DNA of 63,266 nt, counting the filler. It is 12 parts of 12 records of this genome, joined end to end, with 100 filler letters (N's around TTAATTAATTAA, not from the genome) between each part and the next. Parts side by side here need not be neighbours in the genome. Positions count along the whole stretch, not along the records: positions 19,610 to 25,895 come from SRR15195285_4191; 11 more parts are not named here. One strand, given 5' to 3'. Each line of letters starts with the position of its first letter. The first letter of the stretch is position 1. The position numbers and the translations under genes were made by a program. Below the pieces are notes generated by a model. The model worked only from the letters and a program-made list of their open reading frames with translations, was not told the DNA's origin and ran no database searches. Below are positions 1 to 63,266 of this stretch, in pieces.

Positions 1-385
1 AAACAAGCGCAATCTCATCTGCAACTGTATTGAATCCTGACTGAGATCGGCCGCCAAAAACAGGTTTTCAGTCCCCCCCCCCAAAAAAATAACAAGAATC
101 CGACGTTCGAGTGCGCGCACCCTCTGTTTCAAAGGAAGGACTTTCGGGATTCTGACAATATTGACAATACACAGCTGTGCGCGCCGCCGGTCCCAGGCTC
201 CAGGGCGTACTATGAATAGAACAGCGCCTCGCGTGCTTGCTGCCCTCCTGGGCTCACCCAGGGGGGCCAGGCGCGCTCTCCGTCCCCTCGTTGCCGCCGC
301 TTGGACGGCTTGAAGGACCCCTCCGGCTGGGGCTGGAGGGGCGTGCCGGGGAGGGCCTTTGGGAGGGGCTTGCGGGGTCGCTGCG

Positions 386-3300
386 ATGAGGCGCCGGTTC
401 GATCGGCGGCCGCTGTTCGCGGCCGCGATGTTGGTGACGCTCATCGATGCGTGTACGGATCGCTTCGCGTACAACTACGGCGCCACGGACGACACGGGCG
501 CGCCAGCCGCGTGCATCGAGGCGGTGCCTGGCTGCACAGACGCGGACAGTGCGAGCTGCAGCAGCCTGAACAGCTGCCTCGCCGTGAACGTCCCGGACGA
601 CGGCAGCTGCCTCAGCGCCTGCGATGCGGACCCCAGCTGGACTGACAGCGACGGGGATGGCTGCAATGCCTACCGTGTTGGGTCGTGCGGCTTTGAGGAC
701 TCGATGCGGGCGTGCCCTATGCTCTGCGGTGGCTGCGACTCAGGTGTACGGCTTGGCTGCGATGGCGTCCCGGGCAGCGGCGCAGCGGTGGACTCGTGCG
801 GCGTGTGCGGCGGTGACAACACTGTTTGCGCATCATGCTCCAGCTCGCTGGACCATTTCTGCACGCGCACTGTCAGCGTGCAGGCGAGCGTCGGTGCTGG
901 GAGTGTTGCGGCCTGCGAGCAGTCCATGGCCGGAGCTGGGGGTTTCGCCGTAGTTGGCAGCGCGCTGCTGCGCGCTGCTGACTGCGGCAAGTCGTACGCT
1001 GGGTTCGAGATCAGCGGCTACGACAGCGAGGCGGACTGTGTTGCGGCTATCTTAACGAGGGCTGAGTGTTCGGGCGAGACTATGAGCCCGTCTAGTGCGG
1101 CTTGCACCCTGCGGCAGCCGTCATTTTCTGCGGCCGTGTGGGCGCTGTATTGCCCCGCCACTGCGGTGGATGACGCATGCGCTGCCACACACCCGGACGC
1201 GGACTGCACATTTACGTCTGGCGACGCCAGCTCTTGCGGCGATGGCTGTGTGTATGCGGCTGCACCGGAAGCGTGTGAGGTGGTTACGTGCACGTTTACA
1301 TCCGGAGAACCCGGCAGCTGTGGCTCTGGCTGCACTTACACAGAGGCAGTGTCCGCAGCTCCGTTTCAGCGGAGTGTCTTGGTGTGTGCACCAGAAGGCC
1401 CGCACTACTCGCTCGAGGTTGCACTGTCGCTCGCAAACGGGCTTTTCGGAAGTGAGGATGGGGCAGTGCAGAGCTGTGCGCCCGAGTGTCTATACGACCT
1501 GGCCAATCCTTCGCAAGGGTGGAGCTGGGACAGCGTGGATGGGTGCTGGGCTGTCATTGAGTCAAGCAGCCATGTGTGTCTGAACTCGAACGCCGCGCGC
1601 AGCGCCGCGGAGGGGCTAGTTGACGGGCTGTGCCCGCGTTCGGCTGTGCTGAAGGGCCCTGCCACCACATTGATCCGATACAGCGCAGATGACGGTGGTG
1701 GGACGGCAGCAGACCCTGCCTCAAGCACTGGTGGTGACTGGGACAAAAGTGACGGCAGGGATCACACAGTGGGTAACTTTGCGGACAATTGTGCAGCGCT
1801 AGAAACTGCAAATGCCCGTGAGCTTTGCAATGATAACGTGGCAGTGGGAGCAACGGTGTCAAGTGGTGAGCTTGGCTGGAGTGTCGAGGATGCCAGTAAA
1901 TCTGTTAGCCAGAAGCATGCGATTTACTTCAAGAAGATAACGGGGAAGACCCGCGACGCTGCTCGTGCTTGTGGCTGGAGAATGCGCTTCAAAGTTCACG
2001 TGACCTCGGTGTCGTCTGAAGTCAGTGCCTTCGACTTCACGCACCACGTGATACTGAAGCTAGATGCTCGGCGTCGCTATGCGTTTTTTCTAGGGTTGGA
2101 TGCAGACGGCGCAACGTTCATCAAAACCGGAGCTTTTGATCGATACACTGTGCCCGGCGCTGGTTACCATGACTTTGACGTCACCTTCGACCCCGAGGTG
2201 GCTGCTGGGGCTCGCATATACGTGGACGGGTCTTCCGCGATGCTGAACGCAGAGCCGTATCTAGAAGAAGGATCGTCTGCAGGTGTCCCGCAGGCGGTAC
2301 AGTTCGGCTCCTCAGCCTCATTTGCAATAGGCGAAGCCGAATTCAACTTGGTAGAATGGGAGTTGCTCGACCGGCCAGCCTGCCTGGACCAAATTGGCAT
2401 GTATCAGGGTTGCCTGGATTCACGATACGCTAATTACGATCCGATCGCTGGCGTTCAGCCCACAGAAGAGCACTGCGTAGACACGGTGCCACCTGTACTT
2501 ACTCTGGTAGGCGATTCAGCGATGACGATCGTGCAGTTCGAGGCGTTTGTCGACGACGGGGCAACAGCCGATGACGTAGTTGATGGTGCACTAACTGTAG
2601 ACGTGGAGGGAGCAGTCCTGAGCAGCAGGTTCGGCGTATACACGCTGATGTATACGGCGTCTGACGCGGCAGGCAATACCGTTAGCATGCAGCGAACCGT
2701 GACGGTTGTCGAGTTTGATGAATGTGCGAGCGGTCCATGCGGAAACGGCGCGATCTGTTCTCAGACAGCAGCTCAGTCTTGGTATACCCGTGCGCAACAG
2801 GCGTACATTTGCTCGTGTCCAGCTGGATGGGAAGGAAGCACGTGCAGGCAAGATGTTGACGAGTGTTCCAGCAATCCGTGCGTTAACGGTGGACAGTGCA
2901 CCGAATCTTTGGGTGGTGCACGATCAGATAGCGTCTGCGGTGCCGTGGGCTTTGTCGCTTGCGGATCAGACAGTGGCACCATTTCCTGCGTTCCTGAATA
3001 TTATCGGCTAGATCTTACGGAAGCGGAGTACAGCCAAGGTTGTCGCATAGACTGGGATGCCTGGCTACAGCCTGGCTGCAGCGTGCCCGTTGACGAGTAC
3101 ACCTGCTCGTGTCCGGCAGGTTTGACCGGAGAGAACTGTGCTGTGGACGTGGACGAGTGTCTCAGTGCGCCGTGCTACCATGGTGGAATCTGTTACGACT
3201 CGGATGAGGAGTGTTTCCTCCCCACAGCGTTCTCAGGCGCTATAGACTGTTCAGCCGTGGGTCTTGTCAATGGTGGATTGAAAACGTGCGCTCCACGGCA

Positions 3301-3772
3301 GGTTGTTTCGTTCGACGCATTCGCGTGCCAATGCGCCGCCGGATACGAGGGCGCTCTTTGCACCATTGATGTTGACGAGTGCCAAAGCTTGCCGTGCAAA
3401 AATGGTGGAACTTGCATCGAGTCCAGTTGCGACGATCGTGGCGAAGATGTGCCAGGCGAGTGCATGCCGCAAGCAATTGAAGCTGATGCATTTGCATGCA
3501 TCTGTGCAGCTGGCTGGGAAGGCGAAACGTGCACAGTTGACACCGATGAATGTGAAAGCAGCCCATGTAGCCATGGTCTGTGCCTGGAATCTTCGCCAGC
3601 CTGTCGTGCAGGCGTTGTTGACACGTCCAGCTGTTCTGCTGTGGGTATGCAAGACTGTGGTGGTGGCAGCTGTGTCGCATTTGGTAGTTTCAGTGTCGGA
3701 GTGGACTCCTACAGTTGCTCGTGCTTCCATGGATATCAGGGGGAGCACTGTGATGTAGACATCGATGAATGT
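386..3772 (+). CDS. Secreted/surface Cys-rich protein: GCTD-type repeats, ADAMTS-like Cys motif, sialidase-type lectin domain, DUF5011/HYR-like Ig domain, multiple Ca-binding EGF repeats (3' truncated)
   Basis: ATG at 386 followed by hydrophobic LFAAAMLVTLIDA. Contains GCDGVPGSGAAVDSCGVCGGDN; PPVLTLVGD...YTASDAAGN...RTVTV (~2480-2710); and repeated DVDECxSxPCxNGGxC...CxCxxGxxGxxC from ~2715. ORF runs into the linker. Confidence 0.85.
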
Positions 3773-3872
3773 NNNNNNNNNNNNNNNNNNNNNNNNNNNN
3801 NNNNNNNNNNNNNNNNTTAATTAATTAANNNNNNNNNNNNNNNNNNNNNNNNNNNNNNNNNNNNNNNNNNNN
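3773..3872. other. Artificial contig linker
   Basis: 44 N + TTAATTAATTAA (stop in all six frames) + 44 N. Confidence 0.99.
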
Positions 3873-4152
3873 AAACCCACGTGTTGGTTCGGGGAAGGAT
3901 TATCTGGCGGCGCACTAACCACGCGTGCAAAGACCTTGTACGAGCTCCCCCAAAACGCTGAGAAAGCTACATAGGAACCACATGAATTGTACGCAGCGTA
4001 TTGAGTGCAACCGATTTGCACGACTCGCAATGGTAGAAAATGGATGCTTGAAATGCTTCGAAATGCTGCAAAACAACATCTTTGTAGCGACCAAACGAAA
4101 AGGCCTTTGCGCCAACTTTGATTTCAGGGACTAGGATTTCCACCACCCACCC
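3873..4152. repeat. Putative dispersed repeat fragment at contig end
   Basis: AT-richer non-coding block between the contig break and the GH78 stop. Only one copy in the window, so repeat status is inferred. Confidence 0.3.
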
Positions 4153-4163
4153 ACCTCCAGATC

Positions 4164-7100
4164 TCAGAGACTGGTGGCTCCGAAGGCAAAGCCTCCGTTC
4201 AAGACAGAGAAACGAACACCGTTTGGCTCGTCGACTGCGCCCAAAATGCCTGCCATTCTCGCTCCACCACTGCCGACGAGATGCGTTCCGTTCCACAACG
4301 TCCCCCCATTGAGAGCAACTACGCTGCGAGCAACCCGCTGCCCAGCATCATCGAACGGTTTCGGTACAAGCACTGTCGCACGCTCAACGCCAATAGGTAG
4401 GCTGATGTTCAAGAAGATCACGGCACCGTGTTGGAGCAGCTTCCATGACGAGTGAATCTCGCCTCGGGAGGACAGGAACGTCGCGTTCGTGGATGTCGGT
4501 CCAAACTTGCTGTGCACATTTGGGGCAATGCGCACAGTTGCGAAAGCAGGGGACGTGAGTGTCAGCCCTACCTCGTGCTTCCACATCCATTCCCCGATTC
4601 CACCACATAGGAAGATGTGATTTTGTGTGCCAGGATGAAATGTGACGTTTGCGCCGTTGACACCTGCCGTGGACCACGGCCAATTCTCGAAGCATGTGGT
4701 AGCTCCAAGGGACCACCAGTAGCCCCAGCTCGGCTCATTGGTCGTGGTCGCAATACGCAAGGCGATGTCGTGCAGACCATACTCGCTCAACACATTGAGC
4801 AAGATCTTGCTTGTCACAGCACCTACATTCGGTGTATAGAGGGTGCGCTGAGTAATGTCCTGCGTATTCAACATTGCGATCATGCAACACCGACGTGCTC
4901 AGCTAAACAGTCGAGAGCACAGTGTGTCAGCACCAAGCTCAAAGGCACAACTACATTTGTAGAACGCACATTCTCTAGTGTCGCTAAGACAGTATCCAAC
5001 AACGAGGCTGGTGTAGCACGAATGTACAGCGCAGGCAAGGACAGCGACTGTGTCGCACCAAAGTCTCCGCCGTACGCATTGAAACTAGGATTCCAGAAAA
5101 TGGTGTGGAAATCTGCTGTGGCAGTCACTGCAAGCCTCTGGTACCGATCAGATTCAGACAGCTTGCCCAGGACCCGCGCCATCTGCGCCATCGCCTGGAG
5201 CGCTTTCACGTAGCTGAAACCACCCATCTCTTTTGCGACTGGACATGAGCTGTTTGCTGGGATTCCGGTGCAACACGAAACTTTCGGAAACCCATCCTTA
5301 TTGCAGAGCCAATCTTGATAAGTGTCGCATGTGCTCAAACCTGCTGGAGCACTGGTGTTGGAATGCAATATTAGGTTCTCCATGTATCGGGTCAAGCTCG
5401 ACCAACTGCTCGCCACGATGCTGCGGTCACCGTAGTAGTCATACAGCATGCCCACAACCCGTGGATATGCCGACGTCCAAGCGATATCGGTGCACGAATC
5501 GTGTGGAGGATTAGTAGACGCAAAGAAGTTGCTTTTGCCCGGGATCTTTGCTGGCAAATCTCCACCTGGGCTTTGATTCTCCTCGATGCTCTGCATAAAG
5601 GCAGTCTGCACCGCCAGCATATCAAAATTCATCATTCCTTGCTCAGATGCGTCAAGAGCATCGCCAAGCCACCCCCGCTTCTCGCGTGTCGGACAATCTG
5701 TAGGCATGTAGGCGGCGACGTTTGTACGCTGACTCTGCAGGGTCATGGAATTGATGCCGTTCAGCACCGCCGCAGCTCGCTCGCTTATGCTACCAGCGCG
5801 ACCGTCCCCACCGAAGTTGATCCATCCAGTCTGAGACATGTTTGTATGAATCGCAAGACCGACGATGGAGTCAAGGCTGCCATAAAATCCAGTGTTCCCG
5901 ACGCTAGAGACCCGAAGAAAGTTTATCCCATGCCAGCAAAACAGTGTCGTCACCGGCTTGGTGTTGCCGGCCGCCAAAATATGATTCTCGTTCTGGACTT
6001 TGCCGGCCGCTGTCGGCCACGTGAGGTTTGACAATGCCACATTCGCTAGATCTCCCAGGGCAGGAGGAGACGGTGGAGGGCACGGTGGGTTTCCGCTTGC
6101 ACAGCCACAGTGTCGACACGGAGTCTTGTGGCACACGTCTGTCGAATTGCACCCGTGCTGAGGCGGTGGCGGGGCGTTCGGAGGACTGTCCAGCCATTCA
6201 CCAACCAAGAGGTTGAGTCTGGAACCCATCTCTGCAGACGGAAGAGCATCAACCTTGATTGTCCCGACGAAGTTTAGTGGGAACGTGTACAAAAAATCAC
6301 CGTCGGGCAATTTCTTGACTGAAGTCGGCTTGATCTCTTCAATGATCGTCGACACCGGCATCGCGAGAGCCCTTGCCACATTTGATGGGCCCGAACGGGT
6401 GACATTTGTTGCTGTCCACCGCTTCGGATCAGCTTTGAAGTACGCTTCGCTCCAGCCAGCCTGCTGCTTAGTCCAGTCTATGGTTGTTGTCCACGCTGAG
6501 TTGCTCACAACATAGGACGCAGTCTCAAACCAGTCGCCTTCACCCGAGTGCAAGAACATCGGAGGGCCGGTCGCTTGCTGGATTAACATCAACACCATAG
6601 TCTGCGGGGAGTACATAACGCTGCCAGCTACTACACCAATCGCGTTCGCTGCGCCCGGCTGCGTGCATACAGTCACCGAACGTTTGCTTTCACGACAAGC
6701 GAGCCAGACATAATTGTGCAATCGTTGCAGAGTGCAGGGCCAGGAGAGAAATTGCTGCTCCTACCTTCAGGAGTCTCGAGATGTTGTGTGTCATGTAGCG
6801 AACATTTAGACTTGCCGATGGATTAGCGTCTAAATTTGGTGCTACAGACCAAGGACAGATGCCCATCAGATTGGGCTGTGGTACGGCGCCGTTGATCTCA
6901 ACATGGGCGCACCCCAACGCAGCCACATAGGCACGCGCCCAAACGACTTGAGTGGCAACCGGCAGCACAAATGTCCGCCTGTACTGAGTTTTGGAACCCT
7001 GTAACCATGCGGCACCACGCCAGTCAGTCGTTGCCATAGGTCCTGTCTCAAAAGTGGCTCTGGCTGCAGCAGAACTACCGAAGGTACCGGACGCAGTCCA

Positions 7101-7466
7101 TTCAGCTGTCCATTCATATCGGGTGAACGCTATCAGCGCCCGGCCCGCATACAGAATTTGGCTGCAGCTTGTGCTGTTCACAGTCTTGGAGTCCCACATC
7201 AGATCAGCATCGTCACTACCGCCAGCGACGTCCCTCAGTTTTCTGACGGTGATGCGGTAGCTCGTCTGCGTGATGCCAAACACGCCCGCAGCACCTACAC
7301 CGAGCTTGCTGTGTAAGAACGAGAACCGTGGCACGGCGTCACTGATGACTGCGACCGCCGGCAGCAAGCCATTGACCTTCAAGCTATGCGGCGCCTCGAG
7401 CTCTGCGCTTTCTGTGAGTGCCAGGGAGGATAGCGCTAGCAGCGCCTTGCGCATCGCGCTCATCAT
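4164..7466 (-). CDS. Alpha-L-rhamnosidase, GH78 (3 exons; introns 6659-6764 and 4860-4969)
   Basis: Signal peptide MMSAMRKALLALSSLAL. Motifs PRFSF, RAYVAALG, FCWHG, PTDCPTREKRGWLGDA, PSWGYW..GATTCFENW, NHIFLCGG. GT-AG splicing joins LLK|PGAAN and TLEN|DITQR in frame. Confidence 0.93.
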
Positions 7467-7676
7467 ACGTACCACGCACGTGTGCGTGGTACCGACGCAG
7501 CTGTACGCGTGTACGCCGGCCGCGGCGGCGGCGAGATGCGGCTATTAGCTAGCTACCTACCGGAAAGGTAGACTATCATCAGTATTCATCCTATACTGAG
7601 GTTTGAGTTGGAGGTGTGTGCCTTCGTGTGGGAAGAGGTCGCGTATTTGAGAGGAGTGCCCAGGTTCTGAGTGGTC

Positions 7677-7776
7677 NNNNNNNNNNNNNNNNNNNNNNNN
7701 NNNNNNNNNNNNNNNNNNNNTTAATTAATTAANNNNNNNNNNNNNNNNNNNNNNNNNNNNNNNNNNNNNNNNNNNN
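7677..7776. other. Artificial contig linker
   Basis: N44-TTAATTAATTAA-N44. Confidence 0.99.
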
Positions 7777-8029
7777 TTTCCTCAATCTGGGCACTTGGAC
7801 AGATATTGCACCCGTAGGATTCCTACGCCCGTGATGGCGCCCGCGCCCCGCGGCCGGCGCGGTGCTCTGGCCGTGGGCGCGCGTGCCGCCCGGCGGGACC
7901 GACGCGACGGACGGTCGGGCCAGCGGTGGCGGGGGGTGATGTAGAGAGCTCACAGCAGTGCGCTCAGGTGCTGCGGCAGGCATCAGGACGGAGCACGGAC
8001 GGACGGTGGGTGGAACTGCTTTGACGACG

Positions 8030-9586
8030 ATGGCGAGTCCGATGGCGCAGCAGGCGATGGGTCTGGCCAGCAGGACTTCGAGTCTTGCGACGCCCCAGAG
8101 TAGGCCTACCCGCAGACCAGCGGCGAGCCCTCGGGTCAAGGCGGCGTTGCAAGATCACGCCATCGCGGAGATCGAGCACGCGGAGCACGTGGAAGCGCTG
8201 CAGCAAGCCCACGCCCTCGCGCTGGAGAGGAAGGATGCCCAGCACTCCCATGAGCGCGAGAAGGCGAAGGTCCTGGTGCTGCACGCCGAAACCCAGGCCT
8301 CGATCAGAGCACGGAAAGAAGAGCTCGCTGCGCAGCACGCGCAGAAAGACCTCGCGGCAGAGCACGAGCGAGAGCTGGTACGGTTGCGCGCCACGTTGGA
8401 GCGCGAGTACGAGCGGAAGGAGGCGGACTGCAAGGCGAAGCTGGCCGCGGAAACTGCTGCACTCAGGAATTGCACATTGGAGTTGGAGGAGAAGAACCAA
8501 GAGGTGGAGGTGCTGCGGGGCACTGTCCAGGCTGTCCAGGCTGAGCATAGCCTCGAGCTGGCACGACAGCAGGTGCGACCACACGCGCGCTGATAAACCC
8601 AATCTGATGCTGTCCGTACACTGAATTTCTTGCATGTCACGGTGCAGCGCAAAGCCGCTACGGTCGCCGAGCAGCTCCGTCAAGAGAAGGAGGCTGCGAT
8701 CATTCTCGCAAAAGATGAAGCCGAGCGCCGCATCCAGGAGCAAGCAGATGCAGCACAAGCCAAGCTTACCGCAGTCAAGAAGCAACTCGACGCCTTAAGG
8801 TAAGCTCGGCGATGCTCATGGTTAGTGCGTCAGCGCACGAAAATGCGTTTGTGCTTTGCCTCGCATGTCGCCTGTGGTCCATGGAAGCGATCTCTTGCCA
8901 GTTTACACGTCTGGTCAGTGCGTAGATACTTCCCCTCGGCAGCTTTTTTTTTGACAGGAATTTGTCGTTGTCGTCGCGACAGGCGTGAGGCTGAGATGCA
9001 AGCACACGAGGCTGAGGTCCGCTACATGGCCTGCTCATTCTTGCTGTGGATTAGCAAGCACAAGTGTTCTGCACGGGTGCTCACATTCGCTCGCTGTGCA
9101 GGAACGCGTGGTACTGAAACTGCGGGAGTGGATGGAGACCGGCGTCCCGGAGTACGGCCTGTTGTCATTCGGGGAGATCCAGGAGCTTCAGGATGCCACG
9201 CGGTGTGGCCGCCATTACGTGCACACTGTTGTGCAGCGAGCGTTTGCATTTGTCTTGCGTAGGCCTGATGGATTGGGGTCCGTCGTGTTTCATGCCGATG
9301 CCGCATTGCTCATTGCGCAAATCGTCGCGGTCTGTGTGCAATGCTTGATGTATATTGTCGCAGCACGCTCAAGACGGAGCGCGATGAGCTATTGAAAACG
9401 CTCGAATTTGAGCGTGGACATCTTCAGAGGGTGAAGGAGGAGTATGCAAGGACGCTGCACGAAATGCAGCTGAAGCAGCAGGCGCAGGAGGCGGCAGCGG
9501 CGGCGGCAGCATTGGCAAGCCCAACGGCACGGAGGCGCACGAAGTCATCGACGTCAAAAAAGAAAACTCCGCGCTCCCGTAGATAA
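8030..9586 (+). CDS. Coiled-coil protein of unknown function (5 exons)
   Basis: E/K/A/R-rich heptads. Introns at ~8573-8647, 8800-8982, 9018-9101 and 9203-9364 join the exons in frame. Basic C-terminus RRRTKSSTSKKKTPRSRR. Confidence 0.7.
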
Positions 9587-9673
9587 CCTTCAAAACCCAA
9601 AATGCCCATCCACCTGTATTCGAGACCATGATTATATTGGCATACCATGGAGCTTGACGATGTCTTGGTTGCG

Positions 9674-10951
9674 CTACAACTTGGGCACCGAACGAAGAGC
9701 CGCTAGTCTCGACTCTAGCAGCTCGATCTCCGCTGCTTGTGCTGCCGCAGCAGATTCCGCGGACCACGGGCTCAGGGTGATGTGGTCACGAGTCGTAATG
9801 GATTTCACATGTCCATAGCTTTTCCTACACAGCACACAATTGTATTCGAAAGTAGTGTTTAGGGGTCAGATTTGACACAAGTGATATCGTGCTCATCGGT
9901 GAGAGCTTCTCACCCTCCTTGAATGAGCTCCCGCGTCTCTGGAGCAAGCCGAGCGACCACAGCAGGCGGAATGTTGCCAGGATCGCTCGCATTGGATTGG
10001 AAGGACGGCTCGTAGCGGAGGATAAGAAACCGGCGGGATCGATCAGTTGGACGCCATTGGAGTACGCCACTGCAATGGCAACGTGGCGGGGAAACACCAT
10101 AGTACAAAACGCCAACGATTGGACTGAGCACAGAAGGACGACTCATTTGAGCTGACAATGCTCAATCGAGATTGAGCCATTAGCAGCATTATTTTGCCCG
10201 ACTGATATAATTCAGTTGCCGTGTCGGACATTCGGGCTAAGACGCAGTGTTTCAACACGCACTGTGTGAGGTTCTCCGAGCAGAACAGGAAGTCGCCTGC
10301 CTTTGGTGTCAGGTTTGTGTATAGTGGTGATGACTCCGGGTCGATGTTGTCGGGGCCAGCTTCCAGCAAAGCCTCGGGCCTGGAAAAGTTCGACTTATGG
10401 CTGCCGGGAAGAACGATGAGTCCTCCATCACCAGGCTCAACGTCGGAGAGATAGAAGAACACCACCAGCGGGCTGCAGAAGATCTTGCCCTCGCCCTGCT
10501 GGTCGTTTCCGACGGCGTAGCGTGTCCCCCAGGCGCGCCCTTCCCGCGCGCAGTGCAGCCCGGCCGGGTTGAGGTTCTTACCAGGTGGTGGCTTGCGTGC
10601 TGGATCATGTACCTGGAACGAAAGAGTACCGGAGACTAGGCGGGGCTGGTTCGCGGTAAACTCTTTCACCAGCGGCCAGATCGCAGGATGCATCGTCACA
10701 GCCTCCAGAGCTCGGTCAAACGCAAATCCATGCTGGTAGCCGGCAGTCCTCCTGCCGTACTCCGCCGGCGACATATCTGCTGGCTTCGTGACGAACCCCT
10801 CCGGCCTCGCCTCGCCACTGGCGCCACACATGATGCACTGCTCCGCAGCTGCCTGCGCACTTTCGAGGGCGGCGCCGTCGACGGCACCCTTCAGATGGAG
10901 GTAGCCAGTGAGATCGAAGAGGTACCGCTGCATAGGCGTCACGCCACTCAT
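9674..10951 (-). CDS. Phytanoyl-CoA dioxygenase (PhyH) family Fe(II)/2-OG enzyme (3 exons)
   Basis: QRYLFDLTGYLHLKGAV, YLSDVEPGDGGLIVLPGSHKSNF, KAGDFLFCSENLT. Intron 10070-10262 restores LTHGVLQW. Intron ~9825-9913 gives a last exon ending ...RSVPKL*. Confidence 0.88.
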
Positions 10952-11265
10952 CGAGCAACGGGACCGACGCAACCGTTGCCGTACGCCTAAGGCGAAGGAC
11001 GCGCGACGGCGCGCGCGCTCGCGCGCGTCGCATATCCGATATCGATCGATCCGGCCGGCCGCGCACGCGGCGCACCCGCGCGCGGTCCCGCGCGTCGTGC
11101 GCTGTGTGTGATGCGTGCATTCTGTATTCAGGCACATACACTGAATAAGTCACACTAAACTACGAGTGAAATGTGTGCACCATGGTGCACATGCGATGCG
11201 AGCCGGCGCGCGCGCGCGTGCGTGCGCGCGCGACGGACCTCGCGGCCTTGGACTTGGTGACTGCG
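10952..11265. promoter_or_regulatory. Compact bidirectional promoter region
   Basis: ~310 bp between divergent ATGs. Contains CGCGCG runs and the palindromic CGATATCGATCGATC. Confidence 0.55.
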
Positions 11266-14200
11266 ATGCAGGAACGCTCAGCTCCACTCGTGGCCGGCAT
11301 CGTGCTCGTCATGCTCGTGGGTCTTGTCGCCTCATCCGAGGTGGCGGTGGAGCCATCGGCTTCGCTGCTCGTTACGCCGAGCTGGGCAGCGGCGGAGCTC
11401 GCGACGAATATCACCGTGACCGGGCAGTTCGATGTGACGCCTGGCGCCCCGGCGCGGCTGCGCATCAAGTCCATCGATAACAACTTCGTCGATGCGGCCT
11501 ACAGCGCCACAGGTTATGACTGCATGGGAAACCTGTCAGCTACGATCCTCAACAGCACCGCCGTGGCAGCCACTACTGTGCCGACACAAAACTCGGCGCC
11601 AGCCACCGTGACTCTCTCGTTTGACGGCGGCGAAACGTTCGGCAACGCTACGGGAACGTTCCGCGTCGCGCCACTGCTGGAGGTCGCCGTTGGAAGACGT
11701 CCCTACACGTCTGAGACGCACGGTACCCTCGTGTTGCGAGCAGCTGGGCCACCGCTTCTCGCTCCAGGCACGCGGCTCCGCGTCGTGGCATCGTTGCCAG
11801 CGTCGGTGTACGCGTCTGTGCTGGTGTCTGGAGTCCTGGCCGCCGGAGTGACCGAATTCTTCCATTTCGAGCTCGGGGCTCTTCCACCGACGATCTTTTC
11901 CACGCTAACAGTCCGTGCGACCATAATTGAACCTTCTGGTGGCACCAGCGCAGCGTTGGTGCCGAACGGTACTGAGGTCGTGCACAAGCGAGTGTTTCAC
12001 CGCGCTCCACCCCCACGCAATCCGAACGTGACTGTTGCAGTTGTTGATCACACGCGCCGCTCCATCATGCTCGGGCGTGGAGGCGACACGCCGGAGGCAC
12101 CCTGGCTACCGTTTCTTCTTGCTGGCTTTTTCAACTCGGCTTTCACCTATCAGTCTGAAGGCGATGATGGCGCAGGCCTGCCGTGGTCCGTCGCTCCAGA
12201 ACAGATCGATCCTCTACTGATAAGTGGAAGCCACAAAGCAAACGAGTGGGGACGAAAGGGCAGCAATGTCATGACCATGTCGCATCTCAAGCGTCCGGAA
12301 GTGCTACTTGCAGATATGGATACTGCATACGCCGCCGGTGTCTACGTTGTGCTCTTCATCCCTACCTCTGGGCATTGCAACGACACGCACCGCCAACAGT
12401 CGTGTGCACAAGACATTGATTACATGCGTGGCAATGTCAGTCTGGTTATGGACCATCCAGGGCTCATCGGATACTACATCTGCGACGACTGTTGCCAGGG
12501 ACAAGAATACCTGCTCGAGCTGGCGGAGGTGTATCGAGAACTCAAGCAGCTCGACCCTTATCATTTTACCACAGGAGCTTTGGAGTGTGACGAGATGCAC
12601 GCGTTTGTTGAGCCACACTTGAGTTTGGACGCTCCGATGAGAGAAAATTACCGACCAGACTTGGCATTTCACTCGAGCGATGGTGTGCATGGGCGCGGGG
12701 GCGATGGTGCAGATGGCACGGGTTCTGACGGTTCCATGCGGATGCCACCTATGTCCTTCGTCCCTATGATCAACCTCCCAGACGCAGTGCGGCAGCCAAG
12801 GTCGGTTTGCTGACTAGCATTTGTGCAATCTGCCTTCCTTCGTTTCATCTTGTTTTCCTGCACAAACATCAAGTGTGCAGCTGTATGCTCGCATACCGTT
12901 CCCTGATGGATTCTTGCCATGTGTGCGGTAGGGCGAAGTTTGCGCAGACGGCGGCGTGGTTGAGCGTTATTACAGCAGTGAGTTTCTGTGCCTTCAGAGT
13001 TTGAGCTATCTGTGCGTTCAAATCTTCGCCGACCTCCTGACCGTTGCCGACCGTTGCAGGATATGGCACATCAGATCTGGTGTGAGTTGGTGCAGCTACA
13101 GCTCTCCTGCTGTTGACTGCCATCATCTCCTCTCCTTTTCCTTTGCAAACATCGATTTGATTCCTTTGCAAACATCGATTGTTCTGATCATGTTCGTGGC
13201 AGACGTGTACAATCACATCATGTACGCGCGATGGGTGCTAGAAGATGCGATTACGGCTCTCAATGCACAGCTTCTAGAGTTGGCGCCTTCTTTGCTAGGG
13301 ACGGTCGACACAGTGCAGCCAACCGTAACTGTGCTAGGTGCACCAGCAACCTTTCTCCGAGCACGGGCGTGGCGCGACAAGGCATTTGAAGCCCAGGCAG
13401 CGCAGCGTGGGAACGTGAAGCAAACATCGAGTAGTCTGTGCGTGCACGTGGTGCTGGCGTCAATTGCTGTATCAATGCCACCGAGCCCTTTTGAGCTCGA
13501 ACTTCGAGGACTATGTGCTGGTAGTAACACCAGCAAGATTGATGCGATATTGCCTCTCTGTCCGAATGATATCAACGCGACGCACCAGTTCTATGATGAT
13601 TACTCGGTGCCCTTGGAATCGCGCTCGCAGCATGTGAGAGCTGTCGGCAGTGGATCAGGTCAGGCTACAGTAGTCCACACGCTGCGTGACGTCATTGCTT
13701 CAGGTGGCACGTCTGTCTGGACGATCGGATGCGACGGATGGGACGAAACCCTGAATCTCGCCAATCTAGTCAACGACCCAGGCTTCGAGGCGTCAGAGCT
13801 CCCTCTGACACCCGGTTTCGTGTCCTGCCATGAGGAGGCAGAGTACCCTGCGGGCACGTTCAAAGGCAAGTGCAAGCTAGAGGATAAGCATGCAGGTAGC
13901 TGGGGTTTGACGCAGGCGGCGGATTTGAAGGATGGTCGTGCTTCATTCTTTGCCGACTCTGTTCTTCCACACTCTGGACGAAAGAGCGGGCGAGTATGGC
14001 TGCCCTCTGCCACCCCATTGGTGTTCGGCATGCCTGGGTACACTACCAATCTCAACGGTGTTAACGTGGCGAATTCGACCAGCTATAAAATCTCGCTCTG
14101 GGCCAGAAGCTTCCCGTCCAGGATGACAATAGTCGTCAGTGCAGGCTCACGACAGACAATACCGCTCACGCCGAAATCGCCGCTCGGGCTTGATTCAGTG

Positions 14201-14422
14201 GCGCGTTACAGTCATGCGCCCGGGTTGCGGCCGGAGACACACCGACTGAATGGGACGTGGCAGAGGGTGGAGCTCGCAATTGCTGCACGCATCTGGCCAG
14301 CCCAGACATCCTTCAACCTCGTTGTGGGCCCATCAGACCTGACCGGTATTGCAGCTCCAGGGTCGGTTTGGATCGATGATGTAGAGATTATTGTGCACAA
14401 TGCCACGCAGCGCGAGTCTTAG
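11266..14422 (+). CDS. Secreted glycoside-hydrolase-like protein (TIM-barrel-like core plus C-terminal CBM4/9-like beta-sandwich); introns in 12800-13200
   Basis: Signal LVAGIVLVMLVGLVAS; HPGLIGYYICDDCC and YRELKQLDPYH; C-terminal NLVNDPGFE...HSGRKS...YKISLWAR...WQRVEL...VWIDDV. Family not assignable by eye. Confidence 0.65.
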
Positions 14423-14782
14423 TCACTCAAGAATGCAATGCTAGTGGAAGATGACTGCAGGTGACGATACAACCATTGTGAATGGAATAGTATTCAGGCA
14501 CAGTCGCTTGTGCGCTGCTCTCCCTCAAAGCCTGGAGGGGATTACCACATCGGATGCTCTAGCCTCAAGGTTCTACGGCATGGCCAGATCCGCCCAACCA
14601 TGCAGCGTCAGAGACATGGTGCTTGGCTTGTTCTTGAGCTTGATGCTTCCCCCCAGCTCCTACCCAATCCCATCACGCGCGAAGAATAGACACAAGTCCG
14701 CGGTCTTGCCGAACAGCTTGCCGGTGTCCATTCGCACGCTGTAGTACGCACCTTGACATTGACATTGACATTTTCGGGTTTA

Positions 14783-14882
14783 NNNNNNNNNNNNNNNNNN
14801 NNNNNNNNNNNNNNNNNNNNNNNNNNTTAATTAATTAANNNNNNNNNNNNNNNNNNNNNNNNNNNNNNNNNNNNNNNNNNNN
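14783..14882. other. Artificial contig linker
   Basis: N44-TTAATTAATTAA-N44. Confidence 0.99.
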
Positions 14883-14883
14883 C

Positions 14884-16444
14884 TCGAGTGATGAGACCGG
14901 TGGTCATCTCAGCGCGGTCAGCAGCGATGGCAGTGAGATCTGTGGCCAGAGCACTACAAACCTTGCTCACAGCAGTGCTGCAATTGATCCAAGCGGGTCG
15001 CCATTAAACTTACGCAGTGTGGGACTATCAGCGACTGCTCCGACCAGCACCAACGTGTCGAAGAGCAGTGCTCAGTTGGGGGCTTCCGCCGGCGCTGCAG
15101 CAGCCGGCCACAGCAACAGAAGTACGAGCGAAAGCACAGCGACTTTGATAGACCAGCAAGCACGATTTGCAAAGGGAGCGCTGCCCCCGAAAGTGGTCAT
15201 GGAGTTGCTTCGCGAGACTGCATCAAGGTCACCGAGCGAATGGATTGTGCACGAACGGCCACGCTGTGTAGACGACCTTGTAAGTATACCCGGTCTCTTA
15301 GCGCCAACTCTGTCATGCAACAGGTCACCCGATGGCTACACTGCCTTGTCCGATCGTTTCCCAGCATTGCCATCATCAACGGGCGCATTTGTTGGCACCA
15401 CAGGATCCATCGCAACGGCTGTTCGCAGAAGTTCCGAACAAGGCTCGACGGCGTGGCAAGGGCTGGCCAAAGCACCTGGAACGAGACTTGTGGACCAATA
15501 GCGGAGGTAAAAAAGCGGTCTACAGTGTCCCTGTTGCCGGCAGTGACGCCGGGCCTGTGTGCTACCGAGGAGACGGCCTACACCTGGCACGACGGAAGGG
15601 CAAAATCAAACGGCCGGGTGAGCGGTCCGATCTGAGATATCATCAGTATAACTGCGACTGCTCTGAGAAACCTGGGCCCTACGCCGGTGCTGTGACATTG
15701 TACCATGTCTATGACGAGGTAGTCCACAGCAACTTGAGGGACAGTGATGAGGCCAGCTTGAGCAACCCTGTAGTGTGGCAGCCGCAGCCTCGGCAGCCTT
15801 CAACGCAACGGTCGGACAAGCTAGCCGTGCTAGACTTCATGTCTACACAGGATGCGACTCTGGAGAGCATTGGTAGAACAGCAACCGGCGTGCTGGCGCC
15901 ACTCTATCAGCAACCGAAGATGTTGCGAGATCCTGCATCTCATAAAACTCAGCAGCGTGGTGTCAAGTGGGAGCAAGATGAGCTGTCCTATCTAGACGCC
16001 CAAAGCCAGCGAAAACGGCAGAGGCGATCTCCCGCAGCTGTGCGAATGATTGCTGCAACACTGATGGTTGCTTGCGTGCTTGGAGCAGCAGCTTGGTGGG
16101 CACTTGGCAACAGGGTTGACAATCCTGCGGTGGCCCAGGAAAGACCGTACGGGATCCACATTGGGCCCGACAACGACATCGACGCTCCTCCAGTTCCACA
16201 TGATGTGTCGCCGCCCACTGACATTCTCTACCATAACCACAACCACAGCACGCCGAGCAAAGTCTGCATTTTGCATCCTAGATTGTGCAAGGGGAAGTAT
16301 AGCGAACCGTGTGCTGAAGGGATGTTCACGACCAATATGCTGGCTGCGGGACGCGCAAAGTGCCAAAACTGCACACGATGCGAGGACAAAGGCTTGGTGA
16401 CAAAGGTCAATTGCAGCAAATGGTCTGACTCGTGGTGTGTGTGA
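14884..16444 (+). CDS. 5'-truncated single-pass membrane protein with an N-terminal globular domain and a C-terminal TNFR-like Cys-rich repeat (intron 15280-15364)
   Basis: Frame is open from the contig start. A GTAAGT...TTTCCCAG intron fuses ORFs 15019 and 15332 in frame. TM segment MIAATLMVACVLGAAAWWALG. Ends CAEGMFT...CQNCTRC...NCSKWSDSWC. Confidence 0.7.
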
Positions 16445-17357
16445 CAGACAATCTGAGAGATGGTGTTTCCAGCGATTGACTAAGATGATTTCTCGGCGAG
16501 CCACAAAAGACGGATGGGGCGTTGGCATTTAACAAGCTACTGATTGTGTTGTACTTGATTTTGCGCACCACTTTTCCATTCGGTGCATTGCACTGCAATA
16601 CAGTAGCTAGGTGACCAGTACACGCGATGCTCTTCCAAATCGCATCCACCAGCCGTGCTGGCCGGCCCAGGAATAGCAAACTCGGCCCAAGCGTACGGCC
16701 AGTGCTGGGCAGGCCGCGGCCCAGGACCCCACTTGCTTTGGCCAAGTTCTTATCGTAACTCTACGGTACTCAATCGAATTCAGTAATTGCGCTCAAGCGT
16801 CGCGTCGTATTTAAATGTACTACCAGTCCAACGACGGTGGTGGCGACCACCGCCGCCGCCGTCGCGCTGCCCGCTGCTGTGAGCTGCTGCGCCCCCCATT
16901 GTGCCTGTGAACACGCCAGCGATCGCCAGTTTGAACTGGCATGCTGCAACAGAGCGCAGCAGCCCACGATGAGTGCACAGCACTGCGTCCGCCAACGACA
17001 GTCAGCGTCGTGGCGTCCGCTTAAATGGGCCGCGGAGGACACTCATGAGTGCAATGCAGTGACGGTGATCGGAATGAGTGCAAATCATTTGAGCGGCGGC
17101 CCTGAATCCGGTACATGTAATCGGGGGGGCTCAGAGTGACGATCTTGAGTAGTAGATCAGATTCTGAACGATCCTGGCATTTATCCGAAAATTTTAGGCC
17201 GATCCTGGCATTTTTCCCATAAATCATCCGGGACTTATTCTGGCCCCAGCTGTGCATGGATTGAATCCTGACCCAGCCGGTGACTATGATCGAAACCGCA
17301 CATGCGCGACATACTGGTACATGTACACGGTGCATGTACTAGGATCCTATGTAGGAT

Positions 17358-19509
17358 ATGAATGGTGATACGAGATACGCGCGCGTGCTGTCCACCGGGG
17401 GGGCCGTGATGGCTCTGAAACAGCAGAGCGCGATGCGGCTTGGGCAGAACAAGGGCGCGGCTAGGGAGGCGGAGTATATGCACAACCCGCTGGCGAACGG
17501 AGCTGCTGCGCAGGAGCAAGCGGAGCAAGGTGTGCAGCCGCACCAGCAAGCGCAGCCGCCGGAAGCACAGGTGGGCAAGCCGCTGACAATCGCACAGATC
17601 TTTGAGGAAATAGATGGGAACGGCAATGGCGTGGTCGAATTCGGTGAGTTCGCTCAGTACTGGGGGGCGAAGCAGGTGGAGACGAGGGGCAGCACGGATG
17701 AGGAGACCCTCAGCACAATCTGGGAGCTGTTTGAGAAGTACGACGCCGACGGCAGCAAAGGCCTCAGCAAACTAGAGTTCAGGGAGTTGCTAACAGAGGT
17801 GGCAACGGGCAAATGGAAGGAGCAGACGGATCCGCGATCCGGCCGCACGTACTATGTCAACCCGATCACGCGGCAGAGCCAGTGGACGCGCCCAGGAGTG
17901 GCAGAATTTCTGCAGCAGCAAGGCATCGTTGAGACGGCAGAAAAGCCGGGCGGGCGGCGGCCGACGGTAGAAATCGACGATGACAGCGGCACACCCTACG
18001 AGGACTCAGCGGACGTACACATGGTGCTGAACATGTGGAAAATCTACATCAGGGCGGAGCTGCAGAACCGCAAGCGTCATTATAGTGATGCCTTCACATA
18101 CCTGATATACACGTTCCTCCTGATGAGCACGATGGTCCTCTGCACGCCACTGTCTGCCAGCTTGCTAGCGCACCAAGAGGCACTGACGGACCTCCTGCTT
18201 GACGAGGAGTTCCAGGGCGTCGCGAATCACAAGAAGAGCTGGTACGATGTGATGACGCCCGAGGAGATGTGGGAATGGATGGAGGGTCCGCTGCACGATG
18301 CTTTCTACCCTGACGCAAATTCCTCTCCGGTGCCGCTGCTGTGGTCGAACGAGCTGCTTGGACGAGTGCAACTGCGTCAGGCCCGCGTGGAGCCAACCAA
18401 GTGCCTTTCACGTAACTGGGTGCCGTTCACATACCGCGCACAGGATCAGACGCCGGCGCCCGGACGCGCCTGCGCGGGGACGTACTCAAACGAAGCGGCC
18501 CGAGGCAAATTTGGCGGCGAAGCAACATTCAAGACGAAGCCGGCCGCACTGGCCAAGTTTAAAGAGAGACGAAAAGGTTGGACAGACGATGATCGGCCGT
18601 GGGATCCTGATGTGGAAGGTAGCGACGTAACCACGGACGCATGGTCAGGCGCGGCGGAATGGTATGAGGACTGGGGCCATTACTGGCTGGACTCAGCGAC
18701 TCTGAGAGAGCCACCGACGGATGGTGGCTCAACGACTTTGAAAGGCTCTCCTGTATTTGTCGAGTCATTCTTCGGAGAACTTAACCCATTTACATTAATC
18801 GGGAGAAACCGATTTGGGAACCAAGGCTACGCAGTTACGCTGCCACGCAATCGATGGGCGTGGGAGGAGCAGGTGCGGCAGCTCAAGGGCGAGTATGTGT
18901 GCGTCAGCGCAAATAAGGTGTGGGGCGATTACATCGCCTCCTTGGGCGACGCTGCCAGGGAAGAGAGAGCCAATGGGTGCACAGCCTCTGAAGACTGTCC
19001 ACTGAGCAGAGAGGCATGCACTGGTACGTGGGAGTCATCGGAGCCGTTCATCGACAAGTATTCGCGGATGCTGGTCGTCACTTTCAACTTGTACAATGGC
19101 AACGACTTTGACTGGGATGAAGAAGAGTGGTTCTATCAGGACCAAGATGACAAGTCCGACAATGTGAACCATCTCGACGATCATTTTGTTTTTGCCCAAG
19201 TCAGCTTCACCTTTGGGCCTTCCGGCCACATTGAGAAGTATCAACGGATGTCCATCGTAAGACCGATGAGGGAGTATGGGTACATCGACAGCGGCTACAA
19301 GACAATCATTGCCAGTCTCTTCGCTCTGATGGCTGTTGTGCTCTTTCTAGGTCAAACCCGCACTGCTTACAGAATGGGTCTAAGATCTTACTTTTTCACG
19401 AGCGAAAACTCCGTGTGGAATCTGTGTAAGCGTGACAGCGACCTAATGCGCCTTGCTGTTGGCTTTCTGCCTGGCTGCCTGCCTGGCTGCCTGGCTGCCT
19501 GGCTGCCTG
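17358..19509 (+). CDS. Polycystin-2/TRPP-like cation channel with N-terminal EF-hand pair and WW domain (3' truncated)
   Basis: EF-hands DGNGNGVVEFGEF and DADGSKGLSKLEF; WW motif WKEQTDPRSGRTYYVNPITRQSQWTRP; polycystin motifs MWEWMEGPL, NELLGRVQLRQARV, FIDKYSRMLVVTFNLYN, YFF...WN. Start could be 17358 or 17409. Confidence 0.85.
19467..19509. repeat. (GCCT/GGCT)n intronic microsatellite at contig break
   Basis: ctgcctggctgcctgcctggctgcctggctgcctggctgcctg. Confidence 0.85.
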
Positions 19510-19609
19510 NNNNNNNNNNNNNNNNNNNNNNNNNNNNNNNNNNNNNNNNNNNNTTAATTAATTAANNNNNNNNNNNNNNNNNNNNNNNNNNNNNNNNNNN
19601 NNNNNNNNN
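19510..19609. other. Artificial contig linker
   Basis: N44-TTAATTAATTAA-N44. Confidence 0.99.
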
Positions 19610-19856
19610 CACTGATGCAGTCTCATCGACACCGCCAGGACGCACGCGTGTTATTTGGAAACCGCGGCGCCGCGGACGAGGCTACAGTATGTAATATAAG
19701 GGCCCCGCCGCGCGGTCCGTAGCTATTAGCGCGCGGCAACGAACGAACGGTTGCTGATCAAGAACGAAGCATCACTATCTCTAGCGACCGCCGCTGGCGC
19801 GCATCGAGCAGGGCGCGTCGCCGGGCGCCATCGCTGGCGAAATTGGTACGCACTGG

Positions 19857-22800
19857 ATGGCCCGAACCGGTCTCTCGCTGGCGACGCTGGCGAGCGCGGG
19901 ACTGGCCCTGCAAGCAAGCGCGATTTCGTCGGACGACGAAGCTTCGGTCCAGGCGTTGGCGGCCACGTCTGCACCGCCAGTGTTCTTCAGCGTGCGCGTG
20001 GATCGGCACACAATCGGGCTCGGGCGGGTTGTCAACGTGACCATCGATCCCTCGGGTTTCGCTCCAACAGGCAATGGCACGACGTTCTGGCCTTTCGTCA
20101 ATGGCTCCCAGTACGGCAGCTTCGTGACCTGCGCCGTCGCTGGCCGCAGTCCGGTGGTGGATGGTGGTTGCTCGATTTTGCTGCCCTTGGCGGTGGTCGG
20201 GAGCTCAGACATCAAGGTCGCGGTGCTGCGTGATGGTCGTACTTGGGGTGGTGAAATCAACACAACTGCGGCCGGGTGCCAACGCGTAGGTTGTCCTCCA
20301 TGCGACCAAGCAAAAGGGTGTGTGTATCCAGTGGGCACTCCGTTTCCTGCCGCGACAGAAGTGTTGTCAAGCAGCCCTTCAGTCAGTGTCGAGGTGCTGT
20401 ATCGCAAGATCCAACTACCAGCAGGCACGCGCTCGCCCCAAGGACGGCACCATGAAGTCTGCATGGACTGGGAGCCGTGGCACACGCGTCTGAACACTGG
20501 TCGGTGGATTGGTCGGCCGGGCGCGTCAGCAATGCCACTCGTGGGCATGTACAGTTCGTACAACACTGACGTCATCAGGCAGCATGCGATCTGGTTGATC
20601 GAAGCAGGTGTGACCTGCATTGAGATTGACTGGTCAAACTCGCTCTGGGGGCACCAAAAATGGGCACAGCGTGGGACTGGGGCGCAAGATCTCAACAATG
20701 CCACCGTTCTCGCGCTGCAGGTCTACGCCGAGATGAGAAAAGAAGGTCATGATGTTCCTAAGGCCTTGTTCATGATTGGTCTGCAGAACGGCCCTCCAGC
20801 AACACCAAGTGAGGTTGGGAATGAGGCGGCGTGGATTCGTGACAATCTTATCAGTCCTCTCGGTCCGGATCAGTTTGTGCAGTTGGATTCCAAGCCGCTG
20901 CTGCTAGTGTTGTACTGTGGAAACAATGCTGTCCCAAATGCTTCAGTCACCCATGCTGTCTCCGCGGGAGGCGACTTTACAGTGCGGTGGATGGCAACAC
21001 AATTGCAGGAAAACCCCGATCTGTGCGCTTCTTTGCCTCTTTACCTTTTGCGCTGCTTTAGACATGATATCTAACGAGTTTTCACTGTTGTGCTGGGTCG
21101 ATGTCGCCCCAATACAGTGGACTGAAGCATGGCTTTTGGAGCTGGATGGATGGCTCGATCGAGCCTGTTCCTACGCTGCGATCCGATGGTTCAGTCGAGG
21201 CACTGACAGTCACCCCCGCGTTTTTCGCAGGAGGTGGCTGGCTGGCTCCCGCGGCTAGGGCCCAAGATCGCGGTGCGACACTGACGGCAGAGATGTCCGT
21301 AGCAGTCAAGTATCGCCCGACCATTCTTCTCGTCTGCCAATGGAATGAGTGGGCTGGGCAGCCAGACGGTAAAGTATGTATGGCATTGCCTCTAAGTTGA
21401 GGGATGATTGCTGCTGCACCCAAAGTCACTGGCATGCCTCACACATTGTCCTGACTCATTTTGTGTGTATATCGGTTGGAGCAGGTCGGTGGTTTTGTCG
21501 ATGCATACAATCTTTCGTTCACAAATGATCTCGAGCCGACTGCGCTGGCAGAGTGTGGAGGTTACCAGCACGCTAGTGACGCCGGACAGTTGCCTGTTTG
21601 TGACACTGCTTGGGGGTTCTTCAATTTGAACTTGCTTCGTGCGACGCTACAGGCCTACCGAGACTCATTGCAAGAGCACGTGGCGAAACCAACCACTGTA
21701 CTCCGAATCTCGTACCCGACGGCACCACCGACGACTATTTCGGCACCACCTGTCATACACGAGACGGCGCTTCGTGTTGAGTGGGCTACTGTCGGGCCTG
21801 GAGAGAGGTTTCAGATCACGGTTGATACTGACCTGCTGACCATGGTCGTCACCAATACGACCTCTGTTACACTGGACCTCGATAAGATACCCGATGGTCG
21901 TCACACTGTGGTCGTGACTGCTGTAGATGGCAAGTCTATGTTTCCATTGGCGCGCGATTCTCTGGACCTTACGGCCACAACAGATGCGCCATATGTGGCT
22001 GCATACGATAGCGTGATGTTCGAGTTGCGGAAACCATCGGCAAGTTCGCAGACCGTATTGTCTGCAGTGGTGGGGTTTGTCAATCAGCCAGATCAGCTAT
22101 CCTATGAGTACGGCCCAACCATCATCCAGGAGAATGGAACCTTTTACAACATATTTTGCTCTCCTGGTGGATTCGTGCCGCCGGGAAACGACAAAGTTAA
22201 GGCGTGGGACGTGATTCGGATGACCACGTCGACTGATGGCCGCAACTGGTCAGAACCATCAGTCGTCCTCGAGCCCTCGACAACGTGGGATCGCTCGTCG
22301 GTTTGCGACCCATCAGTTGTGAAATTCAGAGGGACGTACTTTCTATACCACACTTGCATAAACACGTGCACTGACGAGCGAGCCCCAAAGGACGGTTACT
22401 TTCAGAACCGCATCTGCGTCGCTCTTGCAGACAACATCACTGGGCCTTTTCGAAAGATTGGCAAACCGGTCATTGAGGACCTGACCTGTGCACCAGGAAG
22501 TCACAACACGACTTGCGCGAAAGAGATCGGAGGATATTGTGTAGGCCAGCCATCTGCTACTGTCATAGACGATGCTGTTGTAGTATTCTACAGTTCCATT
22601 GGGTGCGCCTCTGACTCACTCACAGCATGTTCATGTCTGCTATAATCGCGTCTCACATGCTTCGATTGTGTTGTGTTGTGCTGGCGCGCAGTGGAGCAAA
22701 TGACAACACAGAAGGGCCCAACCCGGGCAGGATTCTGGCCATGACAAGCAGCGATGGCGTGCACTTCGTGCCACGCGATCGGCGAGATGTTTCTATGGTG

Positions 22801-23612
22801 ACTCTAGATGGAACATCACCGCCTGCGAAGTCCGAGACGCTGTTCACCCAGCGGGACGTCGATATTCGGTACGACCGTGTGAACAAGCAGCTGCTAATGT
22901 TGCAAGGTGATGTTGGCGCAAATCAGATCTTCTGGAGCCTCTCCGACGATCTGGGTGCGCCTCTGACTCACTCGCATCATTTTCATGTCCAAGTGTTTTC
23001 GTCTCACATGCTGCGATTGCGTTTCAGGGTTGACGTGGCTTCCCTGGGCGGACACTCGCACTATCGCTGTCCACAACGTCAGCGCGTGCAAGACTTGCAA
23101 TAATCACAACCCCGGTCTAGCAGCGCTGTCCGATGGATCCTTTGGTGGTCAGACATTCGCTTTGGTTGCTTCGTCATTTGAGAACCCTGGGAAGTGGGGT
23201 CAATGGCACCTGTTCCGCACCGATGTCGGGGTGACAGCGCAAGGGCTTGGGTGCAGTATGTGTGCTCCGGTACGATACATACTCCACATCAGTCTCAGCT
23301 GCAGCGTGTATTTCGCATGTAAAATTAAGCTTGCGGGATGGTGGGTTCAATGCTGCACAGGCTGGGTGCGATCATGCCTGCAGTCGTGGTGGGAAGACGA
23401 TGAGGGGCAAGTGCGCTGATCCCAAATCGGTCGATCATGGAAAGTGCTGCGAATGCGAAGAGTACGTCGACGATCTGCCGTGCGCTCGATGTGCGGCGTC
23501 TGCGGGCGGTTGCGTGGAATTGTGCCGTAGAGCTTCAACGAACTACACGGCTGGGATGTGTGCATATGGCGACAACTCTGCGAAAGGTCTATGCTGCACG
23601 TGTTTTGAGTAG
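19857..23612 (+). CDS. Secreted bi-catalytic CAZyme: GH99/GH71-like domain + Ig-like linker + GH43-like beta-propeller + Cys-rich tail (about 6 exons)
   Basis: PLVGMYSSYNTDVIRQHAIWLIEAGV..IDWSN and QWNEW..DLEP; then YGPTII, STDGRNWS, VCDPSVVKFRGTYFLYHT, GPFRK, GQPSA. Introns include 21023-21117, 22603-22691 and 22955-23027. Confidence 0.78.
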
Positions 23613-23879
23613 AGCGTAGCACTAGCGACCAATGGAGCCAACAGACTCGTGGAGCATGCATATCGACCTTGTGAACAAGCGCCTTTTCCTTTCCTTTTTA
23701 CCCTGAGCCCCACAAAAGGTTCGCTAGTTCAACCCATCTCTCTCTAGACACTCGCAAGCCCGGCCCTCCTGCCTTCGGTCGCAGCCCCGAAAGGCTCGGG
23801 CTGGCATCCAGACGGAATTCAACAATGAGCTCATTGCGCTTGGGTCTCAGCCCCGAAAAATCACGTTAAGCGCGAGCCG

Positions 23880-25830
23880 CTAAGCGAAGGTTGTCGGAGT
23901 CAAAAGCAACATCTGGTGCCCACCCTCTGGAGCTAGATCCTTCGCCACAAGCTCGGTGAGCTTCGCTTCCGTCGAAATGTCTTTGTGGAGCCAAAGATCA
24001 CGCACTGTCACGGACTTGCCTGCAAGCCCAGTTCGTTCGATACAATCGCTGCCGCACGTGACGTTCGGCGCAGTGTCCGTGCCCACGTTGATGAAGACCA
24101 TGGCGACCTTGCCACCACTCAGCTTGCGCGACCAGATGTTGGTTGACGAAGGTGGGGCCTGTTCTGTGCCAGCGGAGACACACAGCTTGCCATCCACGCT
24201 ACCATGGTGGATCAATCCCGTGGCCTCGTCAAAGTAGAAGGCCGAAGACGGGTCTTCAATTTGCTCAACCAACGATGGGCACGCCGCAAGCTCGAGCTGG
24301 GCCCCGACGGTGTCTGGAGCAACAACGCACTGCCCATTCTTGATTTCTGGATCAGTCAACGCCGAGACCAGCTGGTGCTGCGCGTTTGGCCGAAAGTAGA
24401 ACCCTTGGTTGGTACTGCACCCGTTGGTCACCCACTGCCACGTGACGAGTTTGTCGCCACAATCCAAAGAGTCCCACGCAGTCTTCAGCGTTGGCGAGTA
24501 GATCGTGCCCGCTGGCGTCGGCGTCGTCCCCCCGCCCATCGCCCACTTCTGATGGGTGTCTTTCGTGTCACACGTCGCGAGGACGATCGGTGTCCCATCC
24601 TGCACACCTCCAGCGCCACCATCTGGAGAAGCAGCGAGGTTCCCACCGACAATCCGCTCGCCCTGCATTCCGAGCACATCCTGTCCCAAGCACAGCGAGG
24701 TGTTTTAGCTCCGGAGCGCGTTCTAGCGCGTCCTCAGAACAGGAGTGAGGACAGTGGAACGCTTGGAGCGTTATCGCGATACAGGGAAAGAGGGAGACAT
24801 GGAAAGGGGGGCAATAGAAGGGGAAAGAGGGCCAGCGTGCAGTGTGGTTGCGCTATACCTGGTCCACTGCGATCACCTCTGTATTGGTGTAAGTTTCGAT
24901 GTTCATCGACGACATGTTTCGGATATTTGCGGAGATGATCAGTGGCGACGCCATGATGGCCCACATACTGAACTGCGCCCGGCTTTGAAGCTGGGTGACA
25001 CGCAGGTTACCGTTCAGATCTTCAGCTAGAAGAAGGCACGGGTCGTTCCATCCCTTGTCTGGGCCCGCGTTCGCGGCTAGCTGGCTGTTGATGTTGATGT
25101 TGGCGAGCACCCCGGGCCAGTTCGTGTCGTCAGGGCCGATGCGCCACAGGTTCGCCAGCTCTTTGCCGCCTGCATAGTTCAGCGCAGGATCAGGGTTCGA
25201 GTACCAAGGGTTCCAGCCGCACAGCGAGAAGACGATCGGGCGACCGGTTGCGTTGAGCGCGTCCCGCATACGGCCATACTCTGCAAAGGCCTCTTTGTGG
25301 TCTTGCGAGGCCGTGCAGCTGTCTTCCTTTAGGAAATCTGCGCAAACAGAGCGCGCGCGCAGTGTTAGCTCGAAGCCACGTGGCGTCTCGTTTATACAGC
25401 TCTAGAACGTGAGCTAGAGCTGAGAGCGGGCCGAAGGCTGCAGCTAGTACCTGCACCCCAGGCTGCGAAAGAGTTGGCGTCTTTTGTAGTGTGGTTGTAA
25501 CTGCCCGGGCCGGGGCCGCATTGCTTGGTGCCCCGGTCGCTGTACACGCCACATTGCAGTGGCTTGCCGTTGGGGAGCGTCTTCGAGTGGACGTAGTCAC
25601 ACATGGGCTTGAGGCTCTTGCTGGGGAACTTGTTCGGGTCTGCGTAGATCGAGCCATTTGGATAGCGCCCACCGCTCCACAGGTCGTCCAGGTTCCAGTA
25701 ATTGTAGCCGTACTTGGGCAGATCCAGGTCCATGAATGCGTCGACCGTTTTGAGCAGCAGGGCTTCGTCAAACGTGCCCGTGACGTCGTACCAGGTGTTG
25801 TAGCCCATCGGGGGCGTGCGTGCCAGCCCT
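23880..25830 (-). CDS. GH27 alpha-galactosidase with ricin-B-like lectin inserted before the C-terminal beta-sandwich (5' truncated, spliced)
   Basis: LARTPPMGYNTW, YWNLDDLW, FLKEDSC, MRDALNATGRPIVFSLC, NLWRIGPD, WNDPCLL, QFSMWAIMASPLII. Ricin-like C..QKW repeats, then WSRKLSGGKVAMVFIN...VRDLW. Confidence 0.93.
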
Positions 25831-25895
25831 ACCATTTGCGCAAGCGCTTGCGGTCACACTCGCGCTGCACATACACTGGGCACTGCATGGACAAA

Positions 25896-25995
25896 NNNNN
25901 NNNNNNNNNNNNNNNNNNNNNNNNNNNNNNNNNNNNNNNTTAATTAATTAANNNNNNNNNNNNNNNNNNNNNNNNNNNNNNNNNNNNNNNNNNNN
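25896..25995. other. Artificial contig linker
   Basis: N44-TTAATTAATTAA-N44. Confidence 0.99.
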
Positions 25996-26147
25996 CCAGG
26001 TTGAATGAATTAGAAGAGAAGTTGGCAAATCGGGACCAGCCACGTGTCACTGCACGGTGTCTCGAGCGGCGCCGAGCGCCACGCGTGGGTGGCACGGCCT
26101 GGGTGGCCTAGGGCAGACTGCCTGCCAGACTCGCTGACGTACGGTCG

Positions 26148-26196
26148 CATCCACACCTTCGTGTCGAAGACGGTCGTCGACACGAAGGTGTGGATG
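26148..26196. repeat. Perfect 20-bp inverted repeat with 9-nt spacer
   Basis: CATCCACACCTTCGTGTCGA (26148-26167) / TCGACACGAAGGTGTGGATG (26177-26196). Confidence 0.95.
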
Positions 26197-28164
26197 GCGG
26201 CGCTGCGCTCGAGGGCTGCCATGGTGTGGCTCGGTCTGGCGGTGGCCCAGTGCACCGTCTCCAGTACTACGGCCGCGGTCGACCTTCCGTACCCGCGCGC
26301 GGCCATGCCGACCGGCCAGGCGGGGCCGATCTTCGTGATTTCGCAGGCCAGCATCAGCAGTCAGGCGGATCAGGCCACGCTGGGCACGTTGCAGGGAGTG
26401 GTCGCCCGGCACTCGCCGCGCATCTATACGATCAAGAGCGCGTCGCCGAAACTGCAGTCAAACTCCGTCGATACAGACGCCACCGTCTTCTGGCTGCACG
26501 ATTTGGAGACCCACCATGGTCTGACCTTCGACTACAGCTACCTGAACGATCTGCCCTCGCTCGTCACTCTCTTCTCCAGCAACCTCACGGGGTTCGTCGC
26601 CTACGACCAGGCCAGTGGCTCGACCAATGCTGCGTTGACACGCTGCGCCGCCTCCGACGGCGTCATCAGTGCTGGTACTCCCGCAATGGTCGCCCACCTG
26701 CACTCGCTTGGGGTGCCCATGCTGGCCAACCTCACTGGATCCACACCAGCGGAGGAGTTTGCCCGTTCCAAAGCCAAACTGAGCCGGCGTGGTATGGTGT
26801 CCCAACCCGACGACGGCAGCAAGTCGCAGTGTCTGAGCGACTACGCTGTGTTTGCGCGGCTCCCGACCCTAGAGCATGACCCGTCGAAGCACGGTGGGCA
26901 GGACGGCGAAGGCTTTCTAGCAGTCCTGGACAACTTCGACAAAACGAAGCTCTCTGCCGCATTCGGCTGGACGACAGACGAGCACCAGTTTACTGCCGCC
27001 GTCACAAAAGCGGGCGGAGTGGTTCACGCTTCAGATTTTGCCTACAATCTGGCGCTGTTCTCGCAGCTGCCTCCGTATAAACCGGCCCAGTCTGCCAAAT
27101 CTTCACGGACCGCGCGCAAGACACATCAACAACAGCCGCGTAGTGCTGGAGTGCACACCGTCGCCTTCGTGATGTCAGACGGCGACAATCTTCAGATTCT
27201 GCAAAACGACTTTATGTCAACCCGACACTGGAGTCATCCACAGCGGGGCAGATACCCGACCAGCTGGAGTTACTCGCCCGCTATGGGGCAGCTCATGCCT
27301 TCGATGCTTGCTTACGTTGCTCGCACTGCCACCGTCAATGATTCGCTGACTACTGGCCCGTCCGGGGTTGGCTATGCATATCCTCAACTGTACACGCCTA
27401 CGTCTCGCGAAATCTTTGCACGGGCGACTAACCAACTTATGACTCAAACGCAGATGAGTGTGGTCAACGTGATCGGAGTCACGCCGTCAGAGCAGTCTGT
27501 CGCCGCCATAGCAGCCCAGCCACAGGTTGACAGCATTGTTTACTTCACCTTCGGCGTAGCAGATCAAGGCTATGCGGGACTCCACGGCAACGTGGCATAT
27601 GTAAACGATAAACCAGTCGTTGGGCTACGAAGTTGTCTCTGGGGCGATGGAAAGAGTGGTGACCAGGTTGGCGTGGACGGTTTGATCCGTGATCTCCGTG
27701 CGCTGCCGAAAGACCCGAAAGACCCACAGAGCTACTCGATTATCGTCAACGAGATGGGCAACGGCTGGGATTCTATTCGCAACGCGTCTCAGATTCTGAT
27801 GGAGGACGGTGGCTTTGTGCGTCGCATCCAGGCCACCTTGTTCCAATCGGGCTTGCCAGGTCTAATGAATGTGGGTGGAACGCAGGAAATCGTGCTGCCG
27901 GAGGTCCTAATTGAGCGCATGGCGGCAAACACTGGCCGCAAGCAACAATGCCCGATGCCAACTGGCGTGTGGGCAGAAGAAGTAGACGATCTCCCAAAGT
28001 GTTGGTTGCCCGGCGACGGGCGGAGCTGCGTGTTCGAGTGCGAACGGCTGTTGCCGTTGCCGATTCCTGTTCGCTGTGACTTGGACCAGTGCAGCAACCT
28101 AACACTGGCTGCGTCGAAGCTCCACTTCCTTTGTCCGAACGGAGAGGTTTGTAGGGCCAAGTAA
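26194..28164 (+). CDS. GxGYxYP-family putative glycoside hydrolase, secreted
   Basis: Signal MVWLGLAVAQC; TLQGVVAR; VAFVMSDGDNLQ; GPSGVGYAYP. Probable in-frame intron ~27817-27885. Cys-rich tail. Confidence 0.88.
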   Translation: MAALRSRAAMVWLGLAVAQCTVSSTTAAVDLPYPRAAMPTGQAGPIFVISQASISSQADQATLGTLQGVVARHSPRIYTIKSASPKLQSNSVDTDATVFWLHDLETHHGLTFDYSYLNDLPSLVTLFSSNLTGFVAYDQASGSTNAALTRCAASDGVISAGTPAMVAHLHSLGVPMLANLTGSTPAEEFARSKAKLSRRGMVSQPDDGSKSQCLSDYAVFARLPTLEHDPSKHGGQDGEGFLAVLDNFDKTKLSAAFGWTTDEHQFTAAVTKAGGVVHASDFAYNLALFSQLPPYKPAQSAKSSRTARKTHQQQPRSAGVHTVAFVMSDGDNLQILQNDFMSTRHWSHPQRGRYPTSWSYSPAMGQLMPSMLAYVARTATVNDSLTTGPSGVGYAYPQLYTPTSREIFARATNQLMTQTQMSVVNVIGVTPSEQSVAAIAAQPQVDSIVYFTFGVADQGYAGLHGNVAYVNDKPVVGLRSCLWGDGKSGDQVGVDGLIRDLRALPKDPKDPQSYSIIVNEMGNGWDSIRNASQILMEDGGFVRRIQATLFQSGLPGLMNVGGTQEIVLPEVLIERMAANTGRKQQCPMPTGVWAEEVDDLPKCWLPGDGRSCVFECERLLPLPIPVRCDLDQCSNLTLAASKLHFLCPNGEVCRAK

Positions 28165-28277
28165 AGCCAATCGATAATGAATTTAACCCGAAACAGTGCT
28201 CAGCACACCACGCCATGTGATTTGTTGGGAGCATGATCTGGCAACTTTTCGCGTATAAACTGTTCAGCACTAGAGCA

Positions 28278-29536
28278 TCAATATAGAATTCTTTGTGCGC
28301 TTCCATCTTGCGCTGCTGATGACATCGCCGCGTCCATTACCTTCTGCGTTGTGAGGGACACCTCTGGCCAGAACGGCTCCACACTTTTCGAAAGCACAAT
28401 TCCGGAAAACTTCTTGATCATTTCAAGCTCCTGGCAGCAGTCGATAGTCGTGACGGTCTCTGTAGTCGTTGACACCAAGCAGTCGACGTCAATCAGGCCA
28501 GCATTGTGCTCCACCGTAAATTCACACGACGAAGGAGCCTTAGCGAGCACGAAGTCCTTGAGTGAGAGCGTCTTGCCGGTACCGACGACCTCAACCCACT
28601 GCCTGAATGGATGACAGAAAGAGCAGTGGAAACTAAGCATGCGCGTCCGAGCTTCATCGAAGTACACCTCCACCGTCATATCGATCGGGACGCCCTCTCC
28701 TGCACCAACCTCCTACCGATTCCCAAAACTCATGCGGTCAGACAACAGGTGTGGACATGCACTGTTTGGGCGTCGTGTGCCGTTTCACAGGAAGACTCAC
28801 GGAGGCGTCCTTCAACTTTTTCGCGGACACCGCCAGAGGTTTGTTGTCCCACCCGAACGCAAAGAGGCCAAATCGCACACAGTACCACCCAAGATCACCC
28901 AGGCAACCCAAGGGATCGCCGGAGGACGATGCTCGGATGTTGGACTTGAAGAAGTCTTCGTTGCCCATGAAGGAAAAGCCGCTCGTTACGCGCTGCACCT
29001 CTCCGAAGTCATTGTAGGGGTCTCCTCTCAGGCGCGCTTCCATCTTTTGCATGCGGGCATGGTGCATGAACATGACACCGTCCATGAACTGCACGTTCGC
29101 TTCATCACAGGCAGCGAGCATTGTTGCGAGTTCGCCAGCATTCAGCGCCACGGGCTTTTCGCAAAGTATGTGTTTGCCGGCCTGCGCTGCTTTGACCACC
29201 CACTCCAGGTGAAGAGCGGTCGGCAGCGGGATGTAGACGGCGTCGACATCATCGCGAGCCAGGAGCGCGTCGTATCCCTCGACGGCTTCGGTTCCGCCAG
29301 CGAGCAGGTTGTGGTCTGCGATCCACTGGGTGGCCTTGTCTTTGGCACGCGACGCCTACGTACGCGGTCGGGGATGAGAGACAGAGACCCGACAACCCTC
29401 AGAGCTTGCCGGCGGCGGCGCAGAGACTCACCACCGCGACGACACTGGCGTTCTCCGCGAGCAGCATGCACCTCGCGTTCTTCCTCGCGATGTTCGCACA
29501 GCCCATGATCCCCCACCTGCACACCGGGCTCTCCAT
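28278..29536 (-). CDS. Gfo/Idh/MocA family NAD(P)-dependent oxidoreductase (3 exons)
   Basis: RWGIMGCANIARKN, DVDAVYIPLPTALHLEW, GKHILCEKP, FMDGVMFMHH, GCLGDLGWYC, SFHCSF. Exons reconstructed across GT-AG introns. Confidence 0.92.
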
Positions 29537-29883
29537 CGCTGCAAGAAGTCACTCTGTCCGTGCTGGCAAAGCCAATACAGTGTACACGGTGACCTGTCTC
29601 ACGGTGCGCCAGCGAGCGTCGGCGCGGAGCTCGGTGCAACGCTGCACCCCCGTGCACCCGTGCACCCCCCCTTGGGCCACCCGGCCAGGCGAATGAATTA
29701 ATACCGGCGCCTGGAATCAGCGTTGGATTTTGTCGGTCATGGGGTTCTCGGATTCGTACTTCCACTAGGATCCTACTTTCTGCTAGTAGGATCCTAACTT
29801 GCTACTTGCACCGCTGAGCGAATTGTGATTCTGGTTACACACGCCTGGTACATGTACATGTGTTGGTTGCAAAACCGCGGTCC

Positions 29884-29983
29884 NNNNNNNNNNNNNNNNN
29901 NNNNNNNNNNNNNNNNNNNNNNNNNNNTTAATTAATTAANNNNNNNNNNNNNNNNNNNNNNNNNNNNNNNNNNNNNNNNNNNN
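29884..29983. other. Artificial contig linker
   Basis: N44-TTAATTAATTAA-N44. Confidence 0.99.
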
Positions 29984-32900
29984 GGGGGGGTGGCGATCAT
30001 GGGGAGCCTCTCGGCGTCGCGTTCGCCTTCCTCATGCTCTCGCTGATGCTCGGTACCTTTGTGAAAACGCTGCTCGAGTTGCTTCCTCGCAGCGCGTACC
30101 ACCCGCCGTACTCGGTGATGATTTTCGGGCTAGGCATGCTCTGCGGTCAGATCGACCACAGTGTCAACGATAATGGTGAGGCCAGCGGTACAATGCACGA
30201 ATCCATCTCGTACTGGGCCGTTGTTGATCCCCACGTGATCATGTTCGGCTTGCTCCCGCCACTACTCTTTGAATCGGCGCTGGGAATGGACTTTCACGTC
30301 TTTGCCAAGGTGTTTTACGTGGCGAGCATCATGGCACTGCCAGGTGTGTTGCTGTGCACAGTGTTGACCGGCTGCGTGGCGATGCTTTTCTTCGGCCACT
30401 GTTGCAATATCTCCTGGTGGGGTTGTGTACTTCTAGGCTCGATTCTCTCTGCCACCGACCCGGTGGCAGTGGTGGCCGTACTCAAGACTCTTGGCGCACC
30501 TGCGCACCTGCAGCACATGATCGAGGGCGAGTCGCTACTCAACGACGGGAGCGCTGTGGTAGTCTTTCTGGTCGCGCAGCAGATGCTCGATGTGGACACT
30601 GCGCTCACTGTGCCAGAGATTATCGGGAAATTTTTTCGCTTAGCTGGCGGTGGGGTGTTGTGGGGCCTGTGTGCTGGCTACGTAGCCTTCTTCTGGTGCA
30701 AGCTCTCGCGACACGCATCCGTCATCGATATTGCAGTCCTTGTCTTGTGCGTCTACATGGTGTTCTACGTAGGGGAGTGGCACTTGCACGTGTCGGGCGT
30801 ATTAGCCTCAGTTACTTTTGGCGTGCTCTTCTGTCGGCTTGCGCCACACGCAATGAGCGAGCATGTGCAACACCACAACCACGTCGTGTTCGAACAGATC
30901 TGCCACTTTGCGGAGACGCATATCTTCATGCTCGCAGGACTGATCATCCACCGAAGGTTCTTCATAAGCATGAGCGACCTCGACATGGCGTACCACATCC
31001 CTATGTCGCTCGTTTTGTACCTTGTACTTCACGTTATTCGTGCGAGCGTAATCGGCATGTTCACTCCTATCCTTGGTAGGCTAGGGTACGGCTTGACGCT
31101 AGGAGAAAGCGTGATCATGACGTACGGTGGTCTCCGTGGGGCGGTCAGCCTTGCTATGGCGCTCATGCTTGACCTGGATCCGACTGTTGACGAGGTTTTT
31201 CGTGACTTGGTCGTGTTTCACACAGCCATGATTGTTGCCTTGACAATAGTGATCAATGGAACGACTGCTGGAGCCCTATACGGGTGGCTGGATATGTATC
31301 CGACAAACCAGTTCCGGAAAGAGCTTCGGGACCGTGGGTTCGATCTTCTTGCGCACGAGGTCAACACAATCTTTGACGAGCTGCAGCATGATTGGTTTCA
31401 CAAGCCCGCACACATTCCGACACTGCGGAAGGTCTGTCCTGACTTTGCAAATGCGGATATGAAGTATGGGCATGTGCGTTTCAAACCCCCGACAATGAAC
31501 GTGCATAAGATTTTCTTTGACAAAGAAGGGTATATCCACAGGAACCTGCATCACTGGAACCGAGCCAAGGTTGGGCTACGTGCTTTCCAGCTAACGATGC
31601 AAATGGCTGGTGGAAATCTCCCGTCTGGGTTGTCATCACATGCACTGGCCTCTGGTGGAACGCACCATGAAGGGCGACAGGTCCATTTCTCATCTGATCG
31701 TTCGCCTCCTGACTTGGCATCTGGTGGGGCGCACAATGATATGCAACAGCCTACACCGGCCCACTTAGAAAGGTCCACTTCTGCGCCAGCTATTGTTCCA
31801 ACAGATGACGCCGAGGTGCACGTGGAGGCACAGCAAACAGCCGTGGGTTTCTCAAGCCGGACTCAGTCAAACCATGTCGACGAGTTGTGTCCGCATCTTT
31901 GGGTCGGTCGCCTGCCGCAGTATCAGGCGAATGAACCCTGTTTGCGAGACATGTTTGAACGATTTGGTACTGTTGAGCTGGTGGCTGCGCGGAACAAGCC
32001 GGACGACGTGACCAACGGCGAACCACGCAGCTACGCCTACATCACTTTTGGTGGCACAGAGGCAGAGGCACAAGACAGCGTGGCCAAAGCGATGATAAAA
32101 CCGGTGACATGCAAAACTGAGGATGGCGACACGGTCGAGCTGATAGTGGAGTTCGCGGAGAAGTCGAAGGTGCATTCGACAGGTGCCACCAATATTTGGG
32201 AACAAATGTCTCGTGTCAAGGCAGCGCGTGAGTCCGTCAACCTTGTCCCACATAGCGCGGTTATTGTTTCCGAAAATGTTGAGGAAGCAAAGATGCTTCT
32301 CTACGAAATTTGTTTTACCGCTGTGACTGCGAGATACAAGGAGATGGAACACCATCAGCTTATTGGCCTCAAGTCGCTGGACCGGTATGCCAAACAAAGG
32401 ATTTGGGGTTGTTTCGCTTTGTGAAAAAAAACTGAAAGCACTTGCCCTCGAACTGAGCGAACGAACTTCAGCTGATGCTCACGATGTGATGCCGCAACAG
32501 GCTACAGGAGGCGATTAAAAAGGGACAAGACATCCTCGTGCAGCTGCGAGACAAGAGCTTGGCAGACGTACAGCGCGAGAAGCTCCCGAACCCGATGTAT
32601 CTGGCATGGAATGACGACAGAACTGATGACCAGGGCGCATTCAAGCTGAGTGTAATGAGCATGGTGTTGGGCGGTGACAAAGTCATTCGGCCAGAGAGCC
32701 TGACCTCGGTCAAGAATTTCGTGAAGGCCAAGAATCATAAACGAGAGCTCTCCATGAGCCGCTTTAAACACATCGAGGAGTTGATGCTCTGTGCAGAAAT
32801 GGCCTGGGCAGTGCGTGAGGCCCATCACGAGATTATCTACCATGTACTGCACGGCGAAACTGTGGACACGAAGGATGACGTTGTCCTGAAGGCTCGGGCT

Positions 32901-33430
32901 CAAGTGTCGCAGGAGATGCGGATGATTGTGAGCGAGTCTGAGAAGGTGCTTGAGGGCATGCACAAGGAGCATTGGCACATGATGCAGCTCGTCCACACTG
33001 TCATCGCATCCCGCGCAACGCTGCATATCATTCAGAACAAGATCAGCATACTGGTGCACAAAGGGTTTTTCGACGAGAACGACGAGGAGTGTTTGAATCA
33101 TGTGATCGACGAGCGGCTGCTGCAAATGGAGAAGTCATTCAACCACGGGATCGTCGAGCTTGCCTATCATGAGGCTAAGAGGACATGCTGTCACCGGAAG
33201 CCGGCTGCCTCGGCAGGAGCGACCGCTCCTTTACAGACCCATACTTCCTCAGTGGATCCCGGACGCCCCCGCGGCCTCGCAGGCCTCCATATGAGGCGTA
33301 TGAGTGCCTCAGAAGGAGGTGCACCTCCTTCAAGCCCAGCCCAGATGAATACAGTTGAGGAAGCTGAAGAAAAGGAAGCTTTCAGCCCAGAACTGAACTT
33401 GGAGCCGGAGCCGGAGCCGGAGCCAGAGCC
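29984..33430 (+). CDS. CPA1 Na+/H+ antiporter, SOS1/SLC9C-like, with an RRM-like domain in the cytosolic tail (truncated at both ends; intron ~32384-32499)
   Basis: LLPPLLFESA, GSILSATDPVAVVAVLK, IEGESLLNDG, GGLRGAVSLAMAL, TIVINGTT; about 12 hydrophobic segments. Confidence 0.92.
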
Positions 33431-33530
33431 NNNNNNNNNNNNNNNNNNNNNNNNNNNNNNNNNNNNNNNNNNNNTTAATTAATTAANNNNNNNNNNNNNN
33501 NNNNNNNNNNNNNNNNNNNNNNNNNNNNNN
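33431..33530. other. Artificial contig linker
   Basis: N44-TTAATTAATTAA-N44. Confidence 0.99.
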
Positions 33531-33550
33531 CCGCCCCGGGCGCATGTCTT

Positions 33551-36500
33551 TCAACTATTGTCAATGGCAAGGTAGTTCCAACCTCGAGCGTTCGGCGCCC
33601 CGCTGCAAAAATGTACAGGCCGCACAGCCGGTAGTCAGAGGTTCGCAGATCGATCAATAGAAAAATGCCAGGAGCACTGGCCAAATTGAGATGACAGCTG
33701 AAGGTGGTCGTGGCGTGAGAGCAGACAGCATCAATGTCGTACAGCTGCAACTCTGCGTCATGGAAATCTGTCAGCGCCAGCCGTTTGGAGATAGTGATGA
33801 TTGTCACGCCTTCGTCCCGCAGTGATTTGTAGAGACCCTCCTCAACGTCCATGCTGACCGCATCCGTGCTGCAAGCAAGGTCAAACAGTATGCTAAGCTA
33901 CGCTGCCAGTCACGGCCACGGTGGCTGACGGTGCGTGCATGGCTCGCGCGGCGCAACACGGAAGACTACTCACCACTCATCCAACACGGCAAATGCAGGT
34001 TGATGATAGAACACTCTCGCTAGACCCATCCGTTGCATCTCGCCGCCCGAAAACACATCCTCCCACGTCTTTTCTGCATCCCAACCGCCCTCCTTCTCGA
34101 ATTGTGCCACGAGGTAGAAGATTCCTACGTGCTCCAGACAGGCTTGCAGCCTTGCCTCGTCCCGCTCGGCCTCAGGAATGGCCGCAGGATATGTGATCTG
34201 GTCTGCGAGGGTGCCGAGCACGGCGTACGGCCGCTGAGGAACCAAAAACACACCGTTGGGTGCTCCAGGTGACGAAACGCTGCCCTTCGGCACTGGCCAG
34301 AGCCCTGCAAGTGCGCGGAAGAACGAAGTTTTGCCCACAGAGTTTGGACCTGTGACCATCAGCGGTGTGTTTGATGCCACCGTGACGCTCAGGTCCTTCG
34401 CGAGGCACTGACCTAGCGGAGTGACAATGTCGACATCTTTAAACTCAATATCAGTCGGAGTTTCACCATCGGCACAGCTCCCATCCTCATGTTTGTTACC
34501 ATCATCACGACCTGCCATTTCCTCAAGCACGTCGATCATCTGGCAGACGCGAGTGCCACTGCCGAGGAGCTTTGCCATCGTCTCATACAAGTCGAAAATT
34601 TGCCCGAATGACTCGACGGAGCGAATCACTGCGGATCGCACATAGAATGTAGATGAGGCCAGCACACCAGCTGTGCCATCGGCCATCGAGTCGAGTGCGT
34701 GTCGGCGCGCGTAAATGATCTGCATCAAGATTGTCACAATCTCTGGCGTCGACACGTTATTCGAGTACGACTTGAAGTCCTTGTTGATGCAGTGAAAAAA
34801 GAACTTGAACTCTGCCGTTTTGCGGCGCACGATGTACTGATGGTCGACAAGTTTCTCGAAAAAAGACGTTGCGATCTTATGCTCCATCTCATCACCGCCA
34901 AAAAATGCAACACTCTCTGCGTGGTTGCGCAACCGGGTCTGGCAGAACCGGTAGTCAGACTCGAGCTCCTGCTCCTTCGTGAACAGCGCCTCGTAGTTCG
35001 GCATGAGGAACTTTGACACTGCAAACGTTGCGCCAATGTAGAAGTAAAACGGGATCATACCCACCACACCCAGCAACGAGACCATCCGTCCAGTGAACCA
35101 GAGCACGTCAAACACCGGGGTGACCGCGGAGGCAAACATCTTTGGAAACTCCTTTGAGAGATCCACCACTTCCTTCGTCAGCCGTTGATCGATATCTGAG
35201 ATGCGCTTGTCAATGTTCTTGACGCAGTAGAAGTTCGAACCGGCGAAGAAGCGATCCGTGCAGTGCTTCGTCAGCCGTTGATACCAGGCGATGCCCACCA
35301 GCTCTTGCATAAGCACGACCCCCTCCTCCACACAGCCATTGAACAGGTCTTGTCCCACGTTGATAAGCGCAAACAACGCAAATTTGCCAATGTTGCGCGT
35401 GATGACAGCGTTGTAGAGGCCTCCAACGACACGCGAGTAGGCCTCGTGACAGAGTGTTCGCCCGATGATGCCAGCCATGAGTAGCCCGAGCTTCTTCTCG
35501 GAACCCGGTACGGCAATCTTAAGCAGCATCATCAACTTCTGCATGCTACTGCGTTCTTTCAAGTCAGCAGACGATACGTCTTCCATGTAACTGTAAGGTT
35601 CGCTCCGCGCCGCGAGGTGCTTCTCACGAAGTTGGTCCTCACCCTCCGCAGATGCGGCCGCGACACGCGCGTGTACCTTCGATTGGTCGATCTGCGTGTA
35701 CTCCCAGCCGCCTTCGCCGTCTCCCGTAAGATTGAGATTATGCGTATGGTAGGCCTTGAGCGCGGGTCTGTGACAGATGGTGATGTATGTAATGGACATG
35801 GACTTGCACTCCTTGTATAACGCCGCCTCCATCTCCAGACTCACTGCGCTTGTGCTGCAAGAGTGGCCCAGTTGCAAAAAGTCAGTTGCTCAAAAGGTTC
35901 AGTTGCAAAAACGATACACCGAGCGTGGAAAAAAGTGATCGACTCACCACTCGTCAAGGATGGCAAACTTTGGCTTGTGATAAAATAGTCGTGCCATCGC
36001 CAGCCTTTGCTGCTCGCCCAGTGAAAGCTTGTCCTCCCCTACACAAAACGATATAGTGGACTGAGACCTCCAAGACTAGCAAATGGTTCTTCACGGCGCA
36101 CACTCACAGTTCACTGCAGCATCCGCCGCTGCACTCGACTCCAGCAGCAGGTGAGATAGGTCCACCCGTCGCAATAGATCTTCCAGTTGTTCCCTTGTCA
36201 CCTCCGCCTTCGCTTCAGGATACGTGATTTGATCGCTCAGCGAGCCGTTGCAATTGTATGGCTTTTGTGGCAGATAGAAGATTGACTTAGACAACGACTC
36301 TGCTCTGCCACCAGGTTTAGTGATCTTGCCTTTCGGTACATTCCACAGCCCACCGAGGCACCGGAAGATTGACGATTTTCCGGCGCCGTTGTGGCCTGTG
36401 AGGAGCAGAGAACCGCTGATCTTTAGAGAAAAGTTCAGGTCCTTAACAAGCAGCTTGCCATTCGGGGTGTGCACATCCACACCCTTAAAGGCAATGCAGT

Positions 36501-38580
36501 CGCCGTCCACGAAAGTGTCTGACTTCTCTACCTTGCGGTTCTCGCACAATGTCTCGCATGTATCGATCAACTTGGCGATCCTCCCTGCCTGTCCTGCCAT
36601 TTGATTGGCGACGTAGTGCAGCGTGAGGATTGTGCCGTTTGCCACCAGCATCTCCACCATCATATCCATGCCATACCGGGTCTCGCCCACCTCCGCAGCA
36701 AGCCTGTCTATCCCAGAGCCCGTGCTTCCGCTCGAAATGATGGGAATCATGACCGCCGTCGCGATCCATGAGCGACAGCCGTACGTGTAGGCTACCTTGA
36801 AGATCAGACCAAACTTCGAGAGCGCCTGATATAGCTTAGTGGCTGCACCCTCCACACCTTCGAACCTTTTGTTTACAATAGCGTGCTCGCGCTCGCCACC
36901 ATTGAGCGCGTAGATTGCCTCAGAATGCGTTTGCACGCGGCTGACAGTCTTGAAGTACTTGCCCTGGACCATCGCCTGGCCGCGGTAGAGCTCCCCGATG
37001 TTCTTCGGGAAGATCCTGCTTGTGATCTCGTACGCCAAGAGCAGGTAGACATGAGGTAGCGTCGCGTAAACTAGTCCGCGCTCACGCCACAGCCGGAAAG
37101 TGAACCAGATGATCGGTGGAATGCCACGGAACAGCAGACCTACCACCATCGTCAGCTTTTTAGTCACTTCTGTCACCTCCGCTGCCAGTCGCTCGTCCGG
37201 ATCCGCAATCTTCTCGCGACCTGGAAGGTTTTTGATATGGTAGTATGAGCCCATAGAAAAGTAGTAACTATGGCACCGTCGGGTCAGCTGGTCACGCCAG
37301 GTGATCACCAGCTTCTCGCTGGCATAGGTCATTGCGGAACTCATGAATGATCCCAGCACTGTCAATAATGCTGAGTACGGCAGGAACTTAATGAAGATCC
37401 ACATGGCATCGCGGCGATACACAGCGTTCTGCAGCTGCCGGAGCAGGTCAGATGACATGTTCATCACCACTGTGCGCGCCAGAGCTAACACAAATGTGGC
37501 GAGAATTTCCTTCGAGCCATCTGGTAGCCCGTCATCAGTGAGACCAGTGCCTCCGACGAGCTTCTTAGGCCAGACTACATATAGAAGCCGCTTGACGTAG
37601 TTGCGCTTGTCCCTGCCCAACCTTTCCGGAGACGCCAGGTCGCGACACAGGTTGAAGGTGTAGTCAAACACGTCCACAATCTTAACCTGATCTTTCAGCT
37701 TCTTTTTCGTCTTCTTGGCCGATGCACGCTCTCCTTCGCCGCTCTTCGTTGGCGCTGCGGGGGCTGCTGCCTTCTCACTCTCAGTTTGCGGCGGCGCCGC
37801 CGCCACTGGTGGCTCCACCCCCGCCGCCACTGGCGTGGGAGAAAGGGGAGAAACATCGGCGTGAGGTCTGGCCGGCGTGTTGGAAGTGGACAGCGCGCTC
37901 AACTGGGCCTCCAGCGCAACGCGCAGGCTTTCAGTCTGCGCCATGGTCTGCGCCAGCGCAGCACGCACGTCGCTGGCCAGCCTCTCCTGGTCCCGCTGCA
38001 TTTTCTTTACTGAATCCGAAACGTGTGCCACCTCCTTGCGCAGCAGCTCCTGCTCTGGGTTGACAGGCGTCTGCGGCAGCCGCGGTGGGGTCTGGACAAC
38101 CACACCGTCATTGACTACGCCGTCCTCGAGGCTGGATATCGCTGAGTCCGGAGCAGTGCCGGCGAGCAGCGTTCTAGCTTGCTCGAGCGCAGCAGTCAGC
38201 TCGGCATCGTGCGGAGTGAGCTCAGCTGCCGCCGTAAACTCTGCGACGGCCTGCACGTAGTCCTTCCTCAGAAAAGCGTCCTCAGCGCTCTCCTTCAGCC
38301 TCTCAGCCTCCGAGACCTTCTCGGCCCCCACTACAAACACAAACACGCAAGTATCAGTCAGCCACATTCCCACCACCACCCTGCATGCCCACCCTGCATG
38401 CCATGCCCCACCAGCACGCCCCACCAGCGCTGTTGCACATGAACATAGATGATGAATGCAAGCAAGCCAGTGACGGCGCGCGACCAAGCACCGGCACCAG
38501 CAGGCGCCGGGGGGGGACGGCACACCAGCGTATCGGGCAGCACTGTCCGCCTCGTACTCCGGCTCCGGCTCCACATCCAT
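33551..38580 (-). CDS. Full-size ABCD (peroxisomal-type) transporter, TMD-NBD-TMD-NBD, with TPR-like/coiled-coil N-terminal extension
   Basis: NBD1: [31 protein letters not shown]2: [31 protein letters not shown]-like motifs [11 protein letters not shown] and [10 protein letters not shown]. At least 5 GT-AG introns. Stop at 33551-33553. Confidence 0.92.
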
Positions 38581-38735
38581 CTGCCCCGCCTGATGACGGG
38601 GTTCGATCAGTCCGATCGCAACGAAGAGCGCTCGCGCGCGCTCGCCGCGCGCCGCGCGTGCGCGTGTGGCCGTGTGCGCCGTACGTCCGCGTGCGTCCGT
38701 GCGTCCATCCGCGATGATTCGCAATCCGCCGCGCG
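38581..38735. promoter_or_regulatory. 155-bp bidirectional promoter between ABCD and the selenoprotein gene
   Basis: Divergent ATGs at 38580(-) and 38736(+), separated by a dense CGCG/GTCCG-rich tract. Confidence 0.6.
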
Positions 38736-39599
38736 ATGCTCCGGAGCGCCGCGATGCTGCGTCTGGTCCTGACCGTGCTGTGCATCAGTCTGGCTGCTGC
38801 ACCGTTCCAGCACCACGATCCTGACTCCATCTATCCTGTGCGTGCCCTCGACCACCTTCATCATGCCGTGCGACTCGCTCGCTGGGACTGCAGCTGACTG
38901 CTGCCACAGCCAGATGACTCATCATGCGAGCACTGCCTCGGCTCCGCAGGAGAATTTTTTCCACAAGGCCAAAGGCCACTCGACCAAGCTCACGAAGGAG
39001 ACGTTCAACGTGACTGCCCTTTGTCTCGAGCCAGCACGCAGACTGACGGCACGTCAGTCCCGTTGTCACCTCTATGGCTGAAGCTGATGTTGTACATTTC
39101 GTAGGACTGGATTAAGGGCGAGGTTGACGCCGGCCGCACTGCGATGGTGCGATGGATTGCCTCGGAGGGCTGAGGCTGATGACGCAAACAGGCGCCCGCC
39201 TGGAACCAGGTCGCGAAAGAGTTCTCAAGCGACGACGCGATCTCGTTTGGAGATGTGTTGCTTGGAGAGGAAGGAATACGGGTCGGCCCCAACGGTGGCG
39301 AAATGCAGCCCGGTGCTGGTGGGTGGCCAACAATCCGCTACTTCAATAAGCAGACGGGGTACGATGGTGCACCGTACGACAAAAAGCTGCCGGGCGCCAT
39401 GTGTGATGTACTGGGTAATGTAGACAACATGCGTAGCTACGCGGAAGCCGCGCGAGAGGGCAGCAGCGACGAGGTCAAGGAGATGGCTGCTAGTCATGCT
39501 GCAGAGACGCCGGAGGAAACGAAGGCGCGCAAGAAGGTAGAGATGAAGGAGCGAATTGCAGCAAAGCGCGCTGCGAAGAAGGCTGGGAAGGAACTCTAG
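38736..39599 (+). CDS. ER thioredoxin-fold/PDI-like selenoprotein with GUGUU motif (PDI_e-like); exons 38736-38837, 38950-39009, 39105-39599
   Basis: Spliced product MLRSAAMLRLVLTVLCISLAAA...KLTKETFNDWIKGEVDAGRTAMVRWIASEG-U-G-U-U-RKQAPAWNQVAKEF...GGWPTIRYF...GKEL*. In-frame TGA at 39171, 39177 and 39180 occupy the CxxC position. Also has a cis-Pro loop (WPT), signal peptide and KDEL-like end. Confidence 0.88.
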
Positions 39600-39681
39600 G
39601 CGATGTGGGGTCCTGTGGACTAGAGGTGGTGGGTATGCCTCAATTGCTTGCGTAGACGGCACGCAGTGGAAGCAAGATACA

Positions 39682-39766
39682 ATGACGCCGGCGCACAACA
39701 CGGCAGAAGAACAGTCTTTGCATAATTATGCAAAGGTAAGTCTTTTGCATGCGCACGCCGGCCGAG
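39682..39766 (+). promoter_or_regulatory. Candidate SECIS element in 3' UTR
   Basis: ATGA(39682)-11 nt-AA(39697). GCCGGCG pairs with CGCCGGC(39756-39762), which is followed by CGAG. Long apical arm. Confidence 0.6.
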
Positions 39767-39796
39767 AGCAAAGGGAGTGATCACACGAATCTGTGG

Positions 39797-40436
39797 CTAC
39801 GAGAGGTGCGACACGCTATCATCGTTGTCGATGAATCGCGGGCAGGCGTGCGCACATGTTGCAGACTCCTTTCCTTGCTTCCACAACGGTATGGCGTCCG
39901 GCGGCCTCGAGTCTGAACAGTTTCTAATGAATTCTTCGAGTCTGCGCGTTGAAAAGCTGCCGCAAATTACGGCTACCGCACATAACATACACAGGCACAT
40001 AACGTATTACATGCATGTTCTGCGGCCGTAGCTCAATCGGCCACGGAAACGCCATTGATCGTGATGTTGTATGAGCAACTTGCATTCATACTCCGCAACA
40101 GCCTGCACAAGCATACAGAGTAGCACATTACTTCCATGCGCATACAACAAGCCAGCAACGCAAGATGGCGGACGGCAGCACAGCCAGCGCCGCGCAGCCC
40201 ACCAACAACAGCATGCGCAGCATCGTGTCCTTGTACACGCAACGATAGACAGGAGTAGGCCAGCCACCACAGCCCGGCAGTACGGAATTCCCACTGATCA
40301 CCCACCCGGGCCGTCGACGGACTGCCAAAAGCAATTGTGCCTTGGTTTGACTGGGGAATTTGTATGGGCGACTCTCGGCCGACTCAGGACATTCAATCTC
40401 AAATCCCGGGTAGCTGGGTCCTGATCTTGGGACCAT
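39797..40436 (-). CDS. Possible 3' exons of a hypothetical gene
   Basis: Protein-like short frames separated by GT-rich intron-like tracts ending in GCAG. No recognisable family. Confidence 0.25.
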
Positions 40437-40656
40437 CCTCTGCTAACATGGAGAGCGTGGCGTGACGGCGGCGGTGCGATGACGCCTAGGTGGCGACGTT
40501 AGCGTAGACTGGAAAAAGGCTCGAATAGGATGGCCGTGCGCTCGACCAGGGTGGTCGGGTGGCACCGCAATGTAGATTAGTAATAGCCCACCGGAAGGTG
40601 GCTTACAGAACGCCTGGCTAGCAGGCGAAATAGATGTACCCGGAGATGTGGTACGC

Positions 40657-40756
40657 NNNNNNNNNNNNNNNNNNNNNNNNNNNNNNNNNNNNNNNNNNNN
40701 TTAATTAATTAANNNNNNNNNNNNNNNNNNNNNNNNNNNNNNNNNNNNNNNNNNNN
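40657..40756. other. Artificial contig linker
   Basis: N44-TTAATTAATTAA-N44. Confidence 0.99.
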
Positions 40757-41010
40757 TGGCGAAAATGTGGACGAAAAATGGAAATTTGTAGTCCAGGGTG
40801 TGCTGTCTGATACACTAGAACACGGTATGTAGCGCGGCGCCGCGGAGGTGGCGCGCGGGTCGCCGCCCCGCGCGATCCGTCTCCCTCCCTGCGTATCTAG
40901 GATATAAGTACGCGCGCGCGCGCGGGGGCGCGCGCGCGGCTACCCGTCGCGCCGGGGACTAGATCTACCGGTACTCGGGTGCGCGACGGCGCGCACACGC
41001 GGCAAGCACC

Positions 41011-43950
41011 ATGCCGTCTCCGTGGCGAGCGCCGCTGTTAGCGGCGGCGCTGATCTTGGTGCCTGAGGCGCTGGCCGCCAGCGGAGAGAGGGAGCGAGTG
41101 TCGATGGATTTCGGCTGGAAGTTCAAGGGCTTCCCAACGGTCGGACCGAACTACTACACTGCGCAGGACTACCCCTCGTCCGAGTGGCCGAGCATCGCTG
41201 CACAGGGGTACAACGACAGTGCCTGGAGGGGGCTGGACGTCCCACACGATTTCGTGATTGAGGGCGAATTCAACATGACCATCGTCCCAGCGCACGCCTG
41301 TGGTCACTGCACCGCCTACCTCGCTCCCGGGGTTGGATGGTACAGGAAGACCTGGGTGGTTCCGGCTGCGGCCGCTGGCAAGTCCGCCACCCTCACCTTC
41401 GATGGCGTGTTCCGCAACGCGACAGTCTGGTTAAATGGAGTCGAGCTTGGCCGTCACTCGTCCGGCTACACGTCGTTTCATTTCTCTGTTGGCCACCTGC
41501 TGCAGGCTGGCAAGCAGAACACGCTAGTGGTGAGGGCAGACGCCACGCTGAAAGAGGGGTGGTGGTACGAAGGAGGCGGGATTTACAGGCACACATGGCT
41601 GACAACCTACTCGAAGGCCGCGTACATTGCACCCTACGGCGTCCGGGTTACTTCGACCGTTGGAGGACGCATTCGTGCGGTTGACGAATCGGCGCAGCAG
41701 GTGGAGGTTTCTGTGCAGGTTGCACTCGGCAATGATGGCTCAACACCAACCCCTGTGCTGCTTCAGACAGAGATCATCGATCAGCACAATACGTCACTGG
41801 CGACAGGGATGGCTCCTATCACACGTGTGCCGCCCGGACTTGCACCCGGCAATGGAAGTGCATCAGCTTGGATCACCATGAATGTGAGTGTGGATGAGAT
41901 GGGGCTATGGTCGATCGAGACTCCGCGGCTGTATTATGCAGTCACATCGCTTTCTCAGGGGGATGAGGTAATAGACGAAGTCCGCGTGCGTTTTGCACCG
42001 CGAACGATAACTGTGACCGCGAACGGCGGCCTTAGCCTGAACGGCAAGCATGTCAAGCTTTCAGGAGTCGCAAATCATATGGACTTTGCTGGGCTTGGAA
42101 ATGCTCTCCCAGATAGGGTACAGTGGTTCAAGGTTCGGGAGATGAAACGAATGGGCGTCAATGCCTGGCGCTGTGCTCACAACCCTCCTGCACCTGAGTT
42201 CCTCGATGCGTGTGATGAGCTAGGCCTATTGGTGTTGGACGAGGAACGTCACTTTGGGATTCAGCCCGACGGCTACATCTTGCCACTAACTTGTAACGAT
42301 TCAAGATGGAGTGCCAGCGACCACACATTTATGGACAACCTGCCTTGCATCCCCGACGGCATCGCCGCGTTCACTCCCGAGAACATAGCAGACCTGAGGT
42401 CGATGGTGCTTCGCGACCGCAACCATCCGTGTGTCTTCGCTTGGTCCCTGTGCAACGAGCCAGAGTGTGAGACAACCAACTCCTCCACTGCATTGGCTGC
42501 AGGGAAACTCTACACGGCCATCATCAGGGAGCTAGATCCGACACGGATGGTCACTGGCGCGATGGTTGACTTCAGCTGGGCTGGTCGAGCCGCACTAGGC
42601 CAGCTACTCGACATCCAAGGCTTCAATTACCAGTACGGGGTTTACGATGGGTTTCACAGTCAGCACCCCAACACGCCTATGCTCGGTACGGAGACGGCTT
42701 CAAACAACGAAGACAGGGGGGAATACGATGAAACAGGCTACGCGAGTAGCTACGACACCAGCCAAGAAATCTGGTGGGCCGATCAAGTAGGGAAAGACAA
42801 GGATGGGTGGACGAAAGGACGAGATTTGCGGCCCTTCATGATTGGTGGTTTCGACTGGACTGGTCTAGACTATAAGGGCGAGTGTCAGTGGCCAAGCGTG
42901 ACCTCACATTTTGGCGCACTCGACAATGCAGGCTTCTGGAAGGATCGAGCCTGGTGGTACGCTGCCGCGTGGAAGCCAGCAGAGCCGGTGCTGCATATCT
43001 TTCCCGGTTGGGTATCAGCCAGCATCGCTAGCACTGACAAATTCGTTGAAAGTGACAGCTGTTGCCTAGAACAGTTCAGCGTAGACCGTGGCTCGACCGG
43101 CTTGGGACTTTTGATGCCCAATTGGTCTCCTACTAACCCTTCACCAAGACCTGTGGCGACAGATGAAGCCAGCTGCGCCAGGGCGTGCTGTGCAAAGCCC
43201 GGTTGCACGATGTACAACTGGTGTCCATCTGCTGCTAATCCAGAGACCGGCCAAGCCTACCCTTGTAACGATTCAAGGGTCAACCTCGCCTCACGTTGCT
43301 ACATCGGAGCACCACACTCCGTAGAAAATGACAGCGCATGGCTTGGAGGACGAAAGCCAGCGCCGACGAACGGCCTGCTCAAGAGTCTCGTGTATACCAA
43401 TGCCGACACTGTGTCTTGCGTGGTTGTGCCAAAGCAAGGCGGCATCAACATCAGCCTGCCGCTGATCGTTGTTCCACCTCTGGGCCATGGTGTCTTGATG
43501 CTACCCAATGACGCACCTGAATCTGGCACGCTGCACTGCGAAGGCTATCTGAATGGCAGCACGGAAGTGCACTCTGTGCACAGCGTGCCAAGTCCAGGCA
43601 TCCCTGCAGCTTTGCGGCTGACTGTGGAGATGGACCAAAAGCAGGTGCGTGCTGACGGCCAAGACGTGGCATTGTTGCGAGCCGAAGTCGTAGACAGCGC
43701 TGGTGTTGTAGTTCCTTCCGCCGACAACAATGTCTCATTTGTAGTTAGTGGTCCAGCGAGAATCATTGGTGTGGGGAACGGAAATCCGCACTGCCACGAG
43801 CCAGACAAAGCGACGTGGCGATCAGCATTCCATGGGTTAGTCCGAGCGATTGTGCAATCACACGAGCCTGGCGCAACAGGAACTGTCGTAGTTAAGGCGA
43901 GTGCAGACGATTTGGTGAGCAGCCGTATCAGTCTTGCCGTTGTTGCTTAG
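41011..43950 (+). CDS. GH2 beta-galactosidase-like glycosidase, secreted, apparently intronless, with PAN/apple-like Cys insert
   Basis: GVGWYRK, FDGV, WWYEGGGIYRH, RCAHNPP, RDRNHPCVFAWSLCNE (acid/base), GTET (nucleophile), GGFDWTGLDYKGE; C-terminal ADGQDV..GVGNGNP. Confidence 0.95.
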   Translation: MPSPWRAPLLAAALILVPEALAASGERERVSMDFGWKFKGFPTVGPNYYTAQDYPSSEWPSIAAQGYNDSAWRGLDVPHDFVIEGEFNMTIVPAHACGHCTAYLAPGVGWYRKTWVVPAAAAGKSATLTFDGVFRNATVWLNGVELGRHSSGYTSFHFSVGHLLQAGKQNTLVVRADATLKEGWWYEGGGIYRHTWLTTYSKAAYIAPYGVRVTSTVGGRIRAVDESAQQVEVSVQVALGNDGSTPTPVLLQTEIIDQHNTSLATGMAPITRVPPGLAPGNGSASAWITMNVSVDEMGLWSIETPRLYYAVTSLSQGDEVIDEVRVRFAPRTITVTANGGLSLNGKHVKLSGVANHMDFAGLGNALPDRVQWFKVREMKRMGVNAWRCAHNPPAPEFLDACDELGLLVLDEERHFGIQPDGYILPLTCNDSRWSASDHTFMDNLPCIPDGIAAFTPENIADLRSMVLRDRNHPCVFAWSLCNEPECETTNSSTALAAGKLYTAIIRELDPTRMVTGAMVDFSWAGRAALGQLLDIQGFNYQYGVYDGFHSQHPNTPMLGTETASNNEDRGEYDETGYASSYDTSQEIWWADQVGKDKDGWTKGRDLRPFMIGGFDWTGLDYKGECQWPSVTSHFGALDNAGFWKDRAWWYAAAWKPAEPVLHIFPGWVSASIASTDKFVESDSCCLEQFSVDRGSTGLGLLMPNWSPTNPSPRPVATDEASCARACCAKPGCTMYNWCPSAANPETGQAYPCNDSRVNLASRCYIGAPHSVENDSAWLGGRKPAPTNGLLKSLVYTNADTVSCVVVPKQGGINISLPLIVVPPLGHGVLMLPNDAPESGTLHCEGYLNGSTEVHSVHSVPSPGIPAALRLTVEMDQKQVRADGQDVALLRAEVVDSAGVVVPSADNNVSFVVSGPARIIGVGNGNPHCHEPDKATWRSAFHGLVRAIVQSHEPGATGTVVVKASADDLVSSRISLAVVA

Positions 43951-44313
43951 CAATGGGCAAACATCCTACGGAGGAGTAGTATTGTATGATCACACATTCA
44001 ATACAGCATTGGTTCCTAAGCAAATCTGTGTGGCTCATGGGCACCCGGCTGCATGCGACACAGTAGAAAGTATTGTTGTAACCTGAAGCTTGATGTCTTG
44101 ATCTCCATCTCTCGGAACCATTGCTGGCGAATCATTGCTGGTGCTCGAGCGATAAATTAGAACACGAACCCCATCCAGGATTCATGCTTGTCAGCGTCGT
44201 CGCTGGCGCGTCATAGTTTCGCATCACGCACTTCAACACCGTTGCCATTCAGCTGATCCGCCGTCAATGGCACGTTCCTTCCCAGCCGTGAGAGCCCCTC
44301 CTCCTCGAAGTAA

Positions 44314-44347
44314 TGACATAGGGCATAAGGCCTTGTGCCCTATGTCA
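44314..44347. repeat. 34-bp near-perfect palindrome with TGACA/TGTCA ends
   Basis: TGACATAGGGCATAAGG|CCTTGTGCCCTATGTCA, with one G:T mismatch. Confidence 0.93.
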
Positions 44348-44972
44348 GAAGGCCCTCGTGCGGCCGTACTACAAAATTCTGAGACAGATCTATTGACATG
44401 TGACGAAGGGGGCGCCCTGCGGGCGCGATGAACCCGGGAAGCAACCCATAGTTGTTAAATGTTTGTGGTGATTTTTAAAAAATATGTATTGTCAATGTCA
44501 TTGTCATTCTACGGTAGAGAATTCTGTGAGATAGCACCGCTCACGTCGAGGGACGGCCAGCCGTGCCTCGTGGCGATGATGCTCCTCGTTTGGAGACCGC
44601 CACCTTTAGTACAGAGCTTTGCGTACCAGACAGGACGACAGAACGAGAATCAGACACAGCCACGCAACCCACAAGAGTTGCGCAAGAGGTACCACATGGT
44701 TGTGTCCTCGCCGGACAGGCGGGTGCGAGAGGCGTTGCGCGACAACGCGGGGGGGGGGGGGAGCTCGCAGAGTACCGCGGCTGCATGGTCGAGCTGCGAA
44801 AGCCCAAGGACATCATTGGATGCAATTCAATTCGTTCCGGCACTTCAAGTGGCTCCAACTCTAGCCACACTTCCCTCGCCAGCCACGCAAGACACCCCCG
44901 AGCGGTTTGCGCGGACTGCCGCACCTCTATACCTGCTACCCGTACGCTGGCCCTCTGCTGTCTAGCCGCCAA

Positions 44973-45072
44973 NNNNNNNNNNNNNNNNNNNNNNNNNNNN
45001 NNNNNNNNNNNNNNNNTTAATTAATTAANNNNNNNNNNNNNNNNNNNNNNNNNNNNNNNNNNNNNNNNNNNN
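44973..45072. other. Artificial contig linker
   Basis: N44-TTAATTAATTAA-N44. Confidence 0.99.
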
Positions 45073-45332
45073 GTGTGTGTGTGTGCCACGCGGGCCACAG
45101 GGACGCCCGCGGAGAGGCGCTCAGCGTTTTCTGCGGTACAGTACGGTCCTGCGCAGTGCACGGCCTTCTTTTCCCGTTCCGCGATGTGGGGCGGCTGATA
45201 GAGTGATCACGGACACGGACACGCTCTGTGCAGGCATGTGATGTAAACGGCCTTCCGCGACCCCCGTAGAGTACACGCACACGGTCGTCTCTGTACGTGT
45301 ACCGTACACGCTCTTAAAGAGAGCGTTCCACG

Positions 45333-48300
45333 ATGGGGGGCGGCGCCTCGAAGCGCAAGCTCATGGCGGAGGAGCTGTCGCAGCGGACGACGGTGATCGA
45401 CGCGGAGACGCAGGATATCGTGGCAGCGGACATGCTGCGCCGGAAGAAGAAGCGCTGCGCCCTCGCGCTGCAGGTCGGCTACAGAGGGTACAAGGGGCGT
45501 GTCAGGGCGAGGGAGCAGCGCGAGGTGCTGGAGAAGTGGGCGGAGGAGCTTGTGCGCCACCCACACCACCCGCTGGACGGCCCGATGCCGGACTTCTACT
45601 GGCGCCACACGCTTCGCAAGGATCTGAAGCCGCGCTGGGATGCCCGGCCGGGCTGCATTCGGCGGGCGCTGGAGCACCGCGCCGCGACGCGCATTCAAGC
45701 CAAGGTGCGGAGCATCCAGACGCGCCAAGAGAATGTGCGGCGCCAGGACGCGGCGCTGATGATCCAGCGCCTCCAGCGGGGCAAGAGCACGCGGAACTAC
45801 CACGGTGTCAAGAAGCGGGCGGCCACCGCCATCCAGGCTGGCTGGCGCGGACACATCGGACGGAGACGCTGGTTCTGGCACCTCGAGTACAGGTCAGCCA
45901 CGAGGCTGCAGGCAGTTTGCCGCATGTGGTCCGGTGGTACGGGCGGCTGGCGCTGCATCAAGAGTGCGCTCTTGGTCCAGCGGCGCTACCGATACATTCG
46001 ACTCAACGGCAACTGGGCCGCGGCGATGCTGGTGCGCAAGAAGCTGCGATGCATTCAAGTGATTCAGCGTATGTTCCGCGGCTATCTATGCCGGATCGCT
46101 AGGAAGCGCATCGCGCTCGAAGACAACAAGATGGTGCGCGCATTGCTGGAAGACGCTGGTCTATCGCGCATGTGGTCCAAGTGGGGCGATGTCTTTGCGC
46201 GGCCGGGGTCCGCGTATTCGGGGCAGTTTGTGCGTGGCGATGTGCCTGGGCTGCGCCCTGATGGCTTGCCGACGCAGCTGTACGGCGGGTGGAGCATGAC
46301 CTATGACCAGATGCTCGACCTGAGGGAGAACCAGCTCGGCGGGATGGGTCTGCTTCTCGAGCCTATTCCGTCGTTGGGCATTCCGAAAATGCCGCGTGTC
46401 GAGTGGGGAATGACCTCGGCTGATAGAGCGCGGCTACTCGGCAAGATTAAACCGGCGAAGCGGGCGTGGATCAAGAACAAGCACCAGTGGAAAGCGAAGG
46501 AGGCCGCGAAGAAAAGGGCGGCAGAGCAGAAGAGGTTAGATGCAGCGGCCACTAAAATCCAGGCTCGCCATCGGGGGATGATGGGACGCAGGCGGCATGC
46601 GAAGCTGGCGGAGGAGGCGCGCTTAGCGCGCGTGCCAGGTTGGAGCAAACTGAAAAAGGTAGAAAGGAAGCACGTTGTTGAGACAGTGACGCAGGGCGCT
46701 ATGACAGAGACGGCGCTTAGAGCAGCAGCTCGACGCGGGGACCGCCGAGCTATTCTCGAGATATTAGAGACTCCCCACATCAAGGTGGACTCGGGCGACG
46801 AGAACGAACGGACGGCGTTCTTCTTGGCATGTCAGGAGGGCAAAGCGGAGATTGCCAAGATCCTACTGAAGGCTGGGGCGGACCCTGAGAAGCGTGACCA
46901 TGACAACGCCACACCTTTCATTATCGCGGCGCACGAAGGACAAATGAATGTGGTGCGTTGGCTGGCTGAGGACGTGCGCGTCAACACACACGCGGTCGAA
47001 GACTCCAGCGGATGCAACGGCTTCCTCATGGCGTGCTACACGGGGATGATGCCAGTCATAGAGTACATCGCCGAGAAAATCGGAGTCGACGTGACGTGCT
47101 GCGCTGCCAACGGCGCGACGCCAATGTACATCGCAGCCTACAGAGGCAACCTTCGGTTGGCGAAGTACCTGCACCGGCTGCGTTTCAATTGGAAGACTCC
47201 AGCAAAAAAGGAGGACCTTAATGGGGAGCTCACACTAGATGGCTTTACACCTTTGGAGGTGGCAGAGCGGCAGGGCCACACGAGGCTAGTCGATTTCTTC
47301 AAGATGCTGAGGGCGAAAGAGGAGAAAAAGCTCTGGGATCAGCAGGAGAAGCTTCGGCAAGAGGAAGAAGACAAGAAGAGGCAGGAGAAAAAGTTTCATG
47401 TGCCTGGGATCAGCGATCTCGGCCTATCGAGAGCTGAAATTCGTGCGATCGACATGTGGCTGAAGGCCGAGGACCTCAATCCATTTGGAGACGACAAGGA
47501 CCACGTCTACGTCAAGACATTTAAGGGTGAGTTTATCAAGTCGGAGATTCCGAACGGCTACACGATGGACAAAGCATCTCGGCTGCGCTACATTCTAAAA
47601 GAGAACACCATCAAACCTTGGGCCAAGTACAGGGCTGAAGCTGACAAGCTCTCTGGTGATATCGAAAGCGCTTGGCGGAAAGGAAAGACGGCGTTTCAGT
47701 TCGGCAAGCGGGCTGCAGATGACGATCGCTTGGCCAACACCATGCAGGCTTTACAAGAGGAGCTTGGACTCGGTGTAGAGCATCGCGGCCGTCCATGGGA
47801 GCCTGGCGACCCCGAAGGCGACGACGAGAATGCACCGAAGCACATTGCAGACCAGGCCTTTCAATGTGTGGTCGATTGCCCTGCTAATCGACCGGGGCAG
47901 TATCCGACGCGACTTGACGCTGTGGCTGGCGGACACCTGCGTGACACTGCAGGCTCCGACGAGCCGGTTTCGTATCTCGAGAAGATCGATATTGCGTGTC
48001 GTGCCATTAATCGGCAGGCAGAGTGGAACGGCAGAGAGGACTGGATTGCGAAAGGTGGACGTACCGCTGGCGACCTCGCACAGGCCGCGTACGCTGTGTG
48101 GCAAGCAGTGGAGCAGATGGAAGAGCAAGAGTTTCATACTGAAGACGACGAACTCGACGACGCAACCGCTGAAGCCAATGCCGCTTCAGCAGGTCCGGGC
48201 ATTAATGCAGCCCGAGGTGCCAAGCTTTGGTCAAAAGGAGGCAAGGCAATAGTCTCAACTGCGCGAATGGCGGCGCTAGCGCGTCCAAAAGGACCACCGC

Positions 48301-50315
48301 GCAAGCTGGCCGAACCACTGATGAAGCTGCCGGACCGTGCAAAATTCGCCGCTTACTATGACATAATTACAAAGCCAATCGACATGGGCATCATTCTCAG
48401 CCGCATCAAGAACGCAGAGTATCCAACCTGCCTCTCTTTCCGCAACGATGTGCAGCAGCTTTTCTTCAACGCACGCGCCACAGCTGGACGGGGCACGCCG
48501 TTGTGGGACGACCTCAACAAACTTGAGGACGTCGCGGTCAGGCTGCTGGCTAGGATGAGCAACAGGCTGCCTTATACTGAGGAGACGTGGCCTGAATGGA
48601 ACACCATCCCTCCCGAGCTGGCGGTGAAGTCAGCAGAGGATGGCACGATCTGTTCTATACTGTACGATGTTGATGACACAATTGCGCAAGTCAAAGCTAA
48701 GTGCGAGGGCGCGAGGAAGAATAAGCTCAAGTGCGACGGCCGACGCCTGATCTATAACGGTCAGACGTTGTTGGACGAACAGAGTATCTCTGACCTGGGC
48801 ATCGAAGTCGGTACACAGCTGCGGCTGGAGCCGTGGGTGGTCATCGAGTGGGCAGACTTGGAGGAGTTGGAAGCGGACAAACTCAGCGCGGCGTGGAAAG
48901 CAGCTGGAGAGAACGTTGACATTGAGGAGCGAGATGAAGGCAGCGTGACAGTGCGTTACGTCGCGAGAGAGACAATTGATCAAGTACTCTCCCGCGTTGC
49001 TGAGGAAGAGGGTGTGGCGCCGACCGTCAAGCAAACTCTACAGCTCATGGACGTGATAGATGACACCGCCGGTCTGCAGTCGGATACAACGCTCAAAGAG
49101 GCAGGTGTGCTGCCAGGAGGGACGCTGCGTATGGTCTGTGAGGTCCCACCAATTCCCGAGCCAGAACCGGACGAGATACTGGCAGCCACAAAAATCCAAG
49201 CGATTGCAAGGGGGTGGCGTGCACGACGTGCAATCGACTTCGTCCAGGCCACTGATTGCGATACACTAGAACAGGCTTGCTTCAAAGCTGTCATTCGCGA
49301 CGATGCCAAGGTCTTAGCCGTCCTCATTGGCCACGGTGCCGACCGTAATGCAACCAATCCTGCTGGGCACAGCATGTTGGAGCTAGCTCAGGAGCGCGGT
49401 CGGAAGCGGGTTGTTGCGTACCTAGAATCAGGCGACCTCGATTTTGATCCAGTTATGGCGGAGCAGCAGGCAAAAGAGGCAGCAGAGGCAGAGGCAGCGG
49501 AGGCGCGTGAGATGGAGGAGATTCTGCCAGAGGGCCAGCTCAAGGCAGTGATGGTCAGCGCGAAGAACCTGCGACAGCAGCAAGAGCAAGAACAACAGCA
49601 GTTGCAGGAGCAGCAACCGGAGGGAGACTCAGCGCTTGAGCCAACGATTCACTTGGACGAGAAGACGACCATTCTGCAGCAACAGCAGGAGCACCAGCGG
49701 GAGATGATGGAACGTCTACAGGACCCGCGTGTGCGAGAGGCAGTCTCGCTGGAAGCATTGCACTCACGACTTGCGGAGCACCGGCGCATCATGCAGTTGC
49801 ACAGTAGTGGCGGTTGGATGTCCTCGGGTGAGACTCCGCCGCCCGCTGGGTCTCCTGCGTCGATAATAGCAGGAGGTACAGACAGCACAACGGTATCACA
49901 ATCTACTTCGAAGGCACGGTCGGTGTCGTTTGGTCAGTCGAGCAGGCAGTGGAAAGAAGATGTCTCTGCAAACTTCACAGAGTGGCAGAGCAAAGGGGGG
50001 AAAGGAAGGCGGCGGCGAGAGAGGCCTCTCAAGCGGAAGCACATAGGCACGCTGGCTGCCCTGGTGGCTGAGCCACTGTTTCTCGTTCACGCAGAGCAAC
50101 CAGGTGTCCGCGGCGCCATGATCGATCCGAGCCGGGGCAATCGTGCAATGCACGAGGCAATGCGAGATGTGTACAGATGCGTCCCAAAGCCACGGCCACC
50201 GCGCAGCTTACCTGAGCCGATCCAGAATATGAAGGGCTTAGAGAACCTTTGGCACGAGGATTCTGGAAGTGTGCATGAAGCTCTGGCCAAACTAGAGCAA
50301 TCAGGCAGATTCTAA
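45333..50315 (+). CDS. 1660-aa multidomain protein: IQ motifs, SAM-like, ankyrin repeats, bromodomain, two ubiquitin-like domains, IQ, ankyrin
   Basis: MGGGASK start; AATxIQAxxRG repeats; TAFFLACQEG, TPFIIAAHEG, TPMYIAAYRG; YYDIITKPIDM..FFNA; DTIAQVK..RLIYNGQTL..ISDLGI. Single uninterrupted ORF. Confidence 0.88.
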   Translation: MGGGASKRKLMAEELSQRTTVIDAETQDIVAADMLRRKKKRCALALQVGYRGYKGRVRAREQREVLEKWAEELVRHPHHPLDGPMPDFYWRHTLRKDLKPRWDARPGCIRRALEHRAATRIQAKVRSIQTRQENVRRQDAALMIQRLQRGKSTRNYHGVKKRAATAIQAGWRGHIGRRRWFWHLEYRSATRLQAVCRMWSGGTGGWRCIKSALLVQRRYRYIRLNGNWAAAMLVRKKLRCIQVIQRMFRGYLCRIARKRIALEDNKMVRALLEDAGLSRMWSKWGDVFARPGSAYSGQFVRGDVPGLRPDGLPTQLYGGWSMTYDQMLDLRENQLGGMGLLLEPIPSLGIPKMPRVEWGMTSADRARLLGKIKPAKRAWIKNKHQWKAKEAAKKRAAEQKRLDAAATKIQARHRGMMGRRRHAKLAEEARLARVPGWSKLKKVERKHVVETVTQGAMTETALRAAARRGDRRAILEILETPHIKVDSGDENERTAFFLACQEGKAEIAKILLKAGADPEKRDHDNATPFIIAAHEGQMNVVRWLAEDVRVNTHAVEDSSGCNGFLMACYTGMMPVIEYIAEKIGVDVTCCAANGATPMYIAAYRGNLRLAKYLHRLRFNWKTPAKKEDLNGELTLDGFTPLEVAERQGHTRLVDFFKMLRAKEEKKLWDQQEKLRQEEEDKKRQEKKFHVPGISDLGLSRAEIRAIDMWLKAEDLNPFGDDKDHVYVKTFKGEFIKSEIPNGYTMDKASRLRYILKENTIKPWAKYRAEADKLSGDIESAWRKGKTAFQFGKRAADDDRLANTMQALQEELGLGVEHRGRPWEPGDPEGDDENAPKHIADQAFQCVVDCPANRPGQYPTRLDAVAGGHLRDTAGSDEPVSYLEKIDIACRAINRQAEWNGREDWIAKGGRTAGDLAQAAYAVWQAVEQMEEQEFHTEDDELDDATAEANAASAGPGINAARGAKLWSKGGKAIVSTARMAALARPKGPPRKLAEPLMKLPDRAKFAAYYDIITKPIDMGIILSRIKNAEYPTCLSFRNDVQQLFFNARATAGRGTPLWDDLNKLEDVAVRLLARMSNRLPYTEETWPEWNTIPPELAVKSAEDGTICSILYDVDDTIAQVKAKCEGARKNKLKCDGRRLIYNGQTLLDEQSISDLGIEVGTQLRLEPWVVIEWADLEELEADKLSAAWKAAGENVDIEERDEGSVTVRYVARETIDQVLSRVAEEEGVAPTVKQTLQLMDVIDDTAGLQSDTTLKEAGVLPGGTLRMVCEVPPIPEPEPDEILAATKIQAIARGWRARRAIDFVQATDCDTLEQACFKAVIRDDAKVLAVLIGHGADRNATNPAGHSMLELAQERGRKRVVAYLESGDLDFDPVMAEQQAKEAAEAEAAEAREMEEILPEGQLKAVMVSAKNLRQQQEQEQQQLQEQQPEGDSALEPTIHLDEKTTILQQQQEHQREMMERLQDPRVREAVSLEALHSRLAEHRRIMQLHSSGGWMSSGETPPPAGSPASIIAGGTDSTTVSQSTSKARSVSFGQSSRQWKEDVSANFTEWQSKGGKGRRRRERPLKRKHIGTLAALVAEPLFLVHAEQPGVRGAMIDPSRGNRAMHEAMRDVYRCVPKPRPPRSLPEPIQNMKGLENLWHEDSGSVHEALAKLEQSGRF

Positions 50316-50541
50316 TGACGGCTCAGACTACCTCAAGACTCTGCTACCAGTGCATGCATACTCAGATGGATTGTATGATTAGCAAGACAACGATGCTGTA
50401 CAGTGTATTGGTATGATTGTATCGCACCCAGTTCAATTTAATCTACACTGACAAGCTCTCCGTCCACTAGACTCTCCCGTAGTCACCTTCCACTGTGTCA
50501 TCTCAACATCCCAGTTGGACACATCGTCGTGGTAAGCAAAC

Positions 50542-53440
50542 TCACAGCGGAAACTCATAGTGCACTGCGTTATGCTCGATCGCTGGCTGGTGATGATGAG
50601 CAGGCTCTCCCCTGTCCTCGTGGACGTAGCTCTGTGTCGTAAATGACGACCGCATGTGCCAGCCTTTGGTGTGATCGAGCTCTGAATCGATCCGAATGAC
50701 CTGAAAGTGCCGAGGGGCAATCGTGTCGACTGTCTGTCGGTCTCCACGGCTGCAAGTGAGGTTGTTGCCCCCGCAATCGTATTCGACGCGAGCAGTTCTG
50801 ATATGATGCTGGTTTTCAACCACCGCCAGCAAGACGTTGTCCTTGAGAGTATGCAAGATGATGTCCAGGCCCGGACCTTCAGACCCACGGATCTTGGTTG
50901 ATTTCGTGCGCTCTCCACCACCCTTCGCTCGCAGAAGTAGGCAGCGTGCCACCTCAGCAGGACTCAGTGATACCGTTGTCGCCTGCACGGCCGAGCTAGA
51001 GTACAGCACCAGCGCTGCAGCGAGTCTGTCGCAGATCGAAGGATCACAGGCACGGCAGAAGCCTCCCAGAGGCAAAAGCAGGTGTGATGTCCCACCACGC
51101 ACGCCTGGGGTCTCTAGCGAGACTGCCGAAGAGTTTCCTCTGCGTCCTCCAGCAACAAGCTCCCACCCTCGAGCACCTTGTGGCGTTGGGTCTGGGGTGT
51201 GGATAAGTGTCAAGCACAGATCCGCATACGCACCAAGACCGATCGATCGATCGTACAGTTCGCCACCTTCGCGTCCACTGGGTTGAAACAGCATGAATTC
51301 CATCCAGCTTCGCTCAGCCACGCAAGTCAGCGACACTGCACGAAAATCTTGTCCTCCTCTGGTCGGCCGCGGCATTGGAAGTATCTTGCGGTGCTCGTAC
51401 CAGCCTTCTCTGACCTGGAAGTCAACGAAAACGCAATCGCACAATCTCTCACCACAATTGAACTGAATCACATGCCATTTGAACATTTATCACCGTCTTG
51501 CCGCATGCCAATGCAGAAATTCGAGACTACAACAGTGGTCCATCTCACCTTGCAAAACTCGAGTCCTGAAAGTCAACAAGCACACCAGAACGCGTTTAGG
51601 AAGGATTGATTTGAATCACAGGCCATTTAACAAAACTAGTATATCCCCATCACGCTGCATGCCGATACGAGTTCAAGACTATTCATCGAATACAACAGAG
51701 GTCCATCTGATCTACACAGGATTCAGCCAGTCTGAGCAGGCACTTGTAATTCGATGGCATCGATAATGGCGCACGCGTGAAGTTCCGCAGGAGGTCATCA
51801 TAGTGGATGCAGAACACGCCGTCATCTGCCGACGGGTCGTGATCACACTCGGTTTGAAGTGTACGCGCAATAGCTGGATCGCGCGCCGCTGCGTCGTCTG
51901 ACCATCTGCCATTCCACTACACGCAAGCAACCACCAAGTAAACAATCATACTCAACCAATCCCAGCTGATATCATCGATAGTGATAGCAACGGTCAGGAG
52001 AGCAGTGAGTAGAGAGCATCACTGCCTCGGCAGCAGCCAGACCCATGTATTCATTCACCTCGCGGCGCCCCCAGGGGTTTCGTAGCTTTACTAGTCTATC
52101 ACCAGAGCGAAGTGTGTAGACCTGCAGCAGGGAGTACGCGTGCCCTAACACAATGCCACGTATCTTCGCAGCCTCGGCTTCAGGAGACCTATCATCACCT
52201 GTTCCACCAAGCAACATACCACACATACCAGATTTCAGGTTTGATTAGGCTGAGATCCACTCGGATCAGACTGTGACTTACTGAGCGAGCTGACCCCCAT
52301 GAGGAATCCCTTGCCCTGACCCGCCACGACCTTCGCCCAGAGCAGCTCAGTGTCTACTGGAGGGCCATCATCATTAGACAACAGCTGCAGTCGTTCTGTC
52401 TCGCAGGCCGCTCCGGTAAGGGTACTTAGCGCTTCCGTTATGCGGCCAGACTCGATGGCCGCATAAGACCCATGCAGCTTGGCGTAAGCCTTTTCAATCA
52501 AAGCAACCCACAGCGCACCACGTCTCGCCTCTGAGAAAGCAAGCGTCCCACTCGAACATGGGAAGTAATCGTCAATGATCACTGATTGCCATACACCATC
52601 CTTACAGAGCTTTACACCGTATGCACCTCGGTCATTGAGCCGGTCCGAGATCATAATATCTCGAAGCAGCTGTGGGCGTTCTGCAAGCACCGCCAAGGCT
52701 GAAATCAGCCAACAGTCGCCGAGCATCCCTTGGGAGACGTCACTAGGGCGTGGGTCGCCATTGAAGACATGCCACGCCAGGCCCTGTCGTGAGCGGCGCG
52801 CGTCAAGATCCTGGGCGCGTGCCCAGCTGATTGCGGCAGCGCGGCTCTGCCTGTGCTGATTTCTACCAGAGTCGAGTTGACCGAGCGAGGCGCGGCACGG
52901 CGGAAAGTCTCGGTCAACGAAGTGCTCAGTGTGCGTGGCCAGCATGTGGTGGTTGATCTCAGAAAGCTTCGTGCGTACCTGCTCCGCGCGATATTAGTAC
53001 ATATCAGTATAATCGCCTGTCGAGTTTTGCTTGCATATTGCTTCCATCCGTCCCTGGTTGTTTTCACTAATATTGAACGGAGTACATACAACTGCGCTGC
53101 TCATCCGGGCTAGCTCAGTGCTTGGCTGCGAGCTTCCACCGTGGTGAGGTCTCAGTCGCCGTCCAGCTGCTGCCTCTCCGCCACCTGCTCCACCGTCCAT
53201 GCTTGATGATGGGGGCAAAATGGCAGCGCGGAGGGAGGCAATATCAGCTTCCAGATTCGCAAGCTCATCGTCTCCAACGCCACTACCACGGAGCATTGCC
53301 AGTGTAGCCTCTTGCTCTGCAATCCGTCTCCTGATCGTTTCTTCGGAAGTTGTGCTCGGCCGCATCGGAGCGGAAGGTGGCGCGGCTGGAACAATCTGTA
53401 GTGGAGCAGAAGCGGGAGCAAGCTCCGACAGCTCGCGCCG
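50542..53440 (-). CDS. Calpain cysteine protease, SOL/calpain-15-like (5' truncated, multi-exon including a 17-nt micro-exon)
   Basis: FVDRDFPP; catalytic QGMLGDCW, GHAYSLL, RNPWG; LWVALIEKAYAKLHGSY; C-terminal SRG..TVDTIAP..QVI resembling the SOL-homology domain. Confidence 0.9.
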
Positions 53441-53540
53441 NNNNNNNNNNNNNNNNNNNNNNNNNNNNNNNNNNNNNNNNNNNNTTAATTAATTAANNNN
53501 NNNNNNNNNNNNNNNNNNNNNNNNNNNNNNNNNNNNNNNN
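53441..53540. other. Artificial contig linker
   Basis: N44-TTAATTAATTAA-N44. Confidence 0.99.
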
Positions 53541-53750
53541 CAGCCGCGACACGGGGGCGCGCCGCGAGTCCTCGAACAGGTCCTGCACGTCGACGGCGGG
53601 AGCCCGTGGCTGAGGCTGCAGGTTCGCGCAGACGGAAGGGTTCGCGTACAGGACGTTGCCCCTCTCGCTAGAGTACATGTTACCCAGTTGCTCGCCAGAT
53701 AGCAGCGATTGACCGGACGCCACTACGGTACATCACTGCAGCCGAGGACG

Positions 53751-56700
53751 ATGGAGCGAGGAGCCGTACCGACGCAGTTCGGACGGTGCCACTGTGGATT
53801 CGGCTGTAGCACCGTGAGCCACCGAGACCGTCCCCGGGCTGTTGCGCCTACGGGCTGGCTGCGGGCGCTATTGGGCGCAGCGCTGATTTGTCGAACGACC
53901 GACGCCAGCGGATTCCCGTGCGATCCCGAGAACGAGTGGGTGGAACTGACATGGCGGTCAACGCAGGCAGCGACGTGTCACGACTGCTTCGATTGCTCGG
54001 TGGGGCAAGTGTGCCGGCAACGGGGTGGCTGCTTCAACTGTACAGCTGGTGAGTATGATGACGATGGCAACCCAGTGACGCCGTGTGTCGCATGCCCTGA
54101 GGGGAAGACATCTGAGGTGGCGGCGGGAGAAGAGGGCTGCCACGAGATTGACATGGATATCTGGGATGCCGTCGTTGACGGGTGGACGAAGCTGGATACT
54201 GCGATGCAGCTTCTCATCGGAGGCTCTCTCAGTGCGGTTGTGGCTGCGTGCTGCTTGTGGGTGTGCTGTCTTCGTTGTGAGGGCGGAGTCACAGGCGAGG
54301 GTGGACTCTGTGACTTGCTCCAAGATGCCCTGTGTGGAGAATCAGACGCAGAAAAGGCAGCAGAGATAGAGGCCGCGGCGATGGTCAAAGCGGCGCGAGA
54401 TGCCGCGCATATTAAGCGAGGAGAGCCGGTCTCTTCAGAGGATGACGACGAGGAGATGGGACCTTCGGTGGGGACACAGCGAAATGATCAGGTTCTTCCA
54501 GACACAGTCAGTCTGATCCACGGCGATGTGCCGTCAGACGAATCTGCACAAGTTTCCACCTTGGGGAAACGTTGTCATCGCTTGTCGTGCTGCTACTGGA
54601 AAGGCGGCGAGAACAACGCTTCCCCGGATGGAAACGCATACGACCTGATTCCCGATGGGGAGATGCCTGCCGCGGCAGTTGACCGTGTGAGGGTGATTAC
54701 GCAGCTCAATTCGGAGGAGCCGGAACCTGAAGCCGAGCTGGAACCAGAGCCAAAACCACGGACTGAGCCGGAGCCCGAGCCAGAAGAGCCACGGTCGGCG
54801 CCGGAAGCAGATCAAGCGGCGCGTCTTCGCAAGGCCACGTCGCTTCCGCATCCTGAACCCGAGCCCGAACTCCTGCCAGACACTGAGCACCCCTTCAAGT
54901 CGTGTCTCGACAGACCGTACGTGCAGAAGGAGTTGCGGTGGGCACAGCAGTATCAGAAGAAAGTAATTGTCGTCTTTGAGAAGGATGAACGCCGCGCTGG
55001 CTTTTTCGACCATGGTAAAGCCAGGTACAAGTACAAGGGCACAGAGTGGGAGTACATACTGGATATCGATGCGATTCCGTACCAGAGGGATGATGACTAC
55101 GCAGATGTGATGGTTGCCAAGATCATCAAGAAAGCAGCCAGGGCGGTGGGCGTGGCGACCCCACCGTCAATGAACGAGCCTGGCTGGTGGGATTTTTTTC
55201 TCAGCCATGCGCAGGCGACCGGTGGTGACCAGTCCCAGACGACATCCCTTCGGTTGAAGGCCAAGGGTAAAACGGTGTGGTACGATAACGCCATGCAGGA
55301 TCGCAGCACGGGCGCGATGGAAGAGGGAGTGCGGTGCTGCGGCTGTGTGGTCTTGTTTCTGACCGGCACACCAGATGAAGCCGACGCGTCGCCAGCTGAT
55401 GCGGAGACAGTACCGGAGCCAGAGCCGGCGGCAGTTGAGATATTACCCAAGGATGATCAGGCGACGCGTGACGAGGTTTATGTTGCTTTCCGCGAGGGTG
55501 GCGCTGAGTGGGGTCAGCAGCTCCAGAGCCAGCTTCTCATACCACACGGCGGGCTGCCGCTAGAGCTGCCACCTGGCATCAGGGTTGTGGTGACAGTGCT
55601 GTTGGACGCCGAAGCTCCGCTGCTGAAGCATGCAGAAGATCCGCTGCGGCAGCTGCTGGCGCGGATATTTCACCCGGATTCGCGGCTCATCGTAGTGCCA
55701 GTCGTCGACGCTGCTTTCACTGTCGACCACTTCGACGGCTTGCCAGACGAGATTCGTGCGCTGGCGAGGCAGCAGCTTGTGGTGATGGATGCTGCACGCC
55801 CAGAGCAGGCGATCCAGAGCATCCAGACCAGCACCCGGCACGCTCGGACTGAACACATTTCGGCAACACTGCGCAATTACCTTGACACGGTCATCAAGGA
55901 GACGGAGAGTTTCAGAGATCCATGCACACAAGAAGAACTGAGTACCGAGACTCAGTGCGTGCCACTGCGGGCGATCACGCTGAAGCAGTGGTCTGATTCG
56001 ATGAAGAGCGCGTACGAGCGGAGCGATGCGAGTGATCTGATGATCATTCGGCGGCGGCACGGCTACGGAGACTCGGTCGGATATGCCGACCGGCTAGGCG
56101 GCAACGGCGACAGAGAGCACCGTGAGGCGGACGTCCACTTTGCAGAGGCCAAGCGGTCATCGACCGAGGTGGATCTGATGCCAGGGGCGGTGATCCTCGG
56201 ACCTGCTGCCTGCGGCAAAACCACGCTGTTGAACCGTACCGCCTGTGGCTACGCGCGTGACGCGCTGTGCGGCTACTTGGGTGCGCTCGTGCCGTACGTG
56301 ATCCGTGTCATGGAGCTGTCATCGTGGCTGATCAAGAATGACGCCAGACTACTGGAGGAAGCGGACATAATTTTAGAGTTCATCTGCCACAAGTGCGGAG
56401 GCAAACGCTCAGGCCTGTATTCTCAGCTGGAGCAGCTCTTCGAGGACGGCAACCTGTGTCTCATCTTCGATGGCTTAGATGAGGCGGGGAAGAAGCTGCA
56501 AGAGATCGGCACGTGTATTGGTGTGACACTAGGGAACAGCTACTCCGGTAGGCTCATCGTGTCCAGCCGCGAGTCGCTTTTCGATGAAGGCCACTTTAAG
56601 CAAAGTCGCTGGAATTTCCTGCAAATTCAGCCACTGACAGAGCGCATGCAGCTCGATGTCCTGCAGCGGCGATTTGGCGGGGATGTGCTGAAGGTATCTG

Positions 56701-57577
56701 CCTTTCAGGAAGCACAGGCCCACTCGGTGAATCTGCTCGAAATGGGATCGAATCCGCTGCTGCTGGCATTGATGATCGGAGTCTTTATCATCGATAAGAA
56801 CAGATTACCCGACCGACGCACCGAGCTGTATGAAAAGGGAGTGCAGATGATGGTCCGGGGCGCTTCTCGGAACGCCAAAGCGGCTGCCGCCGTTCTGTCG
56901 CCAAGCAAGCAGCCAAAGTCGAAAGGCAGAGGCAGGGGCAGGGGCCGAGGGAAACGCAAGGCACCGAAGATGGATGTGCAGGACCAGACGCTCTTTGCAC
57001 TGCTCTCCAAGATCGGACACTACCTGCACGTGACAAAGCAAAAGCGTGACTTTCAGATCTTCGAGATCACCGAGCTGGTCGCAGACCTGGACTGGGATAC
57101 CGTGTCTGCTGAGCAAGTTTTGGATGCATGGACTGATTTGCAGACTAAACCCAGAGGTCTGTTTTTATGTACAGAGGTGGATCCAGATGGTGACGGCGAC
57201 GCCGAGAAGGACTGGCACCGCAGCACGCATCTCACCTTCCAGGAGTTCTTCGGCGCGAAGCAGTGCGTCACAGAAGCACGCGCAGCTGACTCGGTTGCTG
57301 ACTACTTCGAGGAGACTTTCACTGCGTCGCCAAATCCATGGCTGCGTGAGGTGCTGCTGATGGCGACCGAGATGCTCTCAGCAGACGAGTTTGAGCAGGT
57401 GGCAAAGTTCTACCTGGATGCAGACGACGGCAGCGGCGCATGCTCTGTGCGAGTCGATCAAATGCTGGAGAGTCGCAGGGAGGATCGTTCGAAAGGAGTG
57501 GGGGCACGCATCACCGCGCGACTGTCACAGACCCGGAGCGTTGAGACGATGGCCAAAGCACTGCGGCATCCATGTGA
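53751..57577 (+). CDS. Single-pass receptor-like protein: Cys-rich ectodomain, TM, TIR-like domains, NACHT NTPase (3' truncated)
   Basis: Ectodomain CTAGEY..CVACPEGKTS; TM LLIGGSLSAVVAACCLWVCC; TIR pieces RPYVQKELRWA..KVIVV and WDFFLSHAQ..VWYD..MEEGV; NACHT motifs GPAACGKTT, LIFDGLDE, VSSR, NPLLL, HLTFQEFFGA. Confidence 0.87.
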
Positions 57578-57677
57578 NNNNNNNNNNNNNNNNNNNNNNN
57601 NNNNNNNNNNNNNNNNNNNNNTTAATTAATTAANNNNNNNNNNNNNNNNNNNNNNNNNNNNNNNNNNNNNNNNNNNN
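57578..57677. other. Artificial contig linker
   Basis: N44-TTAATTAATTAA-N44. Confidence 0.99.
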
Positions 57678-58646
57678 GTACCGTGGGAGCCCGTCAATCG
57701 TGGTGCTTGGTGGTCTCTTTCTACTCCTCTCCGGTATTGCGTGCGAAGCATCGAACCAGCAGTGCTCCCTGAGCCTTCTGCACGCTCGTCCCTGCGTTGG
57801 TCCGCCGCAGTCCTCACGTCCGTTTGTCTCCCTTCGTTGTCCTCGCTGTCCCCAATGGTGCCTATCCTACGACTCGCTAGACCGCGCATCCATGCATGCA
57901 TCATAGTGCAGTGCCCAGGTTGTGCTCTGTTTGGTCTGTGACAGTCAATGACAATGTAGCGAAACGCATCATGGCGGGCGCGAAGTTTTCAGTCTCCATC
58001 CACATTTTGATTTCGAGGTACCGAGGACATCAAAGACAGCGAGTACCGTACATATGCGGGCACGAGTAGTGCTAGCGATGTAGTATATCGGGTCGCGCGC
58101 GGCGACCGACGACGCGCGGCGCGCGCGCGCGTATATCGCGCGTACGCGCGCGCGTGGACCGGGATACTAGATCTAGTACGGAGCCTCGTGACCCCGACGG
58201 CGAGAGAGATGGATACGGAGCGGAACTCGCTGCTCGGTGCACTTGGTGGGCGGCTTGCTCTCAGCAGCACTGCCTGCTGCAGCTTGCTCTGGGAGCGGAG
58301 CCTCGTCGATCGTCGTGCGCGAGTGTGCGTTTTTCAGCAGCTGCTGCCACAACACCAGGGATGTTCAAACCGTCTTGGACATCAGCCGAGCTGGCAGAGG
58401 CAGTGTGCAGCACGCTGTCGATGGGAGGTAAGTTGAGGGTCAGCGGGCGTTCAGAATTCGAGAGTCGCGAAGCGAAATTGACCCGGATTTTCAAGTCCGT
58501 CCACTCTCCACCACTCGTTACCCGTAGGCTAGTATCTGTGGCCGTTTGGCGCTGTGGCCAGATGCACTCGTAGCATGATGCTCGAATCGTAGTGATGCTC
58601 CAGCGCGTATGTGTGACTCAGCGACATTGGCCTTGATGGCGCAAAG

Positions 58647-60835
58647 ATGCTGGGCTTGATCTCCGATCCGCATGAGCTGCAGTCGGTGATTGTCCGCGAG
58701 ACTTGCGGTGAAGTTTGGGTGGACGACGTGCAGGAGAGCATCAAGAACGCGGTGTTGGCAGGGCCAATACTTCCACCAGATCCAGGTCCACCCCTGGATC
58801 CTCCTCCACATCCTGCTCCACAAATGGATGCAAACGACAGGATGAAGGTGACACTGCTTTCCGGGTTTCTCGGTGCTGGCAAAACCACCCTTTTAAAGCG
58901 AATTCTGACGCAGAACAATATCGGACAAAATCTGAAAATGGCAGTAATCGTGAACGGTGAGCCAGTCAGTCCACAAGGAACCACACAACATCTGCCCCTA
59001 GGTAGGCAGCATAGTGACTGATAATTCTGTAGAGGAGTACTTCACTACCTGGTTTCCGATGGTACTTGGTAGATATGGGTGAGATAAATCTGGACGCGGA
59101 CGAGATCAAGGACTCAAAACTGATCCAAGAGGAAGCCGAAATGGTCGAGATGCAAAATGGCTGCATTTGCTGCACGTTGAGAGGCGATTTGCTCAGGACT
59201 GTCAAGAAGCTCAGCGACGAGGGTACATATGATTATCTAGTTATCGAGTCCACTGGCATCAGCGAACCACTACCAGTTGCACAAACCTTCGTAATGGATA
59301 TTGACAGTGCTACGCAAGTCGGTGCCTCGCCAACCGTGGCTGAGAGTGAGTTGAAATCGCTGTCGAACTACGCTACTTTGGACACGTGCGTTACTGTGGT
59401 GGACGCCCTTAACATCTTCGACGTTCTCGCCTCGATCGAGACGCTGGCGGATAAGAACAATTCTTCGAAGATGCTTGGAAATACTGGTGCACAGGAAGAC
59501 AAATCTGGACAACACAGTCTTCTCGTCCAGGCATTGGAGTGGCAAGCGTTGAATCTGGTGTCTCAGGGTACAAGTGTCCAAAAGATGGTTGCAGAGATGG
59601 TTGATTCGGCAGAGATGGTCATGGAGATGGTCACGGCTATCAAGGAGCAGGTCCCAGGCATGGAGAACGTGAATTCGACACAGGTGCTAGCAGCAGCAAC
59701 GGAAATCAACGATAAATATAGGTTGCAGGAGCTGGCTACTAGAGGTGGCAAGGAAGCGGAAGCAGCGGTTGCAGCGATAACAGCGGCGGCATCGGCAAGA
59801 CAGACTCAAGTTGCACAAGAAGTCGATGATCGCTCACTATCGCAGCTGATGCTGGACCAGTTGGAATTTGCCAACGTAATTGTTGTGAGCAAGGCCTCAT
59901 TGTTGTTGGATCAATACAGTGACCAGCGGGCTGATGGTGAAAAGAAGATTGGGATGATCGAAGGACTCTTGCACAAGCTTAATCCAAAGGCACGTGTGAT
60001 AATACCGCGCACAGATAAGTATGGCGATCTAGACGTTGTGACAGACCTACTCAACACCGGCATGTTCGATATGCAAGATGCTCAGAACTCAGCGGGCTGG
60101 ATGAAAGAGCTGCAGGGAGAACACACACCAGAAACAGAAGAATACGGAATTTCGAGCCTAGTTTTCAAGGAACGCAACATGCCTTTTCATCCAGGACGCT
60201 TGCGTGCGATCCTAAACGGGTTCGGGAGCTATGAATCTGCACTGTCTGTCAACGCTCCGCAGCCTGATGAGAGTGGTAGCGTCGTTAAGGAAGTCGCTCA
60301 TGACGATAAACACATCGACCCTAAGTTTCAGGGCTGTTTCCAAGGGGTCGTCCGTGCAAAGGGCTTCTTTTGGTTGGCGAACGCTCATGCGTTTCCGATT
60401 GGCTTTCACGCAGCAGGCAAGCAGGTCAACGTCGACGGCGGTGAAAGGCCGTTCCAGTGCACCTATGCTGACCAAAAGACGTTCGATGAACAAGTCAAGG
60501 CGGGCAAGTGGACCGAGAAGTTTGGCGACCGTCAGAGTGTGGTTGTATTCATCGGTGTTGGACTGAACAAGGCGCTGATGATGCAGAAACTTCAGCAGGC
60601 ACTACTCACAGAGAAGGAAAGCCAAGAACTGGGCGGTATACGAGGGTGGGCCCAGCTGGAGGATCCGTTTTTTGGCGGGGATGCTGCAACATCGTTCATG
60701 GACTTGCCTGAGCGTTTTAAGCAGCATTTGGCACACCAAAAGGAGCACCAGCACGCGGACCAGCAGGTATTCGAGTGTGTCTTTGAATGGGAGCAGATTG
60801 CAAACGCAATCCGCATATACATGTGCGTAAAATAG
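58647..60835 (+). CDS. COG0523/CobW-family G3E GTPase (putative Zn metallochaperone); 5' and extreme 3' exon structure uncertain
   Basis: [16 protein letters not shown]; intron ~58957-59071 restores [34 protein letters not shown]; CobW_C motifs [27 protein letters not shown]. Confidence 0.92.
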
Positions 60836-63039
60836 CGGAAGAAAGCTGCACTCCTCTGAACGTCTTGACAAAGGCTAACGTCTCTCGCATGTGTTGCACA
60901 GATCGCTCCCGCCGGGCATCACCGATCATGATGTAGATTGTCAGATCACAGAGACCAAGCTTACACTTGGGGTTCAGGGCAATGCTCCATTCATCAATGT
61001 AAGCCTTGCCGTTCAGTCCTACCGAGTGGACTGAGCTGCTTGCAATGCTATATTTGCACAAGTATGTGTAATGAATTGGTCTAACGACACGTGGTATTTT
61101 GGAAACCATGCCAACTGACAACAGGAGGCATTCACCCACGCGGTCAAGACAGAAGGGAGCCATTGGGAGCTGAAGGATGGAGGAATTCGAATTCATTGCC
61201 CAAAGTCGAATCTGGGCGTGGCATGTAAGACCATAATTCTACACGATGCGAATGTGACTACCACTCGGGGTTTTCACAAGACAAATCCACTGCAAGTGGC
61301 TTGTGTCTGCTTGCTCCAATTTGCTACGTATGACTAGTCATACGTGTCGACAATTGTGTTTGTGCAGGGCCAACTGCATTTGCGAGTCATAATCAACAAT
61401 CAGTACAGTAACAATCATTGGCTCAACGTGGCGTGGCGTCGCAGGCGCTTCGGAGCGTCTAGCTACGTGCACCAAAGGGTACCAACCGTTCGGAGTGTGT
61501 AAAAATGGACCCGTGTGTGCTCTGATTCGGATGCGCGCGCCCCATCTGGTACGGTCGGCTGCACCGCGCCTCTCTACTAGTAGCTACTGGCACTACCTAT
61601 CATGACCTGAGCGACCACCAGTACCCCTGCCTCGACGAGAAACCGGTGTTGGGTTTAATGCTTGCCATAGTATTCGACCGCTTCCTTGTGCGCAGGTGGG
61701 CGCCGACGGCGGCACGTTCTTCCGGGACTAGTACAGGAACGACTGCAACACGTGGACAGAGCGAGCATACGCTACGCCTCAGCTAACTGCAGCTCATCGT
61801 CTACCTCTCGGACGCCGATGAGATGACTTACTGCATCAGCTTCGCCCGTTGGTGACGCTGCTTTGTGTCCCATGGAGGATGCTAGAGTGCAGCCTGCAAT
61901 AGCAACTCCCATGCAAAACCACCCTAACCGGGTCAAAATTTCGATTTTGGGTTTTGGGTTCGTTAGATGCGACTAAGATGAATCGGGTACGCCAGCACGC
62001 CAGTAATTATTGAGGTCGATCTTTTGGTTGCTGCTCATTGCAAAAGCTTTGTGGTGTTGCACACAGGCAATCCATCTCAACTGTCCGGATCCCGACGTCG
62101 ACGATTTGATCATGACGGGTCAAAAGATCCTCTAGGGCACACAGCAACGACGCAGCCAACCAGAGCGGAGCGTCACTCGGTGCAGGCTTACTACGGCCAC
62201 CTAGATCCCTGTCGAACAATGAGCATCAGCGTACCCAGCCTCACTATGGCAAGACAGCGCTGACGCGGAGGCGAGGCGATTCTATGGCAAGGTCACAAAC
62301 CGAACGCTTCAGCTAGTATCAAAGCTATAGCATAAGCATGTACAGATGATGAGTTGTCCGCACAGCAACAACAGATGCTGCCGCTCGCGCTGCTTTCCAT
62401 CTGGCCAGCGGCGCTTTTCTGTTCAAGACACTGCAAGCACATCGATCTACTGATCGAAGATAATCTACTTCGATACTTCCATCTATCGATACTTCAGCAA
62501 CGGCCGAAGATAAAATGCGCGACGACTAACTCCTCTAAACACGACACACTGTGAGACTAGGTTCTTGCCCACCTGCACCACATGTCCTGTCTTATCTAGC
62601 TTGATCGTGTAGCAGGCGGTCGTCGCGTCAAATGATAACACCGATCCGAGATGCTGGTCTTGCTGTGGACCGTCGTAAGCCTTCGTGATCACGATTGGCA
62701 TACCTCGGGACAGTGTTGGCTGGTTGCTGTAAGGTTCGAGCGCATCGAATGGATCTGAGCAAAATGATGACGTCGCACAACAGTAGGCACAGCAGCACCA
62801 ACAAACGCATCAGGGAACTGTGCTTGTAAAGCAAATGAACCCATAGTTCTGTACATATTAATTGATTCAGCGTGTACTGAGACAAATTGTATTTTTTCAG
62901 CAGTGTGTAGCCGCACGCATATGCACGCTAGCTATAGTAGATTACGGTGGCGCGCGGGTCGGTCTTCGATGTCTTCGATGTCTTCGAATGTGATCGTGGG
63001 GGCGTGTTCCGCGCCGCCCGCGATTCGGTCATACGCCAT
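60717..63039 (-). CDS. Possible multi-exon hypothetical gene
   Basis: Several protein-like minus-strand frames (60717-61060, 62007-62219, 62483-62760, ~62945-63039) below a promoter-like CG/palindrome tract at 63060-63170. No family recognised and the splicing is not solved. Confidence 0.3.
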
Positions 63040-63266
63040 GCATGCATGTCGCATTAATATACAGTACGTAAAATTATAGACGAGCCGCGCGGGCACGTCG
63101 TCGTCGACGGCCGCGGAAAGGGTACCGCGGTACCCGGCCCGTAGAACCGTAGATCTACTAGATCTATTGATAGTACAACCTGTAACTCGTGTGTGTGTGT
63201 GTTTTTTCGACTCGTGCGCATTGCGCATGTTAGCCGCGCGACCCGGGAATGAGTCAAACGAGTTGG

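Follow-up and report, generated by a model that had tools for sequence, protein, structure and literature searches.

The window analysed here is a 63,266-base stretch of DNA in which 12 contigs are joined by 11 linkers of the form N44-TTAATTAATTAA-N44, and the locus of interest lies on the contig at 19610-25895. It carries, on the plus strand, a gene with five introns from an intron-poor, uncultured marine eukaryote (protist). Exon 1 (19857-21022) starts at a putative ATG at 19857 within an open frame at 19785-21074 and is followed by intron i1 (21023-21117; 95 nt, phase 2, GTGCGCTTCT...CAG|TGGA), whose boundaries are drawn from reading frames and whose site is uninterrupted in P0004. Exon 2 (21118-21373), in the frame of the ORF at 21068-21400, is colinear with P0004 and P0006. 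Intron i2 (21374-21484; 111 nt, phase 0, GTATGT...CAG) has an alternative acceptor 3 nt upstream (21481) that fits the frame equally well. A linker and the beginning of a GH43-like beta-propeller domain are encoded by exon 3 (21485-22602; ORF 21455-22645). Next come intron A (22603-22691; 89 nt, phase 2, GTGCGCC...GCGCAG), the presumed source copy, the 263 nt of exon 4 (22692-22954; frame of the ORF at 22615-23103) and intron B (22955-23027; 73 nt, phase 1, GTGCGCC...TTTCAG), the presumed derived copy. Exon 5 (23028-23269; frame of the ORF at 22967-23419) leads into intron i5 (23270-23360; 91 nt, phase 0, GTACGA...CACAG), which is read through in the relative P0156/P0161, and the gene closes with exon 6 (23361-23612; ORF 23235-23612), which encodes a cysteine-rich C-terminal domain and ends in a TAG stop.

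The predicted product is a secreted-looking GH99-like and GH43-like glycosidase, which would be a sugar-cleaving enzyme. The part encoded by exon 1 starts like a signal peptide and includes a weak GH99-like region (Pfam GH99, E 0.0048, under the curated cut-off), which aligns to the N-terminal half of P0006. Pfam GH43 matches exon 3 at E 1.2e-07, where 31.8 bits fall just under the cut-off of 32.2, and this exon has 488 homologues at E<=0.001. Exon 4 aligns with 17 more homologues besides P0009, a single 979-residue ORF (longest contig 5.5 kb), and exon 6 aligns with P0006 residues 981-1056 as well as with P0009. The only named homologue is a choanoflagellate transcript, 40% identical.

Segments A and B both have GT..AG boundaries. 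If retained, A brings in a stop at 22643-22645, and B, at 73 nt, shifts the frame. Exons 3, 4, 5 and 6 correspond to P0009 residues 1-127, 129-224, 228-307 and 308-391, the split codons being all that separates them; the same exon colinearity is seen against P0006 and P0008. Once A is removed, exons 3 and 4 align without a break to P0009 (residue 127 to 129), P0006 and P0155, as do exons 4 and 5, once B is removed, to P0009 (224 to 228), P0161 and P0155. The residues across both sites are equal in number to those of P0155, P0161 and P0163. Because the protein left after their removal follows intron-free relatives residue by residue, we take A and B as introns, and their homology suggests that they are paralogous spliceosomal introns of the U2 type (GT-AG). 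The frames agree with an earlier sequence-only reading of the window, which had placed A in phase 2 and B in phase 1 at non-homologous sites.

Nineteen of the 23 listed runs contain part of the stretch, and six are RNA; contigs of X10, X15, X1 and X2 were examined and gave no splice joint. At the level of contigs rather than reads, no splice junction was seen in two metatranscriptome runs. RNA-library contigs carry B unspliced (X15, 22930-23209; X10, 22757-23025), as they do i1 and i2 (X10, 20706-21533) and i5 (X10, 23047-23700). These contigs have a depth of 2-8, leave A uncovered among the pieces listed, and may represent DNA carry-over or pre-mRNA. Two joints in X1 contigs, 20485-20884 and 22432-23549, were rejected as splicing: their ends are not GT/AG, their short sides measure 29 and 21, and we take them to come from related sequence.

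Introns A and B are copies of one another. The coordinates and shared strings given for them by the sequence-only reading were reproduced, with 22 of 22 nt identical at the 5' end: the TGG upstream of each donor and GTGCGCCTCTGACTCACTC, the first 19 intron bases. The likeness comprises a 38-nt block at 92% identity (22600-22637 versus 22952-22989) and a 24-nt block, also at 92% (22649-22672 versus 23000-23023), with spacings from A to B of 352 and 351; the introns lie 352 bases apart. With 3 mismatches allowed, each block has exactly two copies in the window, where 0.04 and 0.03 matches are expected by chance and none of 100 shuffles gave two copies. By blastn, A and B align over 74 columns with 82.4% identity (E about 1e-13 for a short query at window scope), which makes them two similar introns in one gene. 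In a self-comparison of the whole window (E<=1e-4) this pair, at E 8e-10, is the sole repeat between two different places; two further matches are local palindromes. The local alignment score of 74 is reached by none of 500 shuffles (mean 16.2, sd 2.6), and the remaining nine pairs among the five introns of the gene score 11-22, with i2 and i5 at shuffle level against A and B and hence unrelated to them in sequence. These values uphold the view that A and B are homologous introns of one gene. Both copies recur in independent assemblies: a DNA contig of run X1 covers 22560-23222 with three differences, and the read-through of A and B is matched by the proteins P0162 (100%) and P0151 (99%). The likeness sets in at TGG|GT and spans nearly the whole length of B, spacer sequence included, and CAG ends both introns; their chief difference is about 16 nt in length just before the acceptor.

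Splice signals tend to be long and strict in intron-poor eukaryotes, and the blocks could be shared as such signals, an extended donor and a branch-point region, instead of by common descent. The GTGCGC start recurs in i1 of the same gene, a branch-point-like CTCAC lies in the 3' block, 21 nt before the acceptor in B and 36 nt in A, and the copies in relatives keep the same blocks. However, the other introns read start with GTATGT, GTACGA, GTACTA or GTATAG and lack both blocks, the likeness extends into the spacer, and the alignment score is reached by no shuffle, when after correction the other intron pairs stay at shuffle level. We regard shared splicing signals as a very improbable source of the resemblance.

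The exons around the two introns are not duplicated. Upstream, the flanks share TGG only, and downstream matches are scattered; the flanking peptides are unlike (VVFYSSIG|GANDN at A, FWSLSDDLG|LTWLP at B), and the repeat comparisons revealed no repeat at the locus between exon and intron or between two exons. Duplicated flanking exons, which the sequence-only reading had set against its own proposal, are thus not what the locus contains. The exon bases before the donor in the other five introns read are TCT, AAA, CCG, CAG and CAG, so TGG is no general exon end here. Target-site duplication is absent: in relatives that lack the intron, both sites have as many residues as in the window (SSIGGVND in P0155 against SSIG|GAND in the window at A; SDDAGLSW in P0161 against SDDLG|LTW at B). 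Nor do the two copies have terminal inverted repeats in common; in A alone, GUGCGCC pairs with GGCGCGC at the ends. Folding z-scores of -0.87 for A and +0.98 for B fall inside the range of i1, i2 and i5, whose lengths are 91-111 nt against 89 and 73 nt for A and B.

These features set the pair apart from several known modes of intron gain. A review (PMC3443670) outlines how an intron can be created when an exon segment containing AGGT undergoes tandem or segmental genomic duplication, a similarly local and short-range process that also places a new intron inside a gene. There the new intron is made of duplicated exon sequence, or exon and intron are duplicated together, whereas here the two introns have unrelated exon flanks and lie 263 coding bases apart. 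Introners of the DNA-transposon type have target-site duplications and/or terminal inverted repeats, and A and B have neither. Fungal introner-like elements are described as longer and more stably folded than regular introns (PMC3609843), and A and B are neither.

Relatives of the gene preserve different combinations of the two introns. Intron states were read from read-through ORFs of environmental sequences, and this comparison, which the sequence-only reading had proposed, recovered all of neither, A only, and A with B. Both introns are absent from P0155/P0160, P0163 and P0009. P0161/P0156 have A and an uninterrupted B site, and their tail before exon 4 back-translates to the 3' end of A at 15 of 17 determined bases. 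Both introns are found in the window and in P0152, B in P0153 and P0154, and A in P0001/P0159 as an orthologous read-through, P0001 being informative for A alone. Between the window and P0152, exon 4 is identical at 79 of 87 residues (91%), and both introns lie at the same sites with the same blocks, while the exon-4 identities of P0153 (65/83) and P0154 (54/71) bring the range for B down to 76%. The gain had been called recent; because A and B are common to diverged relatives, the copying is not recent.

That one relative carries A without B, and others neither, favours copying from A to B. In a protein tree of 17 rows, none of the 14 inner branches among close relatives reaches the support mark, and a tree joining the rows with B and P0001 is not rejected (p-AU 0.26); as the branches among close relatives are poorly supported, the order of gain rests on parsimony and a non-rejecting AU test. 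P0161 may have lost B, or P0155 both introns, and the relatives' sequences could be paralogues rather than orthologues. At several further positions the gene family has lineage-specific interruptions, in P0158, P0155 and P0163.

The same comparison bears on gene conversion, in which B would have been an unrelated intron overwritten by A through ectopic conversion, with continuing conversion keeping the two alike. A distance of 352 bases is a feasible range for this, both window copies read CGATTG where both P0152 copies read as CGG.TG, and the 82% identity between the paralogues is close to that between orthologues (33 of 42 determined bases for A, 36 of 43 for B). But the B site is uninterrupted in P0161, P0155, P0163 and P0009, so that one gain of an A-like intron is simpler; the conversion tract would also need to stop exactly at both splice sites, and a single parallel site is near what chance might supply, at an estimated 0.3 or so expected over about 45 comparable sites. 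We consider conversion improbable. Of the earlier suggestion of local copying or intragenic intron conversion, copying within the gene is the more probable part, and conversion is less likely because relatives with an uninterrupted B site exist.

Copies beyond the pair were sought in the window and in larger collections. Block search, blastn and self-comparison agree with the sequence-only reading that the 63,266 bases hold no third copy of A/B; because the window is made of short unlinked contigs, this absence says little on the short-range mechanism that it had been thought to hint at. Likewise, no further copy turned up at the window's ORF junctions, of which about 28 were called heuristically. 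The read-through translation of B was compared with 5.8 billion predicted proteins (longer proteins, E up to 10) and gave no further copy, the one match among two candidates being the window's own organism; the search is insensitive, having missed the known relative P0153, which makes this a weak negative. Four loci returned by a 19-mer scan of JGI metagenome contigs were rejected as chance, since they represent one unrelated gene with 19-21 bases in common, and the scan did not return the window's own locus and so is uninformative on copy number. The 19-mer had no match in viral contigs, a collection not expected to contain the host eukaryote, and a degenerate pattern of the 3' block had none in prokaryote genomes or viral contigs, where a eukaryote is equally not expected. 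A candidate partial third copy at 13616-13639 on the minus strand (24 nt, 87.5%, E 0.013) was also dismissed, as only a short CTCACATGCTGCGA-like string is shared. Rfam reported no families in the window.

Introners and introner-like elements are intron families recognised by their mutual similarity and commoner in aquatic organisms (PMC9860276, PMC3609843), and A and B might be independent insertions of such a family, dispersed and of low copy number, with other members outside the window. The host is marine, and a survey (PMC9860276) gives the share of species with introner families as 17.0% among aquatic and 2.6% among non-aquatic ones. The search covered just 63 kb of the genome, the lineage-specific interruptions in P0158, P0155 and P0163 suggest active intron gain, and the specific TGG upstream of both copies is what a target preference would give. 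The screen of Gozashti et al. 2022, as described there, kept families of at least four introns (PMC9860276), in different genes, whereas here two copies occupy one gene within 63 kb, 352 bases apart, with none elsewhere in the window or at its roughly 28 heuristic junctions. A family rare enough to go unseen would seldom strike one gene twice. The want of both target-site duplications and terminal inverted repeats, a length and folding like those of the gene's other introns, and the lack of more read-through copies in the (insensitive) protein search also speak against a dispersed family, which we judge unlikely but deserving of serious consideration.

The reading that best accommodates these observations, to which we assign a probability of about 0.6, is that B is a copy of A within the same gene, produced by copying of a whole intron through an RNA or a DNA route, most likely in the direction from A to B and in a single gain. 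The entire intron A, from GT to AG, would have been copied into another place in the gene, which lies 263 coding bases further downstream. That site would already have been preceded by the same three exon bases, TGG, and the gain of B would have duplicated no exon sequence and added no residues. Small changes would later have separated the copies, chiefly the length difference of about 16 nt before the acceptor.

Along the RNA route, which we think the likelier, excised A RNA would reverse-splice into its own transcript, after which reverse transcription would yield a cDNA that partly recombines with the gene. This route taken singly, intron transposition in cis by reverse splicing, is a tentative proposal that falls somewhat short of an even chance. 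A DNA route would come a close second: a break at site B could have been mended by copying the nearby intron, with TGG as the microhomology that primes the repair. Present data fit either route.

Intron transposition by reverse splicing has been inferred in Mycosphaerella and Oikopleura, according to the available parts of these sources (PMC3443670, PMC4122922, PMC3514964), and one of them, a review, explicitly allows for insertion of an intron into its own mRNA (PMC3443670). Like A and B, such transposition places a whole intron with its splice signals at a formerly intron-free site without target-site duplication. In Mycosphaerella, as far as those texts describe it, the similar introns lie in unrelated genes, whereas here they lie in one gene. 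The primary study of Oikopleura may report same-gene intron pairs.

The closest known kind is the non-segmental type of same-gene duplication of near-identical introns in fungi (Collemare et al. 2013, PMC3609843). The available portion of that study counts 82 same-gene duplicated introns in 24 fungi, half of which are segmental duplications (PMC3609843). As presented there, such introns are similar within one gene only; in the 63-kb window, A and B have no similar intron in another gene. They resemble A and B in having ordinary length and predicted folding energy, and in lying between unduplicated exons. The hosts there are fungi, whereas here the host is an uncultured marine protist. The fungal copies are near-identical, in contrast to the 82% identity of A and B, which are conserved across several diverged relatives, and here relatives with neither, one or both introns are visible. 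The A/B pair would be a rare but previously described kind of event, an intron duplicated inside its own gene, and it reveals no new kind of system.

The origin of new spliceosomal introns is still debated, and introners, transposon-like and present in many copies, make up most of the recognisable cases. Few cases are clean, with a single ordinary intron copied to a second site and neither exon duplication nor transposon hallmarks. The locus adds a marine-protist case, and it is unusual in that related environmental sequences keep the states before, between and after two gains.

A bolder extension of same-gene copying, which we think unlikely and put forward as speculation, is that reverse splicing in cis carried a single intron lineage step by step through its gene, perhaps in the order i1, A, B, with the stages kept in uncultured marine relatives. 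Under such stepwise spread, what every copy has retained, a start of 17-19 nt and the CGTCTCACATG block, would confer competence for re-insertion. Spliceosomal intron transposition has long been proposed on little direct evidence, and if the stepwise account were true the locus would be a natural, sequence-tractable test case for it. Intron i1 could be a strongly decayed third relative of A. It agrees with A and B at 9 of its first 10 bases, TGTTGTGCTGG is common to i1 and A, and the local score of i1 against A is reached by 7 of 500 shuffles, a figure uncorrected for the 10 pairs and obtained with a slice one base short.

The glycosidase gene that hosts introns A and B probably records a same-gene, non-segmental intron duplication, a reading of the sequence to which we give a probability of about 0.6. 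The gene runs on the + strand from approximately 19857 to 23612 and encodes a weak GH99-like region, a GH43-like propeller and a cysteine-rich tail. It reads as six exons with five interruptions, all on the + strand: i1 (21023-21117, GTGCGC...CAG, phase 2), i2 (21374-21484, GTATGT...CAG, phase 0), A (22603-22691, GTGCGC...GCGCAG, phase 2), B (22955-23027, GTGCGC...TTTCAG, phase 1) and i5 (23270-23360, GTACGA...CACAG, phase 0). An exhaustive search with the exon 3 protein found 488 homologues at E<=0.001, and against the best 150 of them exons 4, 5 and 6, once translated, follow one another in the expected sequence with gapless junctions. In P0009 (P numbers denote homologous proteins in large protein collections), exon 3 ends at residue 127, and exons 4, 5 and 6 correspond to residues 129-224, 228-307 and 308-391; exon order and junctions are the same in P0006 and P0008. 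P0009 is one 979-residue ORF, with a longest contig of 5.5 kb, so neither site is interrupted there. Because the exons are colinear with uninterrupted homologues, A and B both behave as introns, in phases 2 and 1 respectively, the phases that the sequence-only reading had assigned and that agree with the frames.

No splice joint was found in contigs of four sequencing runs, two of them metatranscriptomes. B, i1, i2 and i5 are unspliced in RNA-library contigs at depth 2-8, for which DNA carry-over or pre-mRNA would be the simplest explanation. Relative to the window, the public runs X10, X1 and X2 carry two additional G after 21049; strains may differ here or the assembly may be wrong by 2 bases, which does no harm because the place lies inside i1.

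The two similar segments had been described correctly. Positions 22600-22637 and 22952-22989 are 92% identical over 38 nt, with an identical leading 22 nt composed of exonic TGG and GTGCGCCTCTGACTCACTC, and 22649-22672 and 23000-23023 are 92% identical over 24 nt. Each block occurs twice in the window with up to 3 mismatches allowed (chance expectation 0.04 and 0.03). Sensitive blastn aligns A with B at 82.4% across 74 columns (E ~1e-13), and their local alignment score of 74 was reached by 0 of 500 shuffles (mean 16.2, sd 2.6); the remaining nine pairs among the gene's five introns score 11-22. The likeness is not an assembly artefact, because one DNA contig of the seawater run X1, spanning 22560-23222, carries both copies, and the read-throughs of A and of B recur in two independently assembled ORFs, P0162 and P0151.

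When the window is compared with itself, A/B is the sole repeat linking two different places, and the earlier statement that there is no third copy holds for its ~62 kb of unlinked pieces, in which a crude heuristic counts about 28 junctions between ORFs of the same strand. The only other self-matches are two local palindromes, at 26148-26196 (49 nt, 94%) and 44314-44347 (34 nt, 94%). The window consists of 12 contigs of 3-8 kb, that bearing A and B being 19610-25895, joined by eleven linkers of 44 N, TTAATTAATTAA and 44 N (3773-3872, 7677-7776, 14783-14882, 19510-19609, 25896-25995, 29884-29983, 33431-33530, 40657-40756, 44973-45072, 53441-53540 and 57578-57677); neighbours across a linker are therefore physically unlinked.

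Except for TGG, the exon sequence around A shows no relationship to that around B, so the duplication was not segmental. The exon ends before five other introns, two of them from the adjoining alpha-galactosidase gene, are TCT, AAA, CCG, CAG and CAG, and the donors are GTGCGC, GTATGT, GTACGA, GTACTA and GTATAG. TGG is thus no general exon end in this organism, and the A/B likeness is not the species' splice consensus; these donors and the extent of the likeness rule out convergence on splice signals. No terminal inverted repeats common to A and B were found, neither intron folds better than its shuffles (z -0.87 for A, +0.98 for B), and their lengths of 89 and 73 nt resemble those of the gene's other introns. 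The residue count across both sites is identical in relatives without the introns, indicating that no target-site duplication was made. A difference of ~16 nt before the acceptor, which in the local alignment adjoins a GTGTT tandem in A, is an ordinary later indel. Intron i1 may be a third, decayed copy: its start, GTGCGCTTCT, shares 9 of 10 bases with A and B, and i1 and A both contain TGTTGTGCTGG, are both in phase 2 and are both followed by TGGA, with a local score against A that 7 of 500 shuffles reach.

Intron-unaware gene callers read through introns, and protein collections therefore contain translated intron pieces from related environmental sequences. P0152 (exon-4 identity to the window 79/87) has both A and B, matching the window at 33/42 and 36/43 determined bases. 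B is 72 nt there (corresponding to window 22955-23027), has no stop and keeps the frame of both exons, so that retention would add 24 residues and leave the protein unbroken. B is also present in P0153 (65/83) and P0154 (54/71), at 35/38 and 33/37 determined bases in gapped alignments. P0001/P0159, covering exon 3 only (142/150), have A, with 15/21 determined bases matching over its 5' part in P0001. P0161/P0156 (67/84) have A and i5 and an uninterrupted B site; eight residues ahead of exon 4 in P0161 back-translate to the 3' tail of A at 15 of 17 determined bases. Neither intron is present in P0155/P0160 (60/84), P0163 (53/86) or P0009 (47/86).

The presence/absence check suggested earlier thus yields three states, neither, A only and A + B, and this series fits a putative order in which A was gained first and B was later copied from it. 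Both introns are shared with well-diverged relatives and so are not recent at the strain level, and the duplication is probably old enough to be common to those relatives. The interpretation of the sequence-only reading is partly supported, in that the introns are homologous and lie in one gene among unduplicated exons; its 'recent' is not supported, given sharing with relatives as diverged as P0152. In a protein tree, none of the 14 inner branches attains the support mark, leaving close relatives without a well-supported branch; a clade of the B-bearing rows plus P0001, which covers exon 3 only, is not rejected by the AU test (p 0.26). Paralogues, as opposed to orthologues, may be among these sequences.

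The uninterrupted B site in relatives also makes intron conversion, the other origin proposed earlier, less parsimonious. Under it a pre-existing intron B would have been overwritten, and at one site both window copies do differ in the same way from their counterparts in P0152, but a single such site is about the chance level. In the duplication that we favour, the copied unit would be the intron itself, moved to another site in the same gene with the same upstream triplet TGG and leaving no footprint. We rank cis transposition first because exact intron ends then need no further assumptions: the excised intron would reverse-splice into its own transcript, an insertion explicitly included in a review (PMC3443670), and reverse transcription and partial recombination of the cDNA with the gene would follow. 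Alternatively, a break at site B could have been repaired by copying the intron 350 bases upstream, primed by TGG microhomology, but selection would be required to explain the exact ends. Both routes fit the data, and nothing separates them.

The closest described category is the fungal same-gene duplication (SGD) class of near-identical introns (PMC3609843), whose length and folding energy resemble those of ordinary introns. That study counted 82 of them across 24 species, and half are segmental duplications with exons duplicated too. A and B agree with this class in each testable feature, confinement to one gene having been examined within 63 kb only. The introners of Gozashti et al. 2022 (PMC9860276) come in families of four or more introns, often accompanied by target-site duplications or terminal inverted repeats; the pair has no such hallmarks, and within 63 kb no such family is seen; fungal introner-like elements are longer and stably folded, unlike A and B. 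A and B may nonetheless belong to a dispersed, low-copy introner family, since little of the genome is visible in ~62 kb of unlinked contigs and the scanned public DNA collections lack this organism's locus. Against it, the only two copies in the window fall in a single gene, and they show no target-site duplication, inverted repeats or special structure. A read-through protein search for further copies, itself insensitive, returned the window's own organism only. The pair is an addition to a known, uncommon kind of event, and its chief value is that relatives keep the series of states, so that the direction and the mechanism of copying could be put to the test with nucleotide data and a genome.

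Close relatives of the gene are also interrupted elsewhere, and intron turnover seems rapid in this gene lineage. P0158 has a 25-residue in-frame insert within exon 4 that begins V-R-Y and finishes L-L-Q, and P0155/P0160, P0163 and P0007 have non-homologous ends beside conserved exon sequence. One source names P0001, a GH43-like read-through ORF with a Pfam match to GH43, 'plastocyanin', which looks like a mis-annotation.

The window's gene content is eukaryotic and heterotroph-like, including a polycystin-like channel with EF-hand and WW domains, a calpain, an ankyrin-bromodomain giant, two ABCD transporters and many glycosidases (rhamnosidase, GH2, GxGYxYP and alpha-galactosidase). Uninterrupted ORFs are up to 1,665 residues long, and the source, a marine eukaryote with abundant glycosidase genes, is therefore intron-poor. 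The alpha-galactosidase gene (23883-25828, minus strand), convergent with the host gene, encodes Melibiase_2 and Melibiase_C domains and has two introns, with donors GTACTA and GTATAG and CTAAC-like branch sites close to the acceptors. Between the stop codons of the two genes, a 20-nt motif occurs twice, 66 nt apart and 90% alike, at 23773-23792 (CTTCGGTCGCAGCCCCGAAA) and 23839-23858 (CTTGGGTCTCAGCCCCGAAA).
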